Shown here: one piece after another, positions 1-64,000 of the stretch | How positions within the stretch are numbered: the first letter of the stretch is position 1 | Layout of the letters: each line of letters opens with the position of its first letter | From: Alphaproteobacteria bacterium | GTDB taxonomy: Bacteria; Pseudomonadota; Alphaproteobacteria; UBA828 | Direction of reading: 5' to 3' | Assembly (NCBI GenBank): GCA_965220745.1 | Contig: CBDCQT010000013.1 | Span: 32,001-96,000 of the forward strand | DNA: 64,000 nucleotides | Notes under the pieces: generated by a model | Database searches by the model: none | What the model saw: only the letters and a program-made list of their open reading frames with translations | What the model was told of the DNA's origin: nothing | Position numbers and translations under genes: made by a program

Positions 1-1876
1 CCGGCAGGGTATCGGGCCGGTAGTAGCAGACGCGCCCGACCTCATCGAGGCCGATACGCTCCGCTCCGCTCGCCCTGTCCACCACGACCCCGCCCTGGAT
101 GTCCAGGTTCTCCGCCTCCTCCTGGAGCATGACCGCCGCCGCGCGCAGGATCTGCTGCCTGAGCGCGCGGCCCGCCTGGGCCACCGCCTCGCCGCCGATG
201 CCGGCCGCGCGCGAGGCCCATGTGCCGCCGCCATAGGGCGTGTGCTCCGTGTCGCCGGTGACGATCTTGAGCCGTTCCGGAGGTACGCCGACGGCCGTCG
301 CCGCGACCTGCGAGATCACCGCCTCCATGCCCTGGCCCTGCTCGGTCGCGCCGGTCGCGACGAACACGTTGCCCTTGGCGTCGAGGCGCATCGTCGCCCC
401 GTCCTGGGCGGATATGCGCGCGCCGCCCACGCCGTAGAACATCGCCGACGGGTTGGTGACCTCGATGAAGCTGGCGAGGCCGATGCCGCGATAGACCCTC
501 TCGGCGCGGAGCGCGTCGCGCTCCGCCTTCAGGGCGTCATAGTCCATGGCGTCCAGGAGCTTCGCGAGGCTCTCCTGGTGCGAGAGGTTCTCGAACGGGA
601 GCCCCTGCGCCGACCGGCAGGGGTAGGAATCGTCCGCGCGCAGGTTCCTGCGGCGAATCTCGGCCGGATCCAGGCCGGTGGCACGCGCCGCCGCATCCAC
701 CAGCCCCTCGGTCACCGCGCATTTGACCGGATGGCCGACCGCGCGGTACTGGCACATCATGTTCTTGTTCTGGAAGACGACGGTCGCCTGCGCCCGGTAG
801 TGGTCGAAGGCATAGGGGCCGCCCGTCAGGTTCACGATCTGGTTCGACTCGATGCCGCTCGTGCGCGGATACATGGAATAGGGGCCGATCCCGCTGAGCG
901 CGTCGATCTCGAACGCGAGAATGGTGCCGTCGTCCTTGACGGCGACCTTGCCCAGGACCCGCTGGTCGCGCGCATGGATGTCGGACAGGAAGCTCTCCAG
1001 CCTGTCCGCCACGAACTTGACCGGCCGCTTGAGCAGGAGCGAGAGCCCCACGGTCGCGAGCTCGTCCGCATAGGTGTGGACCTTGATCCCGAACGAGCCG
1101 CCGACATCGCGCGCGATCACGCGGACCCGGTGTTCGTCCAGGCGGAAATGGGTCGCGAGGATGTTCTGGACCATGTGCGGGCACTGGTTGTTGTGCCACA
1201 CGGTGAGCTGACCTTCTCCCGGATTCCAGTCCGCGAGGATGGCGCGCGGCTCGACGCACACCCCTGTGTGCCGGGCAAAGACATAGGTTTCCTCGACGAT
1301 GTGGTCGGCCTCCGCATAGGCGGCCTCGATATCGCCGAAATCCGCATTGCGCCGCCAGGCGAGGTTGTCGCCGAGGCTCCCGTGGATGACGGTCGTGGCG
1401 GGGTCGAGCGCGGTCTCGGCGTCGGTGACGGCCGGCAGCACCTCCCAGTCGATCTTCACGAGCCCCGCCGCATCCTCGGCCCTGGCGCGACTCTTGGCGA
1501 CCACTGCAACCACCGCCTCGCCCTGCCAGGTCGCCGTCTCCAGCGGCAGCGCATATTGCGGCGCGGACTTGAGGCCCTGGAGATGCGACAGCACGCCGAC
1601 CCAGGGGTCGTGGATCTCCGCGAGCTCGCGTCCGGTCACCACCGCGATTACCCCAGGCGCCGCCCTGGCCGCCTCCGCGTCGATGGATCCGATCCGGGCA
1701 TGGGCGTGGGGCGAGCGCACGAAGGCCGCGTGCCCCGTCCGCCCGCCGGTTTCGATATCGTCGACGAAGGCGCCGCGCCCTTCCGCGAGGCGGGGCGCAT
1801 TGGGGCGCGGAACGGACCGGCCGATATAGGAGTTCGGGCGGTCGAGCAGCCAGCGGTCCGCGATGAGATCGGTCAT
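1..1876 (-). CDS. Xanthine dehydrogenase/CoxL-like molybdopterin-binding large subunit (C-terminal part runs off the window)
   Basis: Manual translation starts MTDLIADRWLLDRPNSYIGRSVPR; contains GGSFG, QYRAVGHP and GQG motifs; ATG overlaps the stop of the 2Fe-2S subunit (ATGA). Confidence 0.9.
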   Translation of the reverse strand, partial: MTDLIADRWLLDRPNSYIGRSVPRPNAPRLAEGRGAFVDDIETGGRTGHAAFVRSPHAHARIGSIDAEAARAAPGVIAVVTGRELAEIHDPWVGVLSHLQGLKSAPQYALPLETATWQGEAVVAVVAKSRARAEDAAGLVKIDWEVLPAVTDAETALDPATTVIHGSLGDNLAWRRNADFGDIEAAYAEADHIVEETYVFARHTGVCVEPRAILADWNPGEGQLTVWHNNQCPHMVQNILATHFRLDEHRVRVIARDVGGSFGIKVHTYADELATVGLSLLLKRPVKFVADRLESFLSDIHARDQRVLGKVAVKDDGTILAFEIDALSGIGPYSMYPRTSGIESNQIVNLTGGPYAFDHYRAQATVVFQNKNMMCQYRAVGHPVKCAVTEGLVDAAARATGLDPAEIRRRNLRADDSYPCRSAQGLPFENLSHQESLAKLLDAMDYDALKAERDALRAERVYRGIGLASFIEVTNPSAMFYGVGGARISAQDGATMRLDAKGNVFVATGATEQGQGMEAVISQVAATAVGVPPERLKIVTGDTEHTPYGGGTWASRAAGIGGEAVAQAGRALRQQILRAAAVMLQEEAENLDIQGGVVVDRASGAERIGLDEVGRVCYYRPDTLP

Positions 1877-2355
1877 GACGGGCCTCCCTCGCGCTGGCGC
1901 GCCATCTCGAACGCATCCACGATCGCCTCATAGCCCGTGCACCGGCAATAATTGCCGGAGATGAATTCGCGAATCTCCTGCCGGCTCGCGCCCGGATTGC
2001 GCTCCCTTAGCTCGGCGCAGGTCAGCAGCATGCCGGGGGTGCAGTAGCCGCACTGGAGCGCGTTGCGCTCGACGAATGCCTCCTGGAGGTCGCGGATCTC
2101 GCCGGTGTCGCTCAACCCCTCGATGGTCCAGACATCGGCGCCGTCCGCCTGCGCGGCCAGCATGAGGCAGCCGCGCACGATGCGCCCGTCCACCCGCACG
2201 GTGCAGGCGCCGCACACGCCGTGCTCGCAGCCGACATGGCTGCCGGTGAGGCCGAGCTCCTCGCGCAGGAAGTCCACCAGGTTCATCCGCGCCTCGATCC
2301 GGCGGCTCGCCCGCTCGCCGTTGACCCGCAGGCCGATTTCGACAGTGCTGTCCAT
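1873..2355 (-). CDS. (2Fe-2S)-binding small subunit, CoxS/XdhC family
   Basis: GCEHGVCGAC, QCGYCTPG and NYCRCTGY motifs. Confidence 0.95.
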   Translation of the reverse strand: MDSTVEIGLRVNGERASRRIEARMNLVDFLREELGLTGSHVGCEHGVCGACTVRVDGRIVRGCLMLAAQADGADVWTIEGLSDTGEIRDLQEAFVERNALQCGYCTPGMLLTCAELRERNPGASRQEIREFISGNYCRCTGYEAIVDAFEMARQREGGPS

Positions 2356-2367
2356 CGTTCCCCTCCC

Positions 2368-3222
2368 TCAGGCCGCCAGCGGGGCTAGAACCCGCCGGGC
2401 GAGGACCCCGGCGAGGTGCCGGCGCATCGCCGCATCCGCATTCAGGTCCTCCAACGGGTCGAGCTCCTCCTTGAGCGCATCGGCGAGCCGGTCGCCGAGG
2501 GCGTCCGACCAGCTCTCGCCTTCGAGCAGGGCCGCGCTCCGCACGGCGGAGACGGACCGCTCGCCCACCCCGAAGAAGACGAGGCTGCCCTGGCCGAACC
2601 TGCCGTCCTGCACCTCGACATGGGCGGCGAGTCCGATCATCGCGTAGTCGCCGTGCCGCCGCGCCAGCTCCATGAAGCCCGACCTCCAGCCCGCTCCGAT
2701 GCCCGGCACGTCGATTGCGGTCAGCACCTCGCCCGGCTCGAGGGCAGTCTCGTAGAGGCCCCGGAAGAACGCGTCCGCAGCCACGGTTCGGGTGCCGCCC
2801 TTGCCCGCAATCGTCATGCGTGCGCCGAGGGCAACCGCGCAGGCCGGGAGCTCGGCCGCCGGGTCGGCCAACGCGATGGAGCCGCCGAACGTGCCGCAAT
2901 TGCGCACCGCCGGATGGGCGATGTGCGGCATGGCGCTGGCGATGAGCGGCGCCTGGGAGGCGACGAGGTCCGAGGCTTCCACCTCCGCATGGCGGGTCAT
3001 GGCTCCGATCCGAAGCCCATCGTCGGTTTCCTCGATGCCCGCAAGGCCCGGCACGCGGCCGATATCGACCAGCACCTCCGGCGCGGAGAGCCGCATGTTG
3101 AGGGTGGCCATCAGGCTCTGGCCGCCTGCGAGAACTCTCGCGTCCTCCCCGTGCTCGTCCAGCAAGGCGATGGCATCTTCGAGTTTTTCCGGCCTGACAT
3201 AGGCGAATGGGGCAGGTTTCAT
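2368..3222 (-). CDS. FAD-binding medium subunit, CoxM family
   Basis: MKPAPFAY start, AGGQSL, RNCGTFGGS and ADPAAE motifs. Confidence 0.95.
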   Translation of the reverse strand: MKPAPFAYVRPEKLEDAIALLDEHGEDARVLAGGQSLMATLNMRLSAPEVLVDIGRVPGLAGIEETDDGLRIGAMTRHAEVEASDLVASQAPLIASAMPHIAHPAVRNCGTFGGSIALADPAAELPACAVALGARMTIAGKGGTRTVAADAFFRGLYETALEPGEVLTAIDVPGIGAGWRSGFMELARRHGDYAMIGLAAHVEVQDGRFGQGSLVFFGVGERSVSAVRSAALLEGESWSDALGDRLADALKEELDPLEDLNADAAMRRHLAGVLARRVLAPLAA

Positions 3223-3386
3223 GAGCGCGTTCCCCCGCTATTGCGCCGGATGAGCATCATCGGGATGTCGTTCGGCTCCACCGTATAGGGGATGGATGCG
3301 AGCGTACCGTGTTTGGTCCGGATGTCGAAGGGCCGGTCCCCCGTCGGGCAGTCGGCGGCATATTCGATGCCCGCCTCGGCAGTCAT
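3219..3386 (-). pseudogene. 55-codon internal fragment of a polysaccharide deacetylase/PuuE-like gene
   Basis: Translates MTAEAGIEYAADCPTGDRPFDIRTKHGTLASIPYTVEPNDIPMMLIRRNSGGTRS, resembling the family pattern AEAGxxY..D...DxP....(IV)PY..exND; stop overlaps the coxM-like ATG. Confidence 0.6.
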
Positions 3387-3414
3387 TACGACCTGATATT
3401 CGGGTGTGTGCGCT

Positions 3415-4344
3415 CTACGCGCCCCTGAGCCGCGGATCGAGCGCGTCGCGCAGGCCGTCGCCGATGTAGTTGACGCTCAGCACCGTGAGCGAGATCGCCA
3501 GTCCGGGCCAGAGTACACGCTCCGGCGTGACGGAAATGAAGTTGGCGCCGTCGAAGAGTAGCCGGCCCCAAGTCGGGAAGTCCGGCGGAAAGCCGAGTCC
3601 TAAGAACGAGAGCGCCGATTCCGTGATGATCGCGTTGGCGATGCCCAATGTCGCCGAGACCATGATCGGGCTCAGCACGTTGGGCAGGATGTGGCGGGTG
3701 ATGATGCGCCGCCGGCGCGTCCCGATGCTGCGCGCCGCGGTCACGAACTCGCGCTCCCGGAGCGCCAGCACGTCGCCCCGGACGATGCGCGCGGTCTGCA
3801 TCCAGCTCGTGATGCCGATGATGAACACCACCAGCAGGAAGATCCCGGTCTCCGGGCCGAAGGCGGCGCGCAGGCTGTCGCGGAACAGCATGATCACCAC
3901 CAGCAGCAGCGGCAGAAGCGGCAGCGCCAGGAACATGTCGGTGAGCCGCATCAGGAGGCCGTCGATCTGCCTGAAGTAGCCCGCGAGCACGCCCACCAGG
4001 GTGCCGAGCACCAGCGCGATCATCATGGCGGTGAAGCCGACGGCCAGCGAGATGCGCCCGCCCGCCAGCACCTGGGCCAGCGTGTCGCGGCCGAGGTTGT
4101 CGGTCCCCATCGGGTGCTTGAGGGAGGGGCCCTCGTTCTTTGCCAGGATGTCGAGATAGTGCGGGTCCACGGTGTGGATCAGCGGGCCGAGGGCGACCGC
4201 GAGCGCGATGGCGAGAAAGACTCCCGCGCCCACCAGCGCGCCCGTGTGGTTGCGGAAGGCGAGCCACACGTCCATCCAGAGCGACCGGTGTCGTTGCAAC
4301 CCGCGTGGGGGGGCGGTGAGGTCGGAAGATTGCGCAGCCGGCAT
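3415..4344 (-). CDS. Peptide/nickel ABC transporter permease (DppC/OppC family)
   Basis: HPMGTDNLGRD, EFVTAARSIG, ESALSFLGLG and PTWG motifs. Confidence 0.93.
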   Translation of the reverse strand: MPAAQSSDLTAPPRGLQRHRSLWMDVWLAFRNHTGALVGAGVFLAIALAVALGPLIHTVDPHYLDILAKNEGPSLKHPMGTDNLGRDTLAQVLAGGRISLAVGFTAMMIALVLGTLVGVLAGYFRQIDGLLMRLTDMFLALPLLPLLLVVIMLFRDSLRAAFGPETGIFLLVVFIIGITSWMQTARIVRGDVLALREREFVTAARSIGTRRRRIITRHILPNVLSPIMVSATLGIANAIITESALSFLGLGFPPDFPTWGRLLFDGANFISVTPERVLWPGLAISLTVLSVNYIGDGLRDALDPRLRGA

Positions 4345-4347
4345 CGT

Positions 4348-5361
4348 TCAGCCGTAGCGGATGCGCGGATCGAGGATGCCGTAGAGCACATCCGCGATCA
4401 GGTTGAAGATCACGATCAGCACCGCGAACAGGAAGGAGAGCGTCTGCACCAGGGGAATGTCAGCGCCCTGGATCGCGGTGATCAGCAGCTCGCCGATGCC
4501 GTTCACTCGAAAGATCTTCTCCGTGATGATGGCGCCGCCGAAGACGGTGGGGATGCCGAGCGCGATCAGCGTCACCACCGGGATCAGGCTGTTGCGCAGC
4601 ACGTGGATGAACAGAACGATCCGCTCGCGCAGGCCCTTGGCGCGGGCCGTGCGCACGTAGTCCTGCGTCAGGTTGTCCAGCACGGCGGCGCGCATGAAGC
4701 GGCTGATCTGGGCTGCGTTGAAGAGCGCGAGCACCATCACCGGCATTGCCATCTGCTTGATCTGCACCCAGAAGCTCGAGAGATCGGTCACCCGGTGCGT
4801 GGTGTCGTAGATCGACGGCAGCCATTGCAGGCTGACGCTGAATACGATGATCGCGAGCAGCCCGGTGAAGAACGTCGGCACCGAGAAGCCGATCATGGAG
4901 ACGAAGGTGCCCAGCTGGTCGAACCACGAATACTGCCGGTAGGCCGAGACGATGCCGATCGGGATCGCGATCAGGATGCCGATCAGGTAGGAGAGCCCGA
5001 CCACCCAGAGCGTCTGCGGCAGGCGCTCGATGATGAGGTCCACGACCGGGCTGCGTGTCGCCCACGAGCGCACCCGCAGGCGCTCCTCGGAAGCGCCGAT
5101 CTCCACGCCGAACGCCCGCTCGATGAGGTTGAGCGGCTCGTTGACGAAGAACTGCTCCATCCACTTGGCGTAGCGGATGTGGAAGGCTTCCCCGAGCCCG
5201 AGCGACTCGCGGATCTGCTCGCGCGCTTCCGCCGGGATGGTGAGCGGGAGCTGGCCGGTGGGGTCATTGGGCGCGAGGTCGAGGAGGGCGAAGAGGATGA
5301 AGCTGATTGCGATCAGCGTCGGCACTGCGAAGAGCAGGCGGCGAATGATGTAGTGGGTCAT
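4348..5361 (-). CDS. Peptide/nickel ABC transporter permease (DppB/OppB family)
   Basis: YIIRRLL start, DYVRTARAKGL, HVLRNSLIP and DPRIR end. Confidence 0.93.
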   Translation of the reverse strand: MTHYIIRRLLFAVPTLIAISFILFALLDLAPNDPTGQLPLTIPAEAREQIRESLGLGEAFHIRYAKWMEQFFVNEPLNLIERAFGVEIGASEERLRVRSWATRSPVVDLIIERLPQTLWVVGLSYLIGILIAIPIGIVSAYRQYSWFDQLGTFVSMIGFSVPTFFTGLLAIIVFSVSLQWLPSIYDTTHRVTDLSSFWVQIKQMAMPVMVLALFNAAQISRFMRAAVLDNLTQDYVRTARAKGLRERIVLFIHVLRNSLIPVVTLIALGIPTVFGGAIITEKIFRVNGIGELLITAIQGADIPLVQTLSFLFAVLIVIFNLIADVLYGILDPRIRYG

Positions 5362-5467
5362 TGCCCGCGCCGTTCACCCTGATTCACTGAGGCGGCGCGC
5401 GGTCGATTGCCGCGCACCGCCTACCAACTCGACGGCCTTGGGCCGTTGGATCGGCCGGCTGACCGCG

Positions 5468-7180
5468 TCAGCGATGCCAGTCCGCGATGTTCCACAGCTC
5501 CGAGTCCCAGGGGTTCACGCGTACGCCCTGCAGCGTGTTCGCATGCGCCGAGACCCTCGCCCGCCAGATCAGCGGGATCACGTACTGGTTCTGGACGATG
5601 ATGTCGTTCATCCGCTTGCCGATGGCGGCGCGTTCGTCCAGCGATGCCGTCACGGCCATCTCCGCAGCAAGGGCGTCGTACTCCGCATTGCAGGCGCGCG
5701 CGATGTTGCCGCCGAGCCACTGGTTCTCGGGCCCTGGGATTTCCGAGCATCGCCAGTTGGCCATGTAGGCTTCGGGATCCACGCCGTCGAAGTTGTTCGT
5801 GTACATCTGAATGTCGGCGTAGAACTTCATGTAGGTGTCGGGGCTGGCCGGGTCGCCGCCGAAGAACACCGCCGCATCGATATTGCGCAGCTCCGTCTCG
5901 ACCCCGATCTGCCCCCACATCTGCTTGATCAGCGCCTGCGTGCCCTGGCGCACGGAGTTGGTGGAGGTCTGGTAGAGGATTGAAAGGCGCACGCCGTCCC
6001 TCTCCCTCACGCCGTCATCGCCCGGCAGCCAGCCGGCCTCATCGAGGATGCGGTTGGCCTCCTCGATATTCTGGGTCATGCAGGCATCGTTGGCGTCCGA
6101 CGCGTAGACCGGCGGCGCGGGCAGGACGTTGCAGGTGACTTGACCGGCTGCGCCGTAGCCGAAATCGACCAGGATCTGGCGGTCGATGGCCAGCGAGAGC
6201 GCGCGCCGCACCGCCGGGTCCGAGAGGAAGGGGTGCGGGTTGGTCCCGTCGAGGTGGAGCGACCGCGTGTCCTTGTCGAGGTCGGGGGAATTGTTGGTCT
6301 GATTGACCACCAGACGCTCCACCATCGTGCCGAAGCCGGCGATCACCTGGCCCTTGCCGTTCGCCACCATCTGCTCCAGCACTTCGGGCTCGATCTGCAG
6401 GTTCCAGGCGTAATCGAACTCGCCGGTGGAGAGCACGGCGCGCGCGGCCGAGGTGGCGTCACCGCCGCCCTTGAAGGTGACGGTGGCGAAGGCGGGCTTG
6501 TCGGGCTCGCGATAGTTCTCGTTGGCCGAGAGGACGATAACGTCGTTGGCGCGGAACTCGTCCACCTTGAAGGGGCCGGTGCCGATGGGTCCGAAATTCT
6601 GCTCCGTGCAGGTCTGCGCCTTGGCGCCGGTGCAGTTCTCGAACTGCGCCTTCTGCAGAATGGGCGAGGTGGAGCCGACGAACGGCCCGTAGGGGAAGGG
6701 CTTCGCCACGCCGAAGTTGATGCGCACGGTGAGGTCGTCCAGCGCCTCCACCTTGGTGACATCGGTGAAGCTGGAGAGTGGGTTGCAGCCCATCTCCTCG
6801 TTCAGGCAGTACGCGGCGGAGAACACCACGTCGGCGGCGGTGAACGGCGTGCCGTCGGACCACACGATATCCTGCCTGAGCGGCCAGGTGATGGACATCA
6901 GGTCGGCCGCCACGCCGCCGTTCTCCACGGTCGGAATGTCGGCGGCAAGCGCCGGGATCATGGTTCCCGTCTCGTCGTAGCGGGCCAGCGGCTCCAGCAC
7001 CAGCGATGCCGCCTCGATGTCCTTGGTGCCGCCGGAGAGGTACGGATTGACGGTCGAGACCGCCTGCCAATAGAGGATTTTCAGTTGGCCGTCGCGTCCG
7101 CGCTCGGCAAGGGCCGAGGTGGAGAGCATCGCTACCGCGAGCGCCGCGATCGTCAAGCTGAACAGGGGTTTTTTGAGCAT
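5468..7180 (-). CDS. Peptide ABC transporter substrate-binding protein (family 5)
   Basis: Signal peptide MLKKPLFSLTIAALAVAMLSTSALA; WSDGTPFTAADVVFS and GTGPF motifs. Confidence 0.92.
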   Translation of the reverse strand: MLKKPLFSLTIAALAVAMLSTSALAERGRDGQLKILYWQAVSTVNPYLSGGTKDIEAASLVLEPLARYDETGTMIPALAADIPTVENGGVAADLMSITWPLRQDIVWSDGTPFTAADVVFSAAYCLNEEMGCNPLSSFTDVTKVEALDDLTVRINFGVAKPFPYGPFVGSTSPILQKAQFENCTGAKAQTCTEQNFGPIGTGPFKVDEFRANDVIVLSANENYREPDKPAFATVTFKGGGDATSAARAVLSTGEFDYAWNLQIEPEVLEQMVANGKGQVIAGFGTMVERLVVNQTNNSPDLDKDTRSLHLDGTNPHPFLSDPAVRRALSLAIDRQILVDFGYGAAGQVTCNVLPAPPVYASDANDACMTQNIEEANRILDEAGWLPGDDGVRERDGVRLSILYQTSTNSVRQGTQALIKQMWGQIGVETELRNIDAAVFFGGDPASPDTYMKFYADIQMYTNNFDGVDPEAYMANWRCSEIPGPENQWLGGNIARACNAEYDALAAEMAVTASLDERAAIGKRMNDIIVQNQYVIPLIWRARVSAHANTLQGVRVNPWDSELWNIADWHR

Positions 7181-8216
7181 GTCGCGGGCCTCCAGTTGGG
7201 AGGGGTGGGGCGCGCCTGAGCGCATACCCCGCATCATCTGCCATCATTCCGCCAGGTGACAAGCAACCTGGTGGCCGGGGCGGAGGGTGCGCCACTCCGG
7301 CGCTCTCTCGGAGCATTCCGCCACCGCCACCGGGCAGCGGGTGCTGAAGCGGCAGCCCGGCGGCGGCGCGGCCGGGCTCGGCACGTCGCCCTCCAGGATG
7401 ATGCGCTTCCGCGTGGCCTCGCGCTCGGGATCGTGCGTCGGCACCGCCGAGAGCAACGCACGCGTGTAGGGGTGCAGCGGCTCCTCGTAGAGCGCATCGC
7501 TGGTTGCCAGCTCGACGATCTTGCCGAGGTACATCACCGCCACCCGGTCGGCGACGTGGCGCACCATGCGCAGGTCGTGGGAAATGAAGAGGTAGGTAAG
7601 GCCGAGGCGCTCCTGAAGCTCCTTCAAGAGGTTCACCACCTGCGCCTGGATCGAGACGTCGAGCGCCGCGATCGGCTCGTCGCAGACGACGAACTCGGGG
7701 TTGAGCGCGAGCGCTCTTGCCACGCCGATGCGCTGGCGCTGTCCGCCGGAGAACTCGTGCGGGTAGCGGTTGGCAAACGCCGGGTCGAGGCCCACCGCGT
7801 CCAGTAACGCCTCCACGCGCTCCCTCAGCGCCGCGCCCGCCGCCACCCCGTGCTCGCGCAGCGGCTCGCCGACGATGCTGCCCACGGTCATGCGCGGGTT
7901 CAGGCTGTCCTGCGGGTCCTGGAAGATCATCTGCATGTGCGGGCGGAGCTGCCGCAGCGCCTCGCCCTGGAGCGCCGTGATGTCCTCGCCGCGAAACCTC
8001 ACCCGCCCGGCCGTCGGCGCGTAGAGGCGCAGGATCACCCGGCCGACGGTCGACTTGCCGCAGCCGCTCTCGCCCACCAGGCCCAGCGTCTCGCGCGGAT
8101 GGATCGCGAAGTCGAGACCGTCTACCGCCCGCACGCTGCCCACCTCGCGGCGCAGGACCCCGCGCAGGATCGGGAAGTGCTTGGTCAGGTTCTCGACCGC
8201 GACGAGGGGGCCAGGC

Positions 8217-9233
<1,017 letters not shown>

Positions 9234-9410
9234 CAGCAGGCCCTAAGCTGCGTCCTGGGCGGCGCTCGTCGATGGTCGGTTATCGATCAACCGTCGCGGC
9301 TCCTCGAACCTGCCCTGTCCCGGTGGCTGCGATCCTAACCGCCGCCCGATAGCCCGTGCTAGTCTCCCGCGCCGGATTCGGGCGCGGCGAGGACGGACGG
9401 CGGGGCGGAG

Positions 9411-10610
9411 ATGACGGGGCAGGGCAGGGAGCGGCTGGGCAGGGCCGACATCGTGGTGGTCGGCGCGGGAATCATGGGGGCGAGTATCGCCTTCCAGCTG
9501 ACGCGGCAATCCGGCCGTAAGGTCGTGGTGGTGGACGAGCGGCCACCCGTCGGCGGTATGTCGGGTCGCACCTTCGGGCAGATTCGCCAGCACTACTCCA
9601 ACGCGCTGATGGTCGAGATGGCGATCCGCGGTTTCGACGTGCTGAACAACTGGCAGGCTGAGGTCGGCGTCGGCGACCCCGGCTACGTCAGGCTCGGCTA
9701 CATGCTGCTGGTGGTCGAAGCGCAGGTGGAGGCCTGCCGGCGCAACGTCGAGCTCGGCCGCCAGCTCGGAGTCGATACCCGCTTCGCCAGCCCCGACGAG
9801 ATCAAGGCGCTGGAGCCCGCGCTCGTCACCGACGATCTCGCCGGCGGCGCCTGGGAGCCCAACGGCGGCTACATCGACGTGACCCGCATGGTGCTGAGCT
9901 GGCTCGGCGCAGCCCAGGCGGCGGGCGCGACGCTCCATTCCGGGCTCCGGGTGGAGCGGATCGCCACTGCAGACGGCCGCGTCGTGGGCGTGGACACCGC
10001 CGGGGGCCGCATCGAGGCGCCAACCGTGATCGCCGCGACCGGCGCGTGGATCACCGATCTGCTCGGGCCGCTCGGCATCGACGCGCCCATCGAGCGCCGC
10101 CGCCTCGACATGGCCTATCTGGAACAACCGCCGGGCCGGCCCACCATTCGCACCTGCATCACCGACGGCAACTCCAACGTCGTCATGCGTCCGGACATGG
10201 GGCCCTACCTGCTCGCGGTCGCCTATCCCAACGAGATGCCCGAGGTCGCCGATCCCACCGCGCCTGCGCCGGCGGAAGACGAGGCCCGCCATCGCACGCG
10301 GCTCGACAAGGCGCTCGCCGAGCGGCTGCCGGACTTCGTCGATGCCAGGGTCGTGCGCACGGTCTCCGGCGCCTACGACATCACGCCGGACTTTCATCCG
10401 ATCCTCGGTTGGGTGCCGGGGCTGGAGGGGCTCTATCTCGCCGCCGGCTTCTCGGGCCACGGGCTCAAGCTCTCGCCGGCGGTGGGCGAGTGCGTGGCCG
10501 CCGCCGTGCTGGGCGCGGACTCGCCCCTCGACATCCGCCCGCTGCGGCCCACGCGCTTTGCCGAGGGCGATCCCATGTACCTCGCCTACGGGCCGTCCGC
10601 GCGCGCCTGA
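9411..10610 (+). CDS. FAD-dependent oxidoreductase, DAO/sarcosine oxidase beta-like
   Basis: VVGAGIMG dinucleotide motif, TPDFHPILG, GFSGHGLK. Confidence 0.88.
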   Translation: MTGQGRERLGRADIVVVGAGIMGASIAFQLTRQSGRKVVVVDERPPVGGMSGRTFGQIRQHYSNALMVEMAIRGFDVLNNWQAEVGVGDPGYVRLGYMLLVVEAQVEACRRNVELGRQLGVDTRFASPDEIKALEPALVTDDLAGGAWEPNGGYIDVTRMVLSWLGAAQAAGATLHSGLRVERIATADGRVVGVDTAGGRIEAPTVIAATGAWITDLLGPLGIDAPIERRRLDMAYLEQPPGRPTIRTCITDGNSNVVMRPDMGPYLLAVAYPNEMPEVADPTAPAPAEDEARHRTRLDKALAERLPDFVDARVVRTVSGAYDITPDFHPILGWVPGLEGLYLAAGFSGHGLKLSPAVGECVAAAVLGADSPLDIRPLRPTRFAEGDPMYLAYGPSARA

Positions 10611-10686
10611 CGGCGATCTATACCGCCCAACTCAGGAATGGAATAATCCCCCCACGCCGCGCGCCGGACCGGACGAGGATCCCGCC

Positions 10687-11553
10687 ATGCCGACCCTGAC
10701 CGATGAGCAGCACCGCCAGTGGGCGGTCGATGGCTACATCCATCTGGAAGGCGCGTTGGCGCCGCAGGAGGTCTCGCTCTACTGCGGGTTGATCGATTCC
10801 CTGCGTCCGCAGGCGGGATGGGAGCCGCAACCGGGCCTGCCGTTCGGCCATTACGCTTGGGTGGAGCGCAACGCGACGGCGGACGATCTCGACTCCTTCA
10901 TGGACCGCCGGGATATCCTGGGCTACGCCGAGCCGTTCCGGGATCTCATCGACCGGCCCAACGTCTTCGACCCGATCCTCGAACTCATGGGCCCCTACAT
11001 CGTGCTCAGCATGTCGCAGGCCATCGTCCGCGCATCCACGACCGAGTTTCCCGGCTTCATCCACACGGACGGCGGGCAGGCGCTCCGGCAGATTCGCGTG
11101 ACCGAGACCAGCAGGCCGCTGGCGGTGAAGGCCCTCTACCTCCTCACCGATGTCGAGGGGACGGACAACGGCAATTTCACGGTCTTCCCCGGCAGCCATC
11201 TGCAGCAGATCCCGTTCGACAGCGACGCCGCCCCGACCCCCCACTCGCCGGGCGCCGTCCAGCTGGGCGGGAAGGCGGGCGATTGCTATCTGTTCAGCCA
11301 CTCGCTGTGGCATGGGCCCGCGCCGAACCGTTCCGGCAAGGGCCGCAAGACGCTGCTCTACAACTACGCGCAGATGTTCGTGAAGCCCTACGACTTCCCC
11401 ACCATCGCCGGCGCCATGGACAAATGCACGCCGCGTCAGCGCCGGCTCCTGGGCGACCTCGGACACGACCCGAGGCTGGGCGACTACTTCTACGTGCCCG
11501 AGGACCAGGAGGACGTCATGCTCCAGCGATCCGGAGCCCGGCAGGCAGCCTGA
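10687..11553 (+). CDS. Phytanoyl-CoA dioxygenase (PhyH) family Fe(II)/2-oxoglutarate oxygenase
   Basis: MPTLTDEQ...DGY start, HTD metal motif, PGSH, AGD..LF...LWH. Confidence 0.85.
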   Translation: MPTLTDEQHRQWAVDGYIHLEGALAPQEVSLYCGLIDSLRPQAGWEPQPGLPFGHYAWVERNATADDLDSFMDRRDILGYAEPFRDLIDRPNVFDPILELMGPYIVLSMSQAIVRASTTEFPGFIHTDGGQALRQIRVTETSRPLAVKALYLLTDVEGTDNGNFTVFPGSHLQQIPFDSDAAPTPHSPGAVQLGGKAGDCYLFSHSLWHGPAPNRSGKGRKTLLYNYAQMFVKPYDFPTIAGAMDKCTPRQRRLLGDLGHDPRLGDYFYVPEDQEDVMLQRSGARQAA

Positions 11554-11571
11554 TCGGACCGGGCTCGCGCC

Positions 11572-11943
11572 TTACGGGTCCCGGCTCAGGCCCCGTTCCT
11601 CCAGCGCATCGAGGTATGTGCGCCAGATCGCATCGCGGTGCTCCGCGAGGTGGCGCAGGTAGGACCACGTGTAGATGCCGGTGGTGTGCAGGTCGTCGAA
11701 GTGGAGGCGCACGGCGTAGTTACCGACCGGCTCGATCAGGGTGATTCCGACGTAGCGGCGGCCCGGAACGATGGTCTTGCCCTCGCCGTGCCCCCTGACC
11801 TCGGCGGACGGGCTCTCCACCCGCAGCAGCTCGGCCGGCAGGCTGCACCTCAGGTCGTCGTCGAAATCGACTTCGAGCGTCTTCTCGGCGCTCCTGTAGC
11901 GAAGCTCGACCGGCCAGGGTTGGTCCTCGAAGGGCGTGCTCAC
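11572..11943 (-). CDS. DUF971 domain protein
   Basis: [37 protein letters not shown]. Confidence 0.92.
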
Positions 11944-12140
11944 CGGGCCTCGCCTTCCTCCAGCGGCCGGGCCTCGTCCGGCAGCATGATCGGAATGCCG
12001 TCCCGGATGGGGAACGCCAGCTTGGCCTTGTCGCTGATCAGCTCCTGCCGCTCGGCGTCGTAGCGCAGCGGCTCCTTGGTCAGCGGGCAGACCAGGATCT
12101 CCAGCAGCTTGGGGTCGACCGTGGCCCGTTCCTCTCCCAT
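11940..12140 (-). CDS. Trm112 family (UPF0434) protein
   Basis: [14 protein letters not shown]...[12 protein letters not shown]. Confidence 0.93.
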
Positions 12141-12154
12141 CCGCGCGGCCTCCT

Positions 12155-12820
12155 TCACTGCATCCGCGACTTTGGTCCAGCTGCGCCGTGGGCCGCCATC
12201 TCGAACAGCGCCTGCATCATGGCCACCCGCTGGCTCTCGCTCGAGCATTCGAGCAGCGCCTGCTTCTCGCTCGGCTCGAAGGGGCAGGCCATGGCGAGGC
12301 ATGTGACCAGCGCCTCGTCGCTGGCCCGCTCGATCGCGTCCCAGTCGGCAGTGAGCCCGTGGTGATCGAAGTAGGCCCTGAGCGCCGGGAGCAGGCTGCC
12401 GCGGTCGACGGCGAGCGGTGCCGGTTCCGGCAGGTCGCCGGTAAAGCGGCCGTAGTCGGCACGGACTCGCCGATACATCAGGCTGTCCTGCTCCAGCTCG
12501 CGCGCGATGGCGAAGCGGCAGACGCCGGTGAGCGTGATCAGGAAGCGGTTGTCCGGCGTCTCGGAGAACGACGTGATGCGGCCCACGCAGCCCACCGGAT
12601 AGACCTCCGGCGCATCCAGCTTCGCCTGCGGGTCGGCCGGCTGGATCATGCCGATCATCTTGTGCGAGGCCATCGCGTCCTGCGTCATCTCCAGGTAGCG
12701 GGGCTCGAAGATGTTGAGCGGCAGCCGCCCGCGCGGCAGCAGCAGGACCCCCGGCAACGGGAAGATCGGGATGACGCGCGGCAGCTCGTCGAGGCCGCCC
12801 GGTTCGGGGCCGGCGGTCAC
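12155..12820 (-). CDS. LON peptidase substrate-binding domain protein
   Basis: [30 protein letters not shown]; GTG start assumed. Confidence 0.9.
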
Positions 12821-12828
12821 GGCATGCC

Positions 12829-13734
12829 TCAGGAGAACAGGATCGACGAGAGCTTGCGCCGGCCCGCGACCGTGAGCGGGTCGGTATGGCCCAAGGCCTC
12901 GAACAGCTTGAGCAGCTGCTGCCGCGCGGCCTCCTCGTTCCACTCCCGATCCTGCCGGATGATCTCGATCAGCTCGTCGATGGCCTGCTCGTTGCGCCCC
13001 GCGCCGTGATAGGCCATGGCGAGGTCGAAGCGCGCCTGATGGTTGCCGGGATCCTGGGCGAGCCGCGCCTGAAGCTCGGCGGTGTCGCCATCGGCCTCGC
13101 CGGCCTGCTCCGCAAGCGCGAGGGCCGATACCGCGCTCTCCACGTCGGCATCCTTGAGCGCGTCGTCGTCGAGCCCGTCCACCAGCTCACGGGCTTCCTG
13201 GAGGTCGCCGGCACCGACGAGGCAGCGCACCAGCCCCGCGATTGCCGCCGCCTCGCCCGGCACCTGGCGCAGAATCTGGCCGTAGATGTTCGACGCACTG
13301 GCGAAATCGCCAGCATCCAGCGCGTCCTTGGCCTGCTCCAGCGCCTGCTCCAGCGGCGAGGGGCCCATCGGCCCCACCAGCCGCTCCACGAAGCGCTTGA
13401 TCTGGCTTTCCGGCTGGGCGCCCATGAAGCCGTCGACCGGCTGCCCCTTGTCGAAGGCGAACACGGCCGGAATCGACTGGATGCGGAGCTGCTGCGCGAT
13501 CTCCGGATTCTCGTCGATGTTGATCTTGACCAGCGCCACCTTGCCGCCGGCGTCTCTGACCGTCTTCTCCAGAATCGGCGCGAGCTGCTTGCAGGGACCG
13601 CACCAGGGCGCCCAGAAGTCGACGATCACCGGCGTCTGTTGCGACGCCTCGATCACGTCGGCGGCAAAGCTCTGGGTCGTCGCGTCCTTCGGCTGCGCGG
13701 CGCCGCCGGCCGACTGGCCAATGAGGGTATCCAT
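12829..13734 (-). CDS. ybbN: Thioredoxin-TPR chaperedoxin (YbbN/CnoX family)
   Basis: WAPWCGPC thioredoxin site, TPR-like C-terminus ending [11 protein letters not shown]. Confidence 0.9.
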
Positions 13735-13955
13735 ACCCGCATGCTCCCGGCTGGAGAGATTCGGTTGGGCAAGAGCTACATGGCAGCTTGCACCGGGCCT
13801 TGCAAGCCTGCCCCGGTCTTGATTGCGCGCGCGTGAGCACCGGACGGGATGGTCCCGTCCGGTCGCCGCGCCGTCGTCTCGCGGCACCGCCGCGAGCGGG
13901 AGAGGGGAGGAGCGCGCCGCCGCCCGGTGAGGCGCTCAGCACGCCCCTCGGCTGC

Positions 13956-14456
13956 TTACTTGATCATGGAAAAGATAATCGCCGGCACCAGCGGCTCCCC
14001 GGCGGGCTGAATCGCCTCGATGCAGATGTTCGCCTCGGGATTGCTGGCCGACATCATGACTTCCAGCATGTCGCCCGCCTCCATGGGAACGATGCCCTGC
14101 GAGATGATGACGTCCTTGGCCATGCTCCCTTCGTCCTGACAGAGCTGGACATTGGAGTTGGCGACGTCTGCACCGTTGATGCGCAGCCACAGGTCGAAGC
14201 ACCCGTAAGGCCCGCCGCCTTCGCGGCCGACCTGGGGTGCGGCGACGATCAGATAAGGCCCGGCTTCGCCGACGGTGATCTGGTTGTTGGCGAGCGTGAC
14301 GCCCTCCGCCGCGTCGATGATATCCATTTCGACCAGCGTTGGTGCCGTGCCCGGGCACTGGGTCACCGATGACGATGCCTGAAGATACTGGGCGGCATTG
14401 GCCACACTGGCCGACGCGACAAGTACCGCCATTGTCAAGACGAGCTTCTTCATCAT
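13956..14456 (-). CDS. Secreted beta-rich hypothetical protein, possibly C1q/TNF-like (BclA-CTD-like) fold
   Basis: Signal peptide MMKKLVLTMAVLVASASVANA, RBS GGGAGG, pattern ITV.EAGPYLI...LWLRING...EAGD.LEV. Confidence 0.75.
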   Translation of the reverse strand: MMKKLVLTMAVLVASASVANAAQYLQASSSVTQCPGTAPTLVEMDIIDAAEGVTLANNQITVGEAGPYLIVAAPQVGREGGGPYGCFDLWLRINGADVANSNVQLCQDEGSMAKDVIISQGIVPMEAGDMLEVMMSASNPEANICIEAIQPAGEPLVPAIIFSMIK

Positions 14457-14491
14457 GGTCTTATCCTCCCTGTTGGATTTGACCGCTGACC

Positions 14492-14520
14492 AGAGTAGGG
14501 GGCCCGTCAAGGCTTGACAA
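14492..14520 (-). promoter_or_regulatory. Putative sigma70 promoter for the secreted protein gene
   Basis: TTGTCA-N17-TACTCT on the minus strand. Confidence 0.5.
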
Positions 14521-14601
14521 TTAAACTCATCGGCTCGTCACGTAGCCATTAGCCCCGATCATGCATCTCGATCGCGGCTCGCGGCACTCAATTTGGACGG
14601 G

Positions 14602-14955
14602 CTAGTGCGTCGTCGACGCCGTCTCTTTCGGCGCTGTGCTGCGTAGCGTGTCGAGCAGGGCAGGGTCCAGGGGGTCGAGGGGCCGCCCGGCGATCTCCTC
14701 GGCCGCGACCCAAATCTGGGGCAAGTGCGCCACCATGGCCGAGCGGCCCGCGTGGCTCTTGACGACATACTGGTTGCTGGCCCAGTCGGACGCGGCGCAG
14801 CCGTAGTGGTTCAGGATTCGATTGATCAGGGCGACGCGATTCAGGCGACCGAGATAGCGCGCCCGGCCGGTCTCGGGCTCGGCCGCGCGGCCCGCGTCCG
14901 TGCCGGCCTCGGTCCAGTGCGTGCCGCCGGCCATCATCGTACAGAACGCACACAC
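14602..14955 (-). CDS. Small N-terminal CxxC hypothetical protein (paralog of 36514-36876)
   Basis: GTG start after GGAGGA RBS; MCAFC...HWTEAGTDAGR...DW...Y...LP.IW.A.E...G.P.DPLDPAL. Confidence 0.8.
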   Translation of the reverse strand: MCAFCTMMAGGTHWTEAGTDAGRAAEPETGRARYLGRLNRVALINRILNHYGCAASDWASNQYVVKSHAGRSAMVAHLPQIWVAAEEIAGRPLDPLDPALLDTLRSTAPKETASTTH

Positions 14956-15024
14956 GGCTAATCCTCCCCGGCGCGCGCAGCTCCGCGCCACCCTTGCGCT
15001 CGCGCCAGCGTAGCGCGGCGTTCC

Positions 15025-15141
15025 GCTCTGGAGAAGGTCGAAAGGATGGACTCGTCCAAAACCGTCGATTAGCAATGTCGGTCGCTGTCCGGATGGGATG
15101 AAAGCCCCGTAAACGTAGAGATAACGGACTATCACCGATGA
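15025..15141 (+). pseudogene. Decayed higB toxin remnant
   Basis: Frame reads ALEK...TVD*QCRSLSGWDESPVNVEITDYHR*; VEIxDYH is the HigB C-terminal signature; stop overlaps the higA ATG. Confidence 0.7.
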
Positions 15142-15431
15142 TCGGACCGATACACCCTGGCATCACCCTGCGCGAAGACTTCATGGAGCCGCTCAACTTG
15201 AGCGCGAACGGCCTCGCGGAGGCGCTCGGCATCCCCCAGAATCGGATCAGCGATATCGTGCGCGGCCGGCGCGGCGTCACGGCCGACACCGCACTCAGGC
15301 TCGAGCGCGCCTTCGGTGTCTCCGCCGGCTTCTGGCTCAACCTGCAGTCGCATTACGAGCTCGAGGTCGCCAGGCGGGACGCGGGGAAGGCGATCGAGAA
15401 GTCGGTCAGGCGGCTTTCAAGTGCCGCCTGA
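15138..15431 (+). CDS. higA: HigA family antitoxin (XRE HTH)
   Basis: HPG..LREDFMEPL, IVRGRRGVTADTALRL, FWLNLQ. Confidence 0.93.
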   Translation: MIGPIHPGITLREDFMEPLNLSANGLAEALGIPQNRISDIVRGRRGVTADTALRLERAFGVSAGFWLNLQSHYELEVARRDAGKAIEKSVRRLSSAA

Positions 15432-15442
15432 AACGCATGCCG

Positions 15443-16294
15443 TCACGACGTTCCGAGTTCGGCGAGTAGACCGTAGTGATCCGAAACCGGTAACGGCTTT
15501 CCGTCGGGGAGCGGCACAACCGGCTCGTCGAGGACGGTGCGCACAGCGGACACAGCGAAGTTGCGACGGCCCGGCCGCACGAAGATGTGGTCCACCCGGC
15601 GGGCGGGGCCGGCGGCCCGGCCTCGGTTGAGCGGATTGGCCGGGTCCCAGGTGCCCTGAGGCCGGGCGTCGTCCGGTAGTCCGGCGGCAACGTCCGCAAA
15701 GCCAGCGTCGCCCAAGAGCCGAGCGGTCACGGGGTCCGCGGCCGGGTCGCAGTTGAAGTCGCCGGCGAGCACGACCGTGCCGTCGAAGGGCGTAGCGGCG
15801 GTCTCGATGGCCTGGGCGACCTGCGCGCTCCGCCGGTCGGCCGCGCCCAGGCGTCGCTTCCGCCGGTAGGCGCCGCCGGCGGTGGCGTGAAGATTGATGA
15901 CGCGGATGGGGCCGAGGCCGGGCGTATCCACCGTGCAGGCCAGCATCCCGCGCGGGCCGAAAAGACCCTCCTCCAGCGTCTGCTGCGCGAAGGACGTGCA
16001 TGAAGCGTCCGTCATTGCGTCGCGGGAGAGCGTGAGCAGCCCGGTGCCGTAGAAGCGGCTGGCCTCGGCGATGCCGACGCCGTGGGGGTAGAGATCGCGA
16101 AGCTCCGCCGCCAGCCTCACCTTGACGCGTTGCGGTACCAGCTCCTGCAGCAGCACGATATCGGCGTCCACGCCGCGCAACGCGGGCGCGAGATGCGCGG
16201 CACGGGCCACCACGTGGGGCACGTCCTCGTAGAGCGGGGCACCGAACAAGCGAATTTCGGTGAGGCCGGTATTGAAGGTCAGGACGCGCAGCAT
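15443..16294 (-). CDS. Endonuclease/exonuclease/phosphatase (EEP) family protein
   Basis: LRVLTFN, DIVLLQE, AGDFN, RVDHIF and SDHYG motifs. Confidence 0.9.
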   Translation of the reverse strand: MLRVLTFNTGLTEIRLFGAPLYEDVPHVVARAAHLAPALRGVDADIVLLQELVPQRVKVRLAAELRDLYPHGVGIAEASRFYGTGLLTLSRDAMTDASCTSFAQQTLEEGLFGPRGMLACTVDTPGLGPIRVINLHATAGGAYRRKRRLGAADRRSAQVAQAIETAATPFDGTVVLAGDFNCDPAADPVTARLLGDAGFADVAAGLPDDARPQGTWDPANPLNRGRAAGPARRVDHIFVRPGRRNFAVSAVRTVLDEPVVPLPDGKPLPVSDHYGLLAELGTS

Positions 16295-16301
16295 CGGTGC
16301 A

Positions 16302-17228
16302 CTACGGCCCTGGCCCTGCCCGGATCATGGGCCGAGAACTGCGGTTGACCAGGAAGAGGCCGGCAAAGAGCAGCGCGACCGCGAGGCCGATCCAGGGGCT
16401 CGGCACCTCGCCGAAATAAAGCGCGGCCCAGCCCATCCCGCACAGCGGGCCGATGTAGCCGTTGGTCGAGAAGAAGACCGGCCCCACCATGCGAATGATT
16501 TCCAGCCCGAGCACGAAGAAGCACGCGGTGAGCGCGCCGCCGCCGATCAGCGACCAGTCGCCGTCGGTCATGGTGCCGTCGAACAGCCACCAGCTGTCGG
16601 CGGCAGCCATCACCGGCAGCATCAGAATCGCGCTCGCGAAGGCGATGCCGCAGGTCAGCGGGATCGGCTGGCTGCCGGCCGGGCGAAGGAACACCACCGT
16701 GACGCTGCCGAAGGCGTAGCAAACCGGCGAGCCGAAGGCCAACAGCAGCCACGGTGCCATGCCGGGCTCCGGCAGGCTGGCCCCCGGCGCCAGCACCACC
16801 AGGATTCCCGCGAGACCGAGCATGATGCCCGCGACCCGCAGCAGCCGCACGGTGTCGATCTTGAACAGGATCGAGAAGGCGTAGGTCAAGATCGGCGAGA
16901 GCGTCAGCGTCAGTGCCACCGCGCCGGCCGGTACTCTGGGCGCGGCCAGCGCAAGCAGGGTGTAGGGGAGCGCGATGCCGATGAAGCCGAAGATGAAATA
17001 GAAACGAAGGTAGACGCCGCTGAGCTTCGGGCGCTGCCCCACCGCGAGGCCCGCGATCAGGGCGACCGCCCCTGCCGTCACGCCCTGCCAGAAAACGAAG
17101 GGAAAGGTCGGAACGCCTTCGGTAATGGCGATCCGGTTGAGCGAGAAGGTCATGGCGTAGCTGGAGGCGCCGAAGAGCAGCATGGCGAGGGGCACCAGGT
17201 GCCCGCTGCTCTGTACGGTGCGGCTCAC
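16302..17228 (-). CDS. DMT/EamA family transporter
   Basis: About 10 hydrophobic segments in two repeats; FGE near the C-terminus. Confidence 0.85.
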   Translation of the reverse strand: MSRTVQSSGHLVPLAMLLFGASSYAMTFSLNRIAITEGVPTFPFVFWQGVTAGAVALIAGLAVGQRPKLSGVYLRFYFIFGFIGIALPYTLLALAAPRVPAGAVALTLTLSPILTYAFSILFKIDTVRLLRVAGIMLGLAGILVVLAPGASLPEPGMAPWLLLAFGSPVCYAFGSVTVVFLRPAGSQPIPLTCGIAFASAILMLPVMAAADSWWLFDGTMTDGDWSLIGGGALTACFFVLGLEIIRMVGPVFFSTNGYIGPLCGMGWAALYFGEVPSPWIGLAVALLFAGLFLVNRSSRPMIRAGPGP

Positions 17229-17240
17229 GAAGGCCGCCCG

Positions 17241-18011
17241 TCACTCCGGGAGGCCGATGGTGAGGCCGCCGTCGATGACGAGCGATGTCCCGGTAATCCA
17301 GCGGGCGTCGTCGGAAGCGAGGTAAACAAAGCCGTCGGCGATGTCGCGCGGCGTGCCAATGCGGCCCAACGGCGTGCGACCCGCTGCGCGGGCGAGGGAG
17401 GCGTCCGGATCCGGCTGCTCCGCGATGAAGCCCTCGAACATCGGCGTGTCCACGAAGCCGGGGCAGACGCAGTTGGCGCGGATGCCGTGCGGCGCTCCGT
17501 CGAGCGCCATGCAGCGCGTGAGCATGATGAGCCCGGCCTTGGAGGCGACGTAAGCGGCATCCTGGCGCGCCGCGACGACGCCAGCGATCGAGGCCGTGCT
17601 CAGGATCGCGCCGCCGCCGGCATCGGCGAAGTGCGGCCAGAACGCCTTGGAGACCCGATAGGCGCCGCTCAGGTTGATGTCGATCTCCCGCTGCCAGTCG
17701 GCCTCCGTAAGCTCCGCCACGCCGCCCAGGATGGTGACTCCGGCGTTGTTCACCAGCACGTCGATCCGGCCCAGCGCCGCCAGCGCCTCCTCGGCGAGCC
17801 GCGCCGCGTCGGCCTCGCTGGTGATGTCGGCGCGGACGGAATGTGCAGCGCCCCCGTTCGCGACGATCGACGCAGCGACGGCGGCGGCGCCCTCAGCGTC
17901 CAGGTCTGCGCAGACCACCGCCGCGCCCTCCTCGGCGAAGCGGAGCGCCGTCTCGCGGCCGATGCCCGACGCGGCGCCGGTGACGACGGTGTTCTTTCCG
18001 GCGAGTCTCAC
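17241..18011 (-). CDS. Short-chain dehydrogenase/reductase
   Basis: TGAASGIG, NNAG and YVASK motifs. Confidence 0.95.
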   Translation of the reverse strand: MRLAGKNTVVTGAASGIGRETALRFAEEGAAVVCADLDAEGAAAVAASIVANGGAAHSVRADITSEADAARLAEEALAALGRIDVLVNNAGVTILGGVAELTEADWQREIDINLSGAYRVSKAFWPHFADAGGGAILSTASIAGVVAARQDAAYVASKAGLIMLTRCMALDGAPHGIRANCVCPGFVDTPMFEGFIAEQPDPDASLARAAGRTPLGRIGTPRDIADGFVYLASDDARWITGTSLVIDGGLTIGLPE

Positions 18012-18061
18012 GGAGGTTGGGGGTCAGGCCCGCTTACGCGGGCATACTCTCGTGCCAACGC

Positions 18062-19027
18062 TCAGCCCGGGTTGGCCAAGCGTTTGCGCTTGGCTCTACC
18101 CATGGCGATCAAGCCGACGACCGCGAACAGGCTGAGGAAGATCATGATGACCAGGCCGGCCGTCGACACATAGGCCCATTCGAGATCGAAAAACGTTAAC
18201 TTGTATATGTAGACCGATATGGTCTCGGTCGAGAATCCGGGTCCACCCTTGGTCATGATCCACATGATGTCGAACAGCTTGAACGCCTCGACCGAGCGGA
18301 TAACCAAGGCGATGACCATGACAATCTTCATTCTGGGCAGGACGATGCGCCAGAACTTGTGGAACCAGTTTGCGCCCAGCAGGGTCGCCGCCTTCAACTG
18401 ATCCTCCGGCACCGAGATGATGCCGGCGAGCAGGATCAGGAACATGAGCGGCGTCCATTGCCAGATGTCGGCAACCATGATCGCGATCATCGATCGGATC
18501 GGGTGTCCCAGCCAGACGACATCGAAATCGAGGCCGGTCATCCCGCTGATGATCTGGTTAATCGGGCCGTTGCTCTGGAAAAGCATGAAGAACATGTAAC
18601 CGGCCACGGAGGGCACGATCATCATCGGCATCAACAGGATGACGTAGAAAATGCGTTTGCCGTGGAACCGATCGACGAAGAGAGTTGCGAGACCGAGGCC
18701 GAGAAGGAACTCGATCGGGACCACGACGGCCATGATCAGGAAGGTTCGCCCGACCGATCCCCAGAGGCGGCCATCCTGGAAAATCTCAACGTAATTGTCG
18801 AACCAGTTGAGCGATTCGAAGGCATAAATCCACGTTGTTCCGTCGAGCGGACCCCACCAGGTCAGGCTCAAGTAAATCAGCATGAGCGCGGGGAAGGTGA
18901 CGATGAAGACCAGCAGAAGCTGTGCCGGGATCGTCATCCTGATACCGAGCCTCTTGCCCAGCCGCTCGATCGAGAGCGAACCGGCGCGACGCACCGGCGG
19001 GCCGGAGTCTGCCGTTACTTCCGTCAT
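18062..19027 (-). CDS. Carbohydrate ABC transporter permease (MalF-like)
   Basis: DIWQWTP, AATLLGA (EAA loop), MTKGGPG. Confidence 0.9.
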   Translation of the reverse strand: MTEVTADSGPPVRRAGSLSIERLGKRLGIRMTIPAQLLLVFIVTFPALMLIYLSLTWWGPLDGTTWIYAFESLNWFDNYVEIFQDGRLWGSVGRTFLIMAVVVPIEFLLGLGLATLFVDRFHGKRIFYVILLMPMMIVPSVAGYMFFMLFQSNGPINQIISGMTGLDFDVVWLGHPIRSMIAIMVADIWQWTPLMFLILLAGIISVPEDQLKAATLLGANWFHKFWRIVLPRMKIVMVIALVIRSVEAFKLFDIMWIMTKGGPGFSTETISVYIYKLTFFDLEWAYVSTAGLVIMIFLSLFAVVGLIAMGRAKRKRLANPG

Positions 19028-19890
19028 TGCTTCAGCGCCCCGAAGGTAAGCCCGCGCACCAGGTGCTTCTGGATGATGATGCCGAGAACGACCGGCGGGA
19101 TCGCAGCCACCAAGCCTAACGCCGCCTTGGCACCGTACATCGGACCGGTCATCGCGACGCTGAGCTCGCTCATGTAGACGGGGATGGTCACCCAATCCTT
19201 CCGGGTCAGCAGCAGGGCGATGAGGTAATCGCTCCAATTGAGGATGAAGACGAACAGGCACGTCGTCGCCAACGGCGCCTTCACCATGGGCAGAGTCACC
19301 CTGTAGAACACGCGCCAGTGGCTGCAGCCTTCGACCAGCGCGGCCTCCTCGATTTCAAGCGGCACTTCATCGAAGAACGTCATCATCAGCCAGAAGGCGA
19401 AGGGCAGGGTGACGATGCCGTAGATCAGCGCCAGTCCCCACCAGGTATCGACCATGCCGAGGAACGTCCACATGACCATCACCGGAATGACCACGGCGAT
19501 GGGCGGGAACAGGCGGAGCTGAAGGACGCCGAGGGGCAGGTTGCGGCCGACCGCAAAGCGCGACACCCCGTAGGCGCCGAGCGTGCCGGCGAAGACCGCG
19601 ATCAAAGTTCCGAACGACGCGATCAGCAGGCTCGACAGAATCGGGCGGATCGCGATGCGGTCCAGCGTGACGATGACCTCTTCCGTCTCGCCGGTGAAGA
19701 TGTACTCGAAGTTGCCGAGCGTGGGATTCTTGGGCAGCCACGTGACGTCGGCGATGGCGGTCGTCCACTCCGCCACCGGCTTGAACGCCATCGTTGCCAT
19801 CCAGGCGATCGGTATCAGCGCGATAACGATCGCGAAGAGTATGGCAAGATAACGCAGCCCTTCGTACACGAAGCGATTCGACAAGGGCAT
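19024..19890 (-). CDS. Carbohydrate ABC transporter permease (MalG-like)
   Basis: EIEEAALVEG, WSDY, LVRGLTFGALK. Confidence 0.9.
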   Translation of the reverse strand: MPLSNRFVYEGLRYLAILFAIVIALIPIAWMATMAFKPVAEWTTAIADVTWLPKNPTLGNFEYIFTGETEEVIVTLDRIAIRPILSSLLIASFGTLIAVFAGTLGAYGVSRFAVGRNLPLGVLQLRLFPPIAVVIPVMVMWTFLGMVDTWWGLALIYGIVTLPFAFWLMMTFFDEVPLEIEEAALVEGCSHWRVFYRVTLPMVKAPLATTCLFVFILNWSDYLIALLLTRKDWVTIPVYMSELSVAMTGPMYGAKAALGLVAAIPPVVLGIIIQKHLVRGLTFGALKQ

Positions 19891-19945
19891 CCAAACGCTC
19901 ACCGTGGTGTCGCGTGCATTATCGCAAATCCAGAGGAGGGGCGCC

Positions 19946-22354
19946 ATGTCCGAGAGCCGGACCGAGTCTCCCTGGCTGGGTTACCCCCTGGAGCGCAAGG
20001 AAGATTTTCGTCTGACCACCGGCGGCGGCCGCTACATCGCCGATCTGAAAGTGCCGGGCACGCTCCACCTTGCCTTCGTGCGCAGTGCGCACGCCCACGC
20101 CCGGCTCCTGTCGATCGACGTCAGCAAGGCCCGCGCCGTGCCCGATGTGGTGGCGGTGGTCACCGGCGAGGACATCAAGGACGAAATCCGTCCGTTGCCG
20201 CTGCCGGTCGTCCTGCCGGCGTTCCCGGCCCGCTATCCGACCTTCTGGCCGCTTGCCATCGACAAGGTCAAGTTCCACGGCGAGCCGGTCGCGGCCATCG
20301 TCGCGAGGGACGCTTACGTTGCGGAGGACGCCGCCGAGCTGGTCGAGATCGAGTACGAGCCGCTTCCGGCTGTCGTCGACGCCGAGGCCGCGCTCGGGCC
20401 CGACACGCCTCTCGTCCACGAGGACTGGGACGATAACGTCATGTTCGCCGGTACGCTGACGGGCGGCGACGACCCCGAGGACCAGGCGCGGAACGCTGCG
20501 GAGGTCCAAAAGTTGATCGACGAGGCTGACGTCGTGGTGAGGCGTCGCTTTCGTGTCCACCGCACCGGCGTGACACCGCTCGAGACCCGCGGCGCGCTCG
20601 CGGTCTGGAGCCCCGACGGCGATCTCACGGCGTGGATCACGACCCAGCGTCCGCACATCGACCGCCTGGCGCTGGCGGATCAGCTCCGCATCCCCTCCCA
20701 CCGCATCCGCGTCATCGCGCCGCGCGATCAAGGCGGCGCGTTCGGCGTCAAGGCGCCCTTCTATCGGGAGCCGACGCTGGTCTGTCACATGGCGCGGATG
20801 CTGGCCCGTCCGGTGCGCTGGATCGAATCGCGCGAGGAACACCTCATGGCCGTGAGCCAGGAGCGCGACCAGACCCACGACATCGAGGTCGCGGCCACCG
20901 CCGACGGGCGGATCACGGCGGTGCGCGATCGCGCGCTCGGGGACGCCGGCGACGGGTGCTCCGGCGTCTACTGGGGCTACGTCATGCCGCTTACCGGCGC
21001 CGCCTATCTCCCGAACGCGTATGACTTGCCGACCTGCGACATCAGCATCCGGGTGGCCGTGACCAACAAGTCCTCGCTCTCTCCGGCACGCGCCTTCGGC
21101 CGTTTCCCGACCCGCTTCGTCATGGAACGGTGCATCGACCTGGTTGCGCGGGCGCTCGGGATGGAGCCGGCGGAGGTGCGGCGCCGCAACTTCGTGCGCA
21201 GCTTCCCCCACGTCATTTGCACCGGTGTGCATTACGACAGCGGCGATTTCGCCAAGACCTTCGAGAACCTCGTGGAGCAGATCGATCTGGAAGGCTTTCG
21301 AAAGGAGCAGGCCGCGGCCCGCGCACGCGTCCGATACCTGGGAATCGGTTTCGGCGTCGGCGTCGAATCCTCGGGCGTCGCCTCCGAGGTGCTCGTCCCC
21401 ATGGAGAACCAGCCTGGCTATGGCGCGGCGACTGTGCGGCTCGACCCGCACGGCAAGGCATTCGTGTTCGAAGGCGACGCGCCCGGCGGTCAGGGCCACG
21501 AGACGATGCTGGCGCAGGTCGCCGCCAACGAGTTCGGCATCCACCCCGACGATATCGTCGTCACCGTCGGCGACACCGGAAAAACCCCGTTCGGCTCGGG
21601 CACGATCGGCGCCCGCGCCGGCTCCTACACCGCGAGCGCCGTCGCCGTGGCTTGCCGAGTCCTCAAGGAGAAGATCGGCCGCTTCATGATTCACGATCTC
21701 GGCCTCGCCGGCGCAGAGCCAGCAGATTTCACCTTCGCGAACGGGCAGGTGGTCTACGCCAGGGACGACAACATTCGGCGCTCATTCGTGGAGATGACGC
21801 AGCGGATCATCATGCGGCCCATAGACCTGCCTCCGGATGAGAGCGGAGGCCTCGAGCACACCGCGTTCTTCGAGGCGGAAAAGCCGCTCATCTGCTTCTC
21901 CTGCCACGGCGCCATCGTCGAGGTCGAGCCGGAGACCGGCCAGTTCACCATCGAGCGCTACGTGACGTCGGAGGATTTCGGCGTCGTGATCAATCCCAAG
22001 ATCATCGAGGGCCAGGTGCAGGGCGCCGTCGTGCAGGGGCTCTCGAACACGATGTTCGAGCAGTTCGTCTACGACGAGAACGGGCAGCAGCTCAGCACGA
22101 GCCTGGAGACCTACCAGATCGCACGCGCGCCCGACGTGCCGCCCATCACCGTGACCCACGCGGGCGTTCCCTGCCCCTATACCCCGTTCGGCGCACGCGG
22201 TGCGGGCGAGGGGCTGCCGGGGCCGGTGCCCGCGGCGCTCGCCAACGCTGTCTCGGACGCGCTTCAGCCCTTCGGTGTGGAGATCGACGAACTACCGCTC
22301 CGCCCGGATCGGATTTGGGCCGCGATCCGGCGGAGCGGAAGAGCCGCGCGCTGA
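19946..22354 (+). CDS. Xanthine dehydrogenase family molybdopterin-binding large subunit (no adjacent partner subunits)
   Basis: RKED.RL..G, GGAFG, GQGHET, EGQVQG and RGAGE motifs. Confidence 0.93.
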   Translation: MSESRTESPWLGYPLERKEDFRLTTGGGRYIADLKVPGTLHLAFVRSAHAHARLLSIDVSKARAVPDVVAVVTGEDIKDEIRPLPLPVVLPAFPARYPTFWPLAIDKVKFHGEPVAAIVARDAYVAEDAAELVEIEYEPLPAVVDAEAALGPDTPLVHEDWDDNVMFAGTLTGGDDPEDQARNAAEVQKLIDEADVVVRRRFRVHRTGVTPLETRGALAVWSPDGDLTAWITTQRPHIDRLALADQLRIPSHRIRVIAPRDQGGAFGVKAPFYREPTLVCHMARMLARPVRWIESREEHLMAVSQERDQTHDIEVAATADGRITAVRDRALGDAGDGCSGVYWGYVMPLTGAAYLPNAYDLPTCDISIRVAVTNKSSLSPARAFGRFPTRFVMERCIDLVARALGMEPAEVRRRNFVRSFPHVICTGVHYDSGDFAKTFENLVEQIDLEGFRKEQAAARARVRYLGIGFGVGVESSGVASEVLVPMENQPGYGAATVRLDPHGKAFVFEGDAPGGQGHETMLAQVAANEFGIHPDDIVVTVGDTGKTPFGSGTIGARAGSYTASAVAVACRVLKEKIGRFMIHDLGLAGAEPADFTFANGQVVYARDDNIRRSFVEMTQRIIMRPIDLPPDESGGLEHTAFFEAEKPLICFSCHGAIVEVEPETGQFTIERYVTSEDFGVVINPKIIEGQVQGAVVQGLSNTMFEQFVYDENGQQLSTSLETYQIARAPDVPPITVTHAGVPCPYTPFGARGAGEGLPGPVPAALANAVSDALQPFGVEIDELPLRPDRIWAAIRRSGRAAR

Positions 22355-22405
22355 TTCGGAGAAAGGGGCGACGGGCGGCGCGCGCCTGCCCGTCGCCCGT
22401 CTGCC

Positions 22406-24004
22406 CTAAGCCTTGTCGACGATGGTCGGCCAGGCTGCCTTGTTGCTCGCGCGGATGGCCTCGATCATCTTGTCCTCGCCCTTCTTCTTGATGATCTTCC
22501 GCCATTTCTTGGAGGCGTTCTTCATGGCCTCTTCGGGCGTGATGTCGCCGATCAGCGCACGCTGCAACTCCTCGTCCAGGCCGTTGTCGAATGCGGACTG
22601 GCCGGCGAAGTTGATCGTCGGTGCGGAGCGCTTGATGGTCTCCTGAATCACTTCCACGTGATCCTTGTGGTAGGTCTGCTGCACCAACGGATCGTCGAAG
22701 TTGGCCTTCTGGAACGGATCGAAGTAGCCGGCCGGATTGCCCGACATCCAGCTGAAGATGCGCGAGCAGCTTGCCCACTGGAGGAAGAGGTAGGCGGCCT
22801 CCGGATACTCGCTCTGCGCCGAGACCTCGGCATTAATGTTGAGGTAGAGCACGCTGCGGCGGATCAGGTCGTCTCCGAACCAGTTGCCCACCGGGAGGAA
22901 CGAGCCGAGCTTGCCCGACGCTGGCGTGGCGGGCGTTCCGTCGGCGTTCATCCGGTCGTTGAACTTCCGCAGGTTGGTATACGTGCTCATCATCACGCCG
23001 GTGCCTTGGGCCATGCTCCCGTAAGCCTCGGACCAAGTCCAGCTGAGCGCATCCTTGTTGGCCCACTGCCGGCTTCTCACGTGCTCCTCGGCGGTCTTGA
23101 TGCCGAGCTCCGTCTCGAGCAGCGGGTTTCCGTCGTCGTCGAAGTACTGGAAGTTGGGATTGTCCTGCCCCACGTAGCGCATGAAGTAGGTGCCCAGACC
23201 CCAGAACGGGCTGAACAGATTGACGGTCCCGTTCATGCCCTTCTCGAAGAAAAACTCGGCGATATTGTCAGCGTGCGCCCACGTCTGCGGCTTGCCCAGC
23301 TCCCAGCCGTAGCGGTCGCTGAACTCCTTCACGTTCTCGGGATCCTCGAACAGGTCCTTGCGGTAGACCCAAGTCTGGAAGTCCCCGTCGAAGGAAATCG
23401 TGTAATAGGAACCCGCATACTTGTAGAGAAGATCGGCGATCTCCGCAGTCGGCGCCCCGCGCTCGGGGTCGTTCCAGTCGGGCTTATACTGCTCGACGTA
23501 CGGGTCCAGATTGACGATGCCGCCGGTGGCGACGAGGTCGCCGACATTGCTCCAAAGCGCGGAGTAGATGTCGTAGACGCCGGCCTGGGTGGTGATGTCC
23601 TGGAGAACCTTGGTCACCATCTCCACTTCGCCAGAGCCGCTGAACTCGACCTCGATCCCGGTCTCTTCCTTCCAGACATCGTGGACAGTCGGCGCTCCCT
23701 CCGGGAAGGGCTTGGTGAACTGGCCGATCGCTCCCGAGAAGAGCAGGAAGCTCAACTTCTCAGGCGCCTTGCCCTCTGCCTTGAGCTTCTTGATGCCTTC
23801 GATGGCCCGCCCTTCGGGCATGTCCTCGTTGTACTGATAGCGCTCGGCCCCCGGGAAGCCCGTGGGGCCGCCGGTCATCCCAGGCGCCAAGCCCGCCGCC
23901 CGCGCGGGACGGATGTACTTGGGTGCGATGCCGATCGGCGAGGTGAGCACTAGGCCTGCGGCGCCGGTCTTCAGCGCCTGCCGTCGCGTGATCCTGATCC
24001 CCAT
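22406..24004 (-). CDS. Sugar-family ABC substrate-binding protein with Tat signal
   Basis: ITRRQALKTGAA twin-arginine signal, YRKDLF, ITPEEAM. Confidence 0.88.
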   Translation of the reverse strand: MGIRITRRQALKTGAAGLVLTSPIGIAPKYIRPARAAGLAPGMTGGPTGFPGAERYQYNEDMPEGRAIEGIKKLKAEGKAPEKLSFLLFSGAIGQFTKPFPEGAPTVHDVWKEETGIEVEFSGSGEVEMVTKVLQDITTQAGVYDIYSALWSNVGDLVATGGIVNLDPYVEQYKPDWNDPERGAPTAEIADLLYKYAGSYYTISFDGDFQTWVYRKDLFEDPENVKEFSDRYGWELGKPQTWAHADNIAEFFFEKGMNGTVNLFSPFWGLGTYFMRYVGQDNPNFQYFDDDGNPLLETELGIKTAEEHVRSRQWANKDALSWTWSEAYGSMAQGTGVMMSTYTNLRKFNDRMNADGTPATPASGKLGSFLPVGNWFGDDLIRRSVLYLNINAEVSAQSEYPEAAYLFLQWASCSRIFSWMSGNPAGYFDPFQKANFDDPLVQQTYHKDHVEVIQETIKRSAPTINFAGQSAFDNGLDEELQRALIGDITPEEAMKNASKKWRKIIKKKGEDKMIEAIRASNKAAWPTIVDKA

Positions 24005-24289
24005 TGAAGCCTCCCTTGCTCCTTCCGATTGAGCGGTCCGTGCCATCGAACCTGTTTGTCGCCGTGCCCTACTATATACCACGTGCGCGCGACGCCGTGC
24101 ATCCTCCAAGCGGCGCCGATATCGCCGCCTGTCGTCGTGCCAGCGGCCGCTGGGGCGCGACCGATGCTGGTAGCTCATGCCTGCCGATGGCGGTCTTCGA
24201 GCCAGATCGTTGGGCCTGTCGGACAGGCGATGCCGGAGGCATGATGGCGCTGAACAGCGACAATTGCCCCGAATCAACAACGCCCTGCG

Positions 24290-24988
24290 ATGAGCATTCG
24301 AGAGTCTGTCATTGCCGCCTTGCGCGCCGCCGCCGACCCGGCGAGAGCGCCGCAGCAACGGGCATACATGAAGTCCGACATGCCCTATTTCGGCTTGGGC
24401 GTGCCGCAATGCCGACGCATTGCCAGTGCCGTTTTCAGAGCGCACCCGCTACCCGACGCCCGCGCCTGGGAAGCGGCGATTCTCGAGCTCTGGCGCAACG
24501 CCGCCCACCGCGAGGAGCGCTACGCGGCGGTCGAGCTGCTGCTCTTCGGGCGCTATTCGCGCTGGCTGGAGCCGGTGAGAGTTCCGTTGATCGAGGAGTT
24601 GGTGGTCACCGGCGCCTGGTGGGACTACGTGGACGCGATTGCCGGCCGTGGCGTCGGGACCATGCTCGCCGCCCATCCCCGCCCGATGAAGGCCGTGCTG
24701 CGCGAATGGGCGAAGGACGACAACATCTGGAAGCGGCGGACCGCGATACTCGCCCAGCTCCGGGCCAAGCGGGCAACGGACACGAAGCTGCTGGCCGACG
24801 CGATTCGGCCGTCCATCGGCGCCTCGGAGTTCTTCCTGCGCAAGGGCATCGGCTGGGCGTTGCGCGAGTACTCCAAAACCGATCCGGCCTGGGTGCGCGC
24901 CTTCGTCAAAGCTCATCCCGAACTTTCGGACCTGAGCCGGCGCGAGGCGCTCAAGCACCTGGAGCGCACGAAAGCGGCCAATCGTTAG
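24290..24988 (+). CDS. DNA alkylation repair protein (AlkD-like)
   Basis: AYMKS, WWDYVD, NIWKRR, EFFLRKGIGWALREYSK. Confidence 0.92.
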   Translation: MSIRESVIAALRAAADPARAPQQRAYMKSDMPYFGLGVPQCRRIASAVFRAHPLPDARAWEAAILELWRNAAHREERYAAVELLLFGRYSRWLEPVRVPLIEELVVTGAWWDYVDAIAGRGVGTMLAAHPRPMKAVLREWAKDDNIWKRRTAILAQLRAKRATDTKLLADAIRPSIGASEFFLRKGIGWALREYSKTDPAWVRAFVKAHPELSDLSRREALKHLERTKAANR

Positions 24989-25028
24989 ATCAAGCAAGCC
25001 CCGGCGTGACGGAGTCAGTGGCCCCAGA

Positions 25029-25082
25029 TTGACGATTTGAGTCCCGAAGAGTAGAGTAAGCGCATAGATGCTTATGCGTTTA
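25029..25082 (+). promoter_or_regulatory. sigma70 promoter and inverted-repeat operator of the RHH-PIN operon
   Basis: TTGACG-N17-TAGAGT (25029-25057); inverted repeat TAAGCGCATA-N6-TATGCGTTTA (25057-25082). Confidence 0.65.
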
Positions 25083-25099
25083 TGCGCGGGAGCGTGACC

Positions 25100-25336
25100 A
25101 TGACCCGATGGAATCTCTCCATCTCGGAGGAGACAGACCGGACGGTTCGCATGTTTCTTGCCCGCAACGGCGGCAAGAAGGGCGATCTATCCCGATTCGT
25201 CGACGACGCTGTGCGCCGCCGCGTTTTCGATCTCACCGTCAGTCAGGTCAAGGAGCGTAATGCCGGATTGGACCAACGGGAGATTCTCAGCGTGATCGAC
25301 GATGAGGTAAGCGCGGCGCGTGCGGGTCGTTCTTGA
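25100..25336 (+). CDS. Ribbon-helix-helix protein, putative antitoxin
   Basis: RWNLSISEETD...GGKKGDLSRFVDDAV; overlaps the PIN gene. Confidence 0.85.
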   Translation: MTRWNLSISEETDRTVRMFLARNGGKKGDLSRFVDDAVRRRVFDLTVSQVKERNAGLDQREILSVIDDEVSAARAGRS

Positions 25337-25748
25337 CACCAACATCTTGATCGGCGCCCTGATCACCAAGGGCACGCCACCGGACAGCTTGTATCAGGCA
25401 TGGCTTCGCGGGGAGATCGAACTTGTGACATCCGCCGCGCAGATCCGCGAGCTGGCCGATGTCCTCGCCAGAGAGCGTCTCCAAAAGTTTCTCGACGCCG
25501 ATGAGGCTGCGGCCATAGTCGAGAACATCGGTACCCGCGCTGTCATCCTCGATGAGCTCCCAAGCGTGTCTCACTCTCCCGATCCCATGGATAACCAGAT
25601 CATGGCGACCGCTATCGCTGGAGGCGTCGACCTGATCGTCTCCGGAGACAAGAAGCACATGCTCGCGCTCCGGGAGGTCGATGGCATTCCCATTGTGACC
25701 GCTCGCAAAGCTCTGGAGCTGCTGCGTCAAGGCCAGGGCAGCACGTGA
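25320..25748 (+). CDS. PIN-domain putative toxin
   Basis: MRVVLDTNIL, DPMDN and IVSGD acidic motifs. Confidence 0.9.
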   Translation: MRVVLDTNILIGALITKGTPPDSLYQAWLRGEIELVTSAAQIRELADVLARERLQKFLDADEAAAIVENIGTRAVILDELPSVSHSPDPMDNQIMATAIAGGVDLIVSGDKKHMLALREVDGIPIVTARKALELLRQGQGST

Positions 25749-25769
25749 TCGCCACACTTCGCGATCAGA

Positions 25770-27017
25770 TCACGAGCGGGCCGAGTCCGCGCCGATGTGA
25801 GTGGCCAAATGGTCGGTGAGATCGCGGGCATCGTCGGCGGTGCCGTGAATGAAGCTCGACTTGCGGCGGCGCAGGAAGTTGAGGCCGATGCGGTAGACGC
25901 CCGGCGCCTCCGTCACCACGCCGCCGTCATGGCGCAGCCGGCCCTTGCGGTCGAAGACCGGAAGATCGACCCAGGAGTGATCGGGCTCGTATCCGGTCGC
26001 CCAGATCACCGTCCGTATCCCTTCGCGGGCGAGATCGAGGGTGAGCGGCGGCGAGTCCTCCACCCGCGTCGGCTCGAAGCGATGCGGCGGCTCGAATTCC
26101 TCGTCGAGCCCGTTCTCGTCGACCCACTCGTCGATGGTGTCGAGCAGCCGGCCCTGCTTCAGGTCTGCCAGGTTGCACTTGTTGGGGAGCGAGCCCGAGA
26201 ACTGCGCCTTGCCGTCCGAGAACCCGGCCAGCAGGCCCACCAGGCGCACCCCCTGATCGGTGAGGTCGTTGAGATTGAGCGTGGAGCGCTCCGGCGTGCC
26301 CACGAGCTGCGGTGAGGGCACCCGGCGCGCGCGCACGATGTCGTCCACCTCGTCGTAGCGCTCGTCGTGCAGCCCGGTGCGATCCATCCACCACAGGATG
26401 TCCTTGCCGCGATAGGTGCGCGGCATGCGCACGTGCTCGCCCACCGCGATCGTCACGGGGCGGCCCGAGCGGTGCACCTCGTCCGCAATCTGGACACCGG
26501 TGGCGGACGCGCCGACCACCAGCACGCCGCCCTCCGGCAAGTCCGAGGGCCGCGTGTAGTCCATCGGCGTCACGGACTCGATGGTGCTGGGGAGCGCCGC
26601 CCCGACGGCCGGAATCTTCGGCACGTTGAAGCCGCCGGAGGCGAGCACCGCGCATGCGCAGCGCCAGACGCCCCGGTCGGTCGCTACCTCGTAGCCGTCG
26701 CCGTTCTTGGTCAGGGATTCGACGGTGGTGCCGGTCTCGAGCGGCGGGTCCACGAGCCGGGCGTAGCGTTCGATGAACGCCACCACCTCGGCCATGGTCA
26801 TGAAGCCGTCGGGATCGTCGCCGTCGTAGGCGAGGCCGGGCACGTGCGTCTGCCAGTTGGGCGTCAGCAGGCGGAGAGACTCCCAGCGCTCCGTCCGCCA
26901 CGTGTGAGCCACCTCGCCGCGCTCGATCACCACGTGATCGATGCCGCGCGCGGCGAGGCAATGGCTCACGGCGAGGCCGGCATGACCGGCCCCTACCACG
27001 ACGGTCGTCGTGTACAC
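25770..27017 (-). CDS. FAD/NAD(P)-dependent oxidoreductase, flavin monooxygenase-like
   Basis: VVGAGHAG, W...RWESL.LLTPNW, second Rossmann motif VVGASATG, IWATGY; GTG start assumed. Confidence 0.88.
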   Translation of the reverse strand: MYTTTVVVGAGHAGLAVSHCLAARGIDHVVIERGEVAHTWRTERWESLRLLTPNWQTHVPGLAYDGDDPDGFMTMAEVVAFIERYARLVDPPLETGTTVESLTKNGDGYEVATDRGVWRCACAVLASGGFNVPKIPAVGAALPSTIESVTPMDYTRPSDLPEGGVLVVGASATGVQIADEVHRSGRPVTIAVGEHVRMPRTYRGKDILWWMDRTGLHDERYDEVDDIVRARRVPSPQLVGTPERSTLNLNDLTDQGVRLVGLLAGFSDGKAQFSGSLPNKCNLADLKQGRLLDTIDEWVDENGLDEEFEPPHRFEPTRVEDSPPLTLDLAREGIRTVIWATGYEPDHSWVDLPVFDRKGRLRHDGGVVTEAPGVYRIGLNFLRRRKSSFIHGTADDARDLTDHLATHIGADSARS

Positions 27018-27102
27018 GGCGTCGCTAGAGCACGTTCCGAGCGTGCGGGATCGGCCCTGGTTGCCGAGCGGCGCCTGTCGCACATGCATTGCCGCTCGAA
27101 AA

Positions 27103-27213
27103 CCCCCACCTCACCCCGGCCCTCTCCGCCCCCAGGGGCGGAGAGGGAGAAGAGGCGGCGCCGCTTGCGTCCCCCCTCCGCCCTTTGGGGGGAGGGGGAC
27201 AGGGGGAGGTGGG
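27103..27213. repeat. REP/MITE-like palindromic element, copy 1
   Basis: Terminal IR CCCACCTC/GAGGTGGG around two GC hairpins, e.g. CCCTCTCCGCCCC-CA-GGGGCGGAGAGGG; homologous to 57115-57208. Confidence 0.75.
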
Positions 27214-27255
27214 AGCCGTTCGGGCCGCGGTAATCCGGTACGGTCGCATCATGCT

Positions 27256-27819
27256 CTAGTTCACCTCGACGGTGACGTTGGTCGGGTTGGTCAGGATATC
27301 GTAGACCGCCGAGCGCTTCTGAGACTGGGCGACCAGCGCCGCGATCTCGTCGGGTGTGGCGTCGGCGTCGATATCGTAGGTGACCTTGACATTGTTGAAC
27401 CCGTTCCGGATTTCGGGATCGGCGCCCAGGATTCCCGCGATGTCCATGTCGCCTTCGACCGTGGCCTTGACCGAGCGAAGCTGGATCTCCCGCACCTGTG
27501 CCACCGCGGCGACGCCGGCGGTCAGGCAGCTCGCCAGACCCGTGAGCACGATCTCCACCGGCGTGGCCGCGTTGTCCTCCGCCGCGAACACCAGGGGATG
27601 ATCGGACTCGAACGAGTAGCTCGCCTTGTGGTCGTTCTCCTGGCCGAGGCCGAAATAGCCCTCCACCCGTGTCTTGCTGTGCGTGCCGTGGAGCCACTCG
27701 TTGGTGACGCGCCACGTGAACTGGCCGGCTTCGGGCTGGTCGCCCAGGATATTGCGGGCACCGAGCAGGTGCTCGACGTTGACGCCGTTAAGGCCGGGAG
27801 TTTCGCTGCTGTCGGACAT
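27256..27819 (-). CDS. OsmC/Ohr-like protein with a single Cys
   Basis: NGVNV, DHP..F...D...TPVE.VL.GLASCL, EGDMD..GILG; RBS AAGGAG. Confidence 0.88.
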   Translation of the reverse strand: MSDSSETPGLNGVNVEHLLGARNILGDQPEAGQFTWRVTNEWLHGTHSKTRVEGYFGLGQENDHKASYSFESDHPLVFAAEDNAATPVEIVLTGLASCLTAGVAAVAQVREIQLRSVKATVEGDMDIAGILGADPEIRNGFNNVKVTYDIDADATPDEIAALVAQSQKRSAVYDILTNPTNVTVEVN

Positions 27820-27946
27820 GGATCTTCTCCTTGTGGGCATGGTTGTCGGGCTGTGACTCCGCCCCGGTCGGTGGCGATGCCAGAGGCCTGGAGGACCGCG
27901 CGGTCTCCATCGCTCTCACCCGGTGGGATCGGCTACGAGCGGTAGC

Positions 27947-28012
27947 CTAGGTACAGACGCGGCAGGACGCGGCCCCCGGAGGGGCGAATGGCTGGGCGCA
28001 CAGAGTCATCAT
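27947..28012 (-). CDS. Putative Met/Cys-rich leader peptide (21 aa, MMTLCAQPFAPPGAASCRVCT)
   Basis: SD GAGAGGAG 9 nt before tandem ATGs; lies between the riboswitch and osmC. Confidence 0.45.
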   Translation of the reverse strand: MMTLCAQPFAPPGAASCRVCT

Positions 28013-28079
28013 CTGGCGGTACTCCTCTCGTCTCCTACGCGCTCTACGAGCGCCGAGAGCGGAGCTCCGCCTCCGGCTA

Positions 28080-28160
28080 ACTCATCGATCAGGCATTGGC
28101 ACCGCTCTTGGCGGTTGCCGCGGCTTCGAAGGGCCTGTCCCTCCACCGCTCTGGATGAGC
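28080..28160 (-). ncRNA. SAM-I (S-box)-type riboswitch aptamer lacking P4
   Basis: Minus strand CTCATC-CAGAG-CGGTGGAGGGACAGGCCCTTCGAAGCCG-CGGCAACC-GCCAAGAGC-GGTGCCAAT-GCCTG-ATC-GATGAG: P1, AGA J1/2, kink-turn P2, GCAACC/GGTGC P3, and L2 CAGG pairing with CCTG. Confidence 0.85.
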
Positions 28161-28175
28161 GCGTCCTGTGCGCGC

Positions 28176-28204
28176 ATGAAACACAAACCGGTGGGCGTGG
28201 TCAA
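28176..28204 (-). promoter_or_regulatory. Putative sigma70 promoter of the riboswitch leader
   Basis: TTGACC-N17-TTTCAT with an extended TG, ending about 15 nt before P1. Confidence 0.55.
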
Positions 28205-28244
28205 CAAAATGTCGCGGCCTCGACGAGCCGACGCGCAGGCCGTC

Positions 28245-29450
28245 TCAGGCCCCGGCCTTGGCCACCGCGTGTTGTGGCGCGCCGCCACTGCTCGGCAGCC
28301 AGAAGGCGATGATGGCGACCAGCGCCGCCGAGCCGCCGAGTCCGACGAAGAGCCAGAGGAAGCCGCCGGAAACACCGTGGAGGCCCGCGACCAGCGGCGC
28401 CGCCACCGCGCTCGCGCCGAGGCCGAGCAAGAACTTCACGCCGAAGATCCGCGCCCGCCAGCTCTCCTTCGTGTAACGCGTGACCAGCGCGTCCTGGATC
28501 GGAATCTCGCCCACCACCACCATCATCATCGCGAGCGCCACGATGATCAGGCCGTGGCCAGCGAGCACACCGGCAGCGGCGATCAGCGGCGCCTGGGCGA
28601 ACAGCACCGCGATCCAGACTGGCTTCGCCGGGTAGCGGTCGATCAGCCAGCCGACCCCGATCTGGGCGAAGGCGGCGATGGCGATGACGACCGAGACCAG
28701 CCCGCCGACTCCGAGGGCACTGTCGGTGATCCCGGTGAGCCCTTCGTCGAACAGCTTGGGGAGCGCGATGGTCGTGGTCTGGAACGTGAGTCCCGTGAGC
28801 GTCGTCGCGATGCCGATCACCAGCACCAGCCGCAGCAGCGTGCCCGAGGGCTGGCCGCCCCACCCCCGGCCCAGGGAGGGTCGGGAGGAGGTCTCCTCGC
28901 TGTTGCGCCACTGGCGGCAGACCGCGATGAACCAGAGCCCGATGACCAGCGAGACCGCGCCCGGCACGATGAATGCCGCACGCCAACTGATCGCATCGCT
29001 CAGCGACGCGGCCACGATCGCCGCCGCCGCGAGCCCGAAGTTCCCGGCGACTCCGTTGATCCCGAGCAGCTTGCCGACCTTCTCCCGCCCCTCCACCAGC
29101 ATGGCGATGCCGACCGGGTGATAGATCGAGGCGAAGAGGCCGATCAGCGTGAGCCCGACCGCAAGCTCGAACGGCGTGCGCGCGAAGCCGGTGAGGATGG
29201 ACGCGGCCCCGATGCCGACGAAGAAGATCGCGAGCATCGCGGGCCTGCTCCACCGGTCCCCCAACCAGCCGGCCGGCAGCGTGCCCGCGGCGAAGGCGAT
29301 GAAGCCGGGCACGGCGAGCGAGAGCAGCTCGCCGTAGGAGCGGTCGAACACCCCTTCGAGGGTGAGCACCACCGTCGGGTAGAGCAGCAGGAACAGGTGG
29401 TCGAGCCCGTGCCCGACGTTGATGAAGAGTATGCGGGAGCGGTCCGACAT
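28245..29450 (-). CDS. MFS transporter
   Basis: GWLGDRWSR motif A, YHPVG, about 12 hydrophobic segments. Confidence 0.92.
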   Translation of the reverse strand: MSDRSRILFINVGHGLDHLFLLLYPTVVLTLEGVFDRSYGELLSLAVPGFIAFAAGTLPAGWLGDRWSRPAMLAIFFVGIGAASILTGFARTPFELAVGLTLIGLFASIYHPVGIAMLVEGREKVGKLLGINGVAGNFGLAAAAIVAASLSDAISWRAAFIVPGAVSLVIGLWFIAVCRQWRNSEETSSRPSLGRGWGGQPSGTLLRLVLVIGIATTLTGLTFQTTTIALPKLFDEGLTGITDSALGVGGLVSVVIAIAAFAQIGVGWLIDRYPAKPVWIAVLFAQAPLIAAAGVLAGHGLIIVALAMMMVVVGEIPIQDALVTRYTKESWRARIFGVKFLLGLGASAVAAPLVAGLHGVSGGFLWLFVGLGGSAALVAIIAFWLPSSGGAPQHAVAKAGA

Positions 29451-29561
29451 CGCGTCCTCAGCCGCAGGGCACCGGCGAGACTGTCCCGGCGGGTCTCACC
29501 CTTGGCCGGTCTTCCGGTGCCGGGGGCCGGGCCGCATCGCGGGCGCGCGGCTGGCGCGGAA

Positions 29562-29635
29562 TGGAGCGGGTGAAGGGAATCGAACCCTCGTCGTAAGCTT
29601 GGGAAGCTTCTGCTCTACCATTGAGCTACACCCGC
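29562..29635 (-). tRNA. tRNA-Gly (anticodon CCC)
   Basis: GCGGGTGTAGCTCAATGGTAGAGCAGAAGCTTCCCAAGCTTACGACGAGGGTTCGATTCCCTTCACCCGCTCCA: cloverleaf, TTCGA T-loop, encoded CCA. Confidence 0.97.
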
Positions 29636-29709
29636 CCGGCCGGGAAGGATAGGGGCCCGCCGCGGCCCCCGCAAGCGGATCGGCGGCCGCACCATGATCG
29701 CCCAGTCCG

Positions 29710-30318
29710 TCATCGGCGGCTGCGCGATGTCTTGCCCTTGTCGACGATGCGTCCCTCCTTCAGGGCGAGAGCCTGCTCGATCAACTCCTCCTTCGAGTGC
29801 AGGAGGTCGCCCCTGGGCAGCTTCACGGAGTCCAGCAGCCGGTCCATCGCGTCGTCGTGGGGCTCGAGCGCGCCGTCGGCGAGAATGTGGGCGACGGCGA
29901 CGCCGCGCCCGGCGAGGCTGCGGCCGACCAGCAGCGTCCGGTGGCAGTCGAGAGGCTCCTTCTCCGCGCACATCAGCGCGATGCGCTCGTGCCCCGCTGC
30001 CTCCACCACCCGATCGATCCCCTCGCGATAGAGAGACGTCCGCGCCAGGCGATCGTAGCGCACGCGCCCGTCCTCGTAGCACGAGGGGTCTTCGGGGCGC
30101 CCGCCGAGCGCGTGCCCCATGAAGCGGTACGCGATGCCGTGCGTCTGCAGCGCGGCGTCGAGGGACTTGCGGTTGAACTGCGGGTTGAAGCGGCTGTAGG
30201 GCGTCGATCGAACGTCGGCGAGTGTCGTGACGTCGTGCTGCTGCAGGAGCGAGACGAAAGTCTCCAGCGGGTGGTTGGAATGCCCGACGGTCAGCACCAA
30301 TGCTTCCGCCTCCGTCAT
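29710..30318 (-). CDS. DUF488 family protein
   Basis: TVGHSN, DVRSTPYSR, LGGRP, LMCAE..P..CHR. Confidence 0.9.
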   Translation of the reverse strand: MTEAEALVLTVGHSNHPLETFVSLLQQHDVTTLADVRSTPYSRFNPQFNRKSLDAALQTHGIAYRFMGHALGGRPEDPSCYEDGRVRYDRLARTSLYREGIDRVVEAAGHERIALMCAEKEPLDCHRTLLVGRSLAGRGVAVAHILADGALEPHDDAMDRLLDSVKLPRGDLLHSKEELIEQALALKEGRIVDKGKTSRSRR

Positions 30319-30431
30319 GGGGGCGCTCCACTGTCGGCCCGAGCGCCGTCCAGCTCCGGGCGATGGCGTTTCGCGTGTGCATGTGGTGAGGTGCGCCCAG
30401 CAACGCAACGCACGGCTGGAGGAGGGGAACG

Positions 30432-30857
30432 ATGACACAGGACGCCACGGCGGAAGGCTTGGAAGCCGCCTTCCACGCATGGGCGCGCGGGCTCAACGAG
30501 GGCGACCTCGACGCCTTCTGGAGCGCCTTCGACGACGGCGCCGAGATTCTCGACGAGGATTACCCTTGGCGGATGACGCTGGAGGAGTTCAAGGACCATA
30601 TCGACTTTCACGCCGGCGGCACCGGGCTGTGGGAGCACTTCAAGTGGATCCCGCGGGAGCTGAACGTCAGGGTCTGGGGCACCACGGGACATGTCAGCGG
30701 CTTCTCGACCTTTCGCGGCAAGCCGCGCGACGCGGGCTTCCGGCAGCGCTTCATGGGCTTCACCCAGACCTGGTACCACATGAACGGCAAGTGGCTTCAG
30801 GTCTGCTGGCATCAGAGCCCGCTGCTCGGTCGCATCCACGGCGCCTCGCCAAGTTAA
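30432..30857 (+). CDS. NTF2/SnoaL-like (DUF4440-type) protein
   Basis: W..GLNEGDLDA start and NGKWLQVCWHQS end; RBS GGAGG. Confidence 0.8.
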   Translation: MTQDATAEGLEAAFHAWARGLNEGDLDAFWSAFDDGAEILDEDYPWRMTLEEFKDHIDFHAGGTGLWEHFKWIPRELNVRVWGTTGHVSGFSTFRGKPRDAGFRQRFMGFTQTWYHMNGKWLQVCWHQSPLLGRIHGASPS

Positions 30858-31498
30858 CCAAAGCACCGCGTCGGGTCACGTCAACCGGCGCGATTCGAAC
30901 TGTAAGGTTTGCGTTGCCGATGCGGGCGCTATCGTCGGCCGCTCACGGGTAAACGCTTTGGCGCGTGCGAATTAGCGTGCATCGGCTTGGCACCTTGACG
31001 GTGCGCGAGCGAGCTCCTGCTCAAGAATTAACGTGTGTTATCCCCAGATAGAGTAAACTTGATCCTCCTTCTCGTCGTCGATCGCCTCTCCGGGCAGTCC
31101 CTCCCAAACGCGGTGGGCAACCGAATGCGGGCGCACCTGCCTGCGTGGCGAACGCGTTCATTCAACGGTCCTGCATGCTCTCAGCGGGCCCAATTCGGAT
31201 TAACGAGCCGCAGAAGGGCATTGGGCGATATTCCTAAACCGTCCCTGGGATTTATTCGTGCTCTTTACAACCCTACGGGTTCGTCATGCCTCGGAGTCTC
31301 CGATGCTTTCGACCCCGCCTAAAGCGCTATCGTGGGGTCAACATTTGCAACTACCGATTCGGACCTGTCCGGAATGAAGCGTTCTCCTGAATCAGCCCCA
31401 TGCGGGCATGAATCTGGCAAAACGATGACGAAGTCTGTAACGTTTTCTCTCGGACACGAGTTAACTGATCGGGTCGATTTGAAACCTCAACATTAGCG

Positions 31499-32425
31499 CT
31501 AGATGCATTTTTCAAAAAAGTTCAAGCATTTGCGAGCGAGGGGCCGCTGTCGCCCCTTCTTTGTAACCACGGCGCAAAATCGATTGTCGGTCTCCAGAAA
31601 TTTGTCATTGAGAGTGATCAGCGCACCCGACTCAAGATAACGCTCGATGAAATGACGCCAGCCCAGTGCAATGCCCTGCCCCGCGGCGGCGGCCTCCAGC
31701 ACGTATGTGTAGTTGTCATAATTCGCGTACCTGGGTTCGGAGCCGGGGCGCCCGACGACGTCGAACCAATCGTCCCACGACGCCCACCCCTCATTGGGCC
31801 GCGCAATATCGAGAAACGTCAACTTGCTCCAATCGGTTACGGGCTGCCTGAGTGTTTCGGCATGAAGCGCGGCGTAGCCCGGCGAGCAAAGGGGGCTGAC
31901 CTTTTCCTGAAGTATGACCGCACAGTCCTCGGGGGTGTTGGTTGCCGGATCCCACGACAACAGGACATCCGCGACCGGCGTTGGTGGCAAGTATCGAATG
32001 TTATGTTGGTAAGTCAGAATCCGAATTCGAACCTGATCGCCGAGCGCCTTTTGGAGCGCGTCGTATCGCGGCATCACGAAAAGGTGCGATATCTCGTCGG
32101 AGCAGGCGATCACCAGCTCCACTTGCTCGACAGACGATAGTTCGGCGACTTCGGCAGCGCCCGCATGGATAGCGCCGAGGCCGATGGCGACGGCGTCACG
32201 ATAGCGGCTGCCGGCGTCGGTCAGGCTCACCCCGGTCCGCGACCGATGGAACAGTCGAGTGGAAAGTTGCCGCTCCAGGCTCGCAATGTGGCGGCTGATG
32301 GCAGATTGGGACGTGCGCAGCTCCCGAGCGGCACGCGAGAAATTGCCGTGCCGCGCGGCGCTCTCGAAAGCGATCAGAGCACTCGTCGGCGGAATCCGGT
32401 ATGGCCCGCGGCGACTCATGTCCAT
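31499..32425 (-). CDS. LysR family transcriptional regulator (GcvA-like)
   Basis: L.AFESAARHGNFSRAARELRTSQSAISRHIASLE HTH; EAAAAGQGIALG. Confidence 0.92.
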   Translation of the reverse strand: MDMSRRGPYRIPPTSALIAFESAARHGNFSRAARELRTSQSAISRHIASLERQLSTRLFHRSRTGVSLTDAGSRYRDAVAIGLGAIHAGAAEVAELSSVEQVELVIACSDEISHLFVMPRYDALQKALGDQVRIRILTYQHNIRYLPPTPVADVLLSWDPATNTPEDCAVILQEKVSPLCSPGYAALHAETLRQPVTDWSKLTFLDIARPNEGWASWDDWFDVVGRPGSEPRYANYDNYTYVLEAAAAGQGIALGWRHFIERYLESGALITLNDKFLETDNRFCAVVTKKGRQRPLARKCLNFFEKCI

Positions 32426-33027
32426 TGTGGTATACTCTTGGAGTCCAAATGGCAATAATTCGCTGCGGTCTCAATATAATTAATGCGGCAACATATCAGG
32501 AGGAATACTCGTTATATCGAGATTGACATCAATTGTATTTGCTGAGAGACTGGTTCTATATTGGATTTTCTAATGACCCTGCTTCCAAAATCGAGCAAGG
32601 TCATCAGGCAAGGTGGTGGCACCTCGGGCCGGAGGCGGTTCCGAAAAGAGACAACATCGGACCCTGAGGGAATTTCAGGTACGTCTGTAAGTGCAGGGAC
32701 CGATTAACTCTCACCCGACAGCTGGTCGAAGCGGAAACCTCGCGAAGATGAGGGGTGCGAAACTCGTTCGCGCACCTTCCCCGCACAGAATGTTCATCTG
32801 CGGTTCTGCCGGAAGGCAGATCGAACCCATTCACATCGACGTCGAATAACAACCCAACTCGGTCTTGATCATGGCCCTTCAGGAGTTCTCCCTCGGTTGC
32901 CGCGTATTTCGTTGGATCGACACTTGTCGAACGACCTTCCCCGCTTCCGCGCTTGCCGCTTGACCCTTCGCCTCCCGCTGCCAAGCTGACACGAAAGCGG
33001 CGGGCACGGACGAAGAGGAGACGAGCG

Positions 33028-33879
33028 ATGGAAGGCAAGCTCTGCGTCGTCACCGGCGCGACCGACGGGATCGGACGCGTCACTGCGCGGGCGCTGGCCG
33101 AGCGAGGTGCCGAGGTCGTGCTCGTGGGGCGCAACGCCGCCAAGGGCGCGGAGGTCTGCAAGGCAATCCATCGCTCGTCGCGCAACAACCGCGTGCGCTT
33201 CGAGCAGGCGGACCTATCGAGGCAGGCCGAGATCAGGGCGTTGGCAAAGCGCCTCACCGAGGGCGGCACCGCCATCGACGTGCTGGTGAACAACGTCGGC
33301 GCAATATTCAATCGCCGGCGTGAAAGCGCGGACGGCATCGAGATGACCTTCGCCCTCAACCATCTGGGCTACTTCCTGCTGACCGGGCTCTTGCTGGAGA
33401 GTCTGAAGGCGAGTGCCGTCGCCCGCATCGTCAACGTCGCCTCCGAGGCCCATCGTGGCGGACAGATGGACCTGGAAGACCCGCAGGGGACGAAACGCTA
33501 CAGCGGCTGGCGCGCCTATCAGCAGAGCAAGCTCGCGAACGTCCTCTTCACCTACCGCCTCGCGGCGCTGCTGGAGGGGACGCCCGTCACGGCGAACTGC
33601 CTGCACCCCGGATTCGTTGCCAGCAAGTTCGGGCAGAACAACGGCTGGCTCTTCTCCACGTTTCTGAAGACCATCATGCGCTTCTCCGCGATCGACGTGG
33701 AGGCCGGCGCGCGCACCAGCGTCCATGTTGCGACCAGCGCGGATGTCGAAGGCGTCTCCGGCCGCTATTTCGACAAGTCCCACGAAACTACGAGTTCTCT
33801 CGTCTCGCGCGACGAAGAGACTGCGCTCCGCCTGTGGGAGCTCAGCGAGAGCCTGACCGGCTTTCGGATTTTGTCTTGA
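33028..33879 (+). CDS. SDR oxidoreductase (retinol dehydrogenase/WWOX-like)
   Basis: TGATDGIG, DGIEMTFALNHLG, YQQSKLAN, HPG. Confidence 0.92.
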   Translation: MEGKLCVVTGATDGIGRVTARALAERGAEVVLVGRNAAKGAEVCKAIHRSSRNNRVRFEQADLSRQAEIRALAKRLTEGGTAIDVLVNNVGAIFNRRRESADGIEMTFALNHLGYFLLTGLLLESLKASAVARIVNVASEAHRGGQMDLEDPQGTKRYSGWRAYQQSKLANVLFTYRLAALLEGTPVTANCLHPGFVASKFGQNNGWLFSTFLKTIMRFSAIDVEAGARTSVHVATSADVEGVSGRYFDKSHETTSSLVSRDEETALRLWELSESLTGFRILS

Positions 33880-34000
33880 ACGCTGGGGAAACGGCTGTCT
33901 CAATACTTTGTATCGGGACCTGACGGGAGGCCGTTGCACTTGGCCGGATAGTTGATATACACATCACTTCAAGAGTGGTTCGCAAGAAGGAAACAAACGA

Positions 34001-34450
34001 ATGGTAGAGAGTCATAATGGAAGGATGTCGATATTTCTGAACATCTGCGCAGTTATTATTTCCCTTTTGTTGTTCTACTCAACACCTGTCGGTGGGCAGG
34101 ACGCTGAATCGGAAGCGTGGCTCGCATTGGAAATGTGGGAACCTTTGTCGATTGAACAGAATGGTCCAAGCCTGGTGGTAACAGCCAAGGAGCGAAGCGT
34201 CACCCAGACCATCTATACTGCAATGATCGGTTTTGGCATTTGTCTATATGTTGTAACTGGCGAAATTGAACTTCCGGGAATTTCGGAAATCGTCGTTCTC
34301 AATCGGTTTAGAGCGTCCGGATGGGTATTCGAAGGCGGTCAATCTTCCTGTACACAGATGGCAAACGTTCCCACTTCTAAGTTAGATCTATTAATACTTG
34401 GTCAATCACATATGTACTCCTGCTCATCTGGGCGCGACTGCAAATATTAA
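34001..34450 (+). CDS. Hypothetical exported protein with AT-richer composition
   Basis: 149-codon ORF with an N-terminal hydrophobic segment; AAGGA upstream. Confidence 0.6.
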   Translation: MVESHNGRMSIFLNICAVIISLLLFYSTPVGGQDAESEAWLALEMWEPLSIEQNGPSLVVTAKERSVTQTIYTAMIGFGICLYVVTGEIELPGISEIVVLNRFRASGWVFEGGQSSCTQMANVPTSKLDLLILGQSHMYSCSSGRDCKY

Positions 34451-34513
34451 CCGTCGCTGCCCACCGGTAGCCTGACTTGAGCGAACGGGCTTCCGGGGCG
34501 CCGTAGGTAGGCA

Positions 34514-35446
34514 CTATTCCCCCGCGTCGCGGAGGTGCGCGGCGAGGCCCATGAGGCGGCGGTCGCGCCATGCCTGGCGCCCGGTGTGGTCCTCCATGGG
34601 CAACCGCTCCCGGCGCTCCTGGTGCGCCTTGAAAACCACCGCGTCGGACCAGGGCTGGGCCGGCTCCCCCTGCTTCACGAACTCGTAGAAGCCCTCGCCG
34701 AGGCGCGCGCAGAAGTCGGCGAGGCCGCCCGGCGCGTTCAGGTCGATGGTCTCGAACGGCCCGATGAATGACCAGCGACGGCCGAGGCCGGCCGAGATCG
34801 TCGTGTCGATATCCTTCGCCGTGGCGTAGCCGCCTTCCAGCAGACGGAAGGCTTCCCACAAGAGCGCCGCCTGCAGCCGGTTGGCGATGAAGCCGTCGAT
34901 CTCGCGCGTGAGCCTGACCGGCTCCATGCCGGCGGCTTCCATCAGCGCCCAGCAGCGCGTGACCGTCTCTTCCTCGGTCCAGGGCGCCGGCACGATCTCG
35001 ACGAGCGGGATCACATAGGGCGGGTTGATGGGATGCGCGATCAGGCAGCGCGGGGCTATGCCCAACCCCTCGGTGAAGGTCGACGCGGGAATCCCTGAGG
35101 ACGACGAGCCCACGACCAGCGCCGGCCCGGCGATGCCGTCGATCTGCTCGTACACCGCGCGCTTCACGTCGGCGCGCTCGAACACGCTCTCTTGTGCGTA
35201 GGCCGCGCCGTCGAGGGCATCGGCGAGCCCGGTAGAAATGGAGATGCGCGCCCGCGCGGCCGCAGGATCGTCGATCAGCCCGTGGCCTTGGAGGGCCTCG
35301 AGGTTGGTCTCGATGCGCGCGAGCGCGGCCTCGCACTGGCCTTCCGTCCCGTCGTAGAGCGCGACCCGGTGGCCCGCGCGGGCGAAGACGATCGCCCAGG
35401 CGCTGCCGACCAGGCCGGCACCGACAATCGCGATCTTGTCTGGCAT
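34514..35446 (-). CDS. 3-hydroxyacyl-CoA dehydrogenase family (lambda-crystallin/carnitine dehydrogenase-like)
   Basis: VGAGLVG..WA, QESVFE, SSSSG, HPINPP...PLVE, GFIANRLQ. Confidence 0.9.
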   Translation of the reverse strand: MPDKIAIVGAGLVGSAWAIVFARAGHRVALYDGTEGQCEAALARIETNLEALQGHGLIDDPAAARARISISTGLADALDGAAYAQESVFERADVKRAVYEQIDGIAGPALVVGSSSSGIPASTFTEGLGIAPRCLIAHPINPPYVIPLVEIVPAPWTEEETVTRCWALMEAAGMEPVRLTREIDGFIANRLQAALLWEAFRLLEGGYATAKDIDTTISAGLGRRWSFIGPFETIDLNAPGGLADFCARLGEGFYEFVKQGEPAQPWSDAVVFKAHQERRERLPMEDHTGRQAWRDRRLMGLAAHLRDAGE

Positions 35447-35458
35447 GGCGGTCTCTCC

Positions 35459-36508
<1,050 letters not shown>

Positions 36509-36513
36509 CGCCC

Positions 36514-36876
36514 TTACGCTCGCCGCCGGGCGGCGCGGCCCCCGGCGGCTGGCGCTGCCTCGAGCCGTTCCACCAGGGCGGGGTCGAGCGGGTCGGGCGC
36601 GTACCCGACCAGACCCTCGACTGCGGCCCAGAGCGTAGGCAGGTCCGTCGCCATCTCGGTCGCGCCGCCGCTCCGCCTATGCACCATGTATTGCGCGCCG
36701 GCCCAGTCGTCGGCGGTGCAGCCGTAGGCGCCCAGCACGCGGTTCAGCAGCGCGAGGCGGCGCGTGCGCTCCAGGTGCCGCTCCCGGCCGGTCGGCGCCG
36801 CGTCGCTCCGGCCCGCATCGGTGCCTGCCTCAGTCCAGTGCGGGCCGTCGGTGAGGACGCCGCAGAGCGCGCACAT
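36514..36876 (-). CDS. Small N-terminal CxxC hypothetical protein
   Basis: MCALCGVL...HWTEAGTDAGR...PDPLDPAL; tightly spaced in the operon; paralog at 14602-14955. Confidence 0.85.
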   Translation of the reverse strand: MCALCGVLTDGPHWTEAGTDAGRSDAAPTGRERHLERTRRLALLNRVLGAYGCTADDWAGAQYMVHRRSGGATEMATDLPTLWAAVEGLVGYAPDPLDPALVERLEAAPAAGGRAARRRA

Positions 36877-36890
36877 CGCGGGCGAGCGGC

Positions 36891-37793
36891 CTACTTCTTC
36901 CGTTGCCGCTTGCCCTTGAACGGACGGCGCTTGATGAAGTCGTCGGCGATCTCGTCGAAGGTCGCCCAGATCACCCCCTCATGGTTGGCGATGTGGGCGA
37001 TGATCCGCTCCAGCATCAGCAGTGTCTGCGGCCGGCCGGAGATGTCGGGGTGGATGGTGAGCGTGTAGACCGCGTAGTCCATCTCCCGATAGACCCAGTC
37101 GAACTGATCGCGCCACCAGTCCTCGATGTCGCGCGGGTTGGTCCAGCCGCCGGAGTTCGGCACCTTCTTCATGAACATCATCGGCGGCAGATCGTCGAGG
37201 TACCAGCTGCCGGGGATCTGCACGATGGGGAATGTGGTGCCCTTCTTCATCGGCTTCATCCACGACTTCGCCGGCTTGGAATAGTCGATCAACGTCCACT
37301 CCTCGTTGATCCGCATCCAGTAGGGCTCGAAGTCATTGTGCATCTGGCTGTGGTCGTACTTGATGCCGCGCTCCATCAGCAGGTGCGGCGTGTACGCGCT
37401 CATCTCCCACCAGGGTGCGACATAGCCCGTGGGCGCCTTGCCGGCGAGCTTGGTGACCAGATCCAGGGACTTGTCGAGGACGTCCGCCTCCTGCTCGGGC
37501 GTCATGGCGATCGGGTTCTCGTGGGTGTAGCCGTGCATCCCGATCTCGTGCCCCGCCGCCGCGACCGCCTTCATCTCCCTGGGGAAGGTCTCGATCGAAT
37601 GGCCGGGAATGAACCAGCTGGTCTGAATGCCCACCCGGTCGAACAGCTTGAGCATGCGGGGGGTTCCGACCTCGGAGGCGAACACGCCCCGCGAGATGTC
37701 GCTCGGCGAATCGCCGCCGGCATAGGAGCCGATCTGCCCTGCCACCGAATCGACGTCCACGCCGATCCCCACGAAGATTTCCTTCTTGGCCAT
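36891..37793 (-). CDS. Polysaccharide deacetylase family (NodB fold, PgdA/PuuE-like) hydrolase
   Basis: [37 protein letters not shown]. Confidence 0.93.
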
Positions 37794-37823
37794 CGCGACC
37801 TCCTCTCGGCTTGATTGGCGCGG

Positions 37824-37852
37824 AGACTATGAGAGCCGGGGGGCGCTGACAA
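37824..37852 (-). promoter_or_regulatory. Putative sigma70 promoter of the deacetylase operon
   Basis: TTGTCA-N17-TAGTCT, about 30 nt upstream of the ATG, with a GAGGAGG RBS. Confidence 0.6.
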
Positions 37853-37880
37853 CCGGTGCCGATCCGGCGGCGCAGGAGGA

Positions 37881-37940
37881 GAGGTGGGATTTGCCGAGAT
37901 TAAGTGGGATTGAGTGGGATTAGGCGGGATGAGTGGGATT
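37881..37940. repeat. Tandem array of six approximately 10-bp units (core GTGGGAT)
   Basis: GAGGTGGGAT TTGCCGAGAT TAAGTGGGAT TGAGTGGGAT TAGGCGGGAT GAGTGGGATT. Confidence 0.8.
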
Positions 37941-38100
37941 CCTCGGGACGAGCGGCGGCCTGCGCGGGCTGCGGCCACTTGACCGGGAAACGCTATCTTG
38001 CCGCAACTGCGGTGCCCTGTTCACCTTCGTTTCGCATGGCGCGAGTCTGGCGCGGACTGCAGGCATCGTGCACCGCACCATGGTCCGGGGCAAGGGTCGG

Positions 38101-39504
38101 CTACCCCTCGAGACCCGGAGGCACGCGCAGGTGCCAGTCGGTGGCCTGCTCGTAGGCCCAGCCGATGCGAAGCGCCGTCGCCTCGTCCCGGCCGCAGCAG
38201 ACGATGTGCAGCGAGGTCGGCAGGCCGTTCGCCGCAGCACCGTTTGGCACCACGAGGGCGCACAACTCCAGCCAGTTGACCATGCGTGTGAAGTGGGCGG
38301 GCGTCTGGGTCTGGTCGATCTCGTCTACCACTGGCGCAGGCGTCAGCGTGCCCGGCGTGAGCAGGGCGTCGAATCCCTCCATCGCCGCGAGCGCGGCCCG
38401 CTTGTCCTCGTCCCGCGCACGCATCATCGCCATGTATTCGACGGCGGAGACGCCGCGGCCGAGCTGGATGCGCGGGCGCACGTCGTCGTCGATGCGGAGC
38501 GACTCGTTGTCCACCAGCGCACCGACGTGGAAGTAGCCCTCCGTGCCGATCAGCTTGCCCACGCTGTTGCCGTATTCGGCGACGGAGCGCGGCAGCGCCA
38601 GCGTCTCGCACCGCGCACCGGCCTGCTCCAGAACCTCCACGGAGGCGTCAAAGGCCGCGAGCATCTCGGCATCCACGCCGTGCCGCTCGGCCTCGGCCAT
38701 GACGCCCAGGCGAAGCCCGGCGACGCCCCGTTGCAATGCGGGGAACACATCGGCGGGCACATGGCGCCGCGTCGCCGGGTCGGCGGGATCGGGCCCCTGC
38801 AGCACCGTGTATAAGTGCGCCGCGTCCTCTACCGTCCGCGTCATGGGGCCGGGCGTGTCGAGGGAGTGCGAGAGCGGCGCCACCCCGGCCGCGCTCACCT
38901 GCCCGATGGTCACCTTGAGGCCGGCGAGCCCGCACCAGGCGGATGGAATGCGCACGGAACCGCCGGTGTCGGTGCCGATGGCCCAGGGCGCGAGGCGCGC
39001 GGCGACGGAGACGCCCGAGCCGCTGCTGGAGCCACCTGGGGCGCGGTGCACCTCGGCATCCCACGGATTGCGCGGCGTCCCCATGTGCCGGTTGGTGCCC
39101 CAGCCACCCATGGCGAATTCCACGGTGTTGGCCTTGCCGATGACGATCATTCCGGCCTCGATCAGCCGGCGCGCGAGCGTCGCGGTCGTGGGCGAGACCC
39201 GGTCCGCCCAGTGCCTGCTGCCGATCGTGGTGATGCGGCCCTCGATGTCGATGATGTCCTTCAGCGCGATCGGCACCCCGTGCCAGGGGCCGATGCCGTG
39301 CCCTGAGCGGATGGCCTTGTGCGCGGCCTCGGCCGCGGCGCGCGCTTCGTCCCGGTAGACCGCGGCGAAGGCGTGCAGTCGCTCCTCGTGCGCGTCGATC
39401 TGGTCGAGCAGGGCGTCCACGAGATCGACCGGGCTGAGCCGCCCGGCCTGGATCGCCCCGCTGGCTTCGGTCGCAGTGAGGAACGCCGGATTCGATGACG
39501 ACAT
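38101..39504 (-). CDS. Amidase signature family enzyme
   Basis: GVPIALKD, PGGSSSGS, GTDTGGSVRIP (Lys-cisSer-Ser triad). Confidence 0.95.
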   Translation of the reverse strand: MSSSNPAFLTATEASGAIQAGRLSPVDLVDALLDQIDAHEERLHAFAAVYRDEARAAAEAAHKAIRSGHGIGPWHGVPIALKDIIDIEGRITTIGSRHWADRVSPTTATLARRLIEAGMIVIGKANTVEFAMGGWGTNRHMGTPRNPWDAEVHRAPGGSSSGSGVSVAARLAPWAIGTDTGGSVRIPSAWCGLAGLKVTIGQVSAAGVAPLSHSLDTPGPMTRTVEDAAHLYTVLQGPDPADPATRRHVPADVFPALQRGVAGLRLGVMAEAERHGVDAEMLAAFDASVEVLEQAGARCETLALPRSVAEYGNSVGKLIGTEGYFHVGALVDNESLRIDDDVRPRIQLGRGVSAVEYMAMMRARDEDKRAALAAMEGFDALLTPGTLTPAPVVDEIDQTQTPAHFTRMVNWLELCALVVPNGAAANGLPTSLHIVCCGRDEATALRIGWAYEQATDWHLRVPPGLEG

Positions 39505-39558
39505 GGAAGACTCCCTGAACGATGTGTGCGTCGAGGCTCGGGGTAGGGGCGCTGCCGT

Positions 39559-39993
39559 TTATGCGGCTCGCTCGTCCTGGGCCTGCTTGTCCGCCGCGCC
39601 GGTCTCGGGCCCCAGGTCTTCGCCGTAGTGCGTGATGGCGCCGGTGGTGTGGAAGGTCTCCCACGCCACGCCCTCGGGGTCGAAGACCCAAGTCTTGTCA
39701 CCGCGCGCGTAGCAGCAGTTCGCGTCCGCCTGATCGACGTGGCGCTCGCCCGCCGCCTTGAGCCGCCCGGCAAGCGTATCCAGCTCGTCAGCGCTCTCGG
39801 TCTGGATGCCGAGATGGTCGACGCCGGGGCTGCCGCAGCGCGTCGAGATCGAGAGGTTGAGGCGGGGATCCTCCAGCATCCACTTCGCGTAGTCCTGCTT
39901 CAGCACTGTCGGCCCGGTGCCGAAGAGGGTCGTGTAGAACCCAACCGAGCGCTTGAGGTCGGTGACCGTGATGTTGATGTGGACGCGCTTCAT
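39559..39993 (-). CDS. ArsI/CadI-like VOC family protein
   Basis: MKRVHI, YAKWMLEDP, HLGIQ, CCYA..DKTWV.DP.G..WE.F. Confidence 0.9.
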   Translation of the reverse strand: MKRVHINITVTDLKRSVGFYTTLFGTGPTVLKQDYAKWMLEDPRLNLSISTRCGSPGVDHLGIQTESADELDTLAGRLKAAGERHVDQADANCCYARGDKTWVFDPEGVAWETFHTTGAITHYGEDLGPETGAADKQAQDERAA

Positions 39994-40222
39994 GATCCTC
40001 ACTCCGCCGCCTGCAGCCCGCGCCGGCAGTGATACTCCGATCCACCGGCCCGTGCTACTGCAGTGCGCGTCGGGTATCAGTGACGCCGGCGATCGCCCGA
40101 CCCACCTCACCTTGTCCCTCTCGCCGAGCGCGGCTTTGCCTTTGAAAGTCTCCTATCGGAACTGTTCGGGCTGTTCGGTCTGGCGCCGCGCGGGGCGAGC
40201 GTGAAATCTCGCGAGCCTGGGC

Positions 40223-41098
40223 TCAGTCTGACGCGTCGGGTTTCTTCCCGTAGCGCGCTTGCACCGATCGGGCGCGGCCCGCGCGCCGCGCCTGCACGAA
40301 GTAGATCGCAACGAAGCTGATGACGATGACGGCGAGCGAGAACACCGTGGTCATGGTGCCGACCGCATAGAGCGAGGGCGTCGCCGCGGTTCCGGTGACG
40401 GCGACCATCTCGACCGGCAGCGTGTTCGCGGTCCCTGTCACCAGCGAGGTGCGCGGGAATTCGTCGTAGGAGAGGGTGAAGCCGAAGAGGCCGACGGCGA
40501 TCATGCCCGGCGCCATGATCGGAATGACCACGTTGCGCAGATTCTGCCACTCGGTCGCGCCGAGGTCGCGTGCCGCCTCCTCGAGCGAGCGGTCGAAGCG
40601 GGCGAACACCGCCAGCATGATCAGCACCCCGATTGGGATGGTCCAGCTCAGATGGGCGCCAAGCCCGCCGGACCACCACTGCGTCTGCATCTCCAGGTTG
40701 GCGAAGCCGAGGCCGATGCCGAGGCTCACCAGGAAGGAGGGCGCCACCAGGCAGGTGATCACGAGATAAAAGAGCACCGTGCCGCCCACGAAGCCCTTGC
40801 GATAGGCGAGGCCGGCAAGGAACGACACCAGGACCGTCAGCGCCATCACGATCAGCGCCAGAATTACCGAGCGGCCGAAGGGCCAGCGGAAATCGCCGAT
40901 ATAGGTGGGGTCGATGACGTCCTTGAACCAGTGCAGCGAGAACCCGGTCATCGGGAACGTGAGCCCGCCCTGCGGCCCCTGGAAGGAGAGAATCGCGATC
41001 ACCGCGATCGGGCCGTAGAGGAACAGCATGAACAGCCAAAAGAAGATCGTGCGCGGAATGAAGCCCGGCGCACGGCGGACCTTCTCGCCACCCTTCAT
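40223..41098 (-). CDS. ABC permease (PotC-like)
   Basis: LFLYGP, SLEEAARDLGA, FTLSYDE. Confidence 0.9.
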   Translation of the reverse strand: MKGGEKVRRAPGFIPRTIFFWLFMLFLYGPIAVIAILSFQGPQGGLTFPMTGFSLHWFKDVIDPTYIGDFRWPFGRSVILALIVMALTVLVSFLAGLAYRKGFVGGTVLFYLVITCLVAPSFLVSLGIGLGFANLEMQTQWWSGGLGAHLSWTIPIGVLIMLAVFARFDRSLEEAARDLGATEWQNLRNVVIPIMAPGMIAVGLFGFTLSYDEFPRTSLVTGTANTLPVEMVAVTGTAATPSLYAVGTMTTVFSLAVIVISFVAIYFVQARRAGRARSVQARYGKKPDASD

Positions 41099-41973
41099 AG
41101 CTGCTTCCTCACGTCGACCACGCTCATGATCCCGCCAACGATCATCAACAGCACAATGAGCAGCAGCACCGCGCTGGCACAGGCGAAGGGATATTGCAGC
41201 ACGTCCACCTGATTGCGCATGGACATGAGCACCGTGCCGGCCTGGCCGCCGCTCAGCACCCGGATCGAGACGAAATCGCCCATTACCAGCGCGACCACGA
41301 AGATCGTGCCGATCGCGATTCCCGGCTTGCAGAGCGGAACGATGATGTTGAAGAAGATTTGAATGGCGGAGGCGCCGGAATCGCGCGCTGCCTCGATCAA
41401 GGAGCGGTCGATTTTCGCCATCACGTTGAAGAGCGGCGCCACCATGAACAGCGTGTACATGTGCACGTAGGAGACGATCACCGCGAACTCGGAGAACAGC
41501 AGGAACTCGAGCGGATCGTCGATCACCCCGATGCCCTGCAACGCGCGGTTGAGCAGCCCTTCCTTACCGAGGAAGGGGATCCACGAGATCATGCGGACCA
41601 CGCCGGAGGTCCAGAACGGCACCACGCTCAGCAGGAAGAGAAAAATCTTCCAGCGGAACGCGATGATATCGAAGACGAAGTAGTAGCTAAGTATAAATCC
41701 GAACACTAAAGTAACAGCCCAGGTTATGGCCGCTATTTTGAACGTGGCCAAATACGCTTCTAACGTATTGAACGATGTGAAAATGCCTTCGTAATTGTCG
41801 GTAACGAAGCCGGGTTCCATGAAGAACCCGTTGAATATGTAGAAGCTGAAAATCAGGATGACGATGACCGGGCCGACCAGGAACAGAAGCAGCACCACGC
41901 TGAGCGGCGTGACCTGCAGCGCTGAGCTGTAGCGCTTGAGGTAAGGGGTCAGCGCGGCAACGGCACCGTTCAT
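41095..41973 (-). CDS. ABC permease (PotB-like)
   Basis: PFWTS.VVR, IDRSLIEAARDSGA. Confidence 0.9.
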   Translation of the reverse strand: MNGAVAALTPYLKRYSSALQVTPLSVVLLLFLVGPVIVILIFSFYIFNGFFMEPGFVTDNYEGIFTSFNTLEAYLATFKIAAITWAVTLVFGFILSYYFVFDIIAFRWKIFLFLLSVVPFWTSGVVRMISWIPFLGKEGLLNRALQGIGVIDDPLEFLLFSEFAVIVSYVHMYTLFMVAPLFNVMAKIDRSLIEAARDSGASAIQIFFNIIVPLCKPGIAIGTIFVVALVMGDFVSIRVLSGGQAGTVLMSMRNQVDVLQYPFACASAVLLLIVLLMIVGGIMSVVDVRKQL

Positions 41974-42140
41974 CGCGTGAGCGGACCCGCCTCAGGCGGC
42001 AGAGCCGGACGGAGCACGCGCTTGTGCGCCGCTCCGCCCGGACACCCCCGCTGCCGCCCCCGCCACGCGCCGAAGAGCCGGCATCGCGAGGGCGGCAAGA
42101 TCATCAAACGTACTCACAGTCGCGACCGAATCGCGCACCG

Positions 42141-43433
42141 CTAGGCCGTCAGGAACTCGTTCCAGCGCTGGATGACGTAGGCATTCTCCGCCATCGTCGA
42201 GTTCCAGATGGCGACCCGGCCCATGCGGTTCTTCCAGGAGCCGCCGTCGCGCACGGCGCCCGGTTTCTCCATGACGTTGCCGAAGGGATCCTTGATCTCG
42301 TTCACGGCAGGCTTGCCTTCGAACCAGAAATCCCATTCGTCGGCCGGCAGGTGCTGCCTGGTCTGCTCGGGAGTCGGCATGTAGTAGCCCTGGCGCGCGA
42401 AGAAGGCGCCGGCTGGGCCCGAGTAGTACCAGTCGAAGAAGTCGTAGACCGCGCCCAGCTTCTTGCCTTCGACGAATTTCGACAACAGGAAGCCGATACC
42501 CCAGGAGCGGTAGCCCTCGTCCAGGTCGCTGTAAATGCAGGGCACCCCCTGGGAGCGGACCGCCGTCACCGCCGGCGACCACATCGACTGGATCACGACC
42601 TCACCGGAGAGCATCAGGTTTACCGACTCGCTGAAGGTCCCCCAGAACGCGCGGAAGTGGCCCTTCCGCTTGAGCTCGATCAGGAAATCGATGGTCGTAT
42701 CGATCTCGTCACGGGTCATGTTGCCCTTGTTGCCGTAGGTCATCATGCCCTGGGCCTCGATCGCCATGGCGAGGTCCATGAGGCCGATCTGCGGGAAGTT
42801 CTGCAGCGCCGCCCGGCCCTCGAACTCGGGGTTGATGAACTCCGCCCATGACGTGATCGGCCGGCCAATCAGGTCGGGCCGGATGCCGAGGGTGTCGGCA
42901 TTGTGGTTGGTCGGAATCATGGTGAGCCACTGGGTCTCCGGCTCGACGAAATCGCGGCTGTCGATGGCGGAGGTGTACTGCACCTGGGTCGGGTGCTGCC
43001 CCTGCCCATACCAGGCATCGGGCCAGATCTTGCCCTCCTTCTTGTAGAGGCCGATCGCCTGATCCCAATAGGCGAGCTTGGTAGTGTCGACCGCCTGGAA
43101 GTTCCCGGTCGGCCAGATGGCGTTGATCTGCTGATAGGCCGGCTCGACCGTGTCGAAGGAGCGCGGCTGGGTGGCCGCGCGCTGGCCCAAGGTGGCGAAA
43201 TCGACCACCGTCTGCAGGATCTGGAAGCCGAGCGCCTCCTCGGCCATCAGTTCCAGTTCCTTGATGTGGGACACCGCGGAGCCCAGCATGTGGATCTCGA
43301 TGTCCTCGATGTCCTGCGCCCAGATGGTGGGGAAACCACCAAGCGCCGTTGCAGCAACGGCCGCGGCGCTGCCTTTCAAGGCCGAACGCCGGGTAATGGA
43401 TGGAAGAAGCTTCGTCGAACGTGATTTTTTCAT
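42141..43433 (-). CDS. PotD/PotF-like substrate-binding protein with Tat signal
   Basis: ITRRSALKG signal, NADTLGIRPDL, GEVVIQSMWSP. Confidence 0.9.
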   Translation of the reverse strand: MKKSRSTKLLPSITRRSALKGSAAAVAATALGGFPTIWAQDIEDIEIHMLGSAVSHIKELELMAEEALGFQILQTVVDFATLGQRAATQPRSFDTVEPAYQQINAIWPTGNFQAVDTTKLAYWDQAIGLYKKEGKIWPDAWYGQGQHPTQVQYTSAIDSRDFVEPETQWLTMIPTNHNADTLGIRPDLIGRPITSWAEFINPEFEGRAALQNFPQIGLMDLAMAIEAQGMMTYGNKGNMTRDEIDTTIDFLIELKRKGHFRAFWGTFSESVNLMLSGEVVIQSMWSPAVTAVRSQGVPCIYSDLDEGYRSWGIGFLLSKFVEGKKLGAVYDFFDWYYSGPAGAFFARQGYYMPTPEQTRQHLPADEWDFWFEGKPAVNEIKDPFGNVMEKPGAVRDGGSWKNRMGRVAIWNSTMAENAYVIQRWNEFLTA

Positions 43434-43652
43434 CGCTTCGTCTCCCGCCAGCTAGTGCTGCGGCGCTGACGCCTGCGGGTCGCTACGGCCCGCGGCCGCG
43501 CTCTCGCCTCCCCGCGGCCGGCTTCGCTTGTTTTCCGGCGGCATCTTTGCGCCGCCACGCGCGATCCCGACCGCGACTGACGAAAGTATTCCCCAGAGGC
43601 GCGCGCCAAGCAAGACGCGCGCGCGGTCCGAAGGCGCCCGCCGAAACCGCGC

Positions 43653-45413
43653 TCAAGCCTTCGTACGGCGAAGCGCGGTGCGGAGCGCCACGGTCGCTGC
43701 CTCGTCAACGGTCAGCGAGTCGTCCAGGACCACGCCGTAGCTCTCGCGCGCCTCGGCGGCCGTGTAGAAGCCGTCGGCCACGTCGTCGGACACCAACGCG
43801 GCCGAGCGATCGAGCGGGTCGCCGTAGCCGCCGCCGCCCGGCGTGTAGACGGCGATGCAGTCGCCGGCCTCGGTCGGCGTCGCCGGCACCTTGGCCGGCC
43901 AACTCTCCACCTCATCCGGCGCCGCGGCGTTCCATTTCTCGAGCCTGCCGACGGTGCCGGGCGCACCGCCCCGGAAGCCCCAGGGCACATCCTCGTGCCG
44001 GTCCGCCTCGTGGACGACGTAGCCTGGCGTGAGGAAGCGCTGCACCTTGACGATGCCGAGCCCGCCGCGATGGCGCCCGGCGCCCGGCGCCACATCGTCT
44101 CGAAGCTCGTAGCGGTCGCAGATCAGAGGCAGGTGCATGCCGAGATCCTCGATCGGGTTGTTACGGGTGTTGCGCATCAACTCGTCGATCGAATCCGGAC
44201 CGTCGGAGGCCGGACGCCCGCCATAGGCGGACTCATTGATCTCGACCAGAATCCAATAGTCGCCGCTGGGCCGCACGCCGGAATAGGCGAAGGCCGAGAG
44301 GGTCGCGCCGCAGCCGGCCGTCACCTTGTCCGGGATCGCCGGCGCGAGCGCCTTGCTGATGAGGTCGACCAGGCGCTGGCACTGGGCGAAGCGCGATTGG
44401 CAGGCGGCCGGAAACTTCGGGTTGAAGATCGAGCCTTCGGGCGAGACCACCTCGATCGGGCGGAACGAGCCCTGGTTCTGGGGAATGTATTCAGTGGTGG
44501 TGCTCGTATCGAGCAGGAGCGCGCGGAACGCGAAATAGCACGTCACCTTGGTCGAACCCTCGAAGGGGACGTTGTAGGCGGTCGCCACCTGAGCCGCGGA
44601 GCCGGTCGTGTCGACCACCGCCGAATCGTCCCTGATCCGCACGGTGACTTTGACCGGCAGGCGGACCTCCCGGTTGACGCCGTCGTCGTCCAGAAAGCCT
44701 TCGGCGACATAGTCCCCGTCGGGAATCTCCCGGATGCGCCGGCGCAGCATCCGCTCCGAATAGTCCATCAATTCGGCCGTGGCGGCTTCAAGCGTCACCT
44801 TTCCGTAGGTTTCGTACAGCTCCTGGAAGCGGCGGACTCCCAGCTGGGCGGAGGCGACCTGCGCCTCGATATCGCCCAGCACGTCACGCGGCACGCGCGT
44901 GTTGGTCTCGATGTGCTGCCAGAGCGCGCGGTTCAGCTTATCTTCCTCGTAGAGCTTCACGCCCGAGAAGAGCATGCCCTCGGCGAACACGTCCGGAATG
45001 TCGATGACGATGCCCGGAGTCGCGGCGCCGAGGTCGACATGATGCGCCGTGTTGGCCGAGAAGCCGACCAGCTCGTCCTCGTAAAACACCGGTGCGATGC
45101 AGCAGATGTCCGGCACATGGCTCGCGCCGCGATAGGGATGGTTGTGCAGCACGACATCGCCGGGCCGCCATGTGCCGTGCATGGTGCGCTCGGCGCCCCG
45201 CAGATAGCCGGGGATCGAGCCGATATGCATCGGCGTCGAATCCGATTCGCAGAGCGTGTTGAAGTTGCGGTCGAAGAGCCCGGCGCCGAGATCCTCCGAT
45301 TCCCGGATGATCGTGGAGTAGGACATGCGGTAGAGCATGTGGCCCATCTCCTTCGCGATCGTATGCAGGGCGCCGCCGATCACCTGCACGGTGATGGGGT
45401 CGACGTTCGCCAT
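43653..45413 (-). CDS. Hydantoinase B/oxoprolinase family subunit
   Basis: DPIT, YSTIIRESED, NHPY.G.SH, HHVDLG, GAGRHRGG, TPGGGGYGDP. Confidence 0.92.
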   Translation of the reverse strand: MANVDPITVQVIGGALHTIAKEMGHMLYRMSYSTIIRESEDLGAGLFDRNFNTLCESDSTPMHIGSIPGYLRGAERTMHGTWRPGDVVLHNHPYRGASHVPDICCIAPVFYEDELVGFSANTAHHVDLGAATPGIVIDIPDVFAEGMLFSGVKLYEEDKLNRALWQHIETNTRVPRDVLGDIEAQVASAQLGVRRFQELYETYGKVTLEAATAELMDYSERMLRRRIREIPDGDYVAEGFLDDDGVNREVRLPVKVTVRIRDDSAVVDTTGSAAQVATAYNVPFEGSTKVTCYFAFRALLLDTSTTTEYIPQNQGSFRPIEVVSPEGSIFNPKFPAACQSRFAQCQRLVDLISKALAPAIPDKVTAGCGATLSAFAYSGVRPSGDYWILVEINESAYGGRPASDGPDSIDELMRNTRNNPIEDLGMHLPLICDRYELRDDVAPGAGRHRGGLGIVKVQRFLTPGYVVHEADRHEDVPWGFRGGAPGTVGRLEKWNAAAPDEVESWPAKVPATPTEAGDCIAVYTPGGGGYGDPLDRSAALVSDDVADGFYTAAEARESYGVVLDDSLTVDEAATVALRTALRRTKA

Positions 45414-45532
45414 GGCGCGTGCCTCCCGTTCGACCTCGCCGGCTAGGCTAGAGAGCGGCCGGCGCCGAATCAAACCCGTCGCCCCTAGCCCTGCCGTGGC
45501 ATACCATGAGCAGGCAACGGAGGGAGACAGCG

Positions 45533-46219
45533 ATGCCGCTGGATGACGACGTTCGCAAAGCGCTCGACACCATCTTCTCCGGCGACGCCGGGCTCTACCA
45601 GAAGCGCGGCTGGAACCAGCGCTCGGGCTTCGGCACGCGGCCTGCGCTCCTCAACATCGACCTCGCCAACGCCTGGACCCGTCCGGGCTATCGCTTCTCC
45701 TGCGATGATATGGACCAGCAGATCATCCCCGGCGTGCAGCGCTTGCTCGAAGCCGCGCGGGCCAAGCAGGTGCCGATCATCTACACCACCACCGCCTTCT
45801 GCAGCCGCTTCGACATGGGTGCCTTCCCGCTCAAGACGCCATTCGAGGACCTCATGCTGGGCACGCCTGCGTGCGAGATCGACGACCGCATCCCGCCGGA
45901 GGAGGGCGTCGACACGGTGATCGTGAAGAAGAGGCCGAGCGCCTTCGCCGGCACCCATCTCGGCGGCATCCTGCGTGCCGGCGGCATCGACACATTGATC
46001 TGCACCGGCGTCACCATGGCCGGCTGCGTCAGGCATACGGTGGAAGACGCGCTGGGCGAGGGGTTCCGCACCGTCGTGGTGCGCGAATGCGTCGGCGACC
46101 GCGTGCCCGCGGCAGTCGAGTGGAACCTGTTCGACATCGACATGAAGTATTGCGACGTCGAACCGCTCGATCGGGTGCTGGCCTACCTGGACGATCTGGA
46201 ACCCTTCGCCAACCGGTAG
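45533..46219 (+). CDS. Isochorismatase/cysteine hydrolase (N-carbamoylsarcosine amidase/NicF-like)
   Basis: GFG.RPALLNID, KKRPSAF, GVT..GCVR (Asp-Lys-Cys triad). Confidence 0.9.
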   Translation: MPLDDDVRKALDTIFSGDAGLYQKRGWNQRSGFGTRPALLNIDLANAWTRPGYRFSCDDMDQQIIPGVQRLLEAARAKQVPIIYTTTAFCSRFDMGAFPLKTPFEDLMLGTPACEIDDRIPPEEGVDTVIVKKRPSAFAGTHLGGILRAGGIDTLICTGVTMAGCVRHTVEDALGEGFRTVVVRECVGDRVPAAVEWNLFDIDMKYCDVEPLDRVLAYLDDLEPFANR

Positions 46220-46285
46220 CGGCGCGGCGGGCGCGTTCGGCGGGCCGAGTGGGAACTGAGCGTTACCGACCGAGGTTATGCGTCG

Positions 46286-48343
46286 ATGGCGTATCGGCTG
46301 GGAGTCGACGTGGGAGGCACCTTCACGGACGTGCTCCTGATCAACGAAGAAGACAGCAGCTTTCGCGTCGCCAAGGTTCCGTCCACCCCCGCAGACTCAT
46401 CGATCGGCGTGCTCAACGGCATCGCGCGCGTTTGCGAGTTGGCCGACATCCGGCCCGGCGCGATTCAGAACGTGATGCACGGGACCACGGTCGCGACCAA
46501 CGCGATCCTCACCGGCAAGGGCGCGCGCGTCGGCCTGGTCACGACGAAGGGCTATCGGCACGTCCTGCAAATCGCCCGCTCCTTCGTTCCGGGCGGCCTC
46601 GGCGCCTGGGTCATCTTCAACAAGACGCCGCCTCTCGCGCCCCTGGCGCTGACCGTGGAAGCGCACGAGCGGATCGACGCCAGAGGCGAGATTGTCGAGA
46701 CACTGGACGAGGATGAGCTGCGCGAATCGCTGCGATCGCTCAAGCAAAAGGGAATCGACGCGCTCACAATTTCGCTGATCAATTCCTACACCGACGACTC
46801 GCATGAGAAGATCGCCGGCCGCATCGCGGCGGAGGAGCTGCCCGACATTCCGATCTCGCTCTCCTCCCAGGTGATCCCCGAGATGCAGGAGTACGAGCGC
46901 ACGATCACGACGGTCTGCAATTCCTATGTCCGCCCGATCGTTTCCCGGTACGTGCGCAACCTGAGCCGGGAGCTCGGCACGATATCGGGCGACGTGAATC
47001 TGCACATCCTGCGCTCGGACGGAGGCCTGACCTCCCCCGTCGGCGCCGAAACGGTTCCCGTCAACCTGCTGATGAGCGGCCCCGCCGGCGGCGTCACCGG
47101 CGCGCTCTGGATCGCGCGGCAGGCCGGGTTCGACAACCTCCTCACCTTCGACATGGGCGGCACCTCGACGGATGTCTGCCTGGTCAGGGACGGAGTCGCG
47201 CAAATCCGGCGCGAGACGACCGTCGGCGATCTCACGGTGCGCGCATCGTCGGTTGACGTGCGCTCCGTCGGCGCGGGCGGCGGCTCGATCGCCCACGTGC
47301 CCGAGCTGACCAAAGCGCTTCGCGTGGGGCCTGCCAGTGCCGGCGCCGATCCCGGCCCAGCCGGCTACGGCAAGGGTGGCACGGAGCCGACCGTGACCGA
47401 CGCGAATGTCGTGCTCGGCCACTTGCCCGAAGCCTCGCTGCTCGGCGGCGACCTCGCCATCGACAGGGCGAAGTCGGCGGACGCAGTCGGCAAGGTCGCG
47501 AACGCGCTCGGTTTTTCGACGGAGCGGGCCGCCGCGGGCATCTACAACATCGTCAACGAGACCATGATCGGCGCGCTGCGCCTCGTTTCCGTGCAGCAGG
47601 GCTTCGACCCGCGTGACTTTGCACTGGTCGCGTTCGGCGGCGCCGGCCCGATGCACGCCAACGCGCTGGCGCGGATCCTCGGGTGCTGGCCGGTGATCGT
47701 GCCGCCGAGCCCCGGCGTACTCTGCGCCTACGGAGACGCGACGACGCGTACCAGGGACGAAGCGTCGCGCAGCCTCATGCGGCGGATGTCGGAGACCGGC
47801 AGGGCGGACGTGCTGGCGATCCTGGAGGAGTTGGCGGAACAGGCCGCGAGGTCCCTGGATGACGAGGGCATCCCCCGCGCCGAGCAATCCGCGCATTTCG
47901 AGATCGACGTGCGCTATGCCGGGCAGGTGCTTCATCTGACGGTGACCGTGGAGATGGAGGAGCTTCGGCGCAGCGGACTCGGCTGCATCGAAGCGGCATT
48001 CGACGAGCTGCACGAACGTCTCTACACCTTCGCGCTCGACATGGATCGGGAGATCATCAACCTGCGCGCCATCGTGCAGGGCAAGGAGACACCGCTCAGT
48101 GCGCCGCGCCTGGCGGCCGGAACGCGCGATGCCTCCGCCGCGCAGGCCGGAAGCCAGACCGTATACGTGGATGGCGCCCATCGCGACGTGCCGGTCTATG
48201 ACCGCGCCAGGCTCCTCGCCGGCAATGTCATCGAGGGGCCGGCCATCGTGATGCAGCTCGACTCCACCACCGTGCTGCTGCCCGACCACGACGGTGAAAT
48301 CGACGCGATCGGAAACATCCTGATCCACCCGCGGGCGGGGTGA
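46286..48343 (+). CDS. Hydantoinase A/oxoprolinase ATP-binding subunit
   Basis: GVDVGGTFTD, HGTTVATNA, SGPAGG, DMGGTSTD, GAGGGS. Confidence 0.95.
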   Translation: MAYRLGVDVGGTFTDVLLINEEDSSFRVAKVPSTPADSSIGVLNGIARVCELADIRPGAIQNVMHGTTVATNAILTGKGARVGLVTTKGYRHVLQIARSFVPGGLGAWVIFNKTPPLAPLALTVEAHERIDARGEIVETLDEDELRESLRSLKQKGIDALTISLINSYTDDSHEKIAGRIAAEELPDIPISLSSQVIPEMQEYERTITTVCNSYVRPIVSRYVRNLSRELGTISGDVNLHILRSDGGLTSPVGAETVPVNLLMSGPAGGVTGALWIARQAGFDNLLTFDMGGTSTDVCLVRDGVAQIRRETTVGDLTVRASSVDVRSVGAGGGSIAHVPELTKALRVGPASAGADPGPAGYGKGGTEPTVTDANVVLGHLPEASLLGGDLAIDRAKSADAVGKVANALGFSTERAAAGIYNIVNETMIGALRLVSVQQGFDPRDFALVAFGGAGPMHANALARILGCWPVIVPPSPGVLCAYGDATTRTRDEASRSLMRRMSETGRADVLAILEELAEQAARSLDDEGIPRAEQSAHFEIDVRYAGQVLHLTVTVEMEELRRSGLGCIEAAFDELHERLYTFALDMDREIINLRAIVQGKETPLSAPRLAAGTRDASAAQAGSQTVYVDGAHRDVPVYDRARLLAGNVIEGPAIVMQLDSTTVLLPDHDGEIDAIGNILIHPRAG

Positions 48344-48356
48344 GCGAGGGACGACC

Positions 48357-50255
48357 ATGCCGGCGACCGTGATCGAGAGCAATCACACCCCGTTCAGCCG
48401 GGTCGAGGTCGACCCGGTCGATCTCGACATCATCGAGAACGCGCTGCGCAACGCGCGGCACGAAATGGATGCCGTTCTCTTCCGCACCGCCATGTCGCCC
48501 GGAATCAGAGAGCAGCACGACGAGTTCCCCCTGATCGCGAATCGTGATGGCAAGATGGTGGTCGGGCAGTTTGGCGCCTTCATCAACGTGTTTCTCAACT
48601 CCTACGAAGGCGAGATTCACGAGGGCGATGTCTTTCTCACGAACGATCCCTATTCCTGCGACGGCGCCATCAGCCACACGCCCGATTGGCTGGTGCTGCT
48701 GCCGATCTTCAAGAAGGGCCGGGTGATCGGCTGGGCCGCGATGTTCGGCCACATGACCGATACGGGAGGCCGCGTTCCCGGCAGCATGCCGACGGACGCT
48801 CAGCAGATATTCGAAGAGGGCATCATTATTCCACCGACCAAGATATATCGGCGCGGTGAACGCCAGGACGAAATCCTGCAACTGATCTTGCACAACTGCC
48901 GCATGCCGCACTGGAACCGGAGCGATCTTGATGCGTTGATCGCGGGCTGCCGCCTCGCGGCGATACGCGTCATCGAGCTGTCGGACCGCTTCGGTGACGA
49001 CACGTACCATTCCGCATTGGAAGAGTTGTTGGAGCGCACGCGCCGGGCAATGCGCCACATCATTCTGACGGGAATTTCGGAGGAAAAGCAGTATTTCGAA
49101 GACTATTTGGATGACGACGGCGTCGGCATGGGCCCCTACAAGATTGCCTGCTCCCTATGGCGCGAAGGCGACAAGATGATCCTCGATTTCGAGGGAACCG
49201 ATCCGCAGTCGCAAAGCTCGATCAATTTCTATTGCAACGAAGAAATGACCAAGATGCATTGCGGGGTTTTCCTCATCATGCTCGCGGACCCGCAGATTCT
49301 TTTCAACGACGGCTTCTACGATCTGATGGACGTGCGCATCCCCGAGGGGACGCTGTACAAGCCCATCAAGCCTGCGGCGCTCTCCTGCCGCACCCATGGC
49401 CTGGCGCGCTGCATGGACGTGCTCGCCGGGCTGTTCGGGCAGAGCAACCCTGACTACATGTGCGCGGCTGGATTCTCGGCCAGCCCGCATTTCCTGTACT
49501 CGGGCTACGATTCCCGCGGCGAGTGGTTTCAGCTCTTTCACATCGCGTTCGGCGGCATCGCCGCCGCACCCTCGGGCGACGGTGCCGATGGCCATGGCAT
49601 GTGGCCGGACTTCACCAACGTGCCTTGCGAATACCTCGAAGCGATTTGCCCGCTGCGCATGGACGCCCACGAGGTGATCCCGGATTCCGGGGGAGCCGGG
49701 CTTCACCGCGGCGGCAACGGCGTGCACACCGCCTACCGCATCCTCAATGCAGGCGACGTTTCCATTCACGACGACCGCTGGCTCTCTTACCCGTGGGGCG
49801 TGCGGGGCGGGCTGCCCGGTGCGCGAAGCCGGAAGTACGTTGAGCGCACGGACGGGACGATCGAGGTTCTTCCCTCGAAGTGCGACCGCGTGCGGGTCGA
49901 GCCGGGGGATGTCGTGCACTACTGCACGTGGGGCGGCGGCGGCTGGGGCGATCCGCTGGAGCGGCCGGTCGAGCAAGTGGCGTTCGACGTCGAGGCCGGC
50001 CTCGTCACGACCGCAGGCGCGCGACGTTACGGCGTGGTCATGGGCGAGGAGTCTGCCGTCGACGAGGAGGCCACGCGGGCGCTACGCGAGAGCATGCGGC
50101 TGGAGCGGGGCAACCCCGACCTCTTCGACATGGGCGGCGACATCGACGAGATCGTGGCCCGCTGCGAGGAGGAGACGGGGCTTCCAGCGCCGCGCCCGCC
50201 CGAGTTCGCCCCGTGGGCACTGGCGACTCGGGAGCGTGCTCGCGACGAGGCGTGA
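48357..50255 (+). CDS. Hydantoinase B/oxoprolinase subunit
   Basis: AMSPGIREQHD, NDPY...SH..D, GHMTD.GG, DSGGAG.HRGG, TWGGGGWGDP. Confidence 0.95.
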   Translation: MPATVIESNHTPFSRVEVDPVDLDIIENALRNARHEMDAVLFRTAMSPGIREQHDEFPLIANRDGKMVVGQFGAFINVFLNSYEGEIHEGDVFLTNDPYSCDGAISHTPDWLVLLPIFKKGRVIGWAAMFGHMTDTGGRVPGSMPTDAQQIFEEGIIIPPTKIYRRGERQDEILQLILHNCRMPHWNRSDLDALIAGCRLAAIRVIELSDRFGDDTYHSALEELLERTRRAMRHIILTGISEEKQYFEDYLDDDGVGMGPYKIACSLWREGDKMILDFEGTDPQSQSSINFYCNEEMTKMHCGVFLIMLADPQILFNDGFYDLMDVRIPEGTLYKPIKPAALSCRTHGLARCMDVLAGLFGQSNPDYMCAAGFSASPHFLYSGYDSRGEWFQLFHIAFGGIAAAPSGDGADGHGMWPDFTNVPCEYLEAICPLRMDAHEVIPDSGGAGLHRGGNGVHTAYRILNAGDVSIHDDRWLSYPWGVRGGLPGARSRKYVERTDGTIEVLPSKCDRVRVEPGDVVHYCTWGGGGWGDPLERPVEQVAFDVEAGLVTTAGARRYGVVMGEESAVDEEATRALRESMRLERGNPDLFDMGGDIDEIVARCEEETGLPAPRPPEFAPWALATRERARDEA

Positions 50256-50316
50256 AGTTGGAGCTGGGCCGCCGCGAGAGCCGCACAGCAACCTGGGTCG
50301 GGGTGTGTGGGGGTGT

Positions 50317-51054
50317 TTACGCCGCCCGCTCGTTGCCCAGAAATCTGGCGGCGAAGCGGGGGTAGACCTCAGCGAGGTTCGCGCCCACGGGTCCGCGGAT
50401 CAGCGCCATGGTCTCCGCGCTCGGGGCAGGGGTGACGGGTGGGTCGTCGGCGACGTCGAAGGTGAAGCCGGTAGCGTCGCGCACGTCGTCGAGGCTGTGG
50501 CCGGGGTGCAGCGAGGCGACGCGGAAGCGCCCGCGCGCCGCATCGAAGCGGAAGACGCAGCGCCCGGTGACCAGCGCGTAGGGCCCGCCCGGCCGGTAGA
50601 CCTCGGGCGGGCTGGTGCCCGGCGCGCTGATGAAATCCACCTTCTCCACCAGCGTGCGGGGCGTGTGCTCGACTCGGAAGAGGATCACGCGCGGCACCAC
50701 GAAGTAGAGGTAGGCGGAGCCGTAGGAGCCGGGGAAGCGCCTGTCTGCCGCTGGGTGCGGGCCGGTGCCAATCAAGTTGATGTTGGCGCTGCCGTCGATC
50801 TGCACCCCGCCCAGGAAGAAGGCGTCGATGCGGCCCTGGCCGGCGCGGTCGAAGAGCTCGCGTCCGCCGTCGGTCATGTCGCTCTGCGCCCCACTGCCGA
50901 GCACGCTCACCTCCGGCCGACCGCCGCCCCGCTCGCGCGCGAGCCACGCGGCCGCAGCGGGAATCGGCGAGGAGGCCCCGACCGCCACCCGCCCGAGCCC
51001 TTCGAGCATCCCGGCGATGACGTCGATGAGGAGCGCGACTTTGCTGGGACTCAT
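50317..51054 (-). CDS. Class I CoA-transferase beta-subunit-like protein (GctB-like)
   Basis: FFLGGVQID..ANIN, RFPGS.G, VDFISAPG, SLHPG. Confidence 0.85.
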   Translation of the reverse strand: MSPSKVALLIDVIAGMLEGLGRVAVGASSPIPAAAAWLARERGGGRPEVSVLGSGAQSDMTDGGRELFDRAGQGRIDAFFLGGVQIDGSANINLIGTGPHPAADRRFPGSYGSAYLYFVVPRVILFRVEHTPRTLVEKVDFISAPGTSPPEVYRPGGPYALVTGRCVFRFDAARGRFRVASLHPGHSLDDVRDATGFTFDVADDPPVTPAPSAETMALIRGPVGANLAEVYPRFAARFLGNERAA

Positions 51055-51893
51055 TCGGCGGCGCGGAGGCTCTTCATGACGTCCGCTTCATTGGCGATCA
51101 GATTCTCCCCGCAATACTCCTCGAAACCCTCCTTGCTCGCCGCGAGCCGGGCGTACTCGGCCAGGTGCTCGCGGTCCGGCTCGTAGCGGCCGGCGAGGCC
51201 GAGGGGCCAGGCGCCTTGCGGGGCTTCGGCGAGCGCAGCGACGTAGAGCGCGGGCAGCGCGCCCGCGGCCAGCGTCTCGTCGGCCAGCAGGTCGCCGGGC
51301 CGTATCTCCTCGACCGTGACCAGGGTTTCCCTGGCGGCATGCGCCATGGTCACGAGCTCGCGGCGCGCGCCAAGCCAGACGTTGCCGTGCTCGTCCGCGA
51401 AGGGCGCGTGGAAGAGCGCGACATCGGGCCGGAGCGCCGGCAGCACGACGATGGGATCGCCCTCAGCTAACGGATTGTCAATCACCTGCCAGTCGGGGCG
51501 CACGCGTAGCAGGTCCGAGCCGATGAGGCCGCGCAGCGGCATGAAGGGCACGCCCTTCTCCGCCGCCTGCAACGCCGCATGAATCGCGGGGCAGGTGGAG
51601 TCGCGGATCGCCACGGCGCCGTTCTCGACCGCTACCGCGAAGCGGGGCGCGTTGCCGAGCTCGCCGAGGCTCACTGCGGCGGTCTCGACCGTGGCGACGC
51701 AGCCGGCGCCGATCAGCAGGTCTGCCGCGATGCCGGCCTGCGGCACGGTGACGAGGTGCAGGTCGCGCACGCCGTGCCGCACCAGCGCCCGCACGGCCAT
51801 CATCGGCACGAAGGAATAGTCCGGCGGCAGCGCCAGCATGGCGCCGTCGGCGATCCGGCCCGCGAGCCGGTCGAGGGAGAGGGTCTCGGTCAT
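51051..51893 (-). CDS. Class I CoA-transferase alpha-subunit-like protein (GctA-like)
   Basis: DLLIGAGCV, GVPFMP.RG..GSDL, PDVALFHA..AD..GN. Confidence 0.88.
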   Translation of the reverse strand: MTETLSLDRLAGRIADGAMLALPPDYSFVPMMAVRALVRHGVRDLHLVTVPQAGIAADLLIGAGCVATVETAAVSLGELGNAPRFAVAVENGAVAIRDSTCPAIHAALQAAEKGVPFMPLRGLIGSDLLRVRPDWQVIDNPLAEGDPIVVLPALRPDVALFHAPFADEHGNVWLGARRELVTMAHAARETLVTVEEIRPGDLLADETLAAGALPALYVAALAEAPQGAWPLGLAGRYEPDREHLAEYARLAASKEGFEEYCGENLIANEADVMKSLRAAE

Positions 51894-51913
51894 CGGCCAC
51901 CGTGCCCCCGCGC

Positions 51914-53695
51914 TCAGAACTCCTCGGCGCCGTGGGCCATGACGGTGCCCTTGCCGGCCATGATTTTGAGGAAGAGCCCGGCGCTGTCCGGCAATACCTT
52001 CTGCACGTAGAAGCGGGCGGTCTTGAGCTTGGTGTCGTAGAAGGCGTCGCCGTTCTGCTTGTCGCGGGCACACTTCGCCATCTGACACCACATGTAGCCG
52101 ACCGCCACCAACCCGAACATCCTGAGGTAATCGGAGGCCGCAGCACCGGCCTCTTCGGGATCGCCCAGGCCGCGCTGGGCGACGACCAGCGTCGCGGTCT
52201 GCAGCTTGCCAAGCGCCTTGCCCACAGGGCCCACGATGTCCGCGAGCTCTGGGTCGTCCTTGTTCTCCTCAATGAAAGCGACGGCGGGGTGGAAGAAGTG
52301 GCGCAGGTAGCGGCCGGCTCGGCGGGGCAGCTTGCGGCCCACCAGATCGAGCGCCTGGATTCCGTTCGCGCCTTCGTAGATCTGGCTGATCCGCGCATCG
52401 CGCACCAGTTGCTCCATGCCGTGCTCGCGGATGTAGCCGTGGCCGCCATGCACCTGCACCGCGAGGTTGGTGGCCTCGAAGCCGTAGTCGGTGAAGAAGG
52501 CCTTGATGATCGGCGTCATCAGCTGCACCAGCTCGTCGGCATCCTCGCGCACCGAGGCGTCCTCGTGGCTGCGCGAGACGTCGAGCTGCAGCGCGGTCCA
52601 GTAGGCGAGCGCGCGGGCGCCCTCGTTGATGGCGCGCTGGTTGAGCAGCATGCGGCGCACGTCGGGGTGGACGATGATGGGATCGGCCGACGCCTCCGGC
52701 TCCTCGGCGCCCTTGAGCCCGCGCCCCTGGCGGCGGTCCTTCGCGTAGGCGGTCGCGCTCTGGTAGGCGGTCTCGCCCAGCCCCAGACCCTGGAGGCCGA
52801 CGCCGAGCCGCGCCCCGTTCATCATCGTGAACATGCAGCGCAGGCCCTTGTGCGGCGAGCCGATGAGGTAGCCCTCTGCCTCGTCGAAGTGCATCACGCA
52901 GGTGGCCGAGCCGTGGATGCCCATCTTCTCCTCGATCGAGCCGCAGGAGACGCCGTTGGCCGGCCCCGCCGTTCCGTCCTCCTTGAGCGTCCGCTTCGGC
53001 ACCAGGAAGAGGCTGATGCCGCGCACGCCGGGCGGGGCGTCGGGCAGCTTTGCCAGCACCAGGTGGACGATGTTTTCGGTCAGGTCGTGTTCACCGGCGG
53101 AGATGAAAATCTTGGTGCCTGAGATCGCGTAACGGCCGTCTCCCTGCGGCACCGCCTTGGTGCGGATCAGGCCCAGGTCCGTGCCGCAGTGGGGCTCGGT
53201 CAGGCACATGGTGCCGCTCCAGGTGCCGTCGCCGAGGCGGGGCAGGTAGGCCTGCTTGAGCGCCTCCGCCGCGTGCAGCTCGATCACCGTCGCAGCCCCG
53301 TTGGTGAGCAGCGGATAGACGCCGAAGGCCAAATTCGTCGAGCAGACCATCTCGTCGAAGACCATGCTGATGAGCTGCGGCAGCCCCTTGCCGCCGTAGT
53401 CCGGCGACAGCGTGACGCCGGTCCAGCCGGCATCGACGAAGGTCTTGTAGGCCTCCTTGTAGCCCTGCGGTGTGCGCACCACGCCGTTCTCGTAGTGGCA
53501 GCCTTCCTCGTCCGCCGGGCGGTTGAGCGGCAGCAGCGTGTTCTCGCAGAGCTTGGCGCCTTCCTCGATCATGGCGTCGATCACGTCGGGCGTCGCGTCC
53601 TCGTAGCCGGGCAGCGTCGCGATCTCGCCCACGTCGAGCAGCTCGTTGAGCACGAAGCGCATGTCGCGCAGCGGCGCGCTATAGGTTTGCACCAT
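51914..53695 (-). CDS. Acyl-CoA dehydrogenase (DmdC-like long type)
   Basis: YSAPLRDMRF, GTMCLTEPHCGTDLG, EEKMGIHGS, HGGHGYI.E, YEGANGIQALDL. Confidence 0.95.
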   Translation of the reverse strand: MVQTYSAPLRDMRFVLNELLDVGEIATLPGYEDATPDVIDAMIEEGAKLCENTLLPLNRPADEEGCHYENGVVRTPQGYKEAYKTFVDAGWTGVTLSPDYGGKGLPQLISMVFDEMVCSTNLAFGVYPLLTNGAATVIELHAAEALKQAYLPRLGDGTWSGTMCLTEPHCGTDLGLIRTKAVPQGDGRYAISGTKIFISAGEHDLTENIVHLVLAKLPDAPPGVRGISLFLVPKRTLKEDGTAGPANGVSCGSIEEKMGIHGSATCVMHFDEAEGYLIGSPHKGLRCMFTMMNGARLGVGLQGLGLGETAYQSATAYAKDRRQGRGLKGAEEPEASADPIIVHPDVRRMLLNQRAINEGARALAYWTALQLDVSRSHEDASVREDADELVQLMTPIIKAFFTDYGFEATNLAVQVHGGHGYIREHGMEQLVRDARISQIYEGANGIQALDLVGRKLPRRAGRYLRHFFHPAVAFIEENKDDPELADIVGPVGKALGKLQTATLVVAQRGLGDPEEAGAAASDYLRMFGLVAVGYMWCQMAKCARDKQNGDAFYDTKLKTARFYVQKVLPDSAGLFLKIMAGKGTVMAHGAEEF

Positions 53696-53725
53696 CGTTT
53701 CTCTCCATTCTCCGAAACACTGCGC

Positions 53726-54994
53726 TCAGTTGCCGAGCGTGAGGTCGACCGACTGGCCCATTACCGTGCGGGCAGCCGGCGTGGTCGCGGCGACCAGCTT
53801 GCCGCGCTTGAAGACGTGGGTGCACGCCGGGTTGATCCGCAGCACGTCCGCCTTGCTGCTGGCGTCGAACACCGCGAGGTCGGCCTGGCAGCCGGGGGCC
53901 ACGCCGTAATCGTCCAGCGCGAGGATCTCGGCGTTCTTCCAGGTCACCATGTCGAAGCAGGCGTCGATTTCCGCCGTGCCCGACATCTGGCAGACGTGCA
54001 GCGCCACCGAGGCCGCCTGCACCATGTCGCCCCGGCCAAGCGGATACCACGGGTCCATGATGGAATCGTGGCCGATGCCGACCGTGATCCCGGCTTCCCA
54101 GAGCTCCTTCACGCGAGTCATCGCGCGGCGCTTGGGGTAGCTGTCCTCCCGCGCCAGCAGGATCAGGTTGTCGAAGGGGTTGGCGATGACGTTGAGCCCG
54201 CCCTTCTCGAGCCAGCCGAACAGGCGGAAGGCGTAGGCGTTGGCGTAGGAGTGCATGGCCGCGCAGTGGCTCGCGGTCACGCGGCCCTGCATGCCCCTGT
54301 AATACGTCTCGTGCGCCATCACTTCGGTGAAGCGCGAGTTGGGGTCGTCGACCTCGTCGCAGTGGGCGTCGATCAGGAGGCCCCGCTTCTCCGCCTCGTC
54401 GAAGATCAGCTTGAGGCTGGCGACGCCCGCCTCGCGCGTCGCCTCGTTGTGCGGGATGCCGCCGATCACGTCCGGCCCCATGTCCAGCGCACGGATGAAC
54501 AGTTCCGGCCCTCCGGGGTGGGAGTGGATGCCGTCCTGGGGGAAAGCCACGATCTGCAGGTCCACCCGGTCGCTCACCTCGTCCTTGACCTCCAGCAGGG
54601 CCCGCATCGAGAGCTGGCCTTCGTCCGAGGTGTCGGCGTGGGTGCGGATGAAGCCCGCGCCCTGGGCGACCTCCCAGTCAATCGCCTGCCTGGCCCGCGC
54701 CTTGACCGATTCGAGGTCGCGGATCTTCTTCTGCTTGGCCCAATTGGCGATGCCCTCGTGCAGCGTGCCGGTGACGTTGGGCTCCAAGTTCGCCGTGAGC
54801 ACCGCGTCAAGATGGACATGCGGGTCGATCAGCGGGCCCGAGACCAGCCTGCTGCCGCAGTCGATCGTCTCGCCGGCCTCCGCCGTGATGTCCGGCTCGA
54901 CCGCCACGATGCGCGCGCCCTCGATGGCGATGTCGGCCGCGCGCACGGGCTGGTCCTCGTGCGCCACGAGAGCGTTCTTCAGAATGATGTCCAT
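53726..54994 (-). CDS. codA: Cytosine deaminase-like amidohydrolase
   Basis: PHVHLD, VAFPQDG, GGIPH, HCDE, GHDSIMDPWYPLG. Confidence 0.88.
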   Translation of the reverse strand: MDIILKNALVAHEDQPVRAADIAIEGARIVAVEPDITAEAGETIDCGSRLVSGPLIDPHVHLDAVLTANLEPNVTGTLHEGIANWAKQKKIRDLESVKARARQAIDWEVAQGAGFIRTHADTSDEGQLSMRALLEVKDEVSDRVDLQIVAFPQDGIHSHPGGPELFIRALDMGPDVIGGIPHNEATREAGVASLKLIFDEAEKRGLLIDAHCDEVDDPNSRFTEVMAHETYYRGMQGRVTASHCAAMHSYANAYAFRLFGWLEKGGLNVIANPFDNLILLAREDSYPKRRAMTRVKELWEAGITVGIGHDSIMDPWYPLGRGDMVQAASVALHVCQMSGTAEIDACFDMVTWKNAEILALDDYGVAPGCQADLAVFDASSKADVLRINPACTHVFKRGKLVAATTPAARTVMGQSVDLTLGN

Positions 54995-55144
54995 ACCCGG
55001 CTGTCCCCCATGTGGGCACGAGGCCCGCGTCTCACAAGCGCCGACATTTTCGCCCAAGGCGCGCGCGACCGCCAGCCGCGCGCGCCGCGGCGTTATCCGC
55101 TACATTGGATCACCATACGCTCCGAGTAGCCGGGAATCGGACAG

Positions 55145-55357
55145 ATGGAACTTGCCAAGATCGGCGCACGCGGTCGGGCGACGATCCCAAAGAGCATTCG
55201 GGACGCAGCAGGCCTGCGCGAGGGCGATGTGATCGCATTCGTGTTCGATGGCGGCCGCCTGGTAGTCCACAAGGTGGTTCCGGGACGGGACGAATTCCTG
55301 CATGGCCTCGGGGGGCTGATGGGCGAATGGCTTTCGTTCGAGGACGAAGAAACCTAG
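55145..55357 (+). CDS. AbrB/MazE family antitoxin, possibly truncated, with no toxin downstream
   Basis: AKI..RG..TIPK.IR.A.GL.EGD.I.F; ends EET*RSL*. Confidence 0.75.
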   Translation: MELAKIGARGRATIPKSIRDAAGLREGDVIAFVFDGGRLVVHKVVPGRDEFLHGLGGLMGEWLSFEDEET

Positions 55358-55701
55358 CGTAGCCTCTGAACCCCATTCCCCGATCATGTGTTCATTCCAG
55401 ATATCTTTATCGCAGTAGACGGTAGCAGCTTTTTCGGTGGTGAACACACTGTCATGGATAGCATCCCACAGTACTGAAGACTTGAAGTCCCAAGGATGGG
55501 AGCGATTATCCGACGCCGACAGTACCTTCAATTTACAGTCCCATACGTGGATTGTATTTTCGACTTCACCTTCCTTACCGTCTGTAATGCGAATCAATCC
55601 GAGTTTCTGCATTGCGAAGGATTGTGGAGTCAGATAGCTCTTGGGAGATTCGAGTACCTCCGCCAGCTTGCGGTAAACCCTCTTCTATACACCGACATGT
55701 G

Positions 55702-56754
55702 TCACGATTTGCCTCTCCTATTTGCCCGTGATTTACTGGTGCGGCGCTTGAGGGGCTGAGTCAAATCAGAGCGAGACAGCCCTAACTCGGCATCGATAAC
55801 GCTGAGGTTCACAGGGAATGGGGTGTAGCACTCAAGTTCCTCCTTGAGTATACGTATGCGGTCAGGAGTAAAGCCGCAGCACCCTCCTATGATTCGTGCT
55901 CCAGCATCTTTGGAAAGTCTGGCGTACTTACGCACGTCGTTGTCAGTACCCGAATAACACACCTTCCCTTTCACCAACTTAGGGACGCCGCAATTCGACT
56001 TGACGACTAAGATTTCGTTCTTATTTACTTCGTGCATCTCCATGATAGAGGCCACGGTATCACCAAATCCTCCTCCACAGTTCGCGCCAAAAGCTGCTAC
56101 ATCTATAGCATTAAGTGTGAAATATACAGCTACATCTTGCGGAGTTAGACCCATCATGGTGAAACCGTTGGTGTCAAAGGACATGGTGCATACAATGGGC
56201 AGGCCAGTGCTGCGAGCCCCTAGAATAGCGGCTTCCACCTCCGCCAAAGATGACATGGTTTCGATCCAGATAATATCAGCGGAACCTTTTTGTAGAGAGA
56301 TTGCTTGATTTTTGAATGCCTCGACCGCATCTTCGTGAGTCAAGGTGCCGATAGAAGCTGCTTCCCCCGAAGTAGACAAGACAATCTCGCCGGTTGGTCC
56401 CATGCACCCTGCTACCAACATCGGCCTATCCGCCTCACTTACCACCTTACGGGCTAGTAAAGCGGCTTCCTTATTCAGCTCGAATACCCGGTCTTCGGAG
56501 CCATGGAGCTTCATCCTGTAGGCATTGCCACCGAAACTGTTGGTCAGTAGGATGTCAGCTCCAGCATATCTCATGGCTTCATGGTTGCCGATCACCAGCC
56601 AGGGCTTATCGAAATTCCATAGCTCAGGAGGATCGCCCGACTCCAAGCCTAGCTCAAAGAGGTTGGTAGCCGTGGCGCCGTCGGCAATCAAATTCTCCTT
56701 CTCATCGAGCAGGAACCGCAATCTCTCATGGTTAGGTATGTTGCGAAACTGCAT
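55702..56754 (-). CDS. bmt: Homocysteine S-methyltransferase domain protein (Bmt/split MetH-like)
   Basis: ADGAT.TNLF..GL.SG..PELWN, TNSFGG, IETMS, GANCG and GGCCG Zn ligands; start chosen from AGGAG spacing. Confidence 0.85.
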   Translation of the reverse strand: MQFRNIPNHERLRFLLDEKENLIADGATATNLFELGLESGDPPELWNFDKPWLVIGNHEAMRYAGADILLTNSFGGNAYRMKLHGSEDRVFELNKEAALLARKVVSEADRPMLVAGCMGPTGEIVLSTSGEAASIGTLTHEDAVEAFKNQAISLQKGSADIIWIETMSSLAEVEAAILGARSTGLPIVCTMSFDTNGFTMMGLTPQDVAVYFTLNAIDVAAFGANCGGGFGDTVASIMEMHEVNKNEILVVKSNCGVPKLVKGKVCYSGTDNDVRKYARLSKDAGARIIGGCCGFTPDRIRILKEELECYTPFPVNLSVIDAELGLSRSDLTQPLKRRTSKSRANRRGKS

Positions 56755-57114
56755 GTCCATCTCCTATCACGAACACATAGCGGAGGCTCGAATGAAACCT
56801 CCACTGTGTTGATGTTCCGTGCGTGAAGGCCAGTCATTCTTCTTAGGCTAGCGTAGCTTTCTCTTGCCCTTATTAGTCTTAGCTTTGACCCTATTGCCTT
56901 GGAAATTGATGGTGGACGTATAGTGCTACATCCGAATGGCTTTGCCCCCCTTCAACCCTAACGTAGCAGGTTCCGTAGTAGACAGCGCCTCCTATACGTA
57001 GCGGTACCGTGGAATCAATTGGAGTAACCTTACACTCATTCCCCACCGAGTCGCGACCAGCGATGCAAGGGACGTGCGCTCTTGGCCCCAGCCTGTGGAG
57101 CGACCGTGATGCCG

Positions 57115-57208
57115 CCCTGTCCCCTCCTCCCGGGAGGAGGGGGAACAAAGGCGGCGCTGGCGCTCTCTCCCTCTCCTCCCCGCCGGGAGGGCCGGGGTGA
57201 GGGTGGGG
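57115..57208. repeat. REP/MITE-like palindromic element, copy 2 (inverted relative to copy 1)
   Basis: Reverse complement reads CCCCACCCTCACCCCGGCCCTC...GAGAGGGAGA...GCGCCGC...TCCCCCTCC...GGAGGGGACAGGG. Confidence 0.72.
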
Positions 57209-57277
57209 CCGAAAGCCGCGTGACGAAGGGGCCTGGACAACCCGGATTCCCCGTCGGAATCGCGGCCTGCGCCACCC

Positions 57278-58075
57278 TCAGCCGCCCGCTTGCGCCAGAG
57301 CCTCTCGCAGTAGCCCGTGCAGGTGGCCGTTGGCGGCCAGCACGTCGCCGCTGGTCATCGAGTCCGCGCCGCCGCCGACCTCGGTCACGATGCCGCCGGC
57401 CTCGCGCACGATGATGATCCCGGCCGCGAGGTCCCAGGGCTCCATGCCGAAGCCCCAGTACCCGTCGAGCCGTCCCGCTGCGACGTAGGCGAGGTCGAGC
57501 GCCGTCGAGCCCGTCCGGCGCACGCCCGCCGTCTCGCCGGCGAGGCGGCGCACCATGTCGGGATGGCCCGGATAACGCGGCCGCGCGCCGAAGGGCAGCC
57601 CGGTCGCGAGCAGCGCGCTGGGCAGCGCGCGCCGGGCCGAGACCCTGAGCCGCTGGTTGTTGATGAAGGCGCCGGCGCCGTTCTCCGCCCAGAACAGCTC
57701 GTCGCGCACCGGATCGTAGATCACGCCGGCGTAAGGTTTGCCGTCGCGCTCCAGCCCGATCGAGATGGCGAAATGAGGCAGCCCGTGCAGGAAGTTGGTG
57801 GTGCCGTCCAGCGGGTCGACGACCCAGCGGTTGGAGCTGTCCTCGCCCTCGATGGCGCCGCCTTCCTCCAGCAGGAAGCCGAAGCGGGGGCGCGCCCGGC
57901 CAAGCTCCGCGACCAGCGTCTTCTCGGCCCGGTGATCGGCCGCCGAGACGAAATCAGCGGGCCCCTTTTGCGAGACCTGCAGGTTCTCGACCTCGCCGAA
58001 GTCGCGGATCAGGTCGCGCGCCGCCTTGTAGGCGGCATTGACCATGACCGTGATCAGCGGCGAGCGGCGGGACAT
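57278..58075 (-). CDS. suhB: Inositol monophosphatase family protein
   Basis: RDFGEVE.LQVS.KG..DFVS.AD, WVVDPLDGTTNF, WDLAAG. Confidence 0.93.
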   Translation of the reverse strand: MSRRSPLITVMVNAAYKAARDLIRDFGEVENLQVSQKGPADFVSAADHRAEKTLVAELGRARPRFGFLLEEGGAIEGEDSSNRWVVDPLDGTTNFLHGLPHFAISIGLERDGKPYAGVIYDPVRDELFWAENGAGAFINNQRLRVSARRALPSALLATGLPFGARPRYPGHPDMVRRLAGETAGVRRTGSTALDLAYVAAGRLDGYWGFGMEPWDLAAGIIIVREAGGIVTEVGGGADSMTSGDVLAANGHLHGLLREALAQAGG

Positions 58076-58138
58076 GGCGTGGCAATCGTCGTGTAAAGGA
58101 GGGAAAGCGGGCGCTGGCGGCGCCCACGGGCCGAACGG

Positions 58139-58705
58139 TCAGCCGCGGGCGCGCTCGACATAGGTCGAATCGGCGGTGCTCACCACCACGCGCTCGCCCT
58201 CGGAGATGTGGGGCGGCACCATCGTCCTGATGCCGTTGTCGAGCAGCGCCGGCTTGTAGGAGGCCGCGGCCGTCTGGCCCTTCACCACCGGCTCGGTCTC
58301 GGTGACTGTCTGCACCACCGTGTCCGGCAGCGTCACCCCGATCGGGTCGCCTTCATAGGATTCGATGGTGACGATCATGCCCTCGTGCATGAAGACCATC
58401 CGCTCGCCGATCAGGTCGCGGGCGAGGCTGGACTGCTCGTAGGTGTCCTGATCCATGAAGTGGAGCAGGTCGCCATCCTCGTAGAGGTACTGGTATTGCT
58501 TCTGGTCGAGGCGCACACGCTCGACGTTCTCGGACGCCCGGAAGCGCTCGTTGAGCTTGGTGCCGTCGCGCAGGTTCTTGAGCTCGACCTGGAGGTAGGC
58601 GCCGCCCTTGCCGGGCTGGGTGTGCTGAATTTTCACCGCGACCCAGAGGCGATCCTGATGCTCGATCACCATGCCGGGGCGGATGGCGTTGCCGTTGATC
58701 TTCAT
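58139..58705 (-). CDS. efp: Elongation factor P
   Basis: PGKGGAY, YQYLY, KGQTA..SYKPA. Confidence 0.97.
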
Positions 58706-58739
58706 GGGTTCTGCTGCTGGAGAGAGGCCGCAGGCTATA

Positions 58740-59378
58740 TCAACTCGTCTCTGCGCTGGCAATGGCGCGGTTGATCGCCTTGACGCCGGCCTCCGGTCCG
58801 TCCGGATGCGACCAGACCCCGCCGATCACGGCGAGGAAGTCGGCGCCGTTCTCCACCAGCGGCCCGCAGTTCTCGGCCGTGATGCCGCCGATGGCGACGC
58901 AAGGCACGACCATGAGGGTGCTCCACCACTTGAGCAGGTGGGTGTCCGCCTTCGCGCGCGGTGTCTTGGTCTCGGTGGGGAAGAAGGCGCCGAAGGCCAC
59001 GTAGTCGGCGCCCGAGGCCGCAGCCTCCATGGCGCGGTGGCGGGAATCGTAGCAGCTCACGCCCACCATCCCGTCCGTGCCCAGCCGCTCGCGCGCTTCC
59101 GTATAGCTCGCGTCGTCGGCGCCGACATGGGCGCCGTCTGCACCGATTGCAGCCGCCAGATCGGGCCGGTCGTTGATGAGCAGCGGCACCTCGCGCGTCC
59201 GGCAAATCGGCAGCAGGCGCTCTCCCGCCCGGCGCACCGCATCGTCGTCGGCCTCCTTCAGCCGGAGTTGGAGGCAGGCGACATCGCCCGCGTCGAGCGC
59301 CGCCTCGAGCGCGGGCGTGAAGGTCTCCAGTTCAAACTCGGGCGGGGTGATCAGGTAGAGCCGGCACGGGTCTCTCAT
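58740..59378 (-). CDS. thiE: Thiamine phosphate synthase
   Basis: [33 protein letters not shown]. Confidence 0.93.
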
Positions 59379-60581
59379 TCAGATCACGCCCTTCTCCCGC
59401 AGGGCGTTGCGTTCGGCGGCGGAAAGACCGAGCAGGCCGCCGTAAACCTCGTCGTTGTGAGCGCCGAGCCTGGGGCCCAGGCTCTCGATCCGCCCCGGCG
59501 TCTCGGACATGGCGGGCAGCACGTTCGGCACGTGGACGTGCTCGCCCGTCTCCGGCTCGATCACGTCTTTCAAGGTGCCCCGCGCCTGGTAGTGCGGATC
59601 CTCGAAGATGTCGGCGATGGAATAGACCGGCGACGTCGGCACGCCGCCCGCGTTGCAGGTCTCCACCACCCGGTCGCGCGGTAGCGAGAGCGTGAAGGCC
59701 GTGACCATGGCCTCCACATCGTCGCGGTTCTCCACCCGCCTGGCACTGGTGGCGTAGCGCTCGTCCTCGCCCAGCTCCTCGCGGCCCAGCACCGCGGCCA
59801 TGCGGCGCCACATCTTGTCGCTGGTGCACGCGATCGCGACCCAGCCGCCGTCGCCACACTCGAAATGCCCGTGGGGGCAGACGTTGCTGGTCATCAGCCC
59901 AAGCCTCGGGCGGACAAACCCGGTCGCGGCATAGAGCGGCGCCATCTCGTCGAGCACCCGGAAGATCGATTCGTAGAGGGCGATGTCGATCACCTGCCCG
60001 CCAACGTCTTCGCGGGTGCGCAGAGCCATGAGGGCGCCGACGGCGCCGTAGAGGCCGGAGATGTAGTCCGCGAGCGAGGTGGAGCCCGGCGTGAGCGGCG
60101 GCCCGCCGGGCACGCCGGTGAGGTGCGTCAGGCCGCCGAAGGCATGGGCGATGCGGGCGAAGCCGGGGCGGTCCTTGTAGGGGCCCTTCTGACCGTAGCC
60201 CGAGATGCGCACCATGACGAGGCCGGGATTGACGGCCTTCAGCGTGTCCGGCCCGAGGCCCCACTTCTCCATGGTGCCCGGCCGGAAGTTCTCGCACAGG
60301 ATGTCAGCCTCGGCGACCAGCCGCATGAACAGCGCCGCGCCCTCGGACTGGCGCAGGTCGAGGGTGACCGACTTCTTGTTGCGCTGCTCCGAGAGCCAGG
60401 CGTAGCCGTCGCCCCGCTGGCTGGGCGAGCCGAACTTGCGCAGCGGGTCGCCGAGCCCCGGCTGCTCGACCTTGATGACCTCGGCGCCGAACTCGCTGAG
60501 CAGGGCGGCGGTAAAGGGCCCCGCGATAAAGGTCGCGAGGTCGATGACGCGGACGCCCGCGAGCGGCAGCTTCTCGGTCAT
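59379..60581 (-). CDS. CoA-transferase family III (CaiB/BaiF)
   Basis: PLAGVRVID, GAEVIKVE, RNKKS, ENFRPG, ISGYGQ.GP. Confidence 0.95.
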   Translation of the reverse strand: MTEKLPLAGVRVIDLATFIAGPFTAALLSEFGAEVIKVEQPGLGDPLRKFGSPSQRGDGYAWLSEQRNKKSVTLDLRQSEGAALFMRLVAEADILCENFRPGTMEKWGLGPDTLKAVNPGLVMVRISGYGQKGPYKDRPGFARIAHAFGGLTHLTGVPGGPPLTPGSTSLADYISGLYGAVGALMALRTREDVGGQVIDIALYESIFRVLDEMAPLYAATGFVRPRLGLMTSNVCPHGHFECGDGGWVAIACTSDKMWRRMAAVLGREELGEDERYATSARRVENRDDVEAMVTAFTLSLPRDRVVETCNAGGVPTSPVYSIADIFEDPHYQARGTLKDVIEPETGEHVHVPNVLPAMSETPGRIESLGPRLGAHNDEVYGGLLGLSAAERNALREKGVI

Positions 60582-60630
60582 GGCGGCAGAAAGCGGCGTT
60601 TAGGCCCGCATGTCAATCGCCGGCGGGGCC

Positions 60631-61356
60631 TCAGTACCGCTCCTTGTGGGTGCGCAGATCGAGCTCCTGCGTCCACGCGTTGCGCGGCTGGCGGTAGAGG
60701 AAGCGATAGGACTCCGCGAGCCCGTCGAGGCCGATGAGCCCGCCTTCGCCCATGCGTGCGGCGAAGTCGGGCGCGCGGGTCTTGAGCCGATAACCGTCGA
60801 TGCCGCCGTCGACCACGACGTGGCCTACGTGAATGCCCTGCGGGCCGAACTCGCGGGCGAGGCTCTGGCCGAGCGCTCGGAGCCCGGCCTTGGCAGACGT
60901 GAAGGCGGCGAAATTGGGCTTGCCGCGCATCGACGCGCTCGCGCCGGTGAGCAACAGCGTGCCCGTGCCGCGCGGCACCATGCGGCGCAACGCCTCGCGG
61001 CTGAACAGGAAGCCGCCGAAGCAGCCGATGCGCCAGCAGGTCTCGAAGTACTCGGCCTCCATCTCGAGCGGGTTGCCCGGCATGTTGTTGCCGGCGTTGA
61101 AGACGGCGAGGTCGATCGGGCCTTGCGCTTCGGCCGCCTCGACGAAGGCGGCGACCGAGGCTTCGTCGGTGGTGTCGGCGACGACGGCGGTGGCCTGCCC
61201 GCCGGCTGCGCGGATCGTGTCCGCGGCCGCTTCCACCTTGGCCTCGGTGCGGCCGCCGACGAAGACGTGGAGCCCTTCGCTCGCCGCCATGCGGCAGACC
61301 GCCGCGCCCAGCCCCTCGCCCGCGCCCACACCGATCACGATCGCCGTCTTGCCCAT
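60631..61356 (-). CDS. SDR family oxidoreductase
   Basis: GVG..EGLG, FNAG, TGASAS.RG, HV.HVVVDG, WTQELDLR. Confidence 0.92.
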   Translation of the reverse strand: MGKTAIVIGVGAGEGLGAAVCRMAASEGLHVFVGGRTEAKVEAAADTIRAAGGQATAVVADTTDEASVAAFVEAAEAQGPIDLAVFNAGNNMPGNPLEMEAEYFETCWRIGCFGGFLFSREALRRMVPRGTGTLLLTGASASMRGKPNFAAFTSAKAGLRALGQSLAREFGPQGIHVGHVVVDGGIDGYRLKTRAPDFAARMGEGGLIGLDGLAESYRFLYRQPRNAWTQELDLRTHKERY

Positions 61357-61470
61357 GCCGCTCTCCCTTTCGTCTCAAGCCCGGTCCCCGCCGCGCGCCG
61401 GGAGAGTACAGCGTTACGCCGGCGCGGAACATGTTTCCAAAGAACGGTATCGATCCTGCGGGCCGGAGAG

Positions 61471-61704
61471 TCAGGCGCAGCTATTCTCCGTGGCGGCACG
61501 AATATCCGCGGCGGCGGCGCGCGGCCGTTTCGCTCGTTCATGCCGCATGAGCGCAATGGTCTCTTCGATCGACCTCGCCACGGGAGCAATGCGGGCGATT
61601 GGTATGCCATCGCGCGTGATGATCACGTCCTCGCCGGCCTCCGCACGCGCAATCAGCTGCAGCAACCGCACCTGCGCGTCGCTGATATCAACTGTACGAG
61701 GCAT
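61471..61704 (-). CDS. Phd/YefM (prevent-host-death) family antitoxin, with no toxin downstream
   Basis: V.I.DA...L.QLI.RAEAGEDVIITRDG.PIARI.P. Confidence 0.82.
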   Translation of the reverse strand: MPRTVDISDAQVRLLQLIARAEAGEDVIITRDGIPIARIAPVARSIEETIALMRHERAKRPRAAAADIRAATENSCA

Positions 61705-61889
61705 GGTGCTCCCAAGGGCCTCAACAATGGCAGAGACCGAGGCATAACGACCGCTGCGCGCTTGCTCAAGGCTTGATCCTGCAAAGCGCAACACCCGCTT
61801 CCGCCCAGCCTTGTCCCTGCCGCCCGGCGCGGCCATGATGCGCCCGCCTGGGCCGCCGGCCGGCGGGGGGCCGGCCCCTCAGCATCATC

Positions 61890-63068
61890 GTGGAGCTTGG
61901 AAAGGAAGCCATGCGCGCCGATCTCGATGCCCTGTTGCCCGCCCTGCGCGAACGGCGGGACGAGACCCGCGAGAACCGCATGGTCCTGCCCGAGATCAGG
62001 GAGATGGTTCGGGAATCGGACGTCGCCCGCATTCTGCAGCCTCCGGCCTACGGCGGGGCCGGCGGGCCGCTGCGCGACATTGTCGAGGCGGTCTCCCAGA
62101 TTGGCGCTGCCTGCGGCTCGACCGGCTGGGCGGTGGTGCAGTACGTCGTTCATCCCTTCATGGTGGCCCAGTGGCCGCGGGAGGGGCAGGATGAGGTCTG
62201 GGGCGACGATCCCAAGGCCCTGGTCGCTGGCATCCTGATCCAGAGCCTGGGCCGCTACGTGCGGGTCGACGGCGGCTACCGCGTGAGCGGCCGCTGGCCC
62301 TTCGTCACCGGTGTGGACACCTGCGACTGGTGCATCGTCTCGGCCTACGAGGAAGGCTGGGTGGGCGAGCACGACAGTCACCTGCACTTCCTCATCAAGC
62401 GCGAGGAAATCGAGATCCTCGATACCTGGCACGCGCTGGGCTTGCGCGGCAGCGGCACCAACGACGTGCAGCTCAAGGAGTTCTTCGTGCCCGAGCACCG
62501 TGCTCTCTCGATGGAGGCGTTGCGCGGCGGCGAATCCCCCGGCGGCCACTGGCGCGAAACGCCGCTCTACCTGCTTCCCAGCTATCCGATCTTCGGCTGC
62601 GGCATCACCAGCGGCGCGGTCGGCATCGCGCAGGAGATGGTGGCGGAGTACAACGAGATCGCGCGCAAGAAGGGCTCGATCATGGCGGAGAAGCAGGTCT
62701 CCACCTTCGCCTCGCAGCACATCCGCTTCGCCGAATCAAAGTGCGCGGTCGACGGGGCCAAGCAGCTGCTGAGGGTTGCGGCCGACGAGATCAGCGCCAT
62801 CGCCGTCGAGGAGGGCCGCGTGCCGAACCTCGAGGAACGCGCTCGCTGCCGCGCCTTCGCGACCTATGCCGGCAATATCGCGATGGACGCCGCGCGCGCC
62901 ATCTGGGACCTCTCCGGCGCCGCCAGCGTCTACACCCGAAGCTCCCTCGGCAACCTCTATACCGACATGCTGGTCGCCAACCAGCACTTCACCCAGAGCA
63001 AGGACGTGAACTTCACGACCTACGGGCGGATGCTCTACGGGCTCGAGATCGACAACCCGACGCTGTGA
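61890..63068 (+). CDS. Flavin-dependent monooxygenase, oxygenase component (acyl-CoA dehydrogenase fold, HsaA/C2-like)
   Basis: QP..YGG, ACGSTGW, GRWPFVTG, DTWH..GLRGSGT, FVPEHR. Confidence 0.9.
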   Translation: MELGKEAMRADLDALLPALRERRDETRENRMVLPEIREMVRESDVARILQPPAYGGAGGPLRDIVEAVSQIGAACGSTGWAVVQYVVHPFMVAQWPREGQDEVWGDDPKALVAGILIQSLGRYVRVDGGYRVSGRWPFVTGVDTCDWCIVSAYEEGWVGEHDSHLHFLIKREEIEILDTWHALGLRGSGTNDVQLKEFFVPEHRALSMEALRGGESPGGHWRETPLYLLPSYPIFGCGITSGAVGIAQEMVAEYNEIARKKGSIMAEKQVSTFASQHIRFAESKCAVDGAKQLLRVAADEISAIAVEEGRVPNLEERARCRAFATYAGNIAMDAARAIWDLSGAASVYTRSSLGNLYTDMLVANQHFTQSKDVNFTTYGRMLYGLEIDNPTL

Positions 63069-63535
63069 GCGCGACCCGCGCGGCTGCGCGCTACTTCGAC
63101 GAATTGAAGGAAGGCGAGCGCTTCGTCACGGGCGAATGGACGCTCGACGAAGCGGAAATCGTAGCCTTCGCACACGTGTTCGACCCACAGCCGATCCACG
63201 TCGATGCCGAGGGCGCGGCCGAGGGCCCCTACGGCGGCCTGATCGCCAGCGGCTTCCAGACGATGGCGCTGGGCTTCCGGCTCTTCTACGAGCTCGGCGT
63301 GATCAACGATGCCTGCATCGGCGGGCCGGGGATCGACAACGTCCGTTTTCACCGGCCGGCGAGGCCGGGCGACACCATCCACGCCATCGCAACCGTCACC
63401 GAAGCCCGCCCCTCGCGCTCGAAGCCCGACCGCGGCTACGTGCGCATGGCTTACGACGTCCGCAACCAGCGGGACGAGCCGGTGCTGAGCTACGAGATCG
63501 TCCATATCCTCATGCGCCGGCCGTCCTCGCCTTGA
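63065..63535 (+). CDS. MaoC family dehydratase
   Basis: RYFDEL..G, FDPQPIHVD, GGLIASG, RF..P.RPGD; GTG overlaps the upstream TGA. Confidence 0.9.
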   Translation: MSATRAAARYFDELKEGERFVTGEWTLDEAEIVAFAHVFDPQPIHVDAEGAAEGPYGGLIASGFQTMALGFRLFYELGVINDACIGGPGIDNVRFHRPARPGDTIHAIATVTEARPSRSKPDRGYVRMAYDVRNQRDEPVLSYEIVHILMRRPSSP

Positions 63536-63592
63536 CTTGGCGGTGCCCGTGTGCGGCCATCGAGTGCGCGAAAGATACGAGCGGAGCAGGCC

Positions 63593-64000
63593 ATGAGCAG
63601 CTTCTACGACGGGCCGATCATCGACGCCCACCATCATCTCTGGGAGCTCGACTCCGGCCGGTATGCATGGCTCACCGACGGCCCGCGCGAGGTGGTGTTC
63701 GGCAGCACCGCGCCGCTCATCCGCGACTACTTCCTCGCCGACTATCTCGCCGACATGGCCGGCATCGGGCTGGTCAAGTCGGTCCACATCCAGGCGAGCT
63801 TCCACGAGGACCCGGTGGCCGAGACCCGCTGGCTGCAGGGCATCGCGGACGAAAACGGCTTTCCCCACGGCATCGTCGCCTACGCCCTGCTGGAGGAGCC
63901 GGATGCCGAGGCGGTGCTGGAAGCCCACTGTGCGCATCCCAACATGCGCGGCATCCGCCAGATCCTGAGCTGGCACGAGAACCCGGCCTGGACCTTCCAC
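63593..64000 (+). CDS. Amidohydrolase family 2 (lactonase-like), partial
   Basis: MSSFYDGPIIDAHHHLW, KSVHIQA, ETRWL, RGIRQ; runs off the window. Confidence 0.85.
   Translation, partial: MSSFYDGPIIDAHHHLWELDSGRYAWLTDGPREVVFGSTAPLIRDYFLADYLADMAGIGLVKSVHIQASFHEDPVAETRWLQGIADENGFPHGIVAYALLEEPDAEAVLEAHCAHPNMRGIRQILSWHENPAWTFH

Follow-up and report, generated by a model that had tools for sequence, protein, structure and literature searches.

Organisation of the locus

The window analysed in this study is a 64,000-nt stretch of DNA (GCA_965220745.1 CBDCQT010000013.1:32001-96000) from the 4.82-Mb genome of an Alphaproteobacteria bacterium. It contains a gene for an OsmC-like protein and, downstream in the same orientation, a gene for a FAD/NAD(P)H flavoprotein; a SAM-I riboswitch and its leader precede the pair (Table 1). 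The motif AAGGAG precedes the ATG (27819) of the OsmC-like gene. By homology, the native start of the flavoprotein is near GTG 27017 rather than at ATG 27089. The two genes are approximately 238 nt apart in this genome, compared with 7–40 nt in most of the 80 related loci, because a dispersed repeat sits between them; the native spacer is 8 nt in loci of the L002/L003 type. The repeat is located just after the ancestral SD and start of the flavoprotein gene, has a fold energy of −146 kcal/mol (z −5.5), with a stem followed by UUUU, and is absent from the module in other genomes. It has displaced the native flavoprotein start here, and OsmC–flavoprotein coupling may therefore be impaired in this genome.

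Table 1. Coordinates of the features at the locus and the basis of each assignment
Feature	Position	Strand	Basis
SAM-I (S-box) riboswitch aptamer	28079..28161	-	Rfam RF00162, 68.9 bits vs gathering score 44.4, full model 1-108
Leader and expression platform	27820..28078	-	Alignments and MFE fold
Short upstream ORF, MMTLCAQPFAPPGAASCRVCT	27947..28012	-	ATG after aptamer, SD-like GAGAGGAG before
OsmC-fold protein, 187 aa	27256..27819	-	ORF call, translation, Pfam, PDB 2OPL match
Dispersed palindromic repeat between both genes	about 27095..27250	.	46 genome-wide matches
FAD/NAD(P)H flavoprotein (GTG start at 27017, 415 aa)	25770..27017	-	Open frame extends to ATG 27089

The OsmC-like protein

The OsmC-like protein matched the Pfam OsmC family (PF02566) at 63.7 bits (cut-off 27.5; residues 88–192 on model positions 2–100) and the OsmC-related (seleno)protein model NF041052 at 60.2 bits, below its cut-off of 95. 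Its translation contains exactly one cysteine, Cys98, within GLASCL. QKRSAVYD stands where OsmC has the second cysteine, and in the HMMER alignment Ser170 falls on the cysteine of '...EKyCSV...' in the T. maritima OsmC chain 1vla. An earlier note on this DNA had described a single cysteine and RSAV at the second-cysteine position, and both the translation and the alignment to 1vla agree with it. Cys98 was kept in all 81 homologues that were counted, the resolving-cysteine position was serine in all 81, and QSQKRSAV was invariant in alignments of 43 and 81 sequences. Judging from these alignments, the lack of the resolving cysteine is a family trait common to the homologues. Identity across phyla ranged from 67 to 95%, and the sulfur content of the protein was low (2.7th percentile of 3347 crudely called ORFs).

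The protein shares its Pfam family, the cysteine position and a glutamate with the OsmC/Ohr hydroperoxide reductases (E. coli OsmC, Xylella and Pseudomonas Ohr). Cys98 aligned with the peroxidatic cysteine of Ohr 6mjn (AGYAACF) and with the cysteine of OsmC 1vla (LMGC), and the glutamate of TPVE aligned with that of NPEQ in Ohr (TPVE versus NPEQ/RPLE, the P-x-E motif before the peroxidatic cysteine). The earlier view that this is not a classical peroxidase found no support in these sequences, in which the only cysteine lies at the peroxidatic position. However, the protein differs from OsmC/Ohr enzymes in having serine in place of the resolving cysteine, in an N-terminus longer by approximately 40 residues, and in matching solved OsmC/Ohr chains weakly (E 0.13–0.57). 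To our knowledge, the characterised OsmC/Ohr enzymes all use two cysteines. The electron donor of Ohr is a lipoyl protein, whereas the partner here is a dedicated flavoprotein. A full-length homologue was found in PDB 2OPL (187 aa, structural genomics; E 1.3e-37, residues 5–184 on 3–182), which likewise has a single cysteine (LSGCLT) and serine at the second position (KYSPVY); its identity to the window protein is only moderate, and it is named 'hypothetical protein', with no assigned function.

The flavoprotein partner

The flavoprotein ORF matched Pyr_redox_3 at 79.4 bits and also Pyr_redox_2, and its two dinucleotide-binding motifs, GAGHAG and GASATG, are both conserved, in line with the earlier description of a co-oriented FAD/NAD(P)H flavoprotein with two Rossmann motifs. 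The best full-length family match was TIGR04046, the MSMEG_0569 family (356.3 bits, E 2.1e-106, residues 29–427 on positions 3–399 of 400). This score is below the cut-off of 498.35, so the flavoprotein family is considered a sister of the MSMEG_0569 family. The gene settings differ: the model's own description places MSMEG_0569 family genes in a cluster of seven, with no OsmC gene next to them.

Foldseek searches with the AF2 model (pLDDT 81) placed 4C5O, 4USR, 4USQ and 4A9W at the top, with 7A76 (YpdA) at rank 12. The flavoprotein has a two-dinucleotide-binding-domain fold in common with these class B/type II FMOs (SMFMO 4A9W/4C5O, 4USQ and 4USR; E 7e-21 to 4e-20, TM 0.61–0.78) and with the NADPH-dependent bacillithiol disulfide reductase YpdA/Bdr (7A76; E 2e-17). 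Sequence matches to type II FMOs in the PDB (E 3e-15 to 3e-11) covered the N-terminal 200 residues. Identity to the FMOs and YpdA is 12–20%, and the flavoprotein differs from them by an extra, largely helical insertion of roughly 70–130 residues in the region of roughly residues 195–330. The motif that identifies FMOs is FxGxxxHxxxY/F. In the 81 homologues, tp..Y..P..l..GgvLVVGASA is the consensus leading into the second GxGxxG; of the FMO motif it keeps the tyrosine but not the histidine (HSAHY in type II FMO chains).

YpdA/Bdr enzymes carry a conserved cysteine in the FAD glycine motif. The corresponding motif is GAGHAG in the window and GAGHCG in three related loci (L013, L021 and L078), thus a cysteine is not conserved there; the YpdA model TIGR04018 scored 38.7 bits against a cut-off of 339.9. 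Across the 81 homologues the flavoprotein has no conserved CxxC or CxxxxC redox centre and no invariant cysteine, the best kept being Cys281 (76/81, 94%). Its sulfur content was at the 17.6th percentile of the same 3347 ORFs.

Gene linkage and predicted complex

A gene-neighbourhood survey and a multimer model, which the earlier note had proposed as checks, both spoke for the pairing. The survey covered the best 80 of at least 407 relatives from many phyla, and in 80/80 of these loci the flavoprotein gene lies directly downstream of the OsmC gene, so the arrangement is not due to chance. The pair was seen in Alpha-, Beta- and Gammaproteobacteria, Acidimicrobiia, Thermoleophilia, Gemmatimonadota, Acidobacteriota, Nitrospiraceae, Akkermansiaceae and Amycolatopsis. 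Among named strains, Amycolatopsis acididurans K13G38 (L078) has it. About 29 of the 111 longer relatives were OsmC–flavoprotein fusion proteins, such as P0125, in which OsmC spans residues 83–186 and Pyr_redox_3 begins at residue 210. The pairing of the two genes is genuine and obligate.

The complex was modelled with custom alignments, with OsmC as two copies and FAD included. The ipSAE was 0.85 (three runs, 0.84–0.86), compared with 0.00 for the best control. Of 80 solved complexes, 58 attained that mark, as did 2 of 110 mismatched pairs. Runs agreed in at least 92% of contacts, and the partner pLDDT was at least 91. In the predicted interface, OsmC residues 157–184 face flavoprotein residues 229–357, mostly through invariant residues, and the inserted domain of the flavoprotein sits on the OsmC helix that usually bears the resolving cysteine. 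Cys98 is not among the listed contacts. On this model, the flavoprotein probably binds an OsmC dimer.

SAM-I riboswitch and leader region

A search of the entire genome gave a single RF00162 match, the aptamer of the window, again at 68.9 bits. Among the same best 80 of at least 407 relatives, a SAM-I aptamer was found upstream of the pair in 24; with the window this gives 25 loci, in Proteobacteria and Actinomycetota, that have near-identical aptamers and agree in the order and strand of the elements. Searches of the 80 loci with Rfam gathering scores as thresholds gave no other class of SAM riboswitch upstream of the pair. The SAM control assumed in the earlier note is recurrent and, on this sequence evidence, probably real; the riboswitch is absent from 56/80 loci, and induction at low SAM is thus not universal. 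The host carries a SAM-II aptamer (71.5 bits) before a Cys/Met PLP-enzyme gene. The near-identical aptamer occurs in both Proteobacteria and Actinomycetota, and the host's own met gene is under a SAM-II riboswitch, so the riboswitch and the pair are a transferred cassette.

Leader alignments revealed approximately 85 conserved nucleotides after the aptamer, with conserved hairpins, an invariant GAGCGCG and the SD-like GAGAGGAG. GAGCGCG can pair with the ACGCGCUC run at and just 5' of the aptamer 5' end, and in the MFE fold the 5' ACGCGCUC is paired with the downstream GAGCGCGU. No terminator or promoter and no U-tract terminator was found in 25700–28300, in a scan that is uninformative for a GC-rich alphaproteobacterium. 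The distance from aptamer to OsmC start is 139–380 nt, with no other gene between.

The short ORF MMTLCAQPFAPPGAASCRVCT starts 68 nt after the aptamer GATGAG, and the SD-like GAGAGGAG precedes this start by about 8 nt. An ATG is located 56–74 nt after the aptamer in all 25 leaders, and in L041 it opens no ORF (1 codon). Codons 4–6 (Leu-Cys-Ala/Ser) differ mostly at third positions among the window, L003, L005, L006–L011 and L017 groups (CTG/CTC/CTA/CTT, TGC/TGT and GCC/GCA, with TCC, Ser, in L011); the peptide is not conserved across all leader groups. A cysteine-rich leader peptide was considered and rejected, since cysteine made up 3.3% of the upstream ORF frames and 5.0% of the other two frames.

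Two RNA-library contigs span the leader into the OsmC coding sequence (X16 record 5, 27729–27933; X18 record 19, 27776–27926); strand and DNA carry-over cannot be judged for such contigs. None of the records listed runs from OsmC to the flavoprotein across the repeat, an uninformative result as several bins of both genes are uncovered.

Genomic neighbourhood and sulfur context

The 324 flanking ORFs from the 80 loci were clustered, and Pfam was run on 35 cluster representatives and 59 singletons. The largest cluster was present in 8 of the 80 loci, and 143 ORFs were singletons. No recurring sulfur, transport or regulator gene (transporter, C-S lyase, desulfurase, sulfatase or sulfhydrylase) was found among the neighbours in these loci; a Cys/Met PLP gene was a neighbour only in L074, where it is divergently transcribed. 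Redox-type neighbours occurred singly, namely, a catalase (L018), an AhpD-like CMD protein (L011), MarR (L009), a GST (L003) and a Glrx-like protein (L035).

The host genome (99.96% complete) has no match to PF01507 (CysH/CysD) and only a 35-bit NIR_SIR fragment, and the host therefore probably depends on reduced sulfur, as far as gene content indicates. A link of the pair or the riboswitch to the loss of sulfate assimilation was considered across genomes and rejected: carriers lack the pathway no more often than other Alphaproteobacteria. PF01507 was present in 10/13 alphaproteobacterial carriers and in 237/401 genomes overall, and a strong match was found in 10/24 genomes with the riboswitch and 13/26 without it (genomes reached through the loci); these tallies include one unpublished genome, G240, on which none of our conclusions depends.

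A comparable arrangement has been described in Candidatus Pelagibacter ubique, where osmC (SAR11_1172) lies in bhmT–osmC–ordL behind SAM-V, likewise an OsmC gene with a flavin oxidoreductase under a SAM riboswitch (PMC5069961, PMC2704228). Sulfur limitation induced this osmC more strongly than any other transcript (50-fold; PMC5069961), and its role there is unexplained (PMC5069961, PMC2704228). That riboswitch is SAM-V and not SAM-I, the flavoprotein neighbour is annotated OrdL, and the comparison is one of gene order and annotation.

Discussion

We tentatively propose that the locus encodes a two-subunit Cys–flavin enzyme induced at low SAM, in which NAD(P)H recycles the OsmC cysteine, most likely to reduce a hydroperoxide. 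The whole may be a horizontally mobile two-gene unit for a cysteine–flavin redox enzyme made at low SAM, a description to which we also give somewhat less than even weight. On attacking an oxidised substrate, for which an organic or lipid hydroperoxide is the likeliest candidate, Cys98 would become a sulfenate; the flavoprotein and NAD(P)H would return it to the thiol, possibly via Cys281. The result would be a peroxide reductase of low sulfur cost, independent of glutathione, thioredoxin and lipoyl donors. Such an enzyme would be useful when methionine or sulfur is scarce, or when methionine synthesis suffers oxidative damage. At the leader, SAM binding would close P1, whereupon the platform would hide the SD of the short leader ORF; expression of the pair would then drop by lost coupling or by Rho. 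The proposed chemistry is like that of NADH peroxidase and CoA-disulfide reductase, in which one cysteine sulfenate or mixed disulfide is reduced by FAD/NAD(P)H without CxxC. In those enzymes the cysteine belongs to the flavoprotein itself; in the present case a second, OsmC-fold subunit would contribute it.

Of the readings considered, we favour a one-Cys peroxidase that the flavoprotein recycles, as a possibility rather than as an expectation. The linkage in 80/80 loci, the fusions, the complex model, the invariant Cys98, the low sulfur content and the YpdA-like fold were counted for it, together with the SAM-I leader in the window and 24/80 loci, the Pelagibacter osmC precedent and the occasional redox neighbours. 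Several observations count against it. FMO-like enzymes are usually oxygenases and not reductases. Cys281 is missing in 5/81 homologues, known OsmC/Ohr enzymes use two cysteines, the sequence gave no placement for the catalytic arginine of OsmC/Ohr, Cys98 is not among the model contacts, and the redox-type neighbours are single cases. Moreover, 56/80 loci have no riboswitch, the flavoprotein start is displaced by the repeat in this genome, and a peroxidase role leaves unexplained the frequent upstream or fused CYP107-like P450 or UbiE-like methyltransferase.

Sulfur scavenging, which is close to the proposal of the earlier note, is rather unlikely. Here the flavoprotein would act as a genuine monooxygenase on an organosulfur compound (thioether, thiol or persulfide), by S-oxygenation or dealkylation, and the OsmC cysteine would carry or trap the sulfur (as persulfide, methyl disulfide or sulfenate), to be mobilised for methionine at low SAM. 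The closest solved relatives of the flavoprotein are S-/N-oxygenating and Baeyer–Villiger FMOs, the pair stands behind a SAM-sensing OFF-type leader, and the host, with no PF01507 match, probably needs reduced sulfur. In genome G030, a paralogous long OsmC-like protein lies behind SAM-II, directly before O-succinylhomoserine sulfhydrylase. A peptide-pattern search of genome contigs returned no close relatives of this protein; a class-wide search was used instead, and the paralogous protein adjoins Cys/Met PLP enzymes in 4/18 loci. UbiE-family methyltransferases are fused to or beside the OsmC domain, and this family includes the thiol methyltransferase MddH (PMC11445057). The tie between the fused methyltransferase and MddH, however, is at family level only (UbiE/COG2226). 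S-oxygenation alone would yield no assimilable sulfur, sulfate assimilation is not rarer in carriers (10/13 versus 237/401; 10/24 versus 13/26), and no SAM-I was found in the methyltransferase and P450 loci searched. Genes for transporters, C-S lyases, sulfatases or sulfhydrylases do not recur beside the pair, and the one Cys/Met PLP gene, in L074, is divergent; the idea of a persulfide or methylthio carrier is accordingly not backed by gene context, and we regard it as less likely than not.

A broader construction, which we rate lower still, is that of a new kind of split flavoenzyme. The OsmC-fold subunit would lend its only cysteine (as sulfenate or persulfide) to the active site of the FMO-like flavoprotein, and a transferable SAM-I leader, complete with a leader peptide, would be dedicated to producing this enzyme. 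Bacteria unable to reduce sulfate, like this host, might thereby use oxidised or methylated sulfur compounds as a source of usable sulfur or of methionine, and other lineages might have combined the core with a P450 or a thiol methyltransferase as front end.

Reductive salvage appears doubtful. Under this explanation Cys98 would attack free methionine sulfoxide, DMSO or a disulfide (homocystine or dimethyl disulfide), and the flavoprotein with NAD(P)H would regenerate the thiol, giving methionine, homocysteine or methanethiol. Its relay is identical to that of the peroxidase reading, the flavoprotein fold resembles the disulfide reductase YpdA, the host lacks CysH/CysD, and low-SAM induction would fit a reaction that gives methionine or its precursors. 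On the other side, there is no homology to MsrA, MsrB or fRMsr, no link to met genes was seen in the neighbourhoods, and we know of no OsmC-fold sulfoxide or disulfide reductase.

An accessory role in small-molecule tailoring is very unlikely. The OsmC domain would bind or tether a hydrophobic substrate (quinone, sterol or terpenoid) that the flavoprotein, P450 and methyltransferase modify, and SAM control would reflect the SAM-dependent step. P450–OsmC fusions formed 36 clusters, one with 143 member sequences, and methyltransferase–OsmC fusions 8 clusters, one with 71 members. The flavoprotein is directly downstream in all 15 P450 loci that hold an OsmC domain; the P450 is CYP107-like and resembles PikC, Vdh and TamI. 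A methyltransferase lies directly upstream in three loci (L162, L163 and L180), and a CMAS/sterol-MT-like methyltransferase lies upstream in a 4-locus cluster. Nevertheless, most loci consist of the pair alone among unrelated neighbours, the 67–95% identity across phyla suggests one fixed function, and the direction of control would be wrong, because an OFF-type SAM switch turns its genes off at high SAM, just when a SAM-using pathway is well supplied. The riboswitch was never found together with a P450 or methyltransferase in the loci searched: among 87 sources, comprising these loci and riboswitch-less Acidimicrobiia, no SAM-I match fell below E 0.08 with a custom narrow model (R1), which found 2 positive controls and which divergent aptamers could escape.

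It is highly improbable that the pair consists of ordinary stress genes with no tie to SAM, the riboswitch being a relic or controlling just the short leader ORF: the aptamer lies 139–380 nt from the OsmC start with an SD and ATG of its own about 70 nt downstream, no terminator was found and 56/80 loci have no riboswitch, yet aptamer, platform and pair occur together in 25 loci of Proteobacteria and Actinomycetota in the same order and strand, with no gene between, and RNA-library contigs reach the OsmC coding sequence from the leader.

The pair is among the most conserved function-unassigned units traced here (67–95% identity across phyla), and the 'hypothetical protein' 2OPL is its only solved relative. 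Our study presents the linkage of the two genes, the invariant cysteine, the complex model and the recurrent SAM-I leader as new for a pair that is itself uncharacterised, and the puzzle of OsmC genes in SAM-riboswitch regulons, known from Pelagibacter, thereby gains a compact two-protein system that is testable in vitro. If the Cys–flavin relay is true, a reductase partner free of thiol cofactors would be added to the OsmC/Ohr field. The locus is also an example of a riboswitch and its cargo spreading together from phylum to phylum, here to a host whose own met gene is under a different class of SAM riboswitch.

Conservation and linkage of the OsmC-like and flavoprotein genes

Scanning one genome per species gave 407 relatives of the OsmC-like protein, and the best 80 loci (67–95% protein identity) were compared. 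These span Alpha-, Beta- and Gammaproteobacteria, Acidimicrobiia, Thermoleophilia, Gemmatimonadota, Acidobacteriota, Nitrospiraceae, Akkermansiaceae and Amycolatopsis. In this gene-neighbourhood survey, which the earlier note had proposed, the flavoprotein gene came next after the OsmC-like gene on the same strand in all 80 loci, mostly with an inferred spacer of 7–40 nt, and the pair is an obligate module. No conserved neighbour was found beyond it among the 80 loci; the largest cluster of flanking ORFs covered eight, and the Pfam families were unrelated. Flanks of single related loci held a group II intron domain match (L040, 2219–2443, −) and a c-di-AMP riboswitch (L067, 7113–7254, +). Orthologues with at least 61% identity occurred in 13 of 401 sampled Alphaproteobacteria, with a clear gap below them (next matches 45% and 37%); the sample takes in an unpublished genome (G240), and no conclusion depends on it.

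Features of the window around the OsmC-like and flavoprotein genes
Feature	Position (nt)	Strand	Remarks
MFS transporter gene	28245–29450	−	Ahead of the aptamer
SAM-I riboswitch aptamer	28079–28161	−	RF00162, 68.9 bits vs 44.4, full model
Leader		−	259 nt, aptamer to OsmC-like gene
OsmC-family protein gene (187 aa)	27256–27819	−	AAGGAG ahead of ATG
Spacer between OsmC-like and flavoprotein genes		−	About 238 nt
Dispersed palindromic (MITE/REP-like) repeat	27095–27250		46 matches genome-wide
Flavoprotein gene	25770–27017	−	Frame open back to 27089
tRNA gene	29565–29635	−	Upstream of MFS transporter gene
RHH_6 (ribbon-helix-helix) and PIN-domain gene pair	25082–25748	+	Likely toxin–antitoxin module; converges on flavoprotein gene 3′ end
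DNA alkylation repair enzyme gene	24290–24988	+	PF08713
Cis90 sRNA (Ruegeria) Rfam match	22672–22872	+	82.2 bits; antisense, within long ORF 22406–24445 (−)

In the host genome, the repeat (fold −146 kcal/mol, z −5.5, then UUUU) was inserted just past the Shine–Dalgarno sequence and start codon that the flavoprotein gene had ancestrally. An out-of-frame ORF of 75 aa (27025–27252, −) is what GAGGTGA...ATGATGCGA leads into at present, so that the flavoprotein must start at ATG 27089 or GTG 27017. Co-expression of the pair may thereby be weakened in this genome; L002, the closest relative among the best 80 loci, keeps an 8-nt spacer.

Properties and predicted complex of the two proteins

The observation in the earlier note was borne out on every point: the sole Cys of the OsmC-like protein (Cys98) sits in GLASCL, Ser170 (QKRSAV) stands where Thermotoga maritima OsmC carries its second Cys, and the flavoprotein gene is co-oriented. 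The Cys is invariant and QSQKRSAV unvarying across 81 sequences. Among solved structures, the one informative relative is 2OPL (E 1.3e-37), a 'hypothetical protein' of 187 aa that shows the same one-Cys pattern. The flavoprotein matched Pyr_redox_3 and Pyr_redox_2 in Pfam, and its best family match was TIGR04046 (MSMEG_0569 family; 356 bits, under the 498-bit cut-off). Its AF2 model (pLDDT 81) was nearest to the type II FMOs 4C5O, 4USR, 4USQ and 4A9W (E about 1e-20), followed by DiatB and the bacillithiol disulfide reductase YpdA, and then by classical FMOs and Baeyer–Villiger enzymes. No invariant Cys or CxxC was found in 81 flavoprotein homologues; Cys281 was present in 76.

A complex was predicted from two OsmC copies, FAD and the flavoprotein as partner, with our own 43-row alignments. 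The model, another proposal of the earlier note, supports binding of the flavoprotein to the OsmC-like protein: ipSAE was 0.85 vs 0.00 for the best control (in benchmarking, 58 of 80 solved complexes attained that mark, as did 2 of 110 mismatched pairs), with contact agreement of at least 92% among runs and partner pLDDT of at least 91. The predicted interface comprises the C-terminal helix and strand of the OsmC-like protein (residues 157–184), including the Ser in place of the resolving Cys, and an inserted region of the flavoprotein (229–357), whose invariant S-G-x-L loop adjoins Cys281; its residues are mostly invariant or nearly so.

SAM-I riboswitch and leader

Of the best 80 loci, 24 carry an RF00162 match ahead of the pair and in the same orientation (by batch 7/17, 9/18, 8/19, 0/20 and 0/6); L002 and L033 had less than 280 nt of upstream sequence, too little to judge. 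Aptamer and pair occur together in Alphaproteobacteria, Gammaproteobacteria and Acidimicrobiia/Actinomycetota, with a per-column identity of 92% among the aptamers. The concatenated-protein tree cuts across taxonomy; most riboswitch loci fall in one part, where an Acidimicrobiales clade without the riboswitch is nested as well, and L041 lies elsewhere. The window aptamer is the only SAM-I of the host, which also has a SAM-II aptamer (71.5 bits, G000:C13:632188–632266, outside the window) directly ahead of a Cys/Met PLP-enzyme gene (632333–633475); the two SAM riboswitch classes thus carry different cargo. Given the near-identical aptamers across phyla, the discord between tree and taxonomy, and the lone SAM-I beside SAM-II, we read riboswitch and pair as a cassette transferred from phylum to phylum.

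About 85 nt downstream of the aptamer are conserved and include an SD-like GAGAGGAG and a GAGCGCG that can pair with the ACGCGCUC run at and just 5′ of the aptamer 5′ end, a pairing formed in the MFE fold. An ATG follows 56–74 nt past the aptamer in 25 of 25 leaders. The short ORF is not conserved as a whole; in several groups, however, the differences in codons 4–6 (Leu-Cys-Ala/Ser) are mostly confined to third positions, which suggests that it is translated. No U-tract terminator was found; regulation probably acts at translation and may reach the pair through coupling or Rho. In RNA libraries from three studies, contigs span the aptamer and leader, and two of these contigs extend into the OsmC coding region; the support is weak, since such contigs reveal neither strand nor true transcription. 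The full-text literature searched, with most subscription journals and supplements outside its scope, held no description of the pair or its SAM-I control.

Fusions and other gene contexts

We tallied 111 relatives among longer proteins. In about 29, OsmC was fused to the flavoprotein; most of these are represented by one sequence each, and read-through in gene calling may account for some. Cytochrome P450–OsmC fusions numbered 36 (one cluster with 143 members) and UbiE-like methyltransferase–OsmC fusions eight (one cluster with 71). The P450, fused or in some loci a separate gene just upstream, is CYP107-like (PikC, Vdh, TamI), and the flavoprotein lay directly downstream in 15 of 15 P450 loci holding the OsmC domain. 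Regulator genes adjoined some P450–OsmC–flavoprotein units: HD_5 plus LuxR-type ahead of it in four actinomycetotal loci (L082, L083, L085 and L094, about 2650–4530), and BTAD/AAA_16/NACHT (SARP-like) after it in L090 (8138–11215). In L162, L163 and L180, a UbiE-like methyltransferase comes immediately upstream; in L178, L215 and L070, it is downstream. A second, distant OsmC-like domain (28–30% identity) often precedes the methyltransferase (L163, 4477–4995; also upstream in L171, L180 and L198), giving OsmC–methyltransferase–OsmC–flavoprotein arrangements. Our own narrow SAM-I model R1, which could miss divergent aptamers, detected none in P450 and methyltransferase loci.

Sulfur economy

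With one Cys and one internal Met, the OsmC-like protein ranks at the 2.7th percentile of sulfur content among 3347 crudely called ORFs, and the flavoprotein at the 17.6th. Although its genome is 99.96% complete, the host yielded no match to PF01507 (CysH/CysD) and, for NIR_SIR, no more than a weak 35-bit fragment; it is probably unable to assimilate sulfate. Strong matches were also absent from the genomes with its closest relatives (L003, L004, L005). The tallies do not bear out a general tie of pair or riboswitch to missing sulfate assimilation: PF01507 occurred in 10 of 13 alphaproteobacterial carriers vs 237 of 401 overall, and strong matches in 10 of 24 genomes with the riboswitch vs 13 of 26 without, no difference.

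Function of the pair

What is firm is an enzyme of two subunits, one an OsmC-fold Cys protein and the other an FMO/YpdA-like flavoprotein, which in a mobile subset is controlled by SAM. As to chemistry, we tentatively favour a one-Cys hydroperoxide reductase, in which the flavoprotein would use NAD(P)H to return the Cys sulfenate formed on hydroperoxide reduction to the thiol. This is favoured because Cys and Glu are placed as in Ohr, the flavoprotein lacks a redox Cys of its own and is predicted to dock at the missing resolving-Cys site, both proteins are sulfur-poor, and low SAM plausibly reports sulfur shortage or oxidative damage to methionine synthesis (MetE is sensitive to oxidation). 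The sulfur-mobilising monooxygenase with a carrier, suggested in the earlier note, fits the regulation as well as the hydroperoxide reductase but is without gene-context support and leaves the P450 and methyltransferase front ends unexplained, and we consider it somewhat unlikely. Reductive salvage of sulfoxides or disulfides fits the regulation equally, shares both weaknesses and appears quite improbable. Those front ends, which the hydroperoxide reductase does not explain either, keep alive a very improbable role in small-molecule tailoring.

OsmC-type proteins in SAM regulons

Eighteen genomes carried a remoter family of long OsmC-like proteins with two Cys (27% identity), with SAM-II upstream in two and an adjoining Cys/Met PLP enzyme in four. 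In a 1.4-Mb alphaproteobacterial genome (G030, L218, 3859–5768), a SAM-II aptamer (37.6 bits, just above the cut-off) precedes the long OsmC-like gene and then O-succinylhomoserine sulfhydrylase; L225 is the second SAM-II case. According to PMC5069961, a SAM-V riboswitch precedes bhmT-osmC-ordL in Pelagibacter, and no transcript was induced more strongly under sulfur limitation than that of osmC. With the SAM-I pair, the SAM-II long family and the SAM-V osmC, OsmC-type proteins appear repeatedly in SAM regulons, under three classes of riboswitch.

Follow-up and report, generated by a model that had tools for sequence, protein, structure and literature searches.

A SAM-I aptamer without P4 heading the uORF-containing leader of an osmC-FMO gene pair in an alphaproteobacterium

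Genes and transcript coverage of the locus

The window analyzed here is a 64,000-nucleotide stretch from an Alphaproteobacteria bacterium (GenBank assembly GCA_965220745.1, contig CBDCQT010000013.1), and all features described below lie on its minus strand. Read along this strand, a SAM-I aptamer is followed by a leader with a short upstream open reading frame (uORF), by an osmC-like gene and, after a dispersed repeat, by an FMO-like flavoprotein gene. The osmC-like gene (27256-27819) encodes a protein of 187 aa that was assigned through PF02566 (63.7 bits) and scored 60.2 bits with NF041052, the OsmC-related (seleno)protein model, under that model's cut-off of 95. Its single conserved Cys lies in the motif GLA.CLTAG, and Ser occupies the usual position of the second Cys. 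The flavoprotein gene (25770-27017) was assigned through Pyr_redox_3 (79.4 bits); its product reached 356 bits with TIGR04046 (MSMEG_0569 family), under the cut-off of 498, and scored far under cut-off with both ArsO (103.6) and YpdA (38.7). One Cys of this protein, C305, is conserved in 80 of 81 rows. Comparison with solved structures gave no function: the matches to the flavoprotein were small bacterial FMOs and covered its N-terminal half, and the structure closest to the OsmC-like protein was 2opl, a hypothetical protein of the same kind (E 1.3e-37). Identity across the 80 loci nearest to the window was 60-98% for OsmC and 63-97% for FMO.

The repeat between the two genes (27018-27255) is palindromic, about 240 nt long, and was delimited by comparison with locus L020, which lacks it and has an osmC-FMO gap of 10 nt. 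It has 46 matches in its own genome, a count that includes the repeat itself and reverse-strand matches of the palindrome, and its fold z-score is -5.5. The longest ORF of the FMO-like gene begins within the repeat, at 27089; the GTG start at 27017 was inferred from the L020 comparison and is thus supported by homology. We consider it very probable that the aptamer controls osmC-FMO, with the reservation that the intervening repeat makes co-regulation of FMO less certain in this genome.

The initial annotation placed a promoter, TTGACC-N17-TTTCAT (28176-28204), just upstream of the aptamer. Both hexamers are present (TTGACC at 28204-28199 and TTTCAT at 28181-28176), with a spacing of 17 nt, but no site in this promoter-like region passed a sigma-70 consensus scan. 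All 16 genus sequences compared have a TTGAC box in their upstream flank, and, judged from the sequence, a promoter at this position is plausible. Metatranscriptome contigs extend piecewise over aptamer, uORF and the beginning of osmC (27879-28161 in X17; 27776-27926 and 27925-28095 in X16; 27729-27933 in X15). Strand, ends and a single transcript are not readable from such contigs, and their uncovered parts and depth differences carry no evidential weight.

Identity of the aptamer

In an Rfam cmscan of the 64-kb window, the SAM-I model RF00162 matched positions 28079-28161 with 68.9 bits, as compared to a gathering score of 44.4 (E 5.3e-14). The match is 83 nt long and covers model positions 1-108, and every strongly conserved position of the SAM-I consensus is matched in the alignment. 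P1 consists of CTCATC (28159-28154) and GATGAG (28086-28081), J1/2 reads AGA, GGAGGGACAGGCCC lies within a k-turn-like P2 and GCAACC...GGTGC within P3, and the L2 sequence CAGG stands opposite CCTG in J3/4 as its putative pseudoknot partner. All of these motifs had been recognized, at the same place and on the minus strand, in the initial annotation. Its further claim, that P4 is absent, agrees with the RF00162 alignment, in which the P4 columns are deleted: 17 model columns are gapped there, and AUC alone joins the pseudoknot strand to the 3' strand of P1.

With P4 deleted, the window aptamer lacks the complete four-way junction (P1-P4) of SAM-I. However, the Rfam SAM-I alignment accepts P4-less members, according to the available part of one report (PMC12714719), so the missing P4 does not exclude SAM-I membership. 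The same text describes some Actinomycetota sequences in that alignment as having a very short P4 or none, and as still able to respond to SAM. The window aptamer joins these P4-less SAM-I RNAs already described for Actinomycetota, as far as the accessible text goes, and it is the regulon link that is the interesting part. P1, the P2 internal-loop motif, P3, the core junctions and the L2/J3-4 partners are shared with them, as is the family. In contrast, the host here is an alphaproteobacterium, a conserved uORF platform replaces the terminator, and the genes are osmC-like and FMO-like.

An RF00162 search of the 4.8-Mb genome found the window aptamer as its only SAM-I match. RF01725 (SAM-I/IV) had no match at E<=10 in the whole genome, and a SAM-I/IV reading was dropped for this reason; the covariance-model check suggested earlier came out positive for SAM-I and negative for SAM-I/IV. 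Clan competition retained RF00162 over the other clan models, and it was through this competition only that RF00634 (SAM-IV) was compared in this genome. SAM-IV and SAM-I/IV belong to the same clan, have a SAM-I-like binding core and carry no P4 inside the junction; the window RNA, in contrast, scores as SAM-I and keeps a k-turn-type P2 and the SAM-I pseudoknot partners. A SAM-SAH search gave no match in this genome, and the control genomes were equally without a match. The presence of the same 83-nt aptamer in the genus, together with aptamers upstream of osmC across phyla, places the SAM-I match far beyond chance. We regard the element as almost certainly a true SAM-I aptamer.

The core of the aptamer (J1/2 AGA, GGCAACC and GGUGCCAAU around P3, and the P2 internal-loop motif) is invariant in 38/38 aligned leaders. 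The CAGG and CCUG segments of L2 and J3/4 are complementary and invariant in the same 38 leaders and, being without variation, yield no covariation. Variation is confined to the P3 tip and loop (the latter 5-7 nt), the internal loop of P2 and single substitutions scattered over a few rows. Near-invariant aptamer columns across 38 distinct sequences from several phyla, next to flanks that vary freely, argue against a decaying relic that was brought in with a transferred operon and regulates nothing. Such a relic would fit the foreign origin discussed below, and an aptamer-less subclade in Acidimicrobiia shows that loss occurs, but we find this reading scarcely credible.

The genes regulated here are not classical Met genes, and loss of P4 lowers SAM affinity, as stated in the available text of PMC12714719 (citing Heppell 2011). 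Both points would suit a P4-less aptamer with shifted specificity, sensing SAH or another sulfonium or adenosyl compound for osmC-FMO. This is very unlikely in our view: the strongly conserved SAM-I core positions are all in place, the same aptamer type heads metY and metA operons, and designed as well as natural P4-less aptamers respond to SAM in probing, in what could be seen of that report (PMC12714719).

The leader and its proposed switch

The whole leader is about 340 nt long, and several of its segments have alternative partners. Segment alpha (ACGCGCUC, 28157-28164), which ends on the first three bases of the P1 5' strand, is the proposed 5' half of an anti-sequestor. According to constraint folds, a switching segment (28054-28077) can form either hairpin A, with a GCCG/CGGC base and a GCGG/CCGC tip, or the sequestor strands GGCGG, GCUCC (anti-SD) and UCUCG. 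Next come beta (GCGCUC, 28053-28048) and gamma (GAGCGCGU, 28044-28037), which are separated by a 3-nt loop and together span 28037-28053; gamma can take beta (at the sequestor tip) or alpha as its partner. The uORF Shine-Dalgarno (SD) region and the 3' strand of the sequestor, CGAGA-GGAGU-A-CCGCC, lie at 28015-28030 and were assigned from folding and compensatory changes.

We propose that binding of SAM closes P1 (CUCAUC/GAUGAG), upon which gamma would pair with the neighboring beta. The long helix around this hairpin (GGCGG/CCGCC, anti-SD GCUCC/GGAGU, UCUCG/CGAGA) would then bury the SD of the uORF. Without SAM, alpha would pair with gamma, the anti-SD strand would refold as hairpin A, and the uORF would be translated. 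Expression of osmC-FMO, about 130 nt downstream, would depend on this translation, possibly because it protects the transcript from Rho or opens downstream structure; this is the least supported step. On this model the leader would be a SAM-OFF translational switch. Folding is not proof of it, and our confidence in the details of SD masking is evenly balanced.

The aligned leaders bear on these helices in different ways. The sequestor is 90.6% paired, as compared to at most 51% when its 3' partners are slid, and 35 of its cells are changed on both sides, as compared to 14.7 +/- 2.8 in shuffles, none of 500 of which reached this number. The covarying pairs are located in the GGCGG/CCGCC and anti-SD/SD helices, GCUCC/GGAGU being replaced by UUUCC/GGAGA in Acidimicrobiia, and pair counts give changes on both sides for sequestor helices 5 and 6. 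In the MAFFT alignment, 22-26% of the cells of the sequestor helices are unpaired. Hairpin A cells are paired at 89.5-91.9%, those of beta-gamma at 96.5% and those of alpha-gamma at 99.3%, and the alpha-gamma helix is the one chosen by an unconstrained RNAalifold consensus. Alpha is invariant or nearly so in 38/38 leaders; gamma shows no variation in its first seven bases (GAGCGCG), and its eighth base is conserved in at least 90% of the 38 sequences. Because alpha and gamma do not vary, there is no covariation for their helix. Gamma is also retained in leaders that have neither aptamer nor alpha, so its conservation has an additional cause beyond pairing with alpha.

Enforcing P1 gave the SD of the window a pairing probability of 0.98, and enforcing alpha-gamma one of 0.33. 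The corresponding medians over leaders were 0.79 and 0.48, and the SD was more paired under enforced P1 in 38 of 43 distinct leaders, the reverse or equality being seen in 5. The alpha-gamma state was more stable by a median of 5.3 kcal/mol over these 43 leaders, before ligand energy; the minimum-energy fold of the window differs from this state. When more 3' context was included, the window SD was 0.93-0.99 paired in the free, the P1-enforced and the P1-3'-strand-blocked ensembles alike. Since the SD is paired in every window ensemble with the longer 3' sequence, folding thermodynamics alone show no switch, and a thermodynamic switch for the window itself is unsupported. Pairing of the P1 5' strand with the uORF start, which free folding gave for L002, L003 and L009, was discarded as incidental because Acidimicrobiia do not retain the complementary GGAUGA. 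In two studies, RNA contigs stop at 28161 and continue into adapter sequence; should 28161 be the true 5' end, alpha would be shortened to 5 nt, which is a point against an alpha-gamma switch.

SAM-IV and SAM-I/IV carry their P4 on the 3' side of P1 and have a second pseudoknot to the P3 loop. The stretch after P1 might itself be a part of the aptamer, with ACGCG/CGCGU as an outer clamp in the bound state and hairpin A as a relocated P4, as in these two classes. Alpha and gamma would then be as invariant in 38/38 leaders as core aptamer positions are, the hairpin directly 3' of P1 would be kept, and gamma would persist even after aptamer loss, all of which is observed. However, the short and variable P3 loop offers no evident partner for a second pseudoknot, the SD region offers the strands of hairpin A another partner, which is conserved and covaries, and both the RF01725 search and the clan competition spoke for SAM-I. 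We therefore consider this arrangement improbable and retain hairpin A as one state of the proposed switch.

The uORF (27947-28012, from the ORF listing) consists of 21 codons and a TAG stop (MMTLCAQPFAPPGAASCRVCT), is Cys-rich and has its SD 9 nt upstream. An SD and a start codon (ATG or GTG) occupy the uORF place in 52 of 54 aptamer-bearing loci, where the pattern itself required both and chance is estimated at about one third. The uORF peptides are not conserved between loci, yet they are Cys-rich near the stop. Cys codons number 101 of 1478 in the uORF frame, as compared to 63 and 13 in the other frames, and Met codons 35, as compared to 5 and 15, in counts whose rows are mutually related and include a few that are mis-parsed (L031, L036, L075, L088+). 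The remainder of the leader (27820-27946), described from sequence and genus comparison, contains the osmC SD, AAGGAGAAG, and local hairpins, GGCUAC/GUAGCC being an example. A special global fold between uORF and osmC was dropped, since this part is no stabler than its shuffles (z 0.33), and neither in the window leader nor in leaders lacking the aptamer did a further known RNA family reach the gathering score. A scan of 27700-28400 found no intrinsic terminator. An intrinsic-terminator mechanism was dropped accordingly, and the alternative hairpins ending in a terminator that mark a leader-peptide attenuator are likewise absent from this interval.

Masking of an SD upon SAM binding, as proposed here, is common to two systems known from the available parts of their reports: the Xanthomonas SAM-I riboswitch, which is mainly translational and has a second input (PMC7270179), and the SAM-II riboswitch of Sinorhizobium metA, in which the start codon controlled by the masked SD lies at a distance of 74 nt (PMC9373788). 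Those systems have canonical met genes and a standard aptamer, whereas the masked SD here would belong to a separate short ORF. The actinobacterial cys/cbs leader peptides, as described in the accessible text of PMC1262725, have in common with the present leader a short uORF, Cys codons near its stop and no terminator hairpin. They have no riboswitch in front, in contrast to the uORF described here, the initiation of which would be under an aptamer-linked predicted sequestor.

The regulated SD and the osmC start codon are about 190 nt apart and no intrinsic terminator separates them, which raises another possibility. SAM binding might mainly set the elongation or fate of the transcript, through Rho termination, RNA stability or a leader sRNA, with SD masking being secondary or the trigger for Rho. 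SAM-II leaders of Sinorhizobium give rise to sRNAs and exert their effect at a distance (PMC9373788), and the actinobacterial Cys-codon leader peptides have been proposed to work with Rho (PMC1262725), in the parts of these reports that were available. In X15, X16 and X19, summed contig depth is also greater over the aptamer than further downstream, though contig depth cannot rank gene parts. However, the compensatory changes in the anti-SD/SD helix argue that uORF initiation is at least the first controlled step, and we judge it unlikely that transcript fate is the main output. The two explanations, transcript fate and SD masking, are largely compatible.

Distribution of the cassette and its link to methionine and sulfur metabolism

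Of 20 other genomes of the genus, 15 carry the aptamer in almost invariant form, and it was found in none of 20 relatives searched outside the genus. When homologous osmC-FMO pairs were searched, as had been suggested, the same aptamer was present upstream of 38 of 73 evaluable pairs from Alphaproteobacteria, Gammaproteobacteria and Acidimicrobiia, and the other 35 were without it. At all 16 representative loci from other phyla, the aptamers upstream of osmC scored 64-74 bits with Rfam and measured 81-84 nt, and this length also held for 19/19 P4-less matches checked in other phyla. SAM-I had been called unusual in alphaproteobacteria, which is borne out by a single occurrence among 150 other alphaproteobacterial genomes sampled, a canonical 132-nt SAM-I before metX; metZ of the host itself is preceded by SAM-II. 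A riboswitch of any kind was found at one of 20 alphaproteobacterial osmC-homologue loci scanned. It was of the same P4-less SAM-I type, and other SAM riboswitch classes were absent from these 20 loci.

In a tree of 81 FMO rows, a clade of aptamer-bearing Proteobacteria (21 rows, support 99) has as its sister group a clade of 17 Acidimicrobiia/Spongiisociaceae rows (support 100), and both are nested in a mostly actinomycetotal tree; it was a quick search with SH-aLRT support, a midpoint root and no bootstrap. An aptamer-less Acidimicrobiia subclade is nested among the aptamer-bearing ones. This topology is in keeping with a cassette that was transferred as a whole from Actinomycetota. The aptamer, the uORF and the genes move as a unit, a cassette shared by Acidimicrobiia and scattered Alpha- and Gammaproteobacteria, and horizontal transfer is the most likely route by which it reached this alphaproteobacterial genus. 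A riboswitch would thereby have moved between phyla, with expression platform and cargo genes, into a host that uses another SAM class. Taken as a whole, a working P4-less SAM-I riboswitch heading a uORF leader and osmC-FMO, transferred as a cassette, switching by SD masking and belonging to a methionine/sulfur regulon, is an explanation that we find rather probable. The conserved uORF behind the aptamer could make it a compact natural case for riboswitch control at a distance.

SAM-I characteristically sits before methionine or sulfur genes. The window genes are osmC-like and FMO-like, and this link is provided by the metA and metY leaders of Acidimicrobiia. In seven loci metA follows FMO, the Acidimicrobiia having osmC-FMO-metA under the same leader type. 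A second P4-less aptamer of the same leader design precedes osmC2-metY in five Acidimicrobiia loci and metY directly in one (L096). In Nakamurella (L082), SAM-IV (94.5 bits), metY and, further along the same strand, osmC and FMO follow one another. The occurrence of metA and metY in the same riboswitch-led Acidimicrobiia operons strengthens the link of osmC-FMO to sulfur/SAM homeostasis that the initial annotation had drawn, and points to osmC-FMO as output genes of a methionine/sulfur regulon.

Literature searches found no published description of this leader or regulon. A SAM riboswitch before osmC does have a published precedent in SAR11 (PMC5069961). In 'Candidatus Pelagibacter ubique' HTCC1062, according to the available parts of two reports (PMC5069961; PMC2704228), a translation-repressing SAM-V precedes osmC, which is followed by the FAD-dependent oxidoreductase gene ordL; sulfur limitation there induces no gene more strongly than osmC (PMC5069961). 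The HTCC1062 locus shares with the window a SAM riboswitch before osmC and a flavin oxidoreductase gene. It differs in that its riboswitch is of another class with an unrelated fold and ordL is DAO-type, not FMO-type. Our 150-genome sample of the class contained one sub-threshold SAM-V match (39.6 bits vs a cut-off of 41), at a locus without osmC, metY or metA alongside.

The agreement across lineages (SAM-I, SAM-IV, published SAM-V and adjacency to metA or metY) suggests a conserved OsmC/FMO pair in methionine or sulfur metabolism. A more far-reaching idea, which we advance tentatively, is that the leader is a two-input sulfur sensor, in which SAM-I gates a leader peptide whose Cys (and Met) codons near its stop report charging of sulfur amino-acid tRNAs, and that the 1-Cys OsmC and the FMO-fold flavoprotein form an unrecognised and widely transferred module for making methionine by direct sulfhydrylation. 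If so, the downstream genes would be on only when both signals are low, and OsmC and FMO would serve MetY by delivering sulfur or through thiol/persulfide redox. Such a module would explain why three unrelated SAM classes (SAM-I, SAM-IV and SAM-V) were recruited to osmC, and why osmC-FMO lies beside metA and metY in separate lineages. It would also explain why osmC is the gene most strongly induced under sulfur limitation in SAR11, and would turn that puzzling induction into a testable hypothesis of a missing step around MetY.

The SAM-I aptamer and its distribution

In the initial annotation, a P4-less SAM-I aptamer was described on the minus strand upstream of an osmC-like gene, and all of its motifs were found where they had been placed. 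P1 is formed by CUCAUC (28159-28154) and GAUGAG (28086-28081), with AGA as J1/2, the P2 motif GGAGGGACAGGCCC, the P3 core GCAACC...GGUGC and the pseudoknot partners CAGG opposite CCUG; AUC alone links to the 3' strand of P1, i.e. P4 is absent. The covariance-model comparison proposed there was positive for SAM-I and negative for SAM-I/IV: RF00162 (SAM-I) matched 28079-28161 on the minus strand with 68.9 bits (E 5.3e-14, model positions 1-108, P4 columns deleted; gathering score 44.4 bits), and the SAM-I/IV model gave no match genome-wide at E<=10. Besides SAM-I, a permissive Rfam scan of 27700-28400 yielded nothing better than E 0.37, and this aptamer is the only SAM-I site in the 4.8-Mb genome. 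It is a member of the known SAM-I family, of which the P4-less form is already in print.

A SAM-I match of identical length (83 nt) was present in 15 of 20 additional congeneric genomes, the five negative genomes being 62%, 67%, 92%, 100% and 100% complete, and in none of 20 relatives searched outside the genus. We next turned to flavoprotein relatives in genome contigs, taking the best 80 of 431; these were mostly MAGs titled Alphaproteobacteria, Rhodospirillales, Gammaproteobacteria and Acidimicrobiia, with Candidatus Spongiisociaceae, Acidobacteriota and Thermoleophilia as further titles. Among these best 80, an osmC homologue lay directly 5' of the flavoprotein gene in 79, the other locus having no upstream sequence. 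The same aptamer recurred, as the initial annotation had suggested looking for, ~300 nt before osmC in 38 of the 73 loci that could be judged (seven had too little upstream sequence). The other 35 had no SAM-clan Rfam match upstream of osmC, save a SAM-IV far upstream in the Nakamurella locus L082. Sixteen representative aptamers matched RF00162 over 81-84 nt with 64.2-74.5 bits. When 38 distinct leaders were aligned, variation inside the aptamer was confined to the tip and loop of P3, the internal loop of P2 and isolated substitutions in a few of the sequences; the 10 nt 5' of the aptamer varied freely. One aptamer, in locus L075 (3217-3380), has GACAACC for GGCAACC (64.9 bits), and the uORF there is only an AUG and an immediate UGA.

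Folding of the leader and the proposed role of the uORF

Downstream of P1 on the minus strand, sequence and alignment delineate a switching segment (GCCG-GA-GGCGG-A-GCUCC-GC-UCUCG, 28077-28054), beta (GCGCUC, 28053-28048, then a 3-nt loop), gamma (GAGCGCGU, 28044-28037) and the strand with the uORF Shine-Dalgarno (SD) sequence (CGAGA-GGAGU-A-CCGCC, 28030-28015). The uORF runs from AUG at 28012 to TAG at 27947 (21 codons); the start of osmC, preceded by a AAGGAGAAG of its own, is at 27819. On the 5' side, alpha (ACGCGCUC, 28164-28157) is the exact complement of gamma and shares the first three bases of P1. No intrinsic terminator was found in the leader.

When P1 was enforced, as in the proposed SAM-bound state, every leader formed a long helix enclosing the beta-gamma hairpin, with the pairs GGCGG/CCGCC, anti-SD GCUCC/GGAGU (UUUCC/GGAGA in Acidimicrobiia) and UCUCG/CGAGA. 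In the MAFFT alignment, 90.6% of cells in this sequestor were paired, a figure that did not exceed 50.9% once the 3' partners had been slid, and 35 cells were altered on both sides, as compared to 14.7 +/- 2.8 in shuffles (0 of 500 reached 35). Covariation was seen at three pairs of GGCGG/CCGCC and at two pairs of anti-SD/SD; the 22-26% unpaired cells in these helices come chiefly from rows that MAFFT aligned poorly. The alternative structure, comprising alpha-gamma and a local hairpin of the switching segment, was 96.8% paired, its alpha-gamma helix 99.3% paired with zero variation, and unconstrained RNAalifold chose alpha-gamma as the closing helix.

In 38 of 43 distinct leaders, enforcing P1 left the SD more paired than enforcing alpha-gamma did. 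Over all 43, median SD pairing was 0.79 and 0.48, respectively, with values above 0.8 in the P1 state in 21 leaders and below 0.5 in the alpha-gamma state in 24. The alpha-gamma state was lower by a median of 5.3 kcal/mol, ligand and tertiary energy excluded. On these results, we read the leader RNA as a predicted SAM-OFF switch on uORF initiation, although the folding results fall short of proof. With 17 nt of extra 3' context, the SD of the window leader was 0.93-0.99 paired whatever the state of P1, and gamma persists even where the aptamer has been lost. In addition, metatranscriptome contigs from two studies (X15 and X17) stop exactly at 28161 and continue into sequencing adapter. This is a weak hint that an RNA begins two bases beyond P1, at a transcription start or as a stable fragment after trimming, in which case alpha would be shortened. 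The promoter proposed upstream is plausible: TTGACC and TTTCAT with 17-nt spacing exist at 28204-28176, but they fail the sigma-70 scan rule. A TTGAC box is present in the upstream flank of 16/16 genus sequences.

Under the SAM-OFF reading, uORF translation would act on osmC, ~130 nt downstream, with protection from Rho or structural opening as the candidate routes. Partial precedents are the Sinorhizobium metA SAM-II, which acts at a distance (PMC9373788), and the Cys-codon leader peptides of Actinobacteria (PMC1262725). The uORF peptide is not conserved across lineages and much of its coding sequence doubles as RNA helix, such as GCUCCCGGGUGG/CCACCCGGGAGC in Acidimicrobiia, in which C-G has been replaced by U-A and U-A by C-G. 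Cys codons bunch near the stop in every version, and Met codons too in one type (...SCRVCT and ...SCCLCT in the genus, ...MCLCSRV.. in Acidimicrobiia, ...RRCQMS in a second leader type). Because the rows are related and four are mis-parsed, the apparent enrichment for Cys (101 of 1478 codons in frame versus 63 and 13 in the other frames) and Met (35 versus 5 and 15) is a lead rather than a result.

Aptamer-less osmC leaders (L042-L050, L054, L056, L060-L065) retain an AGCGCG(G)UAGG box, SD and uORF, and carry a long covarying stem of GCUCYCGGGYGG and its complement that matched no Rfam family. They may represent a separate regulatory RNA or attenuator, older than or outlasting the aptamer.

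Metabolic partners of the osmC-flavoprotein pair

The window OsmC-like protein (187 aa, PF02566) has a single conserved Cys, with Ser at the usual second Cys position. The flavoprotein has an FMO fold (Pyr_redox_3) and one conserved Cys, and is related to the MSMEG_0569 family with a score under the family cut-off. In seven Acidimicrobiia loci, metA lies directly 3' of the flavoprotein gene (NF003776, 369 bits; cut-off 358). A second, divergent P4-less SAM-I of the same platform design was found on the minus strand, some 900 nt 5' of the osmC aptamer, in L071, L077, L078, L083, L088, L096 and L097. It precedes an OsmC paralogue and metY (TIGR01326, 625.5 bits versus 495) in five loci and metY alone in L096; the L088 sequence stops short of the downstream gene. 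The leader that it heads has a hairpin of its own, the GAGCGCGU box, GAAAGGAGAA as SD and a uORF that starts with GUG (VEQ..RS...RRC.MS). In L082, one strand carries SAM-IV, metY, an additional ORF, then osmC and the flavoprotein gene. Four other loci, one with an Acidimicrobiales title and the remaining three with Thermoleophilia or Gaiella titles, have metY divergent from osmC and no recognised riboswitch. In SAR11, a SAM-V riboswitch is reported before osmC, with the flavoprotein gene ordL following, and no transcript is induced more strongly than osmC by sulfur limitation (PMC5069961, PMC2704228). These operon partners, the SAM-IV and the SAR11 arrangement place the pair in methionine and sulfur metabolism; we would guess at a role beside MetY in sulfur delivery or in the redox chemistry of thiols or persulfides.

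Full-text literature searches returned only the SAR11 work for OsmC with a SAM riboswitch, and no description of the aptamer-uORF leader. New here are how widely SAM riboswitches are linked to the osmC-flavoprotein pair, the alphaproteobacterial host, and evidence for joint movement of aptamer, uORF platform and genes in a single cassette. Separately, c-di-AMP riboswitches (RF00379, 73-85 bits) occur a few kb from the pair in L060, L061, L063, L064 and L072, from Acidobacteriota and Acidimicrobiia.

Origin and local setting of the cassette

The alphaproteobacterial setting, thought unusual for SAM-I at the outset, proved so: in an even sample, one of 150 other alphaproteobacterial genomes carried SAM-I, in the canonical 132-nt form before metX. 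The host has a SAM-II (71.5 bits) preceding an O-succinylhomoserine sulfhydrylase gene (TIGR01325, 557.5 bits; cut-off 510). Close osmC orthologues (at least 61% identity) occurred in 12 of 400 other sampled alphaproteobacteria, one of the 12 with a P4-less SAM-I. In a quick maximum-likelihood flavoprotein tree (81 rows), the window fell inside an aptamer-bearing Alpha/Gamma clade (21 rows, SH-aLRT 99). Its sister group, with a support of 87, is a clade of 17 Acidimicrobiia/Spongiisociaceae rows (support 100); Actinomycetota predominate around both, and aptamer-less alphaproteobacterial copies lie elsewhere. Together with the concentration of P4-less SAM-I in Actinomycetota, reported in PMC12714719, these observations fit a probable transfer of the whole cassette from Actinomycetota, with the root of the tree and the direction of transfer putative. 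Locus L024, on a contig titled uncultured Bifidobacteriaceae MAG, has a cassette 87% identical to the window flavoprotein and places with Rhodospirillales rows, probably through an error of binning or labelling.

In the host genome, osmC is separated from the flavoprotein gene by a GC-rich palindromic element of ~240 nt (27018-27255; fold z-score -5.5, far better than shuffles) with 46 matches in its own genome, counting itself and reverse-strand palindrome matches. It resembles dispersed repeats of the REP or MITE kind, and is absent at the corresponding place in L020, where the intergenic gap is 10 nt. By homology, the flavoprotein gene starts at GTG 27017 rather than ATG 27089. Downstream, a plus-strand RHH (PF16762) and PIN (PF13470) pair at 25082-25748, likely a toxin-antitoxin module, is convergent to the flavoprotein gene, which is therefore the last of the operon. 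Upstream on the minus strand are an MFS transporter gene (28245-29450), a tRNA gene (29565-29635, 69.3 bits) just before it and, beyond, a DUF488 protein gene (29710-30480). A Cis90 sRNA match (RF02648, 82.2 bits; 22672-22872, plus strand) lies antisense within a minus-strand ORF for a 679-aa solute-binding protein (22406-24445).
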